From: Callorhinchus milii
Lineage: Eukaryota
Length of the DNA: 64,000 bases
Assembly (NCBI RefSeq): GCF_018977255.1
Contig: NW_024704742.1
Location: 109,370,001-109,434,000 of the forward strand
Reading direction: 5' to 3'
Shown here piece by piece: positions 1-64,000 of the stretch (positions are counted from its first letter, which is position 1; each line of letters opens with the position of its first letter). The position numbers and the translations under genes are program-made. A model generated the notes under the pieces. That model made no database searches and had not been told where the DNA came from. It worked only from the letters and a program-made list of their open reading frames with translations.

Positions 1-917
1 CATCATGATTAATCAGTGATCTTTCCTAAATACACCCTAGGTAGCCCAAGAACGGTACATTCTCCGTTTAACTGAAATATTCCAGACTAAGGTTTTAGCC
101 ATTTGCAATTCAGTTAATGCGTTTTAAAAGATTACAATGATATAATAGTGTAACTAAGGAGAAATTGGTATATGGATAGTCTAGTCTCATATTTTCATCA
201 CTTTTATCTAACTATGAAATGAGCTGTGAATAGTTCAGACACATATTCAGTTACTCGGCAAATAATCAAAAATGTTCTGTGCCCATGAGAAGCAACATCA
301 ATTTTATAATCCATTATTCTCACTCATTTTACAATAAATATGACAATTTTATTGCTGGTACTAAAAATGCCATGAATACAGAAATACTATTGTAATCCTT
401 TTGTGCAGAACCACTAATCAGGCCTGTCGGTTCTTTTTATTTATAGTGTGTTTAATTTTTGTTAATGTTACTCGAGGTAGACCTTTGGGCTACAGTAGAA
501 CATTGATAATTGCCAGTATTTTAATCAGCAGATTGTACTAACCAGCGAATTTCTTCAGCCACCACTCTTTGCACTGTATGTTGTGACACCTAGGGTGAGG
601 TATCCTTTCTTCCAGTGTTAACAGTCCGATGCTGTTGTTTTCTTCAGGAATGTTTTTAAGATATTGAGAAATTAGAAGGTGACAAAGGTTATATAATACA
701 ATGACCATTTCAAATGGGATTTCCTGACAAAACCTCTGAATGTAATGGAATCCCCATTGTTGGTCAGTTTTGTTAAGAACTCCCATCAGAAGTGAACACA
801 GTTTCAGATAATGACCCCATTAAATATTGGAAAACTCCAAATTTTGGTGACAGATATTTACTGGAGTGTTGCTTTTTGTAGTTGAATAATTTCTTATATT
901 AGCTTAAAAGATGAGCC

Positions 918-1075
918 GCAGGAGAGCCGGCATTGGCGGGAGCCAAGGAGTATGGCTTCCATCTTGTCAACATTCAACTGCAGAAAGTTTGGGCTCATCC
1001 ATGTACTGACATCTGACAAGCAAGCTGACAGAACAACAGTATCCTGCAGTTACAACTAGAGGAGGAGATGTATAG
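918..1075 (-). mobile_element. L2 ORF2 RT fragment
   Basis: Minus strand translates LSACLSDVSTWMSPNFLQLNVDKMEAILLGS, typical of L2 just after the RT catalytic motif. Confidence 0.75.
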
Positions 1076-1675
1076 TATGAAACTGCATGGAAACAGACTA
1101 TTCGGGCCAACTATTGGGCCATCAATATTTTAGATTAATGTTAGGTTAATTTTGCAAAATGTCAGTTATTAGATTCTATCATCTCCTGACCCCCCTTCCC
1201 TCGTCCACACACACACACACTCCTCAGCTTCCCTCCACCCTGTTCAGGTGCCCAGAAGGCTGCGTGTGAAGTGCTTTGAGACATCCTTCCGATGTGCAAG
1301 ACGCTGTGTAAATGTAAATTGTATTGCATTGTAATTATTATAATTATACTTTAGTAGATGTATCAAATTACTGATACATAAAACTAATACAAAAAATCAA
1401 ATTAGATGCAGGGTTATTGAAAATATCAAAGATTGTTATATTCGTCACACTTTTGCATGGTTCCCTCACTAATTATTATTCTAGAATCACTATAAAACAT
1501 CCCGCTCTCACTTAATCCTTATTCCATTTGACAAGCCTTGCTCTGAGTTCCAAAGAAAGGCTAATAAAGGCACTGCACTGTATCCCATCATATGAAAACA
1601 GAACTGAAATGCCTGTATTGTACATTCATCATATACTATAGAAAGAGGATTACTGATTGATTTCTTTTTATTTAG

Positions 1676-1862
1676 GTGTCAAATTAATTTATCGGGCCTC
1701 AGTCGGGAGCATACTCACAAACTGGAGCTTAATCTGTCTGAAGGCAATGGCCGCTTGGTGCTGCTTCTTACTCTGACAGCATCGCCTCCAGTCGATATTG
1801 CCGATACATCTGTCTCCAAATTGGAGGAAGAGCAGCAACACAAGGCAATAAGGCGACGATAT
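1676..1862 (+). CDS. MCTP1: MCTP1-like internal exon (end of C2B plus linker), 187 nt, phase 2 to 0
   Basis: Acceptor tttag at 1671-1675, donor gtatgt at 1863. Translates CQINLSGLSREHTHKLELNLSEGNGRLVLLLTLTASPPVDIADTSVSKLEEEQQHKAIRRRY, matching recalled MCTP1 CQVDLSALSREQTHKLELQL...KRY. Confidence 0.92.
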
Positions 1863-2511
1863 GTATGTATTACTTTATTAATACTTGTCTGCATATCTGG
1901 GTGATATTGAAAGTTCAAACAAAGTGTTAATGTCTGAAAAGTATTCTCTTTGCACACTTGGAAGTAAGTTTAGTGTATTGAGAGCGGCTTTGAGATTGCA
2001 GCAACGGAGCATAAGACTCCTTACCAGGGGGTTGTAAGTTCAATCCCAGACTCAACTAGAATTCAAAGTGACTGTCCTCATTGGCAGCATCTCCGCTGAG
2101 CTGCTGTGATTCAACGCTATGAATGGAACTGATCTGTCGAGGAGGGGGAGGAGGGAAAAGTGCCAGGACCAAGCACAAGCACAGACTGCAGATAAGCCTG
2201 CTGCCAGTCAGCAAGCAGGGCCATGACCAAAGAGGGAGGCAGTGCAAGAGGTAGCGAAGGGAGAGGGAATGGTGCAAAGAAAATGTGGTGCAGGCGAATG
2301 CTGTGTAGGTATATAATCCATCCAGGAAATGTATAAAGGTATGTGGGGAAGGGGGGAAGGTATATACATGGATCCAGTCACTAGTTTAAGTTTCTTTAAA
2401 TATTACGAGCCCTTCAGGACACAAGTAGTACCTGCATCAAAATAGTAATTTTAAAACATTTAAAGACATGTTTTTCTTTACTCTTTATTTTATTTTCTTC
2501 ACTTCAGTTTA

Positions 2512-2785
2512 CAATAATAATCCCTGTGCTTGATATAGTGCCTTATCATGTCATTAAAATGTCTAAAAGCGCTTGACAGTTTACTGTAAAATATAGTAAA
2601 TGTATTTATTTATATAGTAGGCGAATGCAGCAGCCACTTTGCTCAAAGCAATGTCCTACAAACAGCCATGAAGTGAGTGACCAATTTTACCTTGGGTAAA
2701 ATCGCTGCTGCAATTTACTCACAAAATATACAGTAAGTTCACTTTACAGTATATTTTGTGAAGCCCTCTGAGACGACTCAACGAC
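2512..2785. mobile_element. Head-to-head pair of SINE 3' fragments
   Basis: Minus copy at 2512-2691 and plus copy at 2695-2785. Confidence 0.8.
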
Positions 2786-3131
2786 AGGTTTCAGGTCCAC
2801 ATTGCCCTTTGACAGTTTGGGGTCTAGAAGAGCTTGGGGAGATTGGGGGGCTTGTCTGCGGGCACAACCCTATAAGTGGGAACGTATTTGGTCTAATTTG
2901 GTTTATGGGGGTGAATCTCATACATTATTACATAAAAATATATATAATACATATTATGGTGACTTTGCTTATGAAGCAAAGCTGGGCAAAGTAGGCAGGG
3001 ACAGGGACGTACAACCCTGTTTATGTCAGGAGGACGTTCCCAGGCACTGGACAGCCCGCTATTTGGACCCAAGCTGGTGGTTGGGATCAGGAGGGTGGGG
3101 TAGGAGGGCGACCAAAGGAAGTACATTATAC

Positions 3132-3144
3132 TCTGATTTTTCAT
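3132..3144 (-). terminator. Partial snRNA 3' box
   Basis: Minus strand ATGAAAAATCAGA lies 8 nt past the U5 3' end. It matches the AAARNNAGA half of the 3' box; the GTTT half is degenerate. Confidence 0.45.
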
Positions 3145-3152
3145 TGGGAAGG

Positions 3153-3266
3153 AGCTCTGCTATAGCAAAGCCTAAAAAAATTAGTTTACACTCATAAACG
3201 CTCCTCTCCACGGAAACCTTTAGTAAAAGGCGAAAGATTTTTACGATCTGAAGAGAAACCAGAGCT
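3153..3266 (-). ncRNA. RNU5: U5 spliceosomal snRNA gene, full length
   Basis: Minus strand reads AGCTCTGGTTTCTCTTCAGATCGTAAAAATCTTTCGCCTTTTACTAAAGGTTTCCGTGGAGAGGAGCGTTTATGAGTGTAAACTAATTTTTTTAGGCTTTGCTATAGCAGAGCT. It has the invariant loop 1 GCCTTTTAC, stem I, an Sm-like site and the 3' hairpin GCTTTGC/GCAGAGC. Confidence 0.95.
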
Positions 3267-3305
3267 GAGGGCAGGAGCTCAACCTACACACGTCAGGCTG
3301 TCCCA

Positions 3306-3327
3306 CTCACCTCTTTGATACAGTGAG
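3306..3327 (-). promoter_or_regulatory. snRNA proximal sequence element (PSE)-like motif for U5
   Basis: Minus strand CTCACTGTATCAAAGAGGTGAG starts about 60 nt upstream of the U5 5' end and resembles the vertebrate PSE (TCACCnTnA..AAAG). Confidence 0.6.
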
Positions 3328-3474
3328 GCAAATTTCACATTTCACCATGTACGACCACGTTAAACGCAATGCAACGAGATTTCTAACCCATAGCACAAGC
3401 TTCTTCAAGGGTGCACTTGAGCACATTTGAAGAAATATTAGCAAACTAAATGTGACTGTTTAAATATTCTGACC

Positions 3475-3493
3475 TGCAAGGCTTTCTGGGTAA
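3475..3493 (-). promoter_or_regulatory. SPH (Staf/ZNF143) element of the U5 distal sequence element
   Basis: Minus strand TTACCCAGAAAGCCTTGCA matches the recalled Staf consensus YYWCCCRNMATSCMYYRCR at 18 of 19 positions. It sits at -209 to -227, the usual DSE position. Confidence 0.75.
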
Positions 3494-3531
3494 CTGTGAA
3501 GGCTCGTGTAGCTAATGGGCGCTGAGGAGAG

Positions 3532-3546
3532 GCACCAGGGGGCATC
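3532..3546 (+). promoter_or_regulatory. CTCF-like motif just upstream of the U5 promoter
   Basis: GCACCAGGGGGCATC versus the CTCF core CCACCAGGGGGCGC. Confidence 0.45.
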
Positions 3547-6500
3547 GCATAGAGCAGCTATAGCATGTACAAAGATTGGAGGTCATTTTGCTAAAATGTT
3601 AAGATATTGGCAAAGTGCGTATAAATAATACTCCACACGCCCTTCCAATCATTTTTAAAAAAACTAATAATTTCGTCACTCAATCCACGACTTCTTGTAT
3701 TATGATTATTATATCTTCTGGCCTTTGTGCATCCTAAAGTATTGATCTGGGTTTACTTTTTCGTTCGCTTTTAACATTTTATAAGTCTATTTGAGGTCTC
3801 CTCTGAATCATCTTCTCAAGACTGAAGAGCCCTAGCTTGTCAAATTGTTGCTCATAGCTCAGTTAGGCGTGAGATCAGAAAACATTTCTTCAACCACAAC
3901 AACTTGTGTTTCTGCAGCATCCTTCAAATAGAGTAATGTCTCTGAGAATTTTACAGAGGTGATGCAGGAGGAGGTGACCACAGGCACAGCCAAAGAGGTC
4001 AGCTTTTAGGTAGCTTTTGAAGATAAATAGGGAAAGAGCGAGACAGAGTCGAATTCTATAGACCTGAAACACTGTGCGTTATAACAGAGGCACCTAATAG
4101 TATGTTTTGGATCCCAATGTAATTTTTAAAATAGCAAAACAGGTAAAAATCAACAAGGGGGAGTATGGTGGCCAGTATATCAATGCTCTGTGCCACTGAA
4201 TATATTTTATATCAATTTATTTTGGTCACGGTGACTCCATCTTCTTTCATACATTTGCTCCTCTTTGTACTTCTATGGCTTTCTTGTGTCATGCCAACTC
4301 CAGGCAAAAGGGCAGCGAGGGGGCTGGATGGCAGGCACCTGCCATTGTTAACTATAAAGTGGGGTACTGGAGATGATTAGCTCACGCTGACTGGCACAGA
4401 ATTCTCCCACTTCGCTCTAGGGACATGCCTTCCACTCTCCTTGTCCTCTTGCGAGATAGCTTTGGTATGAAGGATCAGCGTCCTATAGCATTGTACATTG
4501 GGCCTCTGACAAGCTGTGCCATATGAAGTTATAGTGTTGAAAATGCAGACACTACAATACTGAATTGTACCTCATTCATTGCAGTTTTACAAAACAAGCA
4601 CAGAGAGGAGCTATTACACTGGATTTAGCTTAAAACAATCTATCCTAGGCTCTACATAATAAATAATGGTGGCATACTACAATTAAAAAGCCTTTCCCTC
4701 GAACACAGGCTGCTGTTTTACATGGCTAGACTCGGCACTCCAATGTGGCAGTTGACTCAGATCAACTGAGCTTTAAAAGTGTGAAATATTATATTAAAAT
4801 ATTCCCATTCCCTGACTGACGCGCTCTGGATAACTGAATTTAATAAAGACGTGCCTTATCAGCCTATGCAGTGAGCAGATAACATGAAGCGGTGCTACAA
4901 ATGCTTTACAATGCTCTTCAAACAGATTAACAGGGCACTTGCTGTAGCTCAGCGGTGGATTTCTCCCTGCTGTCGACACTGAATCAGCTGTTTGTCTGGG
5001 CTTGTATAAATCATAAATGAATGGCATTGTCATTTTTGTCACAAAAATACAAAACTAATGACACACTAGTACTGGTAGCTTTAAATGTTTTGAGTCTCTG
5101 AAATGTGTTTATTCCTGCAACTTGCTCCATTACATGGCTTTACCGTAGAACTCAGCAGTGTTTACGGATTAATACAAATAAACTTATTTCTATGCACTGG
5201 TGCTTTGGAAATGTTGAAATAAGCAACAAAATACACTTGGGGATGACCGAGGTTCTTACAGTAAAATGGCTTAAATCATTTGGCAAAGCTGACGACTATT
5301 TGCAGCCATGACCCCGCTATCAGATTGAGTTAGCCTAGAAAATGAGTGTATTACAGTAATTTAACCATTTGTGACCAAATGTGCAAATGCATCAAATTAA
5401 ATGGACATTTCAATTTCAGTCATTAATGTGAAAAAGCCTCTTATAATATCCCTTGATTTTCTTTAATGGGCATTAATGGATGGCAGCCAGAAGGCTATTT
5501 GGTGACCTCTTCAGAATGGGAGCACAAAACCACTGCTTCCCCCTTTGTCACTCCTTAAATTCAGAAGAGCTAGTTTAGAAAGAAGTTGTTAGCATTCCAT
5601 TTTTATTATGACATTTCACAGTCGTCCGATTTAATGTCCCTTGACCGAATTGTCCACCGTGAGACGATGGGCTTGAAATGTTATTTGGAGCATTGATAAA
5701 AGGTGAGTGGTTATAAGATGACAGCAAGTCATAAGGCTGGTGGTGTGACATTAATTTTCTCCATAACAGAGATGGAATAAGACGTCATGATGACAAGCTG
5801 TCAATCAGCGCTGGCCCCTGTGTGTATCTCGGTGCCATAGGATAGGGTATTGCTTCTCCCATAATAGACCTGAACTAGAAAGCTCTTGCTGACAGCTGCT
5901 GCCATACAGAAAATTTATTATACAGCCTTTCATTAAAAAAATAAAGAGGAATCATCTCCTGAGCATTTCAATCTTTTCTGTCTATTGAGGTCTGAAAGGA
6001 TTCATGGGAGAGAAAAAAAATTCCCTGCCATAGAAATACCAAGTGTTATATAAAAAAATTATAGGGTAGGGAGCATGGTAAATAATCAATCTATAGATAA
6101 ATGGTGAACGGGTCTGGATGCTGATAACTCACATATTAAAAAGATGCTGCTGTTTTCTAGGATAGCACTGGTACGGCATGGAGCAAACCAAGACTGTCAC
6201 AGTTTGTAATGAATTAAGTCACCAGTCAAACATAAACTGAAAATCCAAATGGTAATTAACCCTCAGGGTACTGAGAGCATTTCTGCAGAAAACCATTAAA
6301 TGTGACAAGGCTTGCAAATTTTATTTCATTGTCAGGGAGCAGAGTTTCTTATTCCCCTTCCTCTCAACCTTGTTCGTGATGATAATTCACACAGTGCTGT
6401 TTCACTCGAGATGTGAGGTTGAAAGAGTATTACCGTCTAGCTTGTAATGTTGAAGAGTTAGCTCATCTCCGAACTGCATTAAATAAAGGGGTTCGGGCTG

Positions 6501-9500
6501 AAAGCTGCCCTCCCCCCGGCCCATCGGTGGGGTGAGAAGCTTTTCTTGAAGTAATTTGCACCAAAGCACATGCAGTAGGTTCTTGATATAGATCACTCAT
6601 TCTAAAATCTCCTTAGAACAAATTTAAAATTATCCTCGGATGTGGTGAATTCTTGTTACATGAATAACCATTTTTCCACAAAATGAATTCACTGAAATTC
6701 AGAATACTCACATTTTAGAATCTAGGTAAGTTTGTCGTAAGTCATACAATTTTGAAATAAAATCTAAATGATAAACTCCTTCATGACCGATTGCTTGGGG
6801 CTTTCTGTAAGTTGAGAATGTTTTACAGCACACTACACAGTGCAAAGGAAGACTGTGTAAACTTGGTGAAATGTGCAACCTTGCCAAAATATGAGCAAAT
6901 CTACAATCGAAAGTAAGAATATTTATTCAAGTCAAGTGGTTATACTATTGGATTTCAGACCAATAGTAAATGATTTTACAGTTTTTTGTGGACTTAACTG
7001 GAATATTAACTGACTGAGCTTTCTGATGAAATTCTTAAAGGGGCATTATAATCTCATTAGAGAATTTCAGTTCGGCTCAATTCCTGGATTAGTTTGGAAC
7101 AACCTACTTTGAAATCTCAGTTTCCTCAGGTGCACAGCAAGTTTTTTGTAGATACTGTAACTGCCATTGTCTGATCCTTTAAAGAAAGTTGCTTTCAAAC
7201 ATATTTTTTTTAAAAAAGTCTGTAATCTTAAAAATGAGTTCCTCCTCCACTTATATTCATGTTACCCTGCCCTGTTTAATGATGGTCATAAATATAGTGC
7301 ATCCAGTTTAAAAGCATGTCTGTATTCTGAATACCGGGCATTCATTTCTTAATGTCAGCCCAGTTATTTTTATGATGTCTGCCCAAAATTTAGTCAATGA
7401 ATGCTTTATAATATTGTGTACAATGTGTCTATTAGATATTGTGTGTCACACACAGACCTAAATGTAAAGAAAAATCATTTAACTTACCGTGCAATGTTAT
7501 CTTTCACCCTTCAGACACTAGCAAGAGACTGGTTGCCTGAATTAGTAATTATGAATCGAACTTACAGCAACTTAAACTAATAACTGGATGAAGTGATTTA
7601 TAATTTGGAAGACTGTCATTTTGGCTCATTTAAATTTGGGCACTCTTCAATTTCTGGAGAGGCTTCAGATACAATTTTGTTAAGCTGGCTAGCCCTGAGG
7701 ATGTGAAAAGGATCACTGGTGTAGCTTTGTTTTGTCACACAGCAGTTATTTCTCATTTTACTTACAGACTTCAACACAAAAGATACTTGTGCTTTGTTTC
7801 AATGCAGGTCCTCAATACTTTATTTCTTTTTCCCGTTTCAAGCAAAGAATGAAAACAGTGCTTTGTTTATTTAACATTTTGCACATTAGAGTGTTGGTAA
7901 ATTCTTTTTAATTGGTGAAACTTTCATGGCAGAGCAGAAAAAGTGTATTCTTTATGCTTAATTTATTTGTGTCATAGATTGAGGTGCACATTGGCAGTTG
8001 TTTGTAAAAGCAAATTGTGCATTTGTGCAGTGCATTTTTCTATTTTTTGGTTGGAAAAAACAATTGGGTTTCCTGTCCCAGCTTATTTTTATTAATAATA
8101 GTAACAACAATTATTTAAAAACTTGCATTTGATATTGTGCCTTTTGTGTTGGAGGTTGACACAAAACACTTCACAGCAATTTACTGCAAAGTGTAGTGAC
8201 TGCATTTTACCAGTGATTATTTTCCCTTCATTGAGTGTTTTTAAATAATCAAATCACCATGTCTGCTTCTCAGAAGTGTAAACCAATTCCAAAGAAAGCC
8301 TGATTAGATCACTTGGTGGAATCCATTTAGAATCAAAATTGTTGGAAAACAGATTTTCACACCATTTAAATTTTCTGGCACGTGATTAAGATTTTGTGCT
8401 AATACTAACATTAAAATTACATCCTTGCTTCGATGATACCTTAGTTTGAATTTTCCAGTGAAATATCTGAAATACATTTCTGTTTACACTGTACTCCTTC
8501 ATTGATGTAATCTACATTATTAAAATCTCCATCACTGGTATAAATCGGAATGAAACATTAACTTATATTTGATATTAAAAATTATGGTTCGTGTAAAATT
8601 TTATTATTTGAATTTTTTTTCATTGCATAATGATACCCCACAAATAATTGCAAGCAAACTTGGATTAGTCTAGTGAAATTTGCTAGCGTTCCAAAATACT
8701 GAACCATTTCCTATTGATTTTTAATGTCTAATGTTCAATTTTCTGTGTTATTAGAACTCATTTAATTTTCTACATTTTGACAGGCTGAAGGTCTTTTGCT
8801 AGCCACAACTAACCTCAATTTCACATGCAGCAACATACTTAAATCTTTCATTAGACCCATAAATGTATTAGCATGTGAATAGCCTTGACCTTGGAGTTAA
8901 TCCTTTAATCCCTTCACACCTGTTTTGCAACATTTTGACAACATTCTTCCTCGTTTCTTTATTTTATCTTGTATTGCAGTGCACTCATGTTCAGCATGGA
9001 ACTGCTTTTCCACAGTTTTACATTTCCAGTACTTATCAGGGGCACACACTCAAGAGGAATGCATTGAAGATGTAGGGTACTATGAAAGCTCATCTCGTCA
9101 GAAAAATGCTATTTCATATTTACAATCACAAGCATTTAGGACTGCTTCAGGAGCTCGCAGTATGATATGTACACTGGATAGATTAGCAAACTAAATTAAA
9201 ATATGTTCATTTGCAATAGTGAGAATAGGGTGGTGGACTGTAAATTTGTACACTCAAAAGGACAATTGCCCATGCAGTGAGAGAACAAGCTTCCAGCAAA
9301 ATGAATGGGGAAGGGGGTGGGGAGGAGGGGTTTTGTCTTTGGAGAAACTATACACGAGTGTATAACCCTTTTAAGTAGAATGGACTGGCGGACACCTGGC
9401 TCTTTTTAATTTTCTTTGATTGCTTTATTTTATTTCCAGTTCTTTTTCTCTTAGTACCATAGGCTACTTAATGTCCTACATTTGGTTGGCAAATTAGGTC

Positions 9501-10599
9501 TGATAATAAGAGGGTTCTGTGGCATTCGTTCAAACCCTTCAGATTTAAATTGCAATGAGACAGTGAAAATATATTTAAAAATGCATTGTATTTTATCAAA
9601 CACGGTGCTGTCTTTCGGTGATAATACTGAATAATAATACAATAATATGATAATAATGCAGTAAAACTGAATCTCTCAAAAAGCAGTTGACAAAATATTT
9701 TTAGCAGCAAGAAATCAAAGCCATTGTAAGGCTGTTATGGAAAACAAAGTTTATTTGTATGCAGTTATAAGTGCACAATTGGTTGAGGGGCTCACAATAT
9801 CAGTGGTACACAATGTAACAGGAAAGTTAGAGATTTATTGGCAAGAGAGAGCGAGAAGAGAGTGAGGTCTGACAAGCACACGTAACGCAGTCAGGGTCCA
9901 GGCCAGATTACTAACAAGATTTCATTCAAACCAGTTGTAAAGAAAGACTTGTTTTGTTGTTTGATATACAGCATATACCTCAGCAACAAGTTGAAGATAT
10001 TTTTCTACTGACTTGATATTTGAGATTTACTGACGTGAAAGTTGCTATAGCAAATATAAGGATTATTCTTATTATAATTATAAGAGAGAAAAAGAGAGAA
10101 TTAAACTTCATTTAATAAATCACAACACAGAGAAAGAGAGAGAATGAAACATGTTTGCACTGTTATTAGCATAGCCTTTGTATTATGCACCAAAAGCCTT
10201 TAAATATTTAAGATGAGAAATCCCGTTCTGCAAATGATTGAGGTAATACAAGGGGAAATTGTCCCAAGACTGATTTGCACTATGCGTGACCCCTTCAATA
10301 TTGAAAGGAATAAAAGCTTCAGTGCCTGAGTCCATCACAAGCCACCTTACCCGGAAACATATTAAGAGTATGTAATGGTTCATAAAATAGTTGTGCTGTA
10401 GTAAAGAAGAGTTTTTAGCATCAAATAAACACGATATTAACTATCCTATTTAAAATAGTTTCCCGTTTTCCGGTACGCTGCAGATTTTCTTTTGTATCAG
10501 TATGATGATAGATGCAACAAGTGGATAGAATTGGCATGAGACAGAGTGAAGTAAGTTTCCGAAATTATTTGTACCAATTCTCTCATCACTTCCTTGCTT

Positions 10600-10910
10600 G
10601 ACATCATTGGCTGTTGCTGGGGTACAGTTCTGCTGTTGCCATCTGGCTCTTTACCCAAAGGGCATTCTTTGTTTGTGACCCAACTCCGTGAGTGGTGTCA
10701 AGCTGTTCAACGTTGGGGGGCACCACAGCCACGCCAATCCTGATCTAACCACATAAACATTCCAACAGAGCTCATTAGATACCACTCTGTTCCCCTCTCC
10801 TTTTGGTGGTCAATTATAGTTGCACTTCTATTCTCTCTTGACTGAGATCAACTTACTCCCTATGGACTGGGAATCAAACCTATAACTTTCTGGTATGTAT
10901 TGCTCAGCTG
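10600..10910 (-). mobile_element. Ancient AmnSINE2-like element
   Basis: ctggggtacagttc..cccaaagggcattctt..gtgagtggtgtcaagctgttcaac..gagatcaacttactc..gggaatcaaacct resembles the recalled AmnSINE2 consensus and is mutually similar to the 35090 and 39720 copies. Confidence 0.55.
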
Positions 10911-13900
10911 GATAAAGTCATACAGTCATACAGTCCTCTATCTTGTCAGAGGGGAGGTGTTACTATCAATACCATTAATACACTCAATGTGATTAAGAAA
11001 TCTTGTCTAATGCAAGTATTTCATTTCAATATAAACTATTATTTAATTGTCAGGTTTGGGTACTTCACATTTTGTTTTTAAATGGACCCGTATTTTCATT
11101 AAACAGTGAGGTTTGCACTAACATACCCACAAAACATTCAGGAAATTGCCTCAAATGCTAAATATCACATGATAGAAGCTTTATGACTCCTCGGGCTCTT
11201 TATGACAGTATCTCTTTTAATACAAACTGAATTGTGACTCCATGCAGTATTTGAATTCTACTATAGGTTATCTTTTGTATTACATTTGGAGTAAATGGTT
11301 ACTGTGGGAACCTGTTAAAATTCAGACTGGAACTGTCTCCTCTTTATTGTACACTTCATAGTGGATAAGCTTCCAACTTGGTACTGTGCATAACTAGACA
11401 GAACCTAGATTGCTTTAAAAGTGCCTTGTGCAGATCTGAGTTTTTGATCCTGTGAAATGCTGCACAGTCTCTTTAAACAAATAGCTGAGCACATACAAAT
11501 CTCCTGCCCTGTAAAGATGCTTTCATTTAGAAAGTGCCGCTTTATATCTGCAATAATAGGACCTTTTAGAACAGATTAAGCAAAGAAGTATGACATCATA
11601 TTGCATAGTGTGGATGTTAATGAAATATGAGAGGTCAAACTGGTCTGTTTGGTCGAACAATTAAAAGATTAACAAGAGGTAAACTCAGAATAAGGATGTT
11701 GATTTGTGCTGCATACATGATCTAGCAGAATTCTGCATAAATGTTAAAACTATTGGGAAGATCAGCAATCTTGCAGCAATTGCATGATTTGCAAAAGGAA
11801 TTTTAATAACAAATTCCAGATATGTCCCAGGGTGTCCCTCTGAAATTCCACTCAGATGCCAAACTAAGTTTCAACTTCTGTGAAGTTGGGTGTCTGTCTG
11901 AGCAGAGTTCCAGAGAATCGTCTAAAATATGCTAGTTATGAATGCTTTTGCCATTCACTTTATTAGACTCTGGCACAGTAAGTCTACACTGGTAAATGGT
12001 TTAACTGCAGACAGTGCTGCAAAGATTTTTCAGATTTGAAGATCTAACTTATAATTACAAAACAAATACAATACAAATTTAGATTTATATATCACTTTTC
12101 GTGGGAGGATGTCTGAAGGCGCTTAACAATCCTGGTTTGGCCCACGAGTTGGGGATGGGAGCCGAGAGGGGAGGGGAAAGATGACTGAAAGCACGTCTGT
12201 TCTAATGGGGGTGGGGGAGAAACAAATGAATGTCTTGCAGCGAGAACAGATGAGTGATAGCAAATGTGGTTAGACTGTAGATCAGCTCAGCTTGTATAGA
12301 AACATAGACATTTCAGTCACAGAAAGGGGCAATTTGACTCATTGTGTCTTTGCACTGTTACTATTTTTCTAAATCACCTTTTTAATAATCCCACATTCTG
12401 GCTCTCTCCCCTAATGCTTTCTTAATCATTAAAGATACAAGGGTAAGACCTTGGAACTCAAATGTTAAAGTGAAAACATTAAAGAATAATGATTAGGTGC
12501 ACGTCTAAATTAACTTTCACTCTGTCTCTGTAATATAAAGTAGTACAGTACAAATTTATATAATTTTATATTCATATTATTTACATATTTAATATAGAAA
12601 TAATTCATATAGCGTTTTTAGCATCCCGAGGGACTGGACAGTCTACGATTTGTGCATGAGTTGGGGTGGGGGTCAAGAGGGTTGCTATTGAACAAGTGCT
12701 TTCTCTCAAAACACTTTACATTATGGAATAAAACAAGAATGTAGGCTTTTGCTTTGATTATGACTGAACGTTCCATTTAACTATAGTTTGCATATAAGTA
12801 ATAATAATCCTTCCATTTGATATAGCACTTTTCACATTGTGGGGACGTCTCAGTGCTTCACAGGATTTAATGTAATTTGTAGGTGAATGCAGCAGCTAAT
12901 TTAGGCATAGCCCCATAATATATGAATGGTAGATCACAGTCCAGACCTAGACCATCTTTTTGGCCAACGAGTGTATTCTATAGCGTCTTCGTAAATATAA
13001 AGCTTTCGTAGTCTTAATATTGCATTTTCCACTTACAGATACTTTCACATTTGATTTGGTTTGCACATCATCCAGGACTCATCACTACATATTCTTAAAG
13101 CACTATTTCCATTGATGCTTTGAACATTGAAATGTGTTCAGTGAGCTTACATTAACCTTTGGAGCACAATGCAGACACAATGAGAACCCGTTTCTGAGCA
13201 GACCAGTTCTGTTCATTTTCAACTTGTGCGCTGTGATGCTGAAAAATATAATACAGTATTAATCCTTCTCAGTAAGAGACCAACCACAAGTTAGTACTAC
13301 TAATAATAAATTATTGTTAATAAAGCTTCAAAATCATCGGAGTACTTTTGTTATAATAATTCTAAACTAACATTAAATATAACAACACGTTTTTAAACAA
13401 AAACACATTTTAAAATATTCACCTGCTCTTGTCCTTTTTTCTTTATTTTCTTCTTTATTTTCTTTACGCTAAATCCCTTTTGAATTTTATTTTTGATTAT
13501 TTTTCACCTTCCTCTGGCTTCTCTTTTGACCCACTTCTATCATTAAAGGCTGATTCCTAACTTTCAGTTCCCAGAGACCACTTTGGAATATGGGAGCAAT
13601 GTATTTGTATGTGGGGGTGAGATACCAGAGAGAGCTCTTTCGTCCCTACCCCAGTAAAAAGAAAACAGGGAGGAAAAAAATGCCTTTGGGGAAGAGGACA
13701 AAAATTGGAGGACAAATATTGCTAGGAAAATAAAGTAGTGGCTCTGCTTCCTCCAAGGTGTTCTTTCATTCCACCTCCATACAGAATAGAAATCCAAGAC
13801 AACTGCTAAAGAGATTGGGAAGGTCCTGCTGGCAATCCCCTTCTGCCAGGCAGTCGTTTGCTACCGAGCAGTAGTACTGAGTCAGAAAAGGTGGAAATTG

Positions 13901-14443
13901 CCCTATAGGCATGGCAACGGATGAAGTACTATTACCTGGCACAAAGCCTATTTAAGGTAGCACAAGTTGCTGGAAATCCAGTGCGTCTTTTACAAGGATT
14001 TTCCGAACAAATAAAATATAGAAACGTTACATCCAGATATTAGGAATTTTACCCTTTAAGACCATTTATATTTTGAGCGTAAATAATACAATTTATATCA
14101 TCTAGCAACATATATAATAAATTATTGATACACTTTCCAGTACCCCAAAGGATACTCTATTTTATATAATGTGAATTAATTGTAAAACCAGAGGTAGTTT
14201 TCTGTTATCTAATGTAACTATGTGAAGCAAATGATAAATTCCTGAATGAGTTCTGGTGAAGGAGAACATCAAATATTTAAAATCACATTTGGTTCAGAAT
14301 GAACTGCAAAACTGTTGACTTGACACACAGTGTCTTGGTGTGGAAATAGCATAATGTAAGCAACAAAGAGGCAGATTGCATGGAACATTCTAATGGAGCA
14401 ATCGAGAAAAGTAACACTTATAATTCATTATTACTTTTTCCAG

Positions 14444-14537
14444 TCCTTATCAAAATCCTTCTTCAATCTGAGGGACATCGGATTTGCCAGTGTAAAGATC
14501 ATCAGGGCAGAAGGGTTAATGGTGGCCGATGTCATAG
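14444..14537 (+). CDS. MCTP1: MCTP1-like exon (start of C2C), 94 nt, phase 0 to 1
   Basis: ttttccag acceptor, G|gtaagg donor. SLSKSFFNLRDIGFASVKIIRAEGLMVADVI(G) matches MCTP1 NLKDVGFLQVKVIRAEGLMAADVTG. Confidence 0.93.
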
Positions 14538-15949
14538 GTAAGGAAATACTGTTTAATCTTTCTCTATATAACAACTGTGTTTATCTCTTCAATGTATTGC
14601 TTCTGTCTATTATTTAGGCTCCACGCGATAGGTAACTTTTATCTTTTATTGCTTAAAAGCATTCACTTATATTTCAAGTTACACGGTAACTTAATCTTAA
14701 TAAACATTTTTAAAAATTGTTTTAACATACATAGGTGCTTAAATAGGAAGGTTTTGTAAATTTTCAATAACACAGTTTGGTAACCTCTGCATTATTTGCA
14801 GTTTTGTGTGAATTTTTTTATTAAATTACCTGGGATTTGTTTTTTCCTTTTTTTAAATCCCTCTTCTTAAACCTTTTGGGGTTTTGTTAATAACTTGTTC
14901 AGAAATAATCGCACTGTCCTTCTTTGAATTGCTGTAATTATTTAGCAACCATGTATCTTTCCAAAGTGATTTCAGTGATACTCTGGTGATCTCATTATAG
15001 GTGGGCCAAGTCAGCTGGAATGCACAAAGATCCAGCTGGCTCACTTTGAATTTGCGAAACTGATCTGTTTAGAAATGGGATATAGCCAATTGAAGACAGA
15101 AGCTTTGGCAGTGTTGACTTTTATGGAATAGGATCAGCAGTGGGCAAAGACATCTGGGTTTAAACCAAAATCCGTGGACGGACATTGAAAGAATTGTGGC
15201 TTGTGCAACTGCACCTCTCCCCATTCCCTCTAAGGCATTCAGTGCTTCACCCTAACTGTTGTTTTTATTTGGCAAAAGTTTGTATTAATAATAGTATATT
15301 AATATAGATAGTGAGCTTCAGTAAAAGTAAATCTAACAACATAAAATCAGTGTTAACATACAGTATTTTTTTCATACAAGCGTATTGCTGTTAAGAGTAA
15401 AATTTAATTGATATTATAATGGCTCCACTTCCCCGATCTGATTAAAACAAATCATTTTTAAAAAGATATTGCTGAATTGGTAGCATAGGGTTTTTCAATT
15501 CTAACAGGTAACGTGTTTATTAAATTAAAACTCAGTGTTTAAAACTTAAAAATCCTGAATTTAGACCTTTTAATTTATTGCCAAAGTACGTTTGCCATCC
15601 TTATTGTTGATTTTGGTCAAAGGGTCACTTTTTGGGAGCTCCCTCCTACACAGAAAAATTATTATAACAATAATATTAATCTAATAATATTATAATATAA
15701 TAATATTCCTTGCATTTTATATAGTGCCTTATTATGTCATTGATACGTCTCAAAGCATTGCTGTATATTTTGTGGGCAAAACGTAGCAGCAAATTGCTCA
15801 CAGCAGTATCCCACAAACAATCATGGATTGAGTGACCAAATTATTTTTTGGAAGGTATTATTACCCCCAGAAAGTGAACGGTTTTCTAAATTAATAAGTA
15901 AATTCTACCTGGGTTTCTATTTACTCTATTTATGTAGCATTACAGAGCA

Positions 15950-16076
15950 TCCAGAGTTTGGCAAATTGTTGAATTCAGGCTTAACTTTGAAGCCAGCTTT
16001 CTGTAGTTCTTAAAAGAACTTGGAGAAAATCAGCTCCAAAATTAAGGCTATGTTTAAGAATTAGCCAAACTTTGGA
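15950..16076. repeat. Imperfect 127-bp palindrome (hairpin MITE-like)
   Basis: tccagagtttggcaaattgttgaa..agttctt-aa-aagaact..ttaagaattagccaaactttgga; the arms pair along their whole length with mismatches. Confidence 0.75.
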
Positions 16077-17024
16077 CCCTCTGGAAGACTGAAATGGAAC
16101 TTCTCCCTACAGTGTCTTATTCCTGTAATTGTTTGTACATTGTTTTACAATTACCTAATCCTATAACTGGGTCACCAGGTCACACAAAGCATACAGAATG
16201 TACAAATAAAACAAATGCAGGTTAGCCAATATCAGTTATTTAAACAGTGGAAACTAAATTTTACTCTATGAGGAAAAACTATTAAGTGTATAATAAACAG
16301 TGAATATAGAATTTTATGGCTATTCATTTTCAGATTATTTCTCAACGTAGAAACAATGTCACAATCATTCAATCTCTTGTGTAGATGTCATCACATATGA
16401 AGGGCACAGAACAAACTGAGATCCAAAGCTGACAGAAACCTGATCAAAACTGAATTAAAAAGCCTGTGTAAAATCAAAATTAATAGATACCAGAGAGAGA
16501 TTTCACGGCAGTAAACTTATCTGGGGTTGAAATGGCAATGGTAAACTGCTGTCATTTTGCTGTTGTGCTTTATGACGTTTGATTAAACTGCTGCTTTTTA
16601 ACATTTCCACTATTCTTTACATACTGGTCGAACTTGAACTATATTATAGATTTTTCATAGGTGCATATCATGTAATTAATATCAGATCACGCAGCAAAAA
16701 GTATCTGATATGAGGTTACTTTATGGAGGTCTGGCTCTGTAAAGTAGCACAATACAAATCATATAAAATATTCTGATTCTATCATTTTATTAAAGAATTC
16801 AATATGTAGAATTTGATTGGATTCTGGGCATATTTAGTATCTCTCCTTGGGAGGAATATTTTATTATTATAATGTTTTTCATGCATAGTTAGGAGAGAAA
16901 AATGCAAACCTTGAATATAAAAATATATATTTTAAAATTGTGTGTATGTGATTGAAAAATAATTACTCTACAATGTATTGTTTTCAAATGAAAGCAAAAA
17001 ATGCAATACATTTAGGTAGTACAA

Positions 17025-17300
17025 GACAACATTGTTATAACGCAATCGTCTGGGTCCATTGTCTCAAGCTCCTCATTGTGATAAAGTGTGGAAAAATGGC
17101 CAAATTCTGAGTCCTCAGATGACTACTGCCCATTGAGCAAGTGCGTGCTGATGTCATGCGATTAAAAAAAGGCTGACTTTCTGCTATCAAATCACTGCTG
17201 ATGACACTTCCTGCCGGTTGAGCGCAATACTTGCTGGTTTCCTACACTAAAAATGGCCGAAGTCCAGGTCATTAAGTCACTGGTGATGTCACTTTTTGCT
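17025..17300 (+). mobile_element. Tigger/pogo-like non-autonomous DNA transposon remnant
   Basis: The caacattgttataacgcaatcgtctgggtcc end motif recurs at 59848 (caaccctgttataatgcggttgtttggaccc), at 31468, and inverted near 4075. Confidence 0.45.
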
Positions 17301-20300
17301 TGTTGAGCACATTGATACTGACTCTCAGATGGTCAGGGCACTGCTGACTTCACTTCCTTACTCTATGTCAGGGAGCCCTATACAAGATAAAGATAATATC
17401 CATATTTTAAGGCAATACAGAAAAGACAATATTCAACAACATTAGTCATAAAGAACAAGACATTGAATTAGGTTAAGAGCAAGACACTGTGCATTGTATT
17501 GCATCAAATCCATTGAAATAAAGCTATCGTGTGACAGAGAACATTGCCTACACTCCAAGCTACCATAAATCTTTCAGTAGTTACAAAAGATTGTTTTTCC
17601 TTTAACGAGAACTGCGTTCTGGAGCAGTAAACAGTCACTTAGAAATATTTGAATAGTACATTAACCCTTTCAAATTAAAAAGCAATTAGGAATGCTTTGG
17701 GTTCTTTTCTGAATGAGAGGGTTAAGAGAACAAATTACTTTTAGTGAAACTGTGAATTCCTTTCTTTTGCACAATGACTCATTGCCTTGTTCAGCTGAAT
17801 GCCACCACAGTGTTTCCCCTCAATTAAGCTCCTCATAAAATGTTGAGTGGGGAGTATATTTTTTTCCTTTATGAATGGCTTAGTGTTGGATGCCGCATTT
17901 CAATCACTCGAGGTTATTAACAAGAAAAAAGGGATTAAGTGTTGTAGTTAATACCTCATTTAACAACTCCCACATATTGATTAAGTATAACTGCAGCATT
18001 CTTCAACAAGAAAGGGAAAGAGTGGGCTGAAATTTTATATAAATTAGTCAGTGCTATTCATCCTGGAGCTGGGCTAGCAGCCTTTTGGAGGGGGTCCTTT
18101 GCATGTTGAATGCTTATCATCGTTAATCAGATGGCTCTGAGACACTCGTGAGCAGCAGTGTAATAAACAGTGATACAAAACGTAACAGGGCCATTAGTAG
18201 AGCTGCTGAATTTGACCGGGTTAAGGTTGTCAGTTGGTCTGGAAAACAGCCTGTTTGGCTGTCTGTGGGCCTTAATTAAGATGTGTTCAATTCTGACTCC
18301 CCTGCTGTGTCACAGACCAGTGCTCAGACATTTTCAGCTGGTCCAGCCCATGACTTTGACCTTCTGCGCAGTCCGAAGTTCCCTGGGGAACCGTTCAGCT
18401 CATGAGGTCTGATTTCACACTTCTAGCCCGCCTCAGCTCTCTTAACAATGACAGGGAGACAAAGCTCTTTAGAGTATGGCGCATGGGGACTTGTTTAAAT
18501 TGGAAACTAGAGAGGTGTCAAGGAACAAGGTTATGGGCTACAGAATAGCATTTTTAATAAAGAGCTCAGAGCTTTGAATCAGCTTAAAGGCTTGGTTTAC
18601 CAATACAATTAACAGTGAGGGATGTTACCTTTCTGAATCTTTTATATTCCCATAACATATTTTATCTTTAAACAAGTAGGAAAGCTGAAAAAAATCAAAT
18701 TGCATTTATTGTTTTGATAAATAATAAGTGCAGTAACTTTAGAAAGGTATGTCAATGATCTACAATTGTTGTTGACCATTTTAGCATTAACCATTCGATA
18801 CATTTCACTTTACGTGAATATTAAATTAATTCTAATAACTGAATGTGATTACAAGTCAGCACTTAATGAAAGGGTTCAAAGAATGAAACTTGGTCAATTT
18901 AGAACTGCTTTCTAAACTTGTAAAATTACGTTATTACTCCAGAATATATTTTTTAAACAAAATATACTGTGGATATTATTGGAATTGTTTTATTTAATTT
19001 CAGAATATATGTTCCCTTCCAATTACTTTAAGGAATACAGATTAAGAAATTAGTTTCTTGTTGAGAGCTAAAACTCGGGGCTCCAGTTGAATGACAATAT
19101 CACAGCTAACCCTTTAATACCCTTTTCCCTCCATCACACCGCATCCACAACATGAACATTTACTGGTCGGCGATGTTACCGACAATAATAATAATAATAA
19201 CTTTGCTTTGCATCATGGTGAAAACCATTACTGAATAAAATGTTGTCTATCTGACGTGAAAGGCGCTCTATAAATGTAATTTTGTTGTTGTTGCTATTGT
19301 TGTTGCAGTTTTTTTATATTATAGTTTTTTTTGTATTTATTTGTACAGAAAGATTCAGGCTGATGAGCAATACAATATTTCAAAAGATTATTAAGAATAT
19401 TACTATATTTAGCAAAAGAATAAAGAGGGAGATTGCTAATCAATATACAGTTACTACACTTGACAGAAAACTCTGAAGCGCTTTGAGATGTTATGATGTT
19501 ATAAGGTGTTATATCAAACGCAAGTGCTATCAATAATAAGATTTATCTTTAGTTTTTACACAATACAATACAAAATTACATTTGTAAAGCACCTTTCACG
19601 TCGGGAGGGATGACGTCCCAAGATTTTAGAGAGCTTCAATCTCAATATCTTACAATAAATAATGATTTGAAAATGCAATGTAGTTTACATAGATTAAGAA
19701 TGTTTAAGTGTAAGAAACCTTCAGCCCATTGTTACAGTATCATTTTTAACAAAAAATGGTTAAAGCTTTGGCTTTATTTTACTTTGTTGTGAAATGAGCA
19801 TCCTAAACAATGAACTTAACTACTTAGAAGGCTGCCTTTAAATGTCATCGCTTTTGTGGGCCTGTAGGCTGTAGGATTGTCGAATGGAACTTGCTGTGTT
19901 GGCTGCAGAGATATCCTGTAAGAATGTCTCTGGACAACTAGTTTATCAAGGCTTTAAACTCACTTTGGTATGTTTCCTGTAGATATTTTGTGCTTGCTTG
20001 CCTGCCAGTACATTTTTAAACAGATTCATAAAGCAGAGGTGTAAAGAGTTTGGGCCTGAGATAGAGAAAATATGTTTGTAATCGGGTTAGTCGATCATGA
20101 CAATTGTGCATGACAATTTCATGCAAAGCAAACCACAAGAGAACTTATTTTGATTCGCTCTTATATTGCACACCACAAAATAATCCTTTTAAAAATCCTA
20201 AGGTCAAAAATTATGTTTTATTCAATAACTAAATTGCATTTTTGAGAAACTAGATTATGTTTGTATAAAGATTATATGCACTTGATTTCACACAGATAGA

Positions 20301-21129
20301 GATATTTTTACTGATCTCTAATTTTTTTAGCCACTGTTTCTCCTCCCTTTCCTGAGTTTAGTTCCATATGGGTCAGCAATCCACTGGTATCTAATAATAA
20401 TAATAATCCTTGAATTTATTATTTATTCATGTTGGGAAGACATCTTAAAGCACTGTAAAGTAGACTGTGTATTTTATATATGAATGCCTGAAATTGGAAT
20501 ACTTGTAAATATGAAAATCAGCTGCTCTGAATGGCAAACCAATAACCCCTTATACATATGCACATATGGACATCAAATGAACATAGGATCATCCCATCAG
20601 AGAACCTAGATAGTGGGCTCTGTCATATGCTGATTGGTAATAATAGTGATTTTATTACATCCTTATATACTGGGATTTCCTAATAAAGAGATTGAAAAGA
20701 TTGTTATGTTTCAGTCTAAGTAGAGTATTTGATCATGGAGGATATTACAAGCAGGCATTATCCTGTTCTCACTTGATATCTGTGTATGCATTTGTATGGG
20801 TTACTATACAGCCATTGAGAGCGGCTGATTTTCTTATATTCCCAAATATTCCAAATGGTGCTTGGCTAAGATCACCTGATTCAGCACAGATCAAGAATTG
20901 AAATGCTGGCATCGTAATATACTGTGCAGTGATATTACTCACTAGACCTTTGGGAAAGCCATTTGGGCAGCTAGTTCTACATTTTCTCTACCCTTTGTGT
21001 AAGGAAATTCATCCAAAATTAAATAATGGATACCAGACAAGAATGATTCCAAAGCAATGTTGATATTCTTATAGTCAAATGTAATACTAACTCTAAAAGA
21101 ACTTTTAAACCTTCACAGATTTTAGGTAT

Positions 21130-21670
21130 GATATTCATGGTTATATAAAAGCATAGTTAGACCACTTTTGGAGTATGAGGTCCAATTCTAGTTGTTACAC
21201 TACAAGGATATGGCAACAATGGAATGAGCACAATGTAGGTTTAGTTGGATGATACCAGGGCTGGTAGGTTACTGCTATCAGGATAGACTAGATATATTGG
21301 GCTTTTGTTCACCAGAGAAAAGACATTGAAAAGGGACCTAATAGAGATGTTTAAAATTATAAAAAGGCTTTGATAAGGTTAGCACAAATACGCAGTTCCC
21401 AGTTGTTGGTGACACAAGATGGAAACTAGGGGATCTAACTGAAAATTTTGGATGAACTACCTCACGCAGAGGGTAGAGAAAATGTAAAACTACCTACCTG
21501 AAGCAGTTGAAACAGGTAGTATAGATGCATTTAAAAGAAAGCTAAATATGCACATAAGAGAATAGAAGGGTATGGGAGGGAGTAAAGAATACCTAAAGAC
21601 TTGTATGAAGTATAAACATGACACAGATTATTTGCTTTGTATGGCCTGTTTCTGTGCTGTGTATCTATGT
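21130..21670 (+). mobile_element. Old CR1 3' fragment
   Basis: Decayed LYKSIVRP..GLxSLEKRxLxGDLIExFKI..AFKRKL coding remnants and a tggcctgtttctgtgctgt 3' end. Confidence 0.8.
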
Positions 21671-23567
21671 ACATATGTAAATCTATATAAATACTCCTAT
21701 CTCACTTGATAAAATAGCATTATTTTTCTTTACATCCTGAGAATGGGAAATCCCATTAGTAATCAGCATGATTCATCAAATTGCTTTGGAAAAGCCTTAA
21801 TAATAAAGCAATCTTTAATTTATTTTCCACATTACCTATATCCATGTTTTGTTCCCTTGTTTGTTTTTGTAAAGTGACTCAGCAGCTAGAAATGTCCTGG
21901 AGGAAAATATTGGGAATAAATTTCAAAGATGGCTATCTACTTAATAACAAAAGCTTGAAACGTACATAATACCATCGATATGTCAATGCACTGACCGTGC
22001 GTGTGTATTGGTTTCCAGTGAACTGGCCCAACAACTGCCTCTTAGTTCTGTGGCTAAAATGCATTGGTGACTGTTTATTCACAGAATTAATTTAGTTTGA
22101 CCAAATGCTTCTAGGTGTATCTTTGTTTCTGCATCCCTTTGACAGAATTGACACATTTTCATGGTAGTCACTAAAAAGACCTGATTAGCTGCTCAGTATT
22201 CTCTAGCCTTATAAAAGGCTCTTTTGATCTCCTTAGTGAAAAGAGTCGCAATTACCTCAGGCATGCTGGTGGTAAGCCAGGCTCCATACTGAGGTATTTT
22301 CATGGTGTTGGGGGCCTATCCATTAAATCTGTTGGCAGTTCCTTATCATCAGGTTAAACCCCACAGAAATGTCATGATATCCTTAACCTGAGTGAGTCAC
22401 ACCAGCCACTTGCCCTTATCAAGGGCTCTGCAAGTGGGTATTCCAGTGAATGAGGCAGACTTCCCTCATAGAACAATATTGGGGTTGATGCTGCATTCCT
22501 AAAATAAACAGGTTTATATATTACTTTTGGTCCATTTTTTGTTGAAGAAACGCTCAAAGTCCAACAAAAAGTCGAAAGGCGAAACACAGCCACATAAATT
22601 GCCTTTGCCTTCCTTCAGGATTGTATGTTTTCTTGTGAGTAGTACAGGTTCAATCACAAACCTGAAGTAGAAATCAGCCTAGCAGTTTCCAGTTTGTGAA
22701 TATCTGTCTCAAAGATGATACCATAAATACACCAGTCGGTTAAAATAAAAGTTGACATACAGAGACTGAATTTCAGAGAAATATATTGCGATGCATTGAA
22801 CTCTCATTCCACTGTATGAAGTATAAAAAAGTTTGTTAAAAGGAAGTGGAAAATATGCTGCAGCTTTCCATTGGCTAATATGAAATGACAATTTCTACAT
22901 GAAGGACAGTTAAACTAAGAGCCATGAATTCCGTGGCAGTGCAATGGATTACATAAGAAAGTACGTTGTAAGGTACTTTCTTATAAGTTGGGTTCGTTTG
23001 TAAGGCAGATTCCTTCTGTTCCTGCGTCTGCCGTGAACCAGCTGAATTTTTGCATGATTAAAGTGACCAGCTTCTGAGTTGTCAGGTCGCAGCCAACTTC
23101 ACTTTTTTGTCCGCTTTGCAGATGTGTACTAAGTGCAGAATACCCTGTTATTGCCAACTTCCTGCGTGATATTAGCATGTAGCGACATCAGTGGTGACCT
23201 GAAGATGGAAGTTTGTATTGTTTTAGCATGAGAAGCCATCACATATGCACTCAATGGTCAAGAAGTAACATCAAAGCAACCTGGTGGCCTAGAAGTCAGC
23301 TATTTGTCTGCATTTCTTTATAGTTTGAGTTTTGATCACCATTTCACAAAACTGTGAGACAATATTTGCATTATGAAAAGAACTAATATTAATTAAATTA
23401 TTACTCACAATGTAAAATGAGCAATGGAATAAGAGTAGAGAAACTTAAGCTTTAAAGTCTGCAAAAAAGGTATTTAAGTGGAACCTTATCAAAAGTATCA
23501 ATAATTGACAATTTTTGACTTAAATTTTCTTTCATTTAGAAAAGCATTGTTCATGTTGTTTCTTTAG

Positions 23568-23670
23568 GGAGCAGTGACCCATTTTGTGTGATTGAACTGA
23601 ACAACGACAGACTTCAGACGCATACAATCCATAGGAGTCTCAACCCGATATGGAATAAAGTCTTCACTTT
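23568..23670 (+). CDS. MCTP1: MCTP1-like exon (C2C), 103 nt, phase 1 to 2
   Basis: tctttag acceptor, gtgagt donor. (G)[33 protein letters not shown](F) carries the C2 motifs SDPF and LNPxWN. Confidence 0.95.
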
Positions 23671-24889
23671 GTGAGTATGAGCACACTGATCTCCTGCTAA
23701 CTGAACCAAACATAATGAGAACATAGCTGCCTTTCCCAACCCAAAATCTTAGTTAAATCCAACAACAAGAATTTGCAGTTATATAGTGCCCTTCCCGCGG
23801 GATAGCCTCCCGGAGCCCTTGGGAAATCCAATAATGGTCCTTCAAACTACAGTACAGCAACAAACATGCTCTCCACCTGAACTACACTAAATCAATAAAG
23901 TCTAGTAGTTCAGATTAGGTCTCCAAAATTAACAGCTAACAAACAAGAGCTTTTTCAAATTCTATATTTCCAATTTATTGTATTCGCCTTTCCAACTACA
24001 AATCTTGAGGCAAGGAGGTAATGGTAATGTCAGTGTTGATGTGGCTGCTAGGGAGTGTTGATTTGCCCTCTGTCTTGCTCTCCCTCTTTTGGAAGGAAAT
24101 CCCTGGCCTCTGTTTGGCACCTGACTCTGACAGCTCTGGGGAAGTTAAAAACTGCCTAGGCCATGGTCTATATTTTAACCAGCCTGTTAAAGCTCCATCT
24201 CACTGTGCTGCCTTGCTAGTAAAACTGCCTTCACTTTGAAGACAAATTTCACAGCTATACCCTATTCAACCGACATTTCTGACAAGAGATTTCAAATAGC
24301 TAATGGGCCTAGTTGTCAGTGAAATAATTCTGGTGAAGAAATCCCAAGCACAAAAAGGAAATTATGAAAACAGACATTTACAGTTTTGCAGTTTTGCTGA
24401 AGAAAATGTAATGTCAATCAAGTGACCCTTTCCTTCCCCACTACATATGACACCGTGTATATAAAACACAATTTGTGCTGCCTAAAATGGCAGAAAGAAG
24501 TGTGTAATGACTGCATTCCATTAGAAAAGGTCAAATTGTTCATCTCTTAAATTACACAGAGGAGATGGAGATCTTCTAATGTACAGACTGGCTAAATAGG
24601 GGTTACACTGTCAAGAGAGATGACTTCAACGGAAAGACATTCCATTTATTTAAGAGGTTCATATTTACTGTATTAACATTTAACATTATTTATATGTGTG
24701 CATCTTTTTTAGCTACGATGAATAAATCGTCACAAGAACTCTTGAATTACTAGTGATCTTTAAGAATAGCAAATACCTACAATGCATTGATGCTTCAGAG
24801 ATATTGTTTAGGACCCACAGTTGGCTTCTGATGTGGACTGGCTGCCATTCAGGCTGCTACTTAATGGGTTGTCAGGTCACTGCCAACAT

Positions 24890-25265
24890 CTCTTACTGTG
24901 CATGTTTGGCTCACAAAATATACAGTCAATTCACTTTACAGTATATTCTGGGAAGAGCTTTGAGACGTCTCAAAGACGTGATCAGACACTGTATCAAATG
25001 CAAAGAATATTATCAATATGGGTGCTATGTGCGGGAAGTACTGCTAACGTCAATCATTTTATATACAGATCCGTATTTGGTGGTGGTGGTAGGTAAATAG
25101 TGCTTCTCAAATAGTGCCATGGGATCTTTAATATCTTTAATGCCTACACCCAGCACTGCACTGGAGTGTCAGTAGAGACTATATGAGTTCAAGTACCGAC
25201 ATGGGACTTGAACCCACAATCTTTTGACTCAGAGACAAGAGTGCTACCACTGAGCCAGACTGACA
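24890..25265. mobile_element. SINE 3' fragment (+, about 24890-25015) and DeuSINE head (-, about 25100-25265)
   Basis: tcacaaaatatacagtcaattcactttacag..tatcaaatgcaa; gggacttgaacccacaatcttttgactcagagacaagagtgctaccactgagcc. Confidence 0.8.
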
Positions 25266-25789
25266 CATGCAATATAGTCTTCTCTATACTGTTATTTGGA
25301 CCATTAGGCTAACTTTGAATCTAGGCTACTCCTGGAAGTACTGATCAGTGAATTTCTTGATATGCAATGTGCTACAACACATTTTTCTCCTATTTTTAGC
25401 TACTTCTTTTAAATTTTATCTTCACACTTTGTATCGTCACTGACATTAAGACAGCTATGTTTTGTTACTTCATATTGGAGGATGAAAAGGTGCTATAGAA
25501 AATACAATCTGGTTTAATAATGACATTAGCTGAATGAAAGAAAGACCATGCATAAAATTAAAAGGAAAAAAATCCCTATTTTACCCTATATATACATACA
25601 TACAGTATCAATTATTTCAAAATGTTTAATAAGACTGCAACTGCTGTCTGAATACTGTATACACAATATAATAGTGTGCTGTAATTCTCAAGGTTAGAGA
25701 GAGTGCACAACAGTAATTAGTCAAGCATCAAACAAGAAAGCTCGAAGTTATTGAAAGCTAAGTGCTGGGCAAGCCTAGATACTTAGAGT

Positions 25790-26200
25790 ACGACATGTGG
25801 TGCTCATGCCTAATGTGCCAACTCATCAGACCATGCCAGCCCAACTAACTGGGACAGTATTTTCCTATCTTTTCCAATGTGTTAGATGCACCACCTGTTC
25901 AAACTATTCCAGCCTAGCTAGTTAAGCCAGCTCTGATCGTAGTCCTAGGTCTATTGTGCCTGCTGCGCAAACCATGCAAGTAAAACCATCTTGGCCAATA
26001 TTGCTTTATAATGCCCACTGCACCAGCTGTGCCAACTATTTTGTTCGTGTCAACTGCTTTCTGTGTCAGGTTTGCTAATTGTGACAGATGTGCTTGTTGT
26101 TCTAACCATGCCAGCTGCACCAGTGTTGCCAATAGTCTTTATATGACAGCTTTTTGTACCTGTGGCAGTGGGACAGCTGCTATTTCACCAATCATCTGCT
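25790..26200. repeat. Degenerate tandem repeat with roughly 9-bp period (tgtgccaac/tgcaccagc)
   Basis: Recurrent tgtgccaact, catgccagc and tgcaccagc units. Confidence 0.5.
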
Positions 26201-27422
26201 TCCTTGTTTATTGTTCTCTATGCTTGGATCCCAAATGAATTCATTCTCAAACCATCCTAAGTGGCTGCAAAAAATACACACAGAGAAAAACAAAGTAGTC
26301 CTTGTCAAATGGAATGGATTTACACTCATCCATCTCCCCTGAAAGAAACATTATTTAACAAAACTCTACCTTTTTGCAAAGCATTCTGCACTCATTGCAT
26401 CTTGAGTGCCCAGAGGTTTTCATTTTGTTATCAAAATGCAGACGTCTTTTGGGAAGGTTATGAAATAAATGCTGTGCAGATTCACAAGGATGTTACCAGA
26501 GATCATAGTTTTCAGTTACGAAGAGAGACTTTGGAAATCAGAGCTTTTTTCGAAAGAAATGAGCAGGAAATTCCGGTTAGGGATCACACATATCTTACCA
26601 TGTGAAAAAAATGTGGAACAATTTTTTAAATGTTTTATGTACTGCTGCTCACAGTAATGTGTGTCCAGAAGAGTGGAAATCTTTGAAAGAAATAAAATCA
26701 TTCACTGTACTAAAGCAGTACAGAAAATGATTCTTGGCCCATAAGAGAAAAGTACCACTTTTGTTCCAAATGCAAACAAAAAAATTGTGCTTGTATTTAC
26801 ACTGGGTATAAAACACATGAGCCCACTCTTACATTAGGTTGCTCTACATAAACCTACCCGGACTGTTTAATTGGGAAATAACTGTTATTTCTGATTTTAT
26901 GGTTTGCTTATCGATCTTGAATTATGAAAATATTGACACATATAGACTGTTTTTTCTTAAAAATGGAGCATTGACAAAACAAATAAATATTCTGTACCTT
27001 TAATCTAACTCTCATTGTAAAAACAATCAGGCCAAAAGGAAATATTTTTCAAAGCACTTACACTTTGATGCTGTCACATAAATGTACCAGACACAGTTTG
27101 ATATAACAATGTCATTTTCTGTTTTATATTTACACCCATATTTTCATTTTCCCTTTCCCATCTGTGTGTTGCTTATCAATTTATTTGTTGTTTTCTCCCT
27201 TCACAAACTTGACATAACTATATGTTTTACCTCTTTACTAATATGTTTAAAATAATGACATTTGTTTTATAATTTTTACATGTTTATGTACTTTTTTGCA
27301 TACGACTATCATTGTATCCCTTGCTTATTTACCCTGTTTTCATATATTCGAACATTTTTATGTTGTCAATTATTTATACTGCATTTTCCCCTTTTGCCTC
27401 ACCTCCTTTACCTCTTATTTAG

Positions 27423-27525
27423 CAACATTAAGGACATTCACTCCGCTCTGGAACTGACAGTTTATGATGAAGATCGGGATCGGACAGCTGATTTCCTGGG
27501 CAAAGTTGCCATACCTTTGTTATCT
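27423..27525 (+). CDS. MCTP1: MCTP1-like exon (C2C calcium loop 3), 103 nt, phase 2 to 0
   Basis: tttag acceptor, gtaagt donor. [34 protein letters not shown]; embedded in track ORF 27262..27636. Confidence 0.96.
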
Positions 27526-27841
27526 GTAAGTTCTATCTGGCTGACACATTGTTCGTTTTTCTTACTTAATAAAATTCCAGCGTATATGTCTGTCATTTCT
27601 CAACCAAGGTTTGCAGTAATAACGCTAAAATTCTAGCATGCCCAATCCATAGCCATGTTGAATCCCATGATAGTTAATTTTTTTGACAGATTTGGTCCTG
27701 GTAATGAACAGGTACTTGTCAGAGTTGCCACAGTTGTTTTGGGTTCTCTGTCAGTTTCAGCAGCTGGGGGTCAGGGGTCACTGGGGGAGTGTATTCAGCA
27801 GAGACTGAGAGACAGACGGCTGTCATGTCCTTTTCCCACAG

Positions 27842-27943
27842 ATTCAAAATGGTGAAGAGAGAGCCTACGTCTTGAAAAACAAGAACCTGACAGGGCCAAC
27901 AAAGGGGGTCATCTATCTTGAAATGGAAGTGATTTTTAATGTT
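27842..27943 (+). CDS. MCTP1: MCTP1-like exon (end of C2C), 102 nt, phase 0 to 0
   Basis: ttttcccacag acceptor, gtaagt donor. IQNGEERAYVLKNKNLTGPTKGVIYLEMEVIFNV. Confidence 0.95.
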
Positions 27944-28188
27944 GTAAGTCTTAACTTTGCCTTTTCATTTTGCCTAAGAGTTTCTTTCCTTTAGCCACGT
28001 AAATCTTTCTGGTAATTCTACACAGGGATCTTTTTTTAAAAACCTAAAAAAGCACTTTACTCTCTTCTGATTTGTTTTCATAGAGCACTGGTCTAAATGT
28101 AAGTGATTGCTTCCACAATCATGAGTTTGCCAAAGGGAATATTTTTACAATGAGGATAACACTGTTTTTCCTTTGTTCTCCTGTTCAG

Positions 28189-28263
28189 ATAAAGGCCAGC
28201 ATAAGAACGATAACTCCTAAAGAAGAGAAATACATTGAAGAGGAGCAAAGAATCTCAAAAGAG
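28189..28263 (+). CDS. MCTP1: MCTP1-like exon, 75 nt, phase 0 to 0
   Basis: ctgttcag acceptor, GAG|gtacat donor. IKASIRTITPKEEKYIEEEQRISKE matches MCTP1 VKASLRTLIPKEQKYIEEENRLSKQ. Confidence 0.93.
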
Positions 28264-28595
28264 GTACATTTCTTGACCCAATATACTGGTTACAAATATT
28301 TTCACAATTAAAATATTGTTAATGAGTTTAGTTGTAAATTCTAAATATTCCTGTGAGTCCTTACCTTTCATGTCAATCTTACCTGCTCAGTGCAAAGTAC
28401 AATGAATCATGTTTGTATTTGTCACCAAGTTTATTCACTTCTGGTTAAAAGGTTGAATGAACAAATAAATGCAAACACGATGTTTCATTAAGTCTTTGCT
28501 TAAAAATTGGTCATCAACATTTAAGCATATCAAAATTAGATATGCCAAAAATATAAGAAGGACATAAATTAACTGTGTAAAAAGGCTATTTTATT

Positions 28596-29015
28596 CAATA
28601 ACAATAACAACTAATTCCATTTATATAATGCCTTTCAAGTTGGGAGGACATCCCAAGGCACTGGACAGTTAAGGGTTTGCACCTGAGCTTGGATTCAGAT
28701 AGAGGTGGACGATCAAAAGAGGTGGAATGCAAGGCAGGTGGGGGTGGAAGGATAACTGAAGGAATGGTCAAAGAGGAAGGTCTTGAGATGGGCCTTGAAG
28801 GAGGCAAGGGAGAAGGCAAGGCGAAGGAATTCCAGGATGGAGTTCCAGAGAGTGGAGGCAAAAAGGCTGGAGCCCTGACCACCAATGGTGGGGTGGGCCG
28901 GGTGGGGGAGATGGAGTAGGCTAGTGCACACCGAGAGGAGGAAGCAGGCAGGTTGGTAAGGTTTAGCAGGTCGCAGAAGTAGGGAGGAGCAAGACCCTGG
29001 AGGGTTTTAAAAGTG
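28596..29015 (-). mobile_element. L2 3' fragment
   Basis: TFKTLQGLAPPYFCDLL and PTIGGQGSS..LWNS..FKAHLKTFLF in track ORFs; same tail as the 50367 element. Confidence 0.88.
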
Positions 29016-29689
29016 ACGTATTCAAAGGTAAAAACATATATTGTGTAGCTTTTAGGAACCTTAATCTTACACAAGGTCTTTACGGAAGAGACCCAGGAGA
29101 ACTGAAACCTATCTAAATCAGGCTCTATAGTGGCTGAAGTGATAAAAGCAAACACTAACATGGAACTTTAGTTGATATTGACTACTTGAGAATTTTTCTT
29201 GAGTTGAATTTTTTGTGAGTCATTTCAATTTTGAAAATACATCACTATTGGGCTTAATGCATTCCCAGGTAACAATAATTCTGGTTCAAGGTGCTCTACA
29301 TTTCACTAGATCAGAGAAGTTTTGGGTGAGGAAGACCCTTCAGCCAATTTGGTCACATTGTTCCAGCATAAATGCTTCATTACAGCATCAAGCTGTTTCT
29401 TAAATGACCCAATCCGTACCACCCTTCCTGATAAATCGTTCTAGTTTTTGATAGACTTTTTGTTGCCTGTCTGGAGTTTGTAACTTCCAATCTCCCAATC
29501 CCATTCAAACAGATGGATACATTCTTCCTTCTGCAAGGTGAGTAGCACAATCTTGGAGAGGGGAAAAAATCAGTGCCGGAGGAGGGACCTCTGGCTGAGG
29601 CTGAGGAAATAAGGCATAGAATGACATACTTTCCTAATTCTCTGATCTGCTCACACCCAACTTCTCTACCCACCACCTTTGCTCAGCTG

Positions 29690-29960
29690 GCAAGGTCTTG
29701 TGCACATCCCTCGTCTGCTCCGTTTCACAATTGGTGACCATGCTTTCAGACGCTATGCCCCAAATTTCTAGGAAACCCTGCCTCAATCCCTCCATCTTGT
29801 CCCCTCTTTGCCCATCTTTAAATTATACGTGAAGGCTTTCCTCTTCAACTATGCCTTTGGTCACCTCCCCCCTTTTCAACTCAGTCTCACGCCATTCTGC
29901 TGTTAAGTGCTCACTAGACGCTACCTGTGTGAAGGGCGCAATATAAATGCAAGTTGTTGT
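29690..29960 (+). mobile_element. L2 3' fragment
   Basis: Homologous to 50890-51277; ends gtgaagggcgcaatataaatgcaagttgttgt. Confidence 0.8.
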
Positions 29961-30366
29961 AGATTGATTAAATTAAGAAAATATGGCAATAAGAAACTTG
30001 AAAACTACTGATAATGGTTTATTTTATAAAACATAATCAAGCTAGTTAAAACAACTTTTTTTTAATCAAATAAATAAGAATGTTTATGGTAATGGGGCTT
30101 TTAAAATTGAAGTAAGAATCCAACACCATGATATTTAAGATAAAGATTTTGAGATCCTTACTCTTTCAAAGGTAATCAGAGTTTACCTACAGTATTAAGC
30201 AGAGCAATTTAAGTCAACCAATTCTTAATGCTATGCAATTCAAAGGTTAATATAAATGCCAGCTTCTAAAGCAGATTCATCCAGAGTGGAAGTATCATCT
30301 CTGTACACAAACACTCTCATATGACCATGTACTTTGGCAGGTCATTAATAAACAAGTTGAATAATA

Positions 30367-30388
30367 AACAACAACAACAACAACAACA
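30367..30388 (+). repeat. (AAC)n microsatellite, probably an L2 tail remnant
   Basis: aacaaacaacaacaacaacaac followed by aagattccattta. Confidence 0.8.
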
Positions 30389-33221
30389 AGATTCCATTTA
30401 TAAAGGAATAATAAAGGACCTCAAATTAAGCCTAAGGGAACACTGCTTAATTTGAGCACCTCGTGTAGATAATCCACCATTTAAAACTACATGTGATATT
30501 TATTTTTTGGTGTATGATTTAATCTAGGAAATGTTTTCAGGATTGTAAGAAAATGATTTAATATTTGTGAGTAATAGTTTATGGTTCACTCTGTCAAATG
30601 CCACAACTATGTCAAGGAAGACTGAAACATCTAATAAGTTGAAATCAAAAATTGAGTAAATATGTTCAGAGAATCTTGTAAGAATTCTTTAATGTTAAGT
30701 AGTTAAATCTGAATCCTGATTGATTAACATTGATAGGGGAATCATATTTGAAACCATGAAGTTCCATGTTCTGAGCAAATATTTGTATAATCAGTTTTAA
30801 AATGTACTCCTCATAGTTACTTTTCTGTGTTTTTTTCCAAGGGACATTTTATTGTATGACTCAGGAGGGTTTTTTGTAACAAAAGCTGATATTTTCATTG
30901 ATATAAAATCTCTTCAACAACAACTAGAAAAAGCAAAACAAAGTTGAGACGGGTACCGTTTGCAGATGGAATAGTGCCATTAAGTGATTAGGTTTGGATT
31001 TGTGCCCAATATTACATACATGGCTTATCTCAGTCCCTCTTGAACTGTAGGCCAGGAATATGTTGCTAGTGGTGTATGTTTCACCACTTATATCATATGT
31101 TTTTGGAGTTTTGATCAGCGTGATGAGTGGATCCTGCACTTTTTCACAGCCTCTGGAAGTAATCATGATTGTGATAATCTAAAGATATTAGTTCACGCAC
31201 AAATAACCATTAATTATTTGGGGTAATTATTTCCACAGAGGGTGAGGGAAAATCAACCAGGGATCCCATTCCTGTTCACTATCTAGCAGTTCCTGTTGTA
31301 ATGTATACAAACTAAAAACTTGCATTTATATAACACCCTTCACACAGGATAGTGTCTGGGGCACTGAAACTTGTGAATATCTAATGGTGATGAGATTGGG
31401 TTTGACTGGGATAACAATTGCATAGCCTGCCCAAACTGGCTGTTTAGCCTCAAATATAAATAGTGGAGCCCTGTTATAACACAGAGTTTAGAATCCATAA
31501 CATTCCAACAAAGTGAATAACAAAACATGATAGCCAAGTTTCACTGTGTACTCGACAGGCTCCCTGTGTGCCACCGGTCAGATCATAGGTTACCATTGAT
31601 GTCACTTCCTCTCTGTGGCATGTGCGCAAAGCAAGAAGTAACATTATCGGCAACCTGTTAGTTGGCACTAAAATTAGAGCGAAATGTTGACTAGTGAGTG
31701 GAAAATGAGCAGGCACATTGAACAGGATCCACAGTGCAACCAGGATATAACTAAATTTGCACCATAAAGAAGCAGGACATAATGGGATGAAGGAATAATT
31801 GACTGCTGTCCTATCAAAGTGCTTTGAAACATCCACCTAAGGTGAAAGACACCTTTCTGTTTCTTATGTCAGTCACCTTGTGGCCTCCAGAGTAAAGGTT
31901 CTAAATTAGTGCCACTTACAAATAATTTTGTCCTGTGGACTTGCATCCATTAGAAACGAGGTTGCCACTATTCCAGAATCAATTCACATAGATCCCCTGC
32001 AGCTGGTAAAGAGGATGATTTTTATCCCATCGACCTGAACTTGACACAAATCTAGACTTTCTGAGTGAATGGACACCCAGATATTCAAACCCTTTCATGT
32101 CCTTCCTGCTATCATTTGCTGTTCTGAACATTTTAGAGATAAATAGATATATACGAGGCCCCAAATTCCACCTAGTCTTAAGCTGTAAAGCATTTTGCTG
32201 TAAAATGTAAGATTTCGCTGAATTGTGGAAATTTGTCAAATTCTTAATTTAGGAGCCGGTTCCTTTAAAAAAATTATGGTAAACAGGTTTCCAGATTAAT
32301 TTGAATATAAGAGTTTATAATAAAAAATATCCTTGCGTTTCATATAGTGCTTTTCACATCTTCTAAACATCTCAAAGCCCTTCACAGAATATACTGTAAA
32401 CTGAATAGATTGTATATTTTGTGGGCGAAACGCCACAGCCAATTGCGCACAGTTCTAAATAATTTTTAATTTAAGACAAAATAGCCCTACTGGCTAACAC
32501 TAAATGGGGTGCTTGGTGGAGTGACTATCAGATTGGTTATATCTTTCTTTGTATATTGTTATTGTTTATCCAATTTCTCGGTCTCCTTATTCAGTTGTCA
32601 GATTTTCTTACCAGTTTACTGGCTCTCCATCTATCTGAATTCCCTGAGGTTTGGCAACTCTGTGTATCTGTTTCAGTCCTCGGTCTAGTGGGATTGTGGA
32701 AAGTGTGGGAATGTTGTTCATCTATGGGCAATCGCAAAAGTTACAGAATAAGCAAAGGCAATGAGACAAAACATGATCAATGCATCCAGTTTCCCTGGCA
32801 GTGAAGTAACTATTGGTCTAGCCATCTGAGCACTTTGGTAGTTTAGTAGGTTTGATGGATCTAGCTTGCTTGGCAGGTTAGTAGGTCCAATGTATTTGTA
32901 TTTCCCATAGTCATTTTCATGGTCATTTAATGGTTCAATCATGTTGCATTGGCTATGAATCTGTTCCAGTTTACTGGTAAACTAAAGATGCTGATGCAAC
33001 CATGGTCTTTTGCCTAATGCATCTAGGTTTCCTGACAGTCCATTGGCTATGTGTTTGCCAACATATCATGGTGGTCCAGGGTATCAGGACCCAAATTTCT
33101 CATTACCTTTGGCTCAAGTACATTATCATAAAATTTATCATTTTGCAGAATTTTTTAAATCTCATTTCATTTGGAAATGGATTTTCCTCAGTTGTTTGTT
33201 AGAACTCTGAAAAATTGGCTT

Positions 33222-33700
33222 CTAAGTTATTATTATTTTTCGTGTTTCACAGAATTTTATTGTGAAGTGCAGTGACTGAATTTGTAGGCAAACATGGCAG
33301 CCAATTTTCACATAAAAATCCCATAAACTCCTATGAAGTGAATGACCAATTTTATCTGAAGGATTATTGATCAGGACACCACAATAAACTCTGTTCCCTT
33401 TTTGAACGATCGTGGGGTAGTGAATATACACTTGACAAGGCAGATGGGACCTTAGTTTAACGTCTCATCTGAAGGAGAGAAAGACTGATTCCAAAATTAC
33501 ACAACATTTTAAGATATTGGTTTTAAGCTTAAGAATATGAAGAATTCCAGGCCCTGTTCATTCCAAGCTCATTGGTCAGTTTGCTTTATGTTAGCATACT
33601 CATTTCTGGGTCTGAAGATTGTGGGTTCATACCAGGGATTCAGCTCCTAACCTCGGCTGACTTTCTAGTGAGGGAGAACTGCATTGCTGGATGTGCCATT
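33222..33700. mobile_element. DeuSINE fragments (- about 33222-33475; + head about 33570-33700)
   Basis: gtttaacgtctcatctgaagga Deu motif; ggtctgaagattgtgggttca head. Confidence 0.7.
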
Positions 33701-35089
33701 GCTTGGTGTAATTGTTGACTGTGGTTTAGCTGGACATTAATAGCACTATTCCAAGCAGAGGGACTGTGGGACAGAGTTCCAAAGGGTGGGGGCAGAGTGG
33801 CTGAAGGCCCACCCGCCAAACTCAGTGTGTATAATGCTTGGAGGTGTTTCAATATGATAAGCCACAATATTGAAGTCAAGTGTTATAATGATTTGAAGTG
33901 TTATTGAGCCTTATACATAAGGTTCCCGGGTGGTCTCCATTTTATACTTTATTTAAACTAAATTGCTATAATCCACCAAAATGAATTCCTCAATTTCATT
34001 CGGTATTTTCTTCATTGTTCAATACATTTTTTTAAACTAACATACAAATTATTTGAAACTATTACAGTTAACAAGCTAGGGGCAACTTAATAGTAATTTC
34101 AATCCTCACTAAAAATAAAACCTAAAGACTTATTTCTTTGAAATTGAGCCATTGCCAAAACATTGTTCCAACATGTTTCTATTCTGATTGAATCTGAGTA
34201 TCCTCATTAATTGGATTCTAATCCCTTACAGTATTGCATAACAGTACAGGGTGAAATCAGGTGTTCATCCATAATAAGTATCTAAAATTGCTAATGAGTA
34301 CAATAAACTCCACTCTACTTCGGTTTCTTTTTAATCTATTGTAAATCCCGGGTTACAATTTCCCCAGACTGTGCATTTTCTTTTCCCAGGGATAATACTT
34401 CGTTGCTTCTTTATGGTGATAATACTTCTGCCCCTGAATGAATTTTCACCTTGGCGGCAAAAGCCCACATTAAATTATTATAAAATGTACAAAGCAGACT
34501 TTCGATTCTCTGCTGGCCATTCTCTTCAGCCACTGGCAAGAGTACAGCGGAAAGCAGAGGACAATAATTTCCCCATGGAGTAAACATTCCACTTAGAAAA
34601 ATTGAAACCACTCTCCACAGCAGGTGTCCTGTTCTATTGAGGACAGACTAATACCTACTGCACGAGTCCAGGCAGCAGCTTTTTTCAAATGATGGTGGAG
34701 ATGAGCTTATAATACATTTTCTGCATCTTTGATTTGACCTTTTCGGTAGCAGATAACCCCAAAACACATTTGCTGGTATTAATATACAATAAAAAACAAA
34801 CATTTGGCTTATTGAGAATAGCCTTGGTTTGAAGCAGGAGCACACAGCAGAATGTGCCACTGACAAGGGAGATAATGGACTGGAGATGTGGGTGTCACTG
34901 AACCTTAATCTGCTTACTGAGGGCTGTGGTTTGGTAACACTAGACCTAAAGCTATAGGAATCCCACCTGCTGGAAACAGAGTCACCCAGTGAAGTGTCAG
35001 AACCCACAACTGGCTACAATAAAGTAAGACAACAAACACAAGACAAAGGTGTGATGTGTTTGCAACTTTTTTCTAAGCAGTACTTTCTT

Positions 35090-35640
35090 TCTCTCCTCAC
35101 ATTTTCTCCTCTTTTAAAGGCACTCACTTATGCTGATATACAGCTTTACAGATGCCTACAACTCTGGTACTTCCAAGTGATCATTCATTATATGTGAGGC
35201 TAGACTGTCAAAGTCATCAATCATTGGACTACAAAAACATTATAGTGGAGACCAATCCTATTTTACGCAATGGCAATATGCATATCTTCTAGCAGGATAG
35301 GATTCAAAAACAGGAACCTTGGCTGAAGTCCCTAGACTAAAAGCACTGAGGTCAATCATAGCACCTCCTACTGCTGTTTTTTTTAGATCAGCTAAATCAG
35401 CACACACTGAGTATCACACAATGAAGACCTTAGTGACCGTAAGTGGCCTATGCTCACCTCCCGCTCCCCCTGGCTCGGAGTCGTGCTCCACTACTGTCAA
35501 GCGCTTTGGGATGCTACCCTGCGTGACTGGGGCTATATAAATGCAAGTTGTTGTTAATCAAACCTGGAACTTTTCAAGTCTATATGCACAGAATTTCTCT
35601 AGGTAGGGCTTCATCATCTGAGTCATTGGGCAGCCAGTGA
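35090..35640 (-). mobile_element. AmnSINE2-like element interrupted by an L2 tail (+, about 35410-35555)
   Basis: agatcagctaaatcagcacaca is followed by an L2 tail ending gttgttgtt, then resumes aatcaaacctggaacttt. Confidence 0.55.
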
Positions 35641-36401
35641 TTCCCATCCAATACAGTTCTTCAATAAAACACACAATCGTATTCTATCTCCAGTTGCCTG
35701 TAGCTAGTTAGAGACTGGATTTCCTAGCTGTAAAGATCTTTTTGCTGATATGAATGGTGGGTTCGAGTCAGACATTTCTGGTTATCATCCTTATAAATAT
35801 CTTTTAAACCCCGGGATATGTTAGCAGGCAGTAGCTCTCATTGGTGACGTTGTGTGCACGCCATTCCAAAATTCAGGTGAATGAAGACTATAATGCAGAA
35901 GTTCAGCTGTGTGTTTTAGTGAATCTAATTGAGATACCTGCTTTAAATATGATACAACTATTATATACTAGTAGGGGATGGAATTCACATTTGGGAAGTT
36001 TTTGCTTTTTCTTCAGTCTTAAACCCCTACCCCCAACAAACAGGAAATTATTAATATTGCTAAAATTTACAATATTGTTCCAAATTAAAACATTGTTAAT
36101 GCAAATTACTTTTTAGCAGAAATATTTCATGCGCCGTGAACAATGCATTTTGACTGAAACAAAAGTCCTAGGAATTCTGAAGTGGATTCATGTTTCTTGC
36201 TGCTGATGAGGAAGACTTACCTTTTCCCCGAAAGACAAGGCAGAAAGGGAAATAGCATAGAAATACTTTGAATCCATTAAAAACTAGGGTTGCGTGGTTG
36301 GCTTTTGCTGTTTGCCTATTGAGTCCTGGAGGTTTGTGTTCAGGGATGACAATCAGTTTGGATTCTCATTTCTGGGAATAAGGACATGGAGCTTAATGGA
36401 T

Positions 36402-36826
36402 AACAACAACAACCACAACTTGTATTTATTATAGCACCTTGCATTGCAGGGTAGCGTCCCGGAGTGCTTGACAGTGGCGGAGTCTGACACTGAGCCAGGG
36501 GAGAGGGAGGAGGGAGGTGACCGTAAGCATGATCAAAAAGGAAGGTCTTTAGGCAGGATTTGAAGGTGGGGAGTGAGGGGGCAAGGCAGAGGGATTGAGG
36601 GAGGGAGTTCCAGAGTTTTGGGCTGTAGTGGCTGAAGGCCCGGCGACTGATGGTGGAGCGGAGAGGACAAGGGACAAACAGGAAGCTGGAACCAGCAGAG
36701 GCAGCGCTTGGTGGAGTGGGGGGATAAACAATTTGGATAGATAGGGAAGTGCAAAGGCATGATGGGACTTGAAACGAGTGGGAAGATCTTGAAATCGATC
36801 CATTCGGTAATTGGGAGCCAGTACAT
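36402..36826 (-). mobile_element. L2 3' fragment
   Basis: YWLPITEWIDFKI motif; (caa)n tail near 36402-36419. Confidence 0.88.
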
Positions 36827-37625
36827 ATGGATTGACCTTCATCTCTAGCCTAGTGATCTGATAACATCACTTTGAACACAACCGTTAAGGGTCCAATTAA
36901 TTTTGACCTAAATATATTTTTTCAGAACTTGGTACAGAGAAATAAAAGAGTATGAGATATTGATAACTTCAGAGAAAACCATAGGTCATCATATGATTTA
37001 ATGAGAAATATTAAACTATTAACTCCACATTAATAATAATGGAAATCAATCGTGTGTTTTATTTATGAAATGCACAAGATCTAACTCAAACATTGTGAGG
37101 CAGCCATCTTATTTTAATATACCTGCATATTAAGTTGATATAAAAATGTTGTATGAAGAAGACAGCCATGATAGAGATTTGGGTTGAATCCTCTTAAAGA
37201 GGAAATAAGTAATGATTTCCAAGGAGCAGATCGCTGTTACAAACTCTCCAGCTCAATATATACAATACAGAATGTGCATAAAATAATGTGACAGTCAAGC
37301 AAGCAGCCATTCAGTATTCTGCCATCAGCACATTCAGGGAAATGAATCTTTTTCATCACAATTGCTTTCCCAAAGGTCATCAACTTCATGGCTGTTTGTG
37401 GAACATTGCAGTATGCAAATTGGCTGCAGCATCTGCCCAAAATATACACAGTCACTACACTTTACAATAAAATCCAGTAAAGTGCTTTGAAAAGTTTCGG
37501 CAATGCGGTAAGGCACTATATGAAATGCGACGATTATTATTATTATACAGGATGAAATGTAATTCAATCAAAAACTTCACATGTTTGTTTCAGTATAGTA
37601 TTTCTTACTATAATACTATAACTAT

Positions 37626-37859
37626 AGTTTCCTTACTCCACACGCCTAATAATAATCCCTCCAAAACCAAAAACAATAATAAAATTGGTCATTTTCAATC
37701 TACGACTGTTTGTGGGACATTGCTGTGCGCAATTGGTTGCCGCGTTCGCCCACAAATATACAGTCAATTCTCTTTACAGTGTGTTCTGTGAAGCGCTTTG
37801 AGACGTCCTCCCGACGTGAAAAGCGCTATATCAAATGCAAGGATTATTATTATTATTAT
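37626..37859 (+). mobile_element. 5'-truncated copy of the same SINE
   Basis: Near-identical to the reverse complement of the 41245 element from agtttccttactccacacgcc through the (tta)n tail. Confidence 0.9.
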
Positions 37860-37974
37860 TTGGAGGAGGGGAAAAGGGAAATTATTTATTTGAATTTGCG
37901 AAGTTCAAAATATGCAGAGGCCTGATCATAGAGACATTGAATTCTAGTCCTTGCACTTGATAATCCTTACATCT

Positions 37975-38181
37975 TGAGCAGGATTAGAATTGCAACAGCC
38001 CATTATCAGTAGTGTAACACTAACTTGTCTCGTGATGGTCCTAACCCAACCCAGCTCATGGTCTCTATTAATGTATGACCAATCAAATATTGGTGAATTG
38101 TGTTTCACAATAATAGGAAGAACCGACATTGACAGATCAAAAACCAACATCGCTATGAACATTCGCTTGCCACAAGCCAGT
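37975..38181 (-). pseudogene. Decayed 28S rRNA fragment (peptidyl-transferase region up to the sarcin-ricin helix)
   Basis: Minus strand ACTGGCTTGTGGC..GTTCATAGCGATGTTGGTTTTTGATC..ATGTCGGTTCTTCCTAT..AATTCACCAA..GAGCTGGGTT..GAGACAAGTTAGTGTTACACTACTGAT..AATCCTGCTCA is colinear with the conserved eukaryotic LSU rRNA but carries many substitutions. Confidence 0.9.
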
Positions 38182-38289
38182 GGTCCCACATTCCAAATAT
38201 GTTCAATATACCAGAAAAATATCAATAAACTGTAAAATTTGGATGTAAAAAATGTCAATTGGGAACATATTCTAAATGGGGGTGATTTA

Positions 38290-38800
38290 AAGTTCCAGCG
38301 TACAAATCAGTAAACGCTAGTTCACGTATGCAGATATCAATTGAAAAGGCTACAAAGAACTTGGACTGTATCACAAGAGATGGAGAATACAAATGAATGG
38401 AAGTAATACTTTAGTTATAAGGAGCTAATATGGGTTATTCAGTGTTGAGTATCCCACCTTAGGTTAGCCTTGGAGGGGGAGAAAAAGGATGAAGTCCACT
38501 GAAATTCATCAGAATGTTACCTGGAATGAAGGGGTTTAGCTATGATGTGAGGCCGAATATATTTGGATTATTGTCCCCAGAACTGAGGAGGTTATGGATC
38601 ACCTGATTGCTTGTTTAAAATAATGAAGCAATTTCCTCCCATAGACAAATTCAACAGAAAGCATTTCTCCATATAAAGCATTGTGAGAATATAGGATGCA
38701 TTGTGGTAAAGACACCGTAAACATTATGGTTTAGGTGCTTACAAAGAAGATATATATGTATTTGGGAAGAAAAGGTTTAAAGAGATACCGTGGGTTAGGA
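38290..38800 (+). mobile_element. Old CR1 3' fragment
   Basis: Decayed ORF2 (aaaaggctacaaagaacttggactgtatc, agaatgttacctggaatgaagggg, ttgtccccagaactgaggagg), colinear with the 21130 copy. Confidence 0.7.
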
Positions 38801-39719
38801 GAATGATCCTGCTCAGAAACAGACTACCTGGCTCAGACTGGTGTTTTTTTCTCCATGTGAGCATATAAAAGAAATAATACAAAATAGGAATTCAATTAAG
38901 AAGTGCTGCCATGATCTAATAAAACAGCAAAAGAGGGTCAGCAAGCCAAATACCTTTTTCCTAGTGATACATAACCACATTCCTAACAGTTTTGCTGGAA
39001 AAAGTGATAAATGTTCAGAACAAAAGACATTCGAAAATAAAGGTAGATTGTATTTTCGTTTAAAACAGAATAGTGAGGAGATGAACACTTATGGGCTGAA
39101 TGACTTTTTCTCATCCTTGGTTTTTCTTATACTCTTGTGTGATGTTCTCAGGGTTGAATATCCTCCACCCCTCTGTGTCTACACCACAAATGACGAGTGA
39201 CCACTTAAGTGGGCTACTGGTATGCTAAGTGAACCTAAAACCATGTCTCAACATCAGTGCATGCTTTAGGGGGGAAACTGGTGTGGGAACATTTGAAAAT
39301 AGTACTTCAATTTAATTGCATTTATTCTGGATGTGGAGAGAAAAATAGATTTAGAATTAAGATTACCCTGCATGGCTTAAGGAAACAATTGTACTAGTGT
39401 ATTTTAATCAAGCTTTGTATTACATTGTAGCCACATATACTTCATCAAAAACTAGCCTCCAGTGATTGAGCTAATTGTATATTTTGAATTATTTCGGATA
39501 GTAGTGTCAAACATTATTGGAGATATTTCTTGTCGGCTAACACTGTGACCTTGTAATCCATAAAAGGTGTGTTGACTTTCTTTAGCATTATGCAAAATAA
39601 TTAGGGAGTTGTTTTTGTGACAGTTATGCAATTCATTATCAAAATATGACATTGCCAATACCCGTGTTTTAATTCTAAATGCGCAGCACACAACTTTACT
39701 CTTTGACATGCCTATTTTT

Positions 39720-40100
39720 CACCTTCACCTTTCTCCTCTCCTTACTATTCTCCTTAAGATATTTGAGTTTTTATTTTTCCCTGTTCTACTGGGTTATGGT
39801 TCCTTGGGAGCAGGTTTCCCTCTGGTTTCTCACCCAAGTGGACTTCATTCAGTTCTAAACCTTATCAGTGAATGTTGTTAGGTTTTTCAACATCACAGTT
39901 ACACTTGACCATGTTCTTACCTGATGTCCACATAACGTGCCCCCATTAGCGGGGGTCTTGGAACAGTGATCAGAAGTGGAACCATCGCTCATTTTCCCCA
40001 TCTTAACCAGGTGCTGAGGCCGATTGTAACAGCCCAACTGTTGACCTGCCTAAGAATGCTAACACAGCTTGAACATTGGTCTGTGTGGTCCAGGGCTGTA
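39720..40100 (-). mobile_element. AmnSINE2-like element
   Basis: ctgggttatggttcc..cccaagtgg..gtgatcagaagtggaacc..gctgaggccgattgtaacagccc. Confidence 0.55.
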
Positions 40101-40930
40101 CTTGGAACACCATTCTAATTTAATTTCTGTTGCTATGTGAGTTCAACTCCCAATATGGGGCTTGAACCTACAACCTACAACCTTCCAATTCAGAGGCAAG
40201 AGTGCTATCAACTGAGCTAAGTTGACAAAAATATATCACCAACTTTTTAAAAAGATTTTTTTAGGGTATGCATAAATGTTTGGTTTAATTTTATATTTAT
40301 TCTTGATTAAAGTACAGTTATAAACAGTCACTGGAAAAAGCACAGTATGAATAAAGTGAATGCAATATGATCTAAAATTTCACTGGGACTAGACAGCCAA
40401 CACCAACTTGAGAAGGTGATTTTGGCAGCTAAGTGATTCACAACGACTGCAGTATAAATGCAGAAACTTTCAGAGATTTGGGCTTTGCTCAAGAATAGTC
40501 CACAGAAGAGCTTTTAAAAGCCCTTTTTTAATATTAGTAAAATACCTTTTCAATATTATTAAAAAACATTCACATTACTGACTCTTTAATAAGATCAAAA
40601 AATAATGGATTCATTAGCAGATTCATCTGCCAGATTTAGAAGGTGCCTGAATTGATTTATTATGTAAAAGACTTTGGTGCCCATAATTGTTTGAAGAACA
40701 ATTTAAAGAGTGTTCTCATCTAGTCTAGCCTGGTTTATGTCTTAATCCTTAAATTTACTTTGTGATTCACAAGCATCTAAAAACTGTTGGCACCTCCTTT
40801 AGCCTATAAAGACACCTTATTTCCTTCTCCCATTACAACACCAACAAATTGCATTTATATAACACCTTTCACATTGGGAAGATGGCCAAATATGCAGGAA
40901 ATTATGCTGGGTTCTGATTTCCTTTTTTTT

Positions 40931-41196
40931 ACAACAACAACTTGGCTTTATATAGCGCCCTCCACGCCGGACGGCGTCTCAGAGCTCTTTACAGTAACGG
41001 ATCCCGGGACCAAGCCAGGGGGAGGGGGAGGAAGGTGACCAAAGGCCCGGTCGAAAAGAAAGGTCTTCAGCAGAGACCTGAAAATGGGAAGGGAGGGAAC
41101 GAGACGAAGGGAGTGAGGAAGGCAGTTCCAGAGCCTCGGGCATAGTGGCTGAAGGCACGGCCGCCGAGGGTGGAGCGGAGGACTCAGGGGACAAGG
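40931..41196 (-). mobile_element. L2 3' fragment
   Basis: PRLWNCLPHSLRL..FRSLLKTFLFDRAF; (caa)n tail at 40931. Confidence 0.88.
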
Positions 41197-41244
41197 ATTA
41201 CATATGATCTTCAGTATTTCTTGCTGAAAGGTACAATTTTTGGT

Positions 41245-41539
41245 TAATAATAACCTTTGCATTTGATATAGCGCTTTTCACGTCTTCTCGACATCTCAAA
41301 GCGCTTCACAGAATATGCTGTAAAGTGAATTGGCGAAATGCGGCAGCCAATTGCACACAGCAGTATCCCACAAACAGTCGTGGATTGAAAATGACCAATT
41401 TATTATTGTTTTGGAGGGATTATTATTAGGCGTGTGGAGTAAGGAAACTTGCCCAAGGTTTCGCCCTGACCTGCCTGGAATTGAACCCAGGTCTCTCACT
41501 TGCCAGGCGAGTGCTCTAACCGCTGAGCTACAGGACTCC
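41245..41539 (-). mobile_element. Full-length tRNA-derived SINE (Deu-like core, L2-type tail)
   Basis: Minus strand GGAGTCCTG, A box TAGCTCAGCGG, B box GGTTCAATTCC, core GACTGTTTGTGGGATACTGCTGTGTGCAATTGGCTGCCGC, tail GTGAAAAGCGCTATATCAAATGCAA(TTA)n. Confidence 0.92.
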
Positions 41540-42056
41540 ATGTGTTAATGACTGCTTTAAATCAGTAAGCATTGCTGACATCATCAGAGAACTAGCTAAA
41601 AGAAACAACTGACCCCAGATGAGATAACCCAACAACAACAACAAGATTACATTTGTATAGCGCCTTTCATGTCGGGAGGACGTCCCAACCCAGTGTTCTT
41701 AAGACATGCTAGTTGAAGACCCAGGGTTAAAATATTTGTATTTCTGCTGACATTTATTATTGGTTTAATATTTTGAAATATATATATTCAATATTTAAAT
41801 TCTGAGGAAACATAAATTTTAAGACAAATGTTTCCCCATTTTTCCCCTTCAGAGGTCCAAATGTGTACCTCGTCATAACAATTCAGATTTTGTCCTAAAA
41901 TTTACGTTTCCTCAGAATTGTGAAAAATTATTAAATTGAGGCTTAATTTGGAGACTTAGTTCTTCTTTCAGAATTGGGTTAAATCATATGCAGTGAAGGC
42001 AAAATAATACCAGTGCTGGTGCAAAGCAGTGAAAATATCCAGCTTTCTCACAGAAT

Positions 42057-42143
42057 CACAGATCAGCCATGATCTTATTAAATGGCAGGGCAGGCTCGAG
42101 GGGCCAAATGGCCTATTCCTGCTCCTATTTCTTATGTTCTTAT
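42057..42143 (+). mobile_element. CR1-type 3' tail
   Basis: gatcagccatgatcttattaaatggcagggcaggctcgaggggccaaatggcctattcctgctcctatttcttatgttcttat. Confidence 0.8.
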
Positions 42144-42169
42144 AGAAATTTAATACTAAATAATAATAA

Positions 42170-42935
42170 TAGGGGGTAATAATCCCTTCAAAAACAAAAA
42201 TACATAAAAAAGAATTAATAATTTGGTCATTCAATCCATGACTGTTTCTGGGATACAGCTGTGCACATTTGGTTGCTGTTTTTCGCCCACAAAGTATACA
42301 GTCAATTAAATTACAGTACGTTCTGTAAAGCGCTTTGAGACGTCTTGAAGACATGATAATCGCTATATCAAATGCAAGGATTATTATTGTAGAATTATAG
42401 AAATTTAATAATAATCCTTATATTTGGTATAGTGCCTTTCACGTCAGAAGGACATCCCAAAGCGCTTCACAGGATATAATGTAAAGTGAAGTGACTGCAT
42501 GTTTTGTGGGCAAACACGGCAGCCAATTTGCACACAGCAATGTCTTACTGTGAAGCGAAAGACCGATTTTTTATTTAGGGGAATTAATGGTAAGACCAGG
42601 ACACCGGGAAAAACTTCCATCAGATCATTAACATTCACCCGAACAAGCAGAAATTAAATGTTTCTCCCACAAAGTACACAGTTAATTCACTTTACTGTGT
42701 ATTCTGTGAAGCGCTTTGAGATGTCTCAAAGACCTGATAGAGCACTATATCAAATGCAATGATTATTATTATTATAAACGACTCGACCAAAGGACAATGC
42801 AGCACACCCCGGTACTGCATTGGAATGCCAGCTTAGACTATTTGAGTTCCAAGTCCCATGTAGGGCTTAAATGCACAACACAACCTTTTGACTCAGAGGC
42901 ATTAGCAACTGAGTGTTACTAAATGAGTCAGGCTT
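42170..42935. mobile_element. Cluster of four SINE pieces in alternating orientation (+ 42170-42388, - 42408-42650, + 42660-42774, - 42780-42935)
   Basis: Each piece shows the aagcgctttgagacgtc..tatatcaaatgcaaggattatt tail or a DeuSINE head. Confidence 0.85.
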
Positions 42936-43856
42936 ACACACTGCACTTTACAACATGGAAGGATGCCATTTGGCTCTTCAAGTCTGCGCTGGCTGTCAGA
43001 ACAAGGTGGTCATGCAGTCCTACTGCCCTGGCCTTATTCACATATCCCTTCAAGCCTCTATCTTTCGTAAACATGTACTAACATGATTACTTCAGTACGT
43101 TAACCAATTTCCACCCAATATTTCAATTAGTATTGAGGGTGATAAAATCACAACAGATGTCTTCACAGGGGTCAAGAGTGTCATTACAAGCTTCGTGCAA
43201 TACTTAACTGTGATTATGGGTGTCATTGTGTGATTCTTCAGCAACAGAATGCACTCTTGCGAATAAATGGACAGAAATGCTAGGTGTCAATTAACTGCTT
43301 CAGAAAAAAGAAGTGAATAAGTATCTCCTTGAGAATAGGGTTGAAGTATATTTACAGACCGGGATATAAAATGTGCTCCAAGGAACACAATGATTTCTGT
43401 ACTGCTGGGTCAGGGGGAATGTTTGAGGTGGGAAGGAGGCCAGGGATGTATGATAGACATGGGAGGATGAATATTCAATTATTGTTTTAATGTCTATAAG
43501 GTCAGGAAAGGATCCTTGCAGAAGATTTCCCAGGAATTAAGTAGGTGGGGCGAGACCCACCTGAGAGTCGGATTTTCCATGGAACAAGCAAACTTCGTGA
43601 ACCAAACAGCTTTCTCATACCATGTTGACATCCTTATAGTGTCTAATGTTCACTCAAAATGCCTTCTTAGCCTCACCATAATCTAACTGCTTTAATTGGT
43701 GTTTAATATTGAAGCCCTTTGAGACATTTGGATAATGTGATGAGGCACTATATCAGATCCAAGGATTATTATTATTATTCTGCTAAATGAATTTAATTGT
43801 GTCAAACCTTAAGTAAGAAATAGTAATTCTTTTCTTTTTGATTTGTTGCCTTTCAG

Positions 43857-43976
43857 CTGCTGCAGAAACATTATTACCGTGTTAAGCGGTGCCTCCTGGT
43901 TATCATAAACACTGGGCGCTTTCTCAACAGCTGCTTTGACTGGGAATCACCACAGAGGAGTCTCACAGCTTTTCTG
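43857..43976 (+). CDS. MCTP1: MCTP1-like exon (pre-transmembrane region), 120 nt, phase 0 to 0
   Basis: cctttcag acceptor, gtatgt donor. LLQKHYYRVKRCLLVIINTGRFLNSCFDWESPQRSLTAFL carries the SCFDWxSPxRS motif. The next exon (VWNFELYM) was not found before 64000. Confidence 0.93.
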
Positions 43977-44689
43977 GTATGTAAAATCCATAGGTAGGAT
44001 TAGTTAAGGCATATTGATGGATCTTCACCACACTGAATGAAATGCACAGTCATACCCGTTGATTTAAGCACAGTTCCTCTTACACAGAACAGGATTTAAC
44101 AGCACTTAGACAACAAATTATGTGAAATAATATATTTATATTAAGGATTACTTAGGAACACTTCTGCATTTCCTACTCATATTGCAGCAACTGTGTTGAG
44201 GAATAATCTTCTCTTGAGTGTCCCAGTGAATTAGTTTACATAAGGGGGTAAAGATCATGGATATTATTTAAAGGAGGAGGAAAACCCAATGGGAGTACTT
44301 TCAGTTCAGTGTACTTCAGCATTTGTAAATGTTTGAAAGCAAATTGAACAGCTTATATCTCTTGCTATTTATGGTGAAAAATGTTGACCCTTTGAATTCA
44401 CCATTCAACAGCTGAAAATGTACAGAACCAGTTGATCAAGGACATAGATCTCTTGTCAATCTTAGTTTTTTTTAAAAAAAATTCTATAACAATTTGCAAT
44501 AGGGCAAACAAAATCACAATTTAAATGTTGTAACATGTAATAGCAGGTTTGTACAGGGTATGTGTGTGTACATTTGTAGCTGTAGGAGGGAAATGAGCTG
44601 ATTTCACTTGATGTCAGCATTTTTGTGGTTCACAAACATTGTGGCACCCTTGGTGAATTTTTCATATGGTGGGTTGAGTTTAATTTGAG

Positions 44690-44815
44690 CAATGCAAAGG
44701 AATTGATGGAGAGTGTTCCAGAGTTTTGGGGCATAGTAGCTGAAAGCGTGATCTCCGATGGCGGGGCGGAGGGTGCGAGGGACCAGCAGGAGGTTGGTGT
44801 CAGTCGAGCGAAGGT
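44690..44815 (-). mobile_element. L2 internal 3' fragment
   Basis: gagtgttccagagttttgggggcatagtagctgaaag is homologous to the other L2 copies. Confidence 0.7.
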
Positions 44816-44997
44816 GCAGTCAAGAATGGAGAGACTATCCAGATCCAATCCAATTGATTATTGACTGGTATAGACTCTAGTTTTCAGCACTGTAATAATT
44901 ATCACTGGTGAGCAAAATACAACTGATGTGTCAACAACTGGGCCCTGATATTGTTTTGTCAGAACCTTGGGGAATCCTCAATGGGAATGTTATGCAG

Positions 44998-45431
44998 AAT
45001 TGGCTTAATTGATGGCATTCTCACCAAGTCAGAGGTTTGTGGGTTCAAACCCCATATTAGGACTTTGAACTCATATAATCTAGACTGACACTCGAACGCA
45101 GTGCTGGAGGCATGTTGCATTGCTAGAAGTCCAGTCCTTCAGATGAGAAGTTAAACTGAGATTCTATTTGCCTGTTCAGGTGGACGTTAAAGACATGGTA
45201 TTATTTGAAAAGAAAACGGAGTTTCTCACAGTGAACTGACCACAATCCCCCCAGATAAATTTGGTCACTCACTTCATTGCTGTTTGTGGGACAATTTGCT
45301 GTGTGCAATTTGCAATTGCATTTACCAAAAAAGATACACAGTCGCAATACTTTACAATAAAATTGCTGAAGCACTTTTAGATGTCCTCCAGATGTAAAAT
45401 GCTCTATGTATGAAATATTTATTTATTATTA
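44998..45431 (+). mobile_element. Older full-length DeuSINE (SacSINE1/AmnSINE1-like)
   Basis: gtcagaggtttgtgggttcaaacccca head, cagatgagaagttaaactgag..caggtggacgttaaaga Deu domain, ttgctgtttgtgggac core and tail. Confidence 0.8.
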
Positions 45432-46444
45432 CGTAGATTTATATTCAAACATAAAAGGCTGCTGATCACAAAAACTTGATTACCTTGAGGTTACTCTTTC
45501 TGTCTGTGGAATTAAATTTAAAACAGTTTGGTGAGAGATTAAAATGTTTACAATACCTTTAACTCGATCTTTAATAGCCTTTCTCCATACTGTCTCTTTA
45601 ATATAAAAGGCTTTCACCTGAAGGTGCTTTTGTGTTGTTATCTGGAGTTCTTCCAGGATAATCTGCTCCAGGTATCAGCTGGAATAACTTTAAGTGGCCC
45701 CTTCACACTTCAGCAGACAGGATGGGGCAAGGAGACCAAAGCCCAGCAGTGTGTGTGTGTGCACAAATTGAAAACGTACACAGCCTGGATCCTGAGGACT
45801 GAGGGATCCACACTAGCATAGTTTAACCCTGAGGGTTTCCACTGTAGACTTGATGCATTTGAGCTGGTCTGCATGGTATAACATCTCCAACATGTTTGCA
45901 TCCTTTGGGCTAACTAAAACCAGTCTGTAAACCTCTGGCTAGTCTTTGTATTGCTCTGCAATAATGTTAAAGAACACATTGCCCATACAGAGCAGTCCCT
46001 CAGAACCAAAATAACATACCTTAAGAGGATCATTCATCAGTTTCATTCATTTCATACTACCTTGTCTCTTTAAGGATGAAAAATGCAACTTATAGGAGTA
46101 AAACGTGCAGGAGTTTGAAAAGAGTTTGATGTGATAATTATCACCAGGTGTTAACTGTTGAACAACTTAGCCACTCACTGTAACATGTGGTTTAATTATG
46201 CTAGTGATAACTATTGCATTGACTAAAATTGCATTTTAAACTATTTGATAATTTTTTTCACTGCAATGCTAACTGAAGATTTCAGCGGCTGCCACTGTTG
46301 TTACTGAAGTTGCTAGAGGCCATCCCTGTTGTTGCCAACTGTGGAGTGTAGCTTTTGGTGCCACTGAATTGTGGCTCAGCCTAAGTCTGAAGAGGGGGGA
46401 GAGTCACACCCACCAGACAGTCAATAATTATAGACCAGCGATAT

Positions 46445-46805
46445 TCAATGATCTAATAGCAGTGTTCAAGTTCTGAAAGGCATTGACATGTTTAAATAAT
46501 AAAAAAACATTTCTGCTGGTTGGTGAATGGGCAACAAGAACACATCAACTCAAGATTATTATTAGCAGCACGAAAGGGTGGGAAAAATTATTTTACACAA
46601 AGGATTATTGGAATTGGAATGCATTGCCACAAGTGACGATTGATGCTGATTCAGTAATGAAATTTGAAAGTGAATTAGATAAACATTTATAAACAAAGAT
46701 ATCAATGGATACAGGGGAAAAGCAAGAAAATTGGTTTAGAATAGAAAGCTCCATCGGGGCAGCTGGCATAGCAAATGCACATCAGACTAAACGGTCTCCT
46801 CTATG
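46445..46805 (+). mobile_element. Old CR1 3' fragment
   Basis: TRTHQLK..WNALPQVTIDADSVMKFESELDKHL in the track ORF, followed by a CR1-type 3' UTR. Confidence 0.8.
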
Positions 46806-48416
46806 AGCAAACAGCAATTTGTTTTTCTGGCTTGAAAATTATTTTGCAAAGATGAATGAGGATAGCCAAAGAAGCACAAGTTTTTACCCTCTGATAATTA
46901 ATGACTGAGGTTGCCTTTTGCAACTTTAAGACTATGTTCTCTTGTCTGACTGTCTTGGTGCATCCTAAAGTATCTATCAGAAACTTTACACAGTAAGATA
47001 CTGGAAATCCAAACATATGTTTTAGGGATTGTATGGATTGACAATTGAGTAACACATCTATAATAGTCTGATAGTTCTTATACCACAATATAGAGCAACA
47101 CCACAGCTAGGCTCTTTTTGCCCACATGGATGTATTGGTGAGCAAGAAGCGGAGAGCTGACTAGAGTTCGTGAAGATGCAAAGCATTCTTTTATATTAGG
47201 AAGTGCCCCAACAACAAACAACCTACTGAAACTAATGCCACATCCTGGCAGGCAGGTTAAAGGTCCTCAGGCTCAGAAAGCAGCTCCTGCCAAGATTCCA
47301 ACATAAGATGTTCAGTGTACAATGTTCTGTGGCACAAAAACATCTTTATGGCATTTAAAATAAAAAAATATAAAGGTTCCATAGGATGTTTGGAAGGTAG
47401 AGTCCCCACAATTAGCCATCACCATACAACGTCTGCTAAAGAGCTGTTAACTCTGTAATCAGAAAGTAGTGCAGATGCAAAAGTCAATACATCATTTGAA
47501 AGGATGAACTTTTAACCTTTTTATAGGATCGCAGGTAATTTTCTGCATCAACATTTTCCCCCTGTATTAAATGAGACTTTGCAGGTTGTACTCTCATCTG
47601 TGCGACAGTGGTCAGCATTTACATTTGATATTTTACACGGTTAATTTCTGGTCTGAAGGCCCACTGGGATTTACACTGAAGTGCTACATATGAGAGGCTG
47701 AGTATTGATCAGTTAACATTTCCCTTACTTTTTTTTGTATGCCATGAAATTAATGAGACTTCAAGACAAAAATGTCAAGGTACTCCAGGAGCAACAATGA
47801 TTAGCTTTACATTTACAGTCTCTGGTTTGTTCAAATTAATAAGTAGTGGATTATTGAAAAAGACTTGCTTAGTGAGCAGCAGTAGAAATAGTCGGTTCTG
47901 CTACACAGGAGTGTACATTAATAATTATTGATGGAGTATCTTTAAATTTGCAATGTGATCATTTTTATTGTACTATTAACTCTTAAAGAGAGTATTGGAG
48001 TTGGAAAAGCACATAGATGGAAACTACAACTGTGAAAGGTGGGAGAGCTGGGAATAGCACTTTGGGGCATGAAGTGCATCTCATCTAGGAAATTTCATGT
48101 CCATTATGCTTACCCACAAGACATGGTCTCTGATCATCTTGAGTTGGAGCAGTTATTATGAGTTGATGTGATGTACATTGGTTTCCTAACACAGGTTACA
48201 TGCGGACACCCTGGTGGTGTTTCAATGCTGTTCGCCCGTTGAAGCAGTTTTGAGGTTTTTTTTCCCTCCCTATAGGCCACAATGTAACACATTAATAGAT
48301 TTCAGTGAGTTTACAGAGTGGAGGGAGGAAGAGATTGAAAGATCTTTGTTTTGTTTTCCTATGATTCTCACTTCCAAACATTTTTTGCTTCTGAGTTAAT
48401 ACATTTAAACGAATTC

Positions 48417-48797
48417 CAAAGATTTACAAAGAATGTGCAGCATGGAAACAGGCCACTTGGTGTTTGTACTCCACGTGAGTATCCACCCTTCTTTACTCCC
48501 TGACATGCCCATCTTAAGAAGAGGTTATTCCATAGCAATCGATTACAGAATTATTTTATGCTTGGTCTGTATGAGGCTGTTTTTGACTAGAAATCTAGGA
48601 AAGCAGGAACAATCCATTCAGCCCATTGAGCCTTTTCCACCTGTTTATTACATCTCGGCAGATCATTTAATCCCAATGCCCTGCTCTTTTGCCATTCCCC
48701 TTTATTCTTACAAGTATCTGATTATCTTTTATTTAAACATACCTGTTGATTCCCTTTCAATAGCTTTCAGTGGCAGAACATTCCACATCTTCACAAC
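48417..48797 (-). mobile_element. CR1 3' end remnants (two tails)
   Basis: cagcatggaaacaggcca.. and caatccattcagcccattgag..ggcagaacattccacatcttcac are reverse complements of CR1 3' ends. Confidence 0.6.
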
Positions 48798-49498
48798 AGC
48801 AATTTGCATTTATTTAGTGTCTTTCACATAGACCAGTAAGTACATTTGAGAAGTAAACAAGTGGGAAGTTACAGAGGTGTTTATTGAGAGTTTCAACCCT
48901 CTCTGTAAATACATTTCTTGATTATCTCTGTGTTAGTAATCAATAGCTTTTTTTAAATTCCAATTCCCCTTTAAGTTTTTATTTCATCTCTCTCTGCTGC
49001 TGACGTATTATTTCTATCAGTATTTTAGTTGTCTAGTTTGGATCTTTGTCTTAACATACCTTGACAGTAAGTAAGAATTTTACTGGAGAATCTTATGTGC
49101 CAGATGAGGACATTTATGCTGAAAGGTACTGGAATCTAATTTGAGATATTCTCAGAAGAGCTAATTGCAGGTTCCAAAAGCTGCCAAAATGCAAAAAGTG
49201 GCTCGAGAGCCAAACATCATCTCATCTCAAATGTTCTTTTTGCTCTCTAGCAGTTTCTGTATTTTGATGGCTTTTGGAAATTCACTGACCCCCACCTGGG
49301 AAGCATTAAAATACCACTTCCCACCCCTTTACTAAATATTTCAAATTAGATCACACTATCATGATATTACCTTGATATAATCTAATGTATTTTATGTTAG
49401 GCTCCATAGGCTCTTCAGCCTTGAAAAGAGATCACATTATAGAGATAAGTACAATTTTAAATGGGATTAAAAAAGTAAACCCAGAACAATATTTTCAG

Positions 49499-50230
49499 AA
49501 CAACAAAACTTGCATTTATATAGCACCCTTCACGTGGGCTAGTGTCTCAGAGCGCTTAACAGTGGAAGAGCCTGACGCTGAGCCAGGGAGAGGTGATGGT
49601 AAGAATGAAGAAGAAGTTCATTCTTTTAAGAGAGAACTGGATAGGTATCTGGAGAAGACAGGTTTGCAGGGTTATGGGGAAAAAGCTGGTGAGTGGGGTT
49701 AATAAAAGTCAGTTGCTCTGTCAAAGAGCCGGCACAAACTCGATGGGCCGAATGGCCTCCTTCTGTGCCGTAACATTCTATGATTCTATGATTCTATGAA
49801 GTTCTTCGGGAGTGATCTGAAAAAGGAAAGGGAGGGGGTAAGGCGGAGAGAGGGAGAGAGTTCCAAAATTTGGGGGTGTATTGGCTGAAAGCACGGCCAC
49901 CAATGGTGGAGCGGAGGGAACGAGGGACAAGCAAGAGGCCAGAATCAGTCAAGCGGAAGAGGGTGGTGATGGAGTATAGAGAAAGCAGGTTGGAGAGGCA
50001 GGGGTATCCCAGGGCAGGATTTTGAAGATAATCCGTTCTGTGATAAGGAGTCAGTGGAGCCTGGTGAGGAATCATGTGATGGAGTTTAGAGCAGGTAAGT
50101 ATATGAGTTGTGGAGTTTTGAATTTGTTGGATTTTGTGGATAGTGGAGCTGGGGAAACCAGCAAGGAGGGCATTGGAATAGTTCAGGCAGGATTTAGAAA
50201 TGCCAAGGCAATAGAAAAAGGTACAGTTCA
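49499..50230 (-). mobile_element. L2 3' fragment interrupted by a CR1 insertion
   Basis: Track ORF has LNYSNALLAGFPSSTIHKIQQIQNS..IGGRAFSQYTPKFWNSLP. The tail is at about 49499-49608 and the body resumes at about 49799. Confidence 0.85.
49609..49798 (+). mobile_element. CR1 LINE 3' end with (ATTCTATG)3 terminal repeat
   Basis: SFKRELDRYL..GYG ORF2 end, the gatgggccgaatggcctccttctgtg hairpin, and the CR1 octamer repeat at 49775-49798. Confidence 0.9.
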
Positions 50231-50366
50231 AGGCTGCAAAGGACAGACACCAAGAAGTATTTCTTTATCCGGAGGAAATTAATAATGGGAACAGATTATC
50301 GAATGGGCCAAAGGCCAAAGGGCCTTGTTTAAAAACAATTTGGGGATTTAGTGGTATAGTCCTGTA

Positions 50367-51277
50367 GTGGTCCTGATTGGCTCACGTCAGCGCCTCCGCA
50401 CCTCAGGCGCTGACACCATCAGCATCCAAGGCTGCACTCTCCACCTCTCAAAGGCAGTCAGGAACCTCGGCGTTTTGTTCGACCCTGAGCTGTCCTTTCT
50501 CTCTCACATCCGCACCACAACTGGCACCGCCTTCCATCACCTCCGGAACATCGCCAGACTACGGCACTACCTCACCCCTCACGCTGCTGAAACCCTGGTT
50601 CACGCCTTTGTCACCTCAAGGCTGGACTATGGGAACTCTCTCCTCGCCGGCCTTCCCGCCACCTCCCTCCACAAGCTGCAGGTCATTCAGAACTCTGCAG
50701 CTCGGGTACAGTCCCGCACCAGGCTTCGCGACCACTTCACTCCCACCCTCGCTCACCTCCACTGGCTCCCCATGCCCCAGAGGATCGAATTCAAGATCCT
50801 CATCCTCACCTACAAGGCCATTCACGGCCTTGCTCCCTCCTACCTCTCCAACCTACTATCCCCCTACTTACCTGCCCGTACCCTCCGCTCCTCCGGCTCC
50901 GGTCTGCTCCACGTCCCCCGCCCCAACTGCCCTACCATCGGTGGTCGGGCCTTCAGCCTCTCAGCCCCGAGGCTCTGGAACTCCATCCCCCAGTGCCTTC
51001 GCCGCCTCCTCCCTCTCCTCCTTCAAGGCCGGTCTCAAAACCTTTCTCTTTGACCGTGCCTTCAGCTCCCCTCTCGACTCTCTTCTCCCTCCTCGCTCCC
51101 TCCCTTCCCTCCCCTCACCCTGACCATTTCCCCCCTCCTCGCTCCCTCCCTTCCCTCCCCTCACCCTGACCATTTCCCCCCTGCTCGGGTCATGACCCAA
51201 CTGTGCAGCGCCTTGGGACGTCCTCCTGACGTGAAAGGCGCTTTATAAATGGAATCTTGTTGTTGTTGTTGTTGTTG
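50367..51277 (+). mobile_element. 5'-truncated L2-clade LINE (ORF2 C-terminus, 3' UTR, (GTT)n tail), relatively young
   Basis: The 228 aa ORF has VRNLGVLFDPELSF, LVHAFVTSRLDYGN, LHWLP..RIEFKIL and GGRAFS..APRLWNS motifs. The element is GC-rich and ends GTGAAAGGCGCTTTATAAATG..(GTT)n. Confidence 0.93.
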
Positions 51278-53933
51278 TATACTAAAATATTATATTCTTA
51301 CCCTTCTACATCTGGTTTTCGCCTGGCCTAATCTTGCTTCATTTAAAGACTTAAAATATTACTGGTCTAACTGTGGTTACTATTCATCATGTTCATAATA
51401 AATCCGTTCATTGACATTTCTGGATTTGGGATTGCATATTGTGCTGCAAATGAAATCTCCTGTGCTGGTGTACGGGCACCCGTCCTTTTCTAATTGTAGA
51501 ATAGATGGTGTCAGAGCGCAATGGGCTTGAAGGACAATGTACAGTACTGGAATAATGAGAAACATGGCTTTGATTTGCAATGGTATCAGTTGCACTGCTG
51601 TGGAAGGAGATATTCTTCCCCACAGAAAGGGAGAAAAACTTTTCAAGAGTGTTGCTCATAGGCTGCTTTCCAGCTCCGAGCAGCTTGGCTTCTGCCTTTT
51701 TTGCCATTGAAATGTGATTCGAGGAGATCAAGCGAATGGCAAATATTTTTAAATAAAAAACGTCAGAAATGTTAACTGAAACATAAAATGTACAGGGAAC
51801 TAAAGAAACGTAATATTTGTTTGAACACACCCCAAAATAAAACTCACTAGAGTTCAAACATTACCTTTGAAACTGGTGAAGTCTTCTGCAAATCTCATTT
51901 TCCATGTTAAAAAATGTGAAGATCTGATCTGTTTGGATATGTGTGTTCAATCCAGGCCTTTAGTGCCTATTGATTTCATGATGTATATCATACTTAAAGG
52001 CTGCACAGTTATCATAAACTCAAGGAAGAGACATTTTGTGGCATAAAGCAGGCTGCTCTTGGGTCCTAACATATAGATTCTTATTTCACTTTACACTTCA
52101 GATATTTTCCTTTGGGAGGCTAAGGGCTACGTTAACCACACGATGCCCCAGGCAGAAAGCAGTTAAATCTACTCTAGAGCTTCGTTAGAGAAGAAATACC
52201 AAAGGCAAAAAATTATTTCAGGTTTTGTTTTTTTATTTCTATAAAATATTGATGGTGGAGTCTTTTGGAAGTTGAGAAAAAACGAAATTGCCCTTGTTCT
52301 GATATTAACCTTTTACCCAGCTGTTTATAATATATACAAGGTACATTATAGTGTCTTTTATGACAGTATTTCTATGCTTTCAGCCTTGAAACTTCCTTTT
52401 AGATTTCCATTAGTGTAGATCCTTTTTAATTCCGATTTTGGTCATTTCAAACCAATTTGCACAGGCATTGGAGAGTTCTTTTCCAACCCACCCATTTGTG
52501 ACATGCTAACATGTAAATATAGGATTACAGAAATCACAGGCCATTAATAGTTTGGAAAATTAGTATAAAGTGTTTTTTTCTTTAAAAGAAAATGTATTAT
52601 TTGATTTCAGTAATAGCTTGTTTTCATGCCATTCATTGAAATGCAGCTTCCTAAAGCTGTGCATTTCTGTATCAGTTTCTCAAATGTCACTGTGGAAATG
52701 TTTTTTTTTCAGCATGAAGAAAATAAACTGCAGGACGTTTGTTTATTATTGATGTTAGCTGTAATAGTGTTGTAATTAGCTCCTGGCTGGCAGAGAGTCG
52801 AAATGTTACTTTGAGGTCTGAATGTTAATAAACTGGATTAAAAAATATATCTGGTCATGTACAAAATAAAACATTTCCACGGGGACTGATGATCCAAATA
52901 GAAGCCTAGAGCTCTCACAGACAGAACAACTCTTTGAAGCAACATTGAACTTAACCCTTCAAGGACTGAGGTCTCAGTTCAACTTTTGAGAATCAAATAT
53001 GTTTTCTCTTCATCTTGACGAGCAACATTTTTGTTAGCAAAAAAAAGTCAATGCATATGAAAGGCTAAGAGGATCAGTCCTTTTGTTTATAGTGCAAGAT
53101 GCAGGGATATTAAAATATTAATGTTGTGAGATTTTAGGAAACAGTACAGAATTGCTTAGAAGGTCATAATGTGACTTTTATAAGGGGGAGTAATATAGTA
53201 ATTAATCTTTACTATTACAGAAATCTATTAATGCCGTATTTTGAATAGAAATGCAATCTTGTTTGCCTAAAGATAAAAAGCTTCCATATAATCAACCTGA
53301 GCTATTTTCAATTGATATATCTCAATGATGACAGAGCATTACAATGGAGGAGAAAACAGGTGATATCATGGGGTTACAGATCACAGTACATAAAGTCTTA
53401 TGATCACTTGGTGGGAAGAGCTGTTGTGTTTCTCCCTGTCAGTCCTGGGGGAATTCTGATAAGAACATCGCTGAATGAGAGAGATGTTTCACTATCATTA
53501 CATCCTTGGAAAAAAAAAGTTCTCAGTGAGTGAAAAAGGTGTAATTTGCTGGAAGCAATGATCCACCAAAAAGGAACACAAATGCAGTCTCTTGCCTAGT
53601 ACTCTTGTAGAAATGGTACTGTACCTCCATCAGAGCCTGGACCCCAGCCCACTGTAACACACATTATTTATGTTTAGTATTTTAGCTCTAAGTATTCTAA
53701 TGACACAGTGCAGTAAATGCATTGAGTGTAATATTAGTGTGAATTGTGAGACCCAAGGGGGGAAATTCTTATGGGGAAAATGCAAATTTCAAGTCAATTT
53801 CAAATCTATTGGTCAGTGAAGGAAGTGGGCAATCGAAGAGCAATGGAATTACCAAATATCACTGGTCAGACTGAGTGAAGCACAAGCAATGCAATTGAAA
53901 TCTTTAGTCTGTCTGCTAGAAGAATAATCTTGT

Positions 53934-54640
53934 GACAGGATTGTGGCGCTTTTGTTTGTGGATAATATTGTGTTGCTGGCGGACTCACCTGGGATTCTTC
54001 TGCATCGCACCTGCCATCTTGAACATTGAGCCAACCTGTGGGACTTCCAAGGGCGGAATCATGATGGTTCACGGCCCAAGGGAAGACATTGAGGAAATTG
54101 ATTGGAAGATACAAGGGGCTTCAGTCCAAATTGTTGGCTATCAACAGTACCTCAAGGTCCTGGTGGACACCTACTTCAGCCTGGACACTGTCCTGGAGGA
54201 CCACACTCAGAAGGGGTGAAGGGCACTCTGGTTATGCTTGTCTCTCTTCAATGACAGCAGGGTCCCAATGCAGGTCAAGCTTGTGGCATACAAGAAATGA
54301 GTGAAAACAGTCTTCCTTTATAGATTTGAGCTCCTGGGGCTACAGCGGACAGGCTTCCTCTGACCCATCTGCAAAGTCCAGGATCAAGCAGTGAGGTGGA
54401 TTTGGGGCAAATACAGGAAATGGCTACAGGGAGGGAGGGCTCCAGCCTACACTGCCATGTCATTAAGCACCCTAGAGATGGAGGCAGCTTCACAGTGACC
54501 ACGTCTATTTGCTCTCGCATGAGGACCTGGATTGAGCAGCTTGTGCTGAGTAAACGTGGAATGTGGCATTGGACTTGGACCTCGAGAACATCAAGCTGGC
54601 TGGCGTGTCACAAGCTGCGCTGTAAAGGTCCTCCCACCAT
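53934..54640 (+). mobile_element. Decayed non-LTR retrotransposon RT/ORF2 remnant, unlike the local L2/CR1 copies
   Basis: DRIVALLFVDNIVLLADSP (FADD decayed to FVDN), WKIQG..YQQYLKVLVD (YKYLGV-like), YKK*VKTVFLY and KVQDQAVRWI, with stops and frameshifts. Confidence 0.75.
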
Positions 54641-54649
54641 GTCCGATCT

Positions 54650-54715
54650 GTTATATAACAGTTTATATATATTATATAATATTTATATATATTATATATT
54701 TTTTAAATTATACAT
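54650..54715. repeat. AT-rich (TA)n low-complexity tract
   Basis: ttatatatattatataatatttatatatattatatattt. Confidence 0.8.
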
Positions 54716-56065
54716 TGATAAAACGTTGCATTTTCCATCTATTCTTGAAAGCCCTATTTTCCTCCACCCAATTTGCCCTTCACCTACTGGTTGGCCAATT
54801 TCAGGAAGAGACAAAAAAAAATTTGGTCTCATGGTAGATTTCATAGTATCATAGTAGTACCCAATCTGTTATCAAACATTACATTTTTCAACTACAGAAA
54901 ATGATCTTCAAAGTTAATAGTGAATTCAACAGATTGCCCAATTCTGGACACTCCAATATGAATCGTAAAATAGAGTAAATCTACACTCGGGTGGAATTTC
55001 TACCCCTTGTTGCTATATGTTTTGTCACCCAGTTATGGGAGTGATATCTAGGAGTGTAGTAATCAGTCTGACTAAACTGATATTCATCCTCAGGATGAAT
55101 GGTTACTGATGTCTGAGTAAAGCTCTATTGAGACTGAACCTTTGGACTATGTTTTTTCACTCACTGTCTTGAGTCAGCTCCGATACAGAGGTAAACTCAG
55201 ATAAGTCCTGGCAGTCGCATGCACATATGTCCCAAACTACCTATGTACTATATCCCATAATGTTATTTCCTAAAAGAAAACTATCTAATCCGTGTTTGAA
55301 AGTACTTTGTCAGTGAAGCTGGTAAATGAGGTTGTGGTGATACAAGTTAGGACATTATTTCCATTAGGATTTACATTATTTGGGACTAAGAAATGGTTAC
55401 GACTTAGCCGTTTTATCTGATTTGTAAAATCCGACTAGTGCAAAGAAATCAGTGTTTTTTTAGTTGGATGACTCTGGTGATTTGTAAGACTTATACTGAT
55501 ATGACTTATGTGATATAACCTGTATAGAATAAGTTGAATCTGAGGATCAGAGACTGGGATCAGGCTCACTTTTTACTTTTAAATGTTTGGATTTGTCCGG
55601 ATTTTGATGGGATGAAAGTTTCTCTTATCAAGGGTTTAAAGGTTCTACATGACCTGAACTGCAAATTTCAATCTCATTTTTTATGGACATGAATCCACGT
55701 TATATATCATATTTTGTGAAGCGCTTTGAGATGTCTAAATCATCTACAAGGTGGTATATTAAATGCAAGTATTATTGTATATAATTATTATATTATAGAA
55801 TTGTCTGCAATTGAACACAAATTGAGAGTCACAAAAAAGGTTAGAGGGGATAATTGAAAAGTCAATATTGCAGGTAGGGTTCTGGAGGGTGGGGTTATGG
55901 CACATTACTGGTGTAATACACAAGGAGCTTTATGTCCAACATATAAAATAGACATAAAGTAGGAACCCGAAGATGTGATAAGGTGCTATACCAAATCCAA
56001 GGATTATTATTATTATTTCAATATATTATACTGGGATTTTACAATGAATCAAATATGAAATAAGA

Positions 56066-56348
56066 CACATTTTCAACCCGAAAAGTACAAATCAGAGTGA
56101 TCTATTATTATTCTATTCTGAATAACAGTAAAGAATTTAACACAGTTACTGGAGTTCTGCACATGGACAGAACCCTTTCAGACCTAGGTAAGAATGATTG
56201 GCAGCACAGATATAAATCAGGCTTCCTGCTCTAAATTGTTCTATTGCTGGAACCGATGTTGCACTACAAAACAGATATTTTTCTGCATCAAAACCATGTT
56301 GTACCTGACCTTGGATTGCTTGATGTTGACGGTCGGGTTGAAAATGTG
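56066..56348. mobile_element. MITE-like element with a perfect 16-bp inverted repeat
   Basis: CACATTTTCAACCCGA (56066-56081) and TCGGGTTGAAAATGTG (56333-56348). Confidence 0.6.
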
Positions 56349-58129
56349 CTTGTACAGTAAAACCACTACTTTACTCACACTATCTATCAGAAAATGCTCC
56401 TTGTGATGTAAAATATTTTCAGTACGTCACTTGAACTTGCATAATCACAGTTCTGAGAACAGTTCTAGCCAGAGCCATCCTGTCGGGAGCTGGAGAGATG
56501 CAATTGTCCTGTAGAAAATGACATTTACATCAAAAAGCATTTTTTATGCAGCAGTAATATGTTAACCGTTCCAACACTTATTCAACTCCACTGGGTGCCA
56601 AAAGGAGGAAAGTGTTCCATTCTCCAGCACTGATATCCCTTACTTTGATGAGCAAACAACCTCAGTAAAACCTTTAACAAGGTTAACAAGGTCTACTAAG
56701 ACTGTCAAAGCTTTGCTATAAACGGTCAGATGAAAAATATGGTCCGTGGTGTGATAATTATCACCAGTGATAATTTTAACATTTTGGGGCATTTGATTTC
56801 TGGAGATGTCTGAATTGATAACTGCCCCAAGGATAAAAACTTTCTGCTCTCCACAACCAGCCCCACCCTCAACTTTGTTCAAATAATTTCGCTGTTTGAT
56901 TTAGTCATTGATCCAGCTGGTGACACCTTTGAATCTGTTGCCATGCAGATCCCAGGATTTCAGAGCCAGTTTGGGGAATACCATCTTAACTCAACTTTAA
57001 AAGCTTTTTATTAGGTTATATAGCCTGTTACATATTCAGTTTATTGTAGAGGGAAGGAATTGTTATTTGTATTGGTCTAATCAATAAGACTAAAGCTGCA
57101 GAATTAATTGATACACAAATATCCGTGGAGCTACTTGAGCGGATGTACTGGCCACTGTGATTGTTGAAGAAAGATTAGAGCCACTGTTACCTACCACAGT
57201 TACCAAGCCAGTATCAGGGTCAAAAGCCCTTTTACCTTTGTACCTAAACACCTGAAAATGGAGCTCTGTTCCATTCCACCTTGAGAGAACAGCCCCATTG
57301 TGGCGGGAAGTCGTGTTTGTTTCTGTGAGATTATGCCAGTTCTGAACCTGAAAGGAAGACAAGGCCACGATTCCTCAAGGGATCTTAAGCATCGCTGCTT
57401 TTTCAAGAAAACAAATTTGCTGTAACTTTATCTGGCGTTTAGTATTGAATGGTTGCAGATAGACTCTGCAGTGTGCTCTACAGGGAGAGAGAAAGAACAC
57501 TTGTTCAGCATACAGAAGGGATACAGTGCTTTTATTACTCAGGACAAACTTGATCAAGGCAACGTTTGAAAATGGAGCTGAAAAATGTTTAGTTGCAGCC
57601 GCAGCACCAAACACCTGTTTTACATTTCAATAAATAAGCCTTTGTGAAAATCGTTACAAAAAATATTTGAGGCTGTGTTGTGGTATGACGATACGCTGAA
57701 ATGACTGTTTTCTTGAGGCTTAAACACAGTGTCAACGAGTCATGTCAGTTATTTAAGACAGAGTTACATCCCGGAGTAATGAACTCCCCATTACCACTTT
57801 TGTCCTTGAAGCCAAACATTTTTGAATTGATCTTAGTTAACTTGAAACAGTAATGAGTATAAATTCAGGCCTGTCTTAATCTAGCGCGCCTTGTAAAAAT
57901 GAACAATTAAAATTCCTGACTTCATACTCAGCCTCAGCTGCTGAAAAGCACTAGTTAGTAGCCATCTGGTAGCAAGATGGAGATTTACATGGATAAGAGT
58001 TAAGATCTCCTCTGAAGAAACAAAGGACACCTTATTACAAGCGAATTGGAGAAATGGGTCTCCTCATCAACCAAGCAGGCAGTAACAGGAGGTCTAAAAT
58101 TCCTTTGTTCGTTGATTATAGTGATATAA

Positions 58130-58320
58130 CCTCAACAACAATCCCCTAAATAAAATTAGTTATTCACTTCATTGCTGTTTATGGGACACTGCTGTGGACA
58201 AATTGCTTGCTGCTGTAGCCTACAAAATACAGTCACTGCACTTTACAGTAAAATTGTGTGAAGTGCTTTGAGATGTTCTGACATGGTGTGGTGCTATATC
58301 AAAGGTAAGAATTCTTATTA
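58130..58320 (+). mobile_element. DeuSINE 3' half
   Basis: cattgctgtttatgggacactgctgtggacaaattg..aagtgctttgagatg..gctatatcaaa. Confidence 0.8.
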
Positions 58321-60898
58321 TATAAACAGAGGAGAGATTAAACAATCACATGTTTAGCATTATTCTCAGCATTCCTTTACTTCAGGTCTGAATTAAAATC
58401 TTTCTTGAAAAGGGAGGAAAATAGAGCATGTGAGAGCCTTGTTCATGCTTGTTAAGCAGGACCATTTTCAGCACTGTAGAGCTGAGAAGGAACACTGAGA
58501 AACAAATATTGAACTACAGGTGAAACTTGAGGTTAGCTAGCTTAACAAAATATACAGTTTCAAAGTATTTTCCCATAGGGCTGAGGAGTTTTCTGCCCAA
58601 GAGCATAGGTGCAGCAGCATTGACTTCTATATCGCAGGTGAAGAGGAAAGAGTAGCTTTTAAGTGCAGTGTGCCTGGGAGGCCCATGACTTATAATGGGC
58701 CTATCACAATAGAATCAGCTGCCTCGGCAGAATGCAAGAACAGTATGTGTGGAGGCTAAGCCTTACCAGAAAGATTCTTTTTCACACAGAAACAATTCCA
58801 GGTAAGAGTAGTCCATCAGTACTATCTAGGTGTAGCACTGGTCAAGAATGCTGAGCTGGAATAGGATGGTGGTCCAACAGAGTGGTCCTTAGTTACAAAA
58901 CGGTTACCAATACACAGTCACTACAGCTAAGAGTAATGTCTTTAAATGCTTTGAGACGTTTCAACAACAAAAATGCACATAAAACAACTTAAATTTTAAA
59001 TTTAAAATCCTTTTATGTTTTATGTGCATTTTCGACTGGTAACCGAGTTACTGATGTGACACCAAGGAAGGCTTGATCATTTCCCCCAGTCATGTTACCA
59101 GCACTGACCGCTGACATAATGTATTCCAAAGACAATCAACGTAAGAACAACCAAAGAACAAACATTACTACAAATGGTAACTTTTATGTCTTCAATTTCT
59201 GAGGGGATCTAACAGAGACTCTTTATTTGTAAAAGGCAGAAATAATTGTATGAAACAAATAAGGACTTTTCAGTAGAGTTTGAAGTGATGCATGTTTAAC
59301 ATCCTTGATAGTTCAGTCTGTTGGACTTTGACAGTCTGGTGTTTCTGAATTCAAATCTCTGGATTTATGAAGTCAATATCTGTTTAACAATAAATTGATA
59401 GGGGGGAAAGACTGGTACTGAACTGAACCTAACGAAACAAAGCCAAACTGGTCCACAGTAATCTGTGGCAGATTTAAAACTGCAGACATGTCTTCAACCC
59501 TCTGGCAAGTTAGGGAGTCCTAGCTGGATATGTAGCATGCTGTGTGGTTAAAATATACATGTACTGTAGCAACTGGCATCTAAAATGAGATATTCACAAA
59601 ACAAATATGTTGTATTAATCACAACTTCTGGTTTGTGTTTTACAGTTTTAAGATACAAATGAAATGACTTTCAAATCTTGAAAAAGGCTGGTGCAGAATT
59701 CTAAACGATTAAAAATAAACATTAAAATACAAAAATATGAATATTAAAATATTAAATATTATGCTTGCCTGTTATCCCTTTGTTTAATCCTTTTTTTTGT
59801 TTCCTATTGCTTGTCATTTTACTTTTTACGTTTGTCTATCCACAAGCCAACCCTGTTATAATGCGGTTGTTTGGACCCAATATTTCAGAGCCATGTTATA
59901 ACGAAATGTGAAAAGCTGGTTGACTTCTGGGTTGTCAAGTAACCATTGATATCACTTCCTGCAAACTCTGCCTATGCATTATGCGCAAGAATCTCCCACC
60001 CCAAATTAGGTGCCAAGCAAGTGTTGTTAAGCACTTTGGGTCACCCTTCTGATATTAGAGGCACTATATAAATGTAAATTTGTATTGTATTGCATTAATT
60101 TGTATTCTTTTCACATCCTTCATGAAGTAACGTCGGTGTCACTTCCTCCACAAAACAAAAAAGGGTTAATAACCAGAACTACTAGGCAAGTTCAGCCACA
60201 AAAATTGTATGTCAGATTTTATCAAAAGGCTTCAGTTTAGGTAGTGCATGCAGACCTTTTAATGACCATATATTTCAGATTCTTTGTAGCCTTCACGCTG
60301 TTGCAGAAATTTCTCAATCCATTAGTTTCTTATGTTATCGCCTGAAAAGCGGCCCTGTCTGATTTAATTCCTTCAAAAGTGTGGTTTTCATTGGAAGAAA
60401 GTAAACCTATTTCTGTGAGTCAAACAGCAAAAATGCAGCTCTATTCAGTTCAGAGGGTTTGGAATTTGTGAAAAAATGTCACTTTTTACAATGCTCATTC
60501 TTTGGCACATCAAATTAAATCCAGTTTAATAGGGTCCTTCAGAATCTCTGTTTCATAACTTGTGGCAACATCTTTGAAAAATACAAACTTGCAGGTGAGA
60601 ACAAGCAGGGATTTTTTTTGCTTTTGTGAAACTGTTGGAAATAATTAAAAAGAAACAGACTTTAAAAAGCTATTATCAAGGTCGTTTATTTTCCATTCAT
60701 AACACTTAAGCTTGATAATTTTAGATGAATCAGAGTAACACAAAAGCAGCCAGGCACTAAAAGGGGCTTTGAAATGAAATAACATGGAAGTTGAAGTCTG
60801 GGGTACAGTGGAAGCAATGAAGGTTATTTTTCCTCTTGTCAGTAAATGCATTTAGCTATGACTGCAGGTACTTACAATGAGAAATTAATCTTACCAAG

Positions 60899-61005
60899 TT
60901 AATAATAATCTTTGCATTTCATATAGCGCTTTTCACATCTTCTAGACATCTCAAAGCGCTTCACATAATATACTGTAAAGTGAATTGACTGCATATTTTC
61001 TGGGC
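60899..61005 (-). mobile_element. SINE 3' fragment
   Basis: aataataatctttgcatttcatatagcgcttttcacatc. Similar short tails occur near 1260, 8100, 12060, 12800, 15690, 19420, 19560, 23760, 32325, 37370, 41630, 43700, 55710 and 60020. Confidence 0.85.
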
Positions 61006-61928
61006 AGTAAATGACTAATAAATTAGTACTTAACTCCCAAAGTACTTTATCATAGATTTCAGTTGAAATACTGTCCTTTAGAAGGCCTGAGAAAGGGGCT
61101 GCTCTAAGCATTTGAAAAACTAGATGTGCTGAAATAATTTTGTGGCTGTCCTCTGTTCTTTGAAAGTTTATTTTTCTCTGTTACTTCCTCTCTTGGAACC
61201 TCTGACACGGCAGGCAGGCAGGACACTCCACTCAGCACCTGCCCAGAGCAATAAGACTGAACTTAGTAACTCACTGTGTCGATAATTGAGGGGAGGGGAG
61301 AGACTTCAATTGTACTATTCTAAAATGCGGGGTGTGAGAGTTCCAACATAGTGAGCAACTGTGCCAACAGGAAATCTGATTTTTATTTGGTGAAAAAATG
61401 GACAGAGTATATTTACAAATGGGCCCCAATGAAACACATTTTCCTTTCACTGCTGTAATACTCAGCAGTTGCACTAAATAATTGATGAGTCCCACTTTGT
61501 AGCTCTTCAGTCAGGAACAGTTGTTAAACCTCAGTACTTCAACATGCAGCTGCTAGTGTAGGAATATCTAACTCTCTATATTAGTCTGCATTACACTACA
61601 TGTGGATGGAGACTGTCAGAGTGTCTCCTTAAAGGACTGTTGGCAGAAATTATACAGACAAAACTTCAGCTTTCAGGATACAAATCCGCTGATTCTACAG
61701 AGATGTTCCTGTTGGATTTTACATTCTGTGGAATCTGGCTACTTAGACACCCGCTGTACATATCTATTTTGACTTGAATTACACCATGGAATCAGCTATG
61801 ACCTTATTCAATTACCTTTGTACAGTTCCATGTTTAAATAAATAATATATAACAAGAAAAAGCAGGCACAAAAATGATTGTTGGATAAACCTGTGAAATC
61901 AAGGGCTTGTTGAGATGTTATTATTAAA

Positions 61929-61944
61929 CCACTAGATGGTAGTG
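61929..61944 (+). promoter_or_regulatory. CTCF-like motif
   Basis: CCACTAGATGGTAGTG versus the CTCF core CCACYAGRKGGCRS (one core mismatch). Confidence 0.45.
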
Positions 61945-64000
61945 TTGCGTCACAGAAAATATAAGAGGGATCCACAAAGCGGTTTATCGAGCTAAAGAGA
62001 AAGTGGTTTACAGGCTTTCGGTTGGGTGCAATGTTCTCTTGATAGCAATAAAAAAACTATATTGTAGTCACATTTGAAATGTATAGAATAACACAATGAA
62101 TTTTACCAATGAAGCCTGCCCCATTGTTTAGGACTTTTATCAGGACCAGTGCTGCTTTTTTTCCTGGTTAGCTTATTCCCCCTCCCCCCACGGTCACTTG
62201 CTATGCTCTTGTAGTCTTAGTAGCAAACTGTTTGAGTGTGTACGTGAGTGAGAAGGGGGTATGAGGGGCATGTGGGGGGAAGGGTGTTTGGCTCCTCGGT
62301 GGATTCCAATGGTGATATGAATTGACCTGTTTGAAAGGATGAGGACGAAAGACTGACAGGAACCCTGCACCTTGTAACTTGCTTAGTTCTTTGATGAAGT
62401 ATGTAAAATCTGATCATGTTCATTATTAAACAACCTGGGGTGCCAGTCTATGGTTAGACTCTCATCTGCAACCTCAGAACAGTGACTAAAACAAACATAA
62501 GTTTGGCAAACGGGACATTTATTCAAGAGATCTGATTTAACTTTTTGTTCAGCAAACAGTTGATATTGAACTCCATCCTAAGGACTTTAAGAATGAGCAG
62601 ACTGTACCTTTGGTAAAGATATCTGGTAAAGTGGGAAAGGAAAATGCAGACCTCAAAGCTTCAGAGGGCCCAATATTTCTTAGTAGCCTTAAGGCTATTG
62701 TTTTAAAATGTAAAATTGTTTGCAGAAAGATGGATTTTTAAAAAAAAAATTGGTCTATTTTGGAAGTTTGATTTCTGCAGGACTCAAAGAGAATTGCAGA
62801 AAAACTGTTTAAAACCATTTTTAAAAAATGAAGAATGAATTGAAGAATTTTCCAAATTTCGAAAACGTGATACCCTTTCGAATTTCTAAGTCGTTGGTAC
62901 AAGGCTAAGGTCAGAACAAATGTCAGACTTCTGATGCCACAGGGCCCAGGGATTGATGGATGCAGAAGGACAATACATGGTGCTGATCTTTATTGATGGT
63001 GGTGATTCAGAATGATACTGCCAAGTCGGTATTGGGGTATTTTTGACTTGGCAGAGTGATGGAGGTAAATCCACTGTTAGGTCTCCAATTGTCGTGCTTT
63101 TTCTTGTAACAGAAAATTCAGTGTTACAGCCAGAGCTGGGAAAAGGAGAAACGCTTTGTGCACTGGTGAGACCAGACGCAGGGAAGGGACCTGGACTGGT
63201 GCTGGACTCGATGCCATATTTCATTTATATATCCTAGGGCCTTCCTCAGTTTAAGCAGCAGGAACCAAACCCTCAGATGGACACCAGCCATCAATGGGAG
63301 CTAAAGAAACATTAAAAATAGAAACAACCTTAATAATCGGCAGAGTTTCCACCCTCTGGCACCAATCAGTACAGTGGCCAGGAGGCACTAACCTCCTTAA
63401 ATCTGGCAGGCATGAGCGGCCCAGGGAAAAATGCAGGAACCATAGTATTCTGCCAGAACTAGGGAAATGGCTTCAGTCCTACAGAAACACATCATTAACC
63501 GACTGTTTAATACAGAATCCACCAGCTTGTCCCCACGTTCACAGGAGCTCGCTAGCTTTTTTTTTGCCTGTGATAAACCCCGGGCTAACGATTTAAAATA
63601 AATTGTGTTTTATGTAAGTTTGAATGGTGCCTGGTGATGATACGATTGAAGTCCACAATGATAATAGGATCAAAATTGTAATATTTACAAACTGGATTCA
63701 CAAAGGATCGTAAATATGAAATCCTGCTGGTAACCATATGTGCGTCACAACAACCCAGGGGAACTCCTCTCCCCTGCATCCCCATATGGAGATTGCACCA
63801 GAGCGGAGTTCCTCTGGGTTGGCAGGATGCCCATCTGGTTCCCGGCAGGTTTCAATATTTACAATGCTTTGCGAATCCGGGCAGTTTTTACCTCAAATAT
63901 TGTGAATTAACAGCAAATTGCTTTTTTCCAATAACCGGCCAACTAAATTGAACAAAAAGGGGATTGTCACATCATTAGCTTAGGGTAAGTGTTGGGATAA

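Follow-up and report, generated by a model that had tools for sequence, protein, structure and literature searches.

The 64,000-nt window analyzed here, by which we mean the whole stretch of Callorhinchus milii DNA from positions 109,370,001-109,434,000 of contig NW_024704742.1 (assembly GCF_018977255.1, forward strand), carries a full-length U5 snRNA sequence antisense within an intron of MCTP1. Judging from its sequence, this locus is probably a bona fide, independently transcribed Pol II U5 snRNA gene with an enhancer of the ZNF143-only kind, and its best explanation would be that of one member of a dispersed U5 multigene family. We favor a true gene because of one significant promoter element, an SPH (Staf/ZNF143) site, together with an intact RNA structure and a mild retention of CpG. 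What is established for the locus is its RNA, in sequence and structure, along with the SPH site, the host gene and the orientation. On the opposite side, we counted two private positions in the RNA (26 and 50), a modest fold score, the absence of an octamer, a PSE-like motif and a 3' box at background level, and a flanking direct repeat. An earlier note on this DNA had proposed an apparently complete and self-promoted unit; a self-promoted gene is still the best reading, but the full set of elements did not hold, as neither the PSE nor the 3' box stands out statistically, there is no octamer and a repeat resembling a target-site duplication (TSD) is present. The coordinates of all features are listed in Table 1.

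Table 1. Features of the U5 locus and of its host gene. Coordinates are those of the 64,000-nt window; positions with a minus sign are relative to the first nucleotide of U5.
Feature	Coordinates	Strand	Basis
MCTP1 coding exon, upstream of host intron	1676..1862	+	Identity to UniRef C. milii MCTP1 at 62/62 residues
MCTP1 host intron, GT-AG, 12,581 nt	1863..14443	+	Mapping of UniRef C. milii MCTP1 protein
3' half of 3' box, 7/8; GTTY half missing	3132..3139	-	Not beyond chance
Right copy of direct repeat; includes the last 5 nt of U5	3146..3157	-	Sequence
3' terminal stem-loop	3152..3172	-	Rfam alignment, MFE fold
Full-length U5 snRNA coding region, with stems Ia, Ib and Ic, loop I, Sm site and 3' stem-loop	3153..3266	-	Rfam RF00020
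Sm site, run of 7 U	3172..3182	-	Sequence, Rfam alignment
Loop I (exon-aligning loop), identical to Rfam consensus	3222..3232	-	Rfam alignment
Left copy of TSD-like direct repeat (11/12); its end lies 2 nt short of +1	3269..3280	-	Sequence
PSE-like motif starting at -60, 8/12 informative positions	3309..3326	-	Consensus score, not beyond chance alone
SPH / Staf-ZNF143 site, -227 to -209	3475..3493	-	17/18 informative positions, 1 mismatch
CTCF-like site upstream of SPH, 12/14	3532..3545	+	Pattern match

Mapping of the MCTP1 protein, which has three C2 domains, onto the window showed that the MCTP host proposed earlier is MCTP1, transcribed from the plus strand, with U5 antisense in its intron and 1,290 nt between the upstream exon and the 3' end of U5. 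The idea that U5 opposes host transcription is thus borne out as a statement of orientation, a layout that has precedent, and extends no further; any interference of U5 with MCTP1 transcription is speculation. Because of the antisense orientation, U5 could not be excised from the MCTP1 pre-mRNA, and it would therefore need a promoter of its own. Two other RNA-like sequences were observed in the window. A decayed 160-nt fragment of 28S rRNA (38022-38181, minus strand; Rfam LSU, 91.7 bits, many broken pairs) lies in another MCTP1 intron, and a tRNA-like sequence (41466-41537, minus strand; Rfam 50.2 bits, tRNA-Ala by ARAGORN) adjoins members of the repeat families of the window and is probably the head of a SINE.

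The presence of a full-length U5 on the minus strand was confirmed by an Rfam search, in which RF00020 matched 3153-3267 over model positions 1-117 of 117 with 94.1 bits (gathering score 40) and 0 non-standard pairs. We kept the narrower bounds given in Table 1 since the first column of the Rfam model lies one base before the AG start. No second U5-like copy was found by this search in the 64-kb window. Stems Ib and Ic of the window copy comprise 19 pairs, each of them standard. The minimum free energy fold was only mildly better than that of shuffled sequences (z = -1.57). The gene also keeps four CpGs (observed/expected ratio (o/e) 0.92). The RNA looks functional, with a loop I of consensus sequence and with the Sm site and 3' hairpin in place.

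For comparison, a metagenome collection was scanned with an 18-nt U5 motif, which returned 54 loci. About 15 represented complete or cut-off U5 genes, none of the vertebrate type, about eight were 3'-truncated fragments and the remainder were chance matches; no vertebrate promoter was seen among the 54. Twelve full-length copies were scored with Rfam, and 10 of these, after omission of two near-duplicates, were aligned with the window copy; these 10 are of a non-vertebrate type. The window copy had the highest score of the 13 (67.7-92.7 bits for the others). It differs from 10/10 aligned copies at position 26, in an internal loop, and at position 50, the sole change in a stem (U-A to U-G). The 11-row alignment gave no significant covariation (55/500 shuffles).

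Two further patterns were observed in this collection. The 3'-truncated fragments (L002, L010, L014, L024, L026, L044, L047, and L050) end after about 25-33 nt and are partly alike in their flanks; they are possibly insertions of a retroelement targeting U5. In L008, L011, L013, L019, L029, L030, L041, L042, and others, a conserved block upstream of U5 starts near -63 and is a clear lineage-specific PSE of these non-vertebrate U5 genes.

The two private substitutions could also be read as marks of decay, with the locus being a silent or weakly expressed duplicate that was copied at the DNA level along with its promoter and is now eroding, its octamer lost, its PSE and 3' box degraded and the SPH left as the best-preserved remnant. 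The accessible text of PMC13484765 adds weight to this possibility in that, even in humans, there is as yet no solution to telling expressed snRNA genes and pseudogenes apart from their sequence. However, no base pair is broken, loop I is unharmed, as is the Sm site, the Rfam score exceeds those of all the comparison copies and four CpGs of the gene are retained, and we consider such a decaying copy unlikely.

Promoter elements were scored against the consensus sequences in the available part of Guiro and Murphy 2017 (PMC5493778). Among the elements claimed for this locus, only the SPH is clearly beyond chance. It is the sole match with one mismatch in 64 kb (0.06 expected), its score was reached by 0/5867 background anchors, and the chance of such a site is ~2e-4 in a 230-nt search zone on both strands, so that the Staf/ZNF143 site announced at -209 to -227 was upheld. 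In the accessible text of James Faresse et al. 2012 (PMC3499247), the Z motif of the human U5 loci starts between -196 and -222 and has one orientation in 8/8 loci; the window SPH has the same orientation and its equivalent start is at -226. By eye, 15 of 17 bases are also alike between the window SPH and the ZNF143-occupied site of 7SK.

As had been reported, no perfect octamer is present in the DSE, where the best match between -260 and -190 was 5/8, whereas in the human U5 loci an octamer abuts the Z motif in 8/8 (PMC3499247, available part). Octamer-like words at -178 (6/8) and at -67 (7/8) are at chance level. The latter (3326-3333) adjoins the 5' end of the PSE-like motif. An octamer in the DSE is usual rather than obligatory. 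In the accessible portion of PMC11541246, the scoring of U6 promoters from Fugu and tilapia gave an SPH and a PSE and no octamer, and SPH and OCT "may exist together or separately"; according to the excerpted text of PMC8041756, one tilapia PSE shares only 60% likeness with the vertebrate consensus. In view of these examples, a missing octamer and a weak PSE would not be fatal to a promoter in fish.

A PSE-like motif is indeed found near -60, where the essential core promoter element of such units is expected, but it is not beyond chance, since its score of 8/12 was reached by 1331/5867 background anchors (23%) when the start was allowed to vary over an 18-position window, and by 6.9% in a 5-position window. 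Given how common this score is among background anchors, the motif alone proves nothing. The best PSE match falls exactly at -60, as judged with a human consensus that may not hold for chondrichthyans, and 11 distant and partly redundant U5 genes reached 7-9/12 against the same consensus, six of them scoring 8 at -60. The partial 3' box described downstream fared similarly: against GTTYN0-3AARRYAGA it is present at 8/12, a score reached by 4432/5867 background anchors (76%), and its 3' half taken separately was equaled by 675/5867. A matrix built from the human PSE and 3' box alignments (PMC3499247, Figures S5 and S6) might change these scores. A 9-nt word at 3300-3308 (minus strand), just downstream of the PSE-like motif, recurs in the human "U2 PSE" forward primer of Table 1 in the available part of PMC9138887; it was noticed by eye and may be due to chance. 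A PSE and a 3' box that score no better than chance, together with the absent octamer, are what a duplicate decaying along with its promoter would display, and they speak for that reading beside the two substitutions. Near -25, no TATA box rose above background (best 4/6), and this fits Pol II rather than Pol III.

The site beyond the SPH, which we take to be CTCF-like, is present at 12/14 as described, but such matches are not beyond chance (6 in the window against 5.3 expected); its 12-nt core is unique in the window (0.06 expected), this core having been trimmed after the site was seen. CpG retention is mild, with an o/e of 0.58 over 3000-3700, a value reached by 27/619 windows, against 0.31 for the whole window. 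About 400 nt upstream of U5, the unique sequence yields to a LINE remnant (~3690-3850, minus strand), presumably CR1-like, that encodes a frameshifted ORF2 C-terminus, and the promoter would therefore be compact.

The flanks of U5 gave a mixed answer to the claim that traces of retrotransposition are lacking. No poly(A) tail was found, with no run of A above 5 in the 40 nt that follow U5, in line with the earlier note. In contrast, its statement that no target-site duplication is evident was not confirmed, as an imperfect 11/12 direct repeat flanks U5. With a loose test (gap of at most 3 nt, set after the repeat had been seen), 6/2100 random anchors and 1/841 GC-rich swaps were as good; with strict adjacency (11/14), these numbers rose to 73/2100 and 16/841. 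The chance of a TSD-like repeat is thus 0.3-3.5%, and 0/12 comparison U5 loci reached the loose or the strict repeat score.

This repeat keeps alive two readings in which the locus descends from a retrocopy. In the first, it would be a dead, tailless copy of mature U5, primed by 5-nt microhomology at its 3' end and bounded by a 12-14-nt TSD, with the SPH and CTCF motifs belonging to an unrelated neighboring element. Both copies of the repeat are in the right places for this and the left one is preceded by TT, but the next bases, compared by eye, match WAAAAWW at 1/7 and the repeat does not fit the L1 target consensus. Furthermore, in the accessible text of PMC5322556 the only animals with tailless copies detected were therian mammals and a lizard, the loose version of the repeat test was defined once the repeat was known while the strict version gave 3.5%, and the sole SPH of the 64 kb would have to lie at a U5-typical distance and orientation by chance (~2e-4 or less). 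This last probability is 14 to 170 times below the one that a true gene would show the repeat (3e-3 to 3.5e-2). Because an SPH by chance is rarer than a repeat by chance, and because the truncation, WAAAAWW target and taxa of tailless retrocopies are not matched, the repeat is probably coincidental, and a dead retrocopy appears very improbable.

The second reading, to which we give the least credence of all, is that a U5 retrocopy became a live gene, having landed beside, or later gained, an open site bound by ZNF143 and CTCF and a makeshift PSE. The 12-nt repeat would then be a true target-site duplication, the enhancer would be octamer-free and a variant U5 would be produced. This scenario explains jointly why a repeat and a strong SPH are present, why the octamer is missing and why the PSE and 3' box are weak. 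It requires, however, either an insertion at the correct promoter spacing or the de novo assembly of a promoter, and a simpler reading exists for each of these oddities. As a rule, when an snRNA depends on an external promoter, its retrocopies are dead from the outset. A revived retrogene would break this rule, and only this unlikely outcome would be a surprise.

If the locus is the true gene that we favor, we infer each step of binding and transcription from what is established for vertebrate snRNA genes (PMC5493778). ZNF143/Staf would bind the SPH near -220, which would act as a distal enhancer with no adjacent Oct-1 site, and SNAPc would bind a lineage-diverged PSE at -60. Pol II would initiate at 3266 and Integrator would cleave the transcript behind a weak 3' box. 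The U5 RNA may then gain its Sm ring and trimethyl cap and join the U4/U6.U5 tri-snRNP. A search of sequencing runs for the 64-kb sequence listed 24 runs, of which 20 contained part of it and five contained half or more of its words; the seven with shares of at least 0.36 were all from one species (three studies), and no RNA run containing it was among those listed, which speaks neither for nor against expression. A live gene would provide one annotated U5 locus in a slowly evolving cartilaginous fish and a data point on the evolution of snRNA promoters, with ZNF143 acting at a promoter that has no Oct-1 site when both sites are adjacent in human. It would help annotation and the reconstruction of the U5 promoter ancestral to jawed vertebrates; no concept would be changed.

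A literature search, most subscription papers lying outside its reach, found no published account of this U5 locus. The layout of a self-promoted snRNA gene placed antisense in a host intron is already known from RNU4ATAC, which lies on the strand opposite CLASP1, in CLASP1 intron 2 (PMC12703291, accessible part), and many snRNA genes sit inside the introns of protein-coding genes (PMC13484765, available text). Like the window U5, RNU4ATAC is a spliceosomal snRNA gene antisense in a host intron; it has its own Pol II snRNA promoter and is bound by SNAPc, ZNF143, and POU2F1 (PMC3499247, accessible text). The two cases differ in the snRNA and the host, and RNU4ATAC is single-copy, has proven expression and carries a perfect octamer.

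As judged from its sequence, the window locus shows the features that define U5, and some of those that define a Pol II snRNA unit. The closest counterparts are the human RNU5A-1, RNU5B-1, RNU5D-1, RNU5E-1, RNU5F-1, and U5-like loci, which in the available part of PMC3499247 are likewise full-length U5 sequences in dispersed single genes. The window locus differs from them in that its PSE and 3' box fit the human consensus at chance level only, and in carrying two substitutions relative to the comparison set.

The tailless retropseudogenes described in the available text of Noll et al. 2015 (PMC5322556) resemble the window U5 in having no poly(A) tail and in their direct repeats of 8-35 nt, with at least 70% identity and a right copy overlapping the RNA at its 3' end. 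In that text they are 3'-truncated, have TT/WAAAAWW targets and were seen only in therians and a lizard, whereas the window U5 is of full length, is flanked by a GC-rich repeat and has an SPH upstream.
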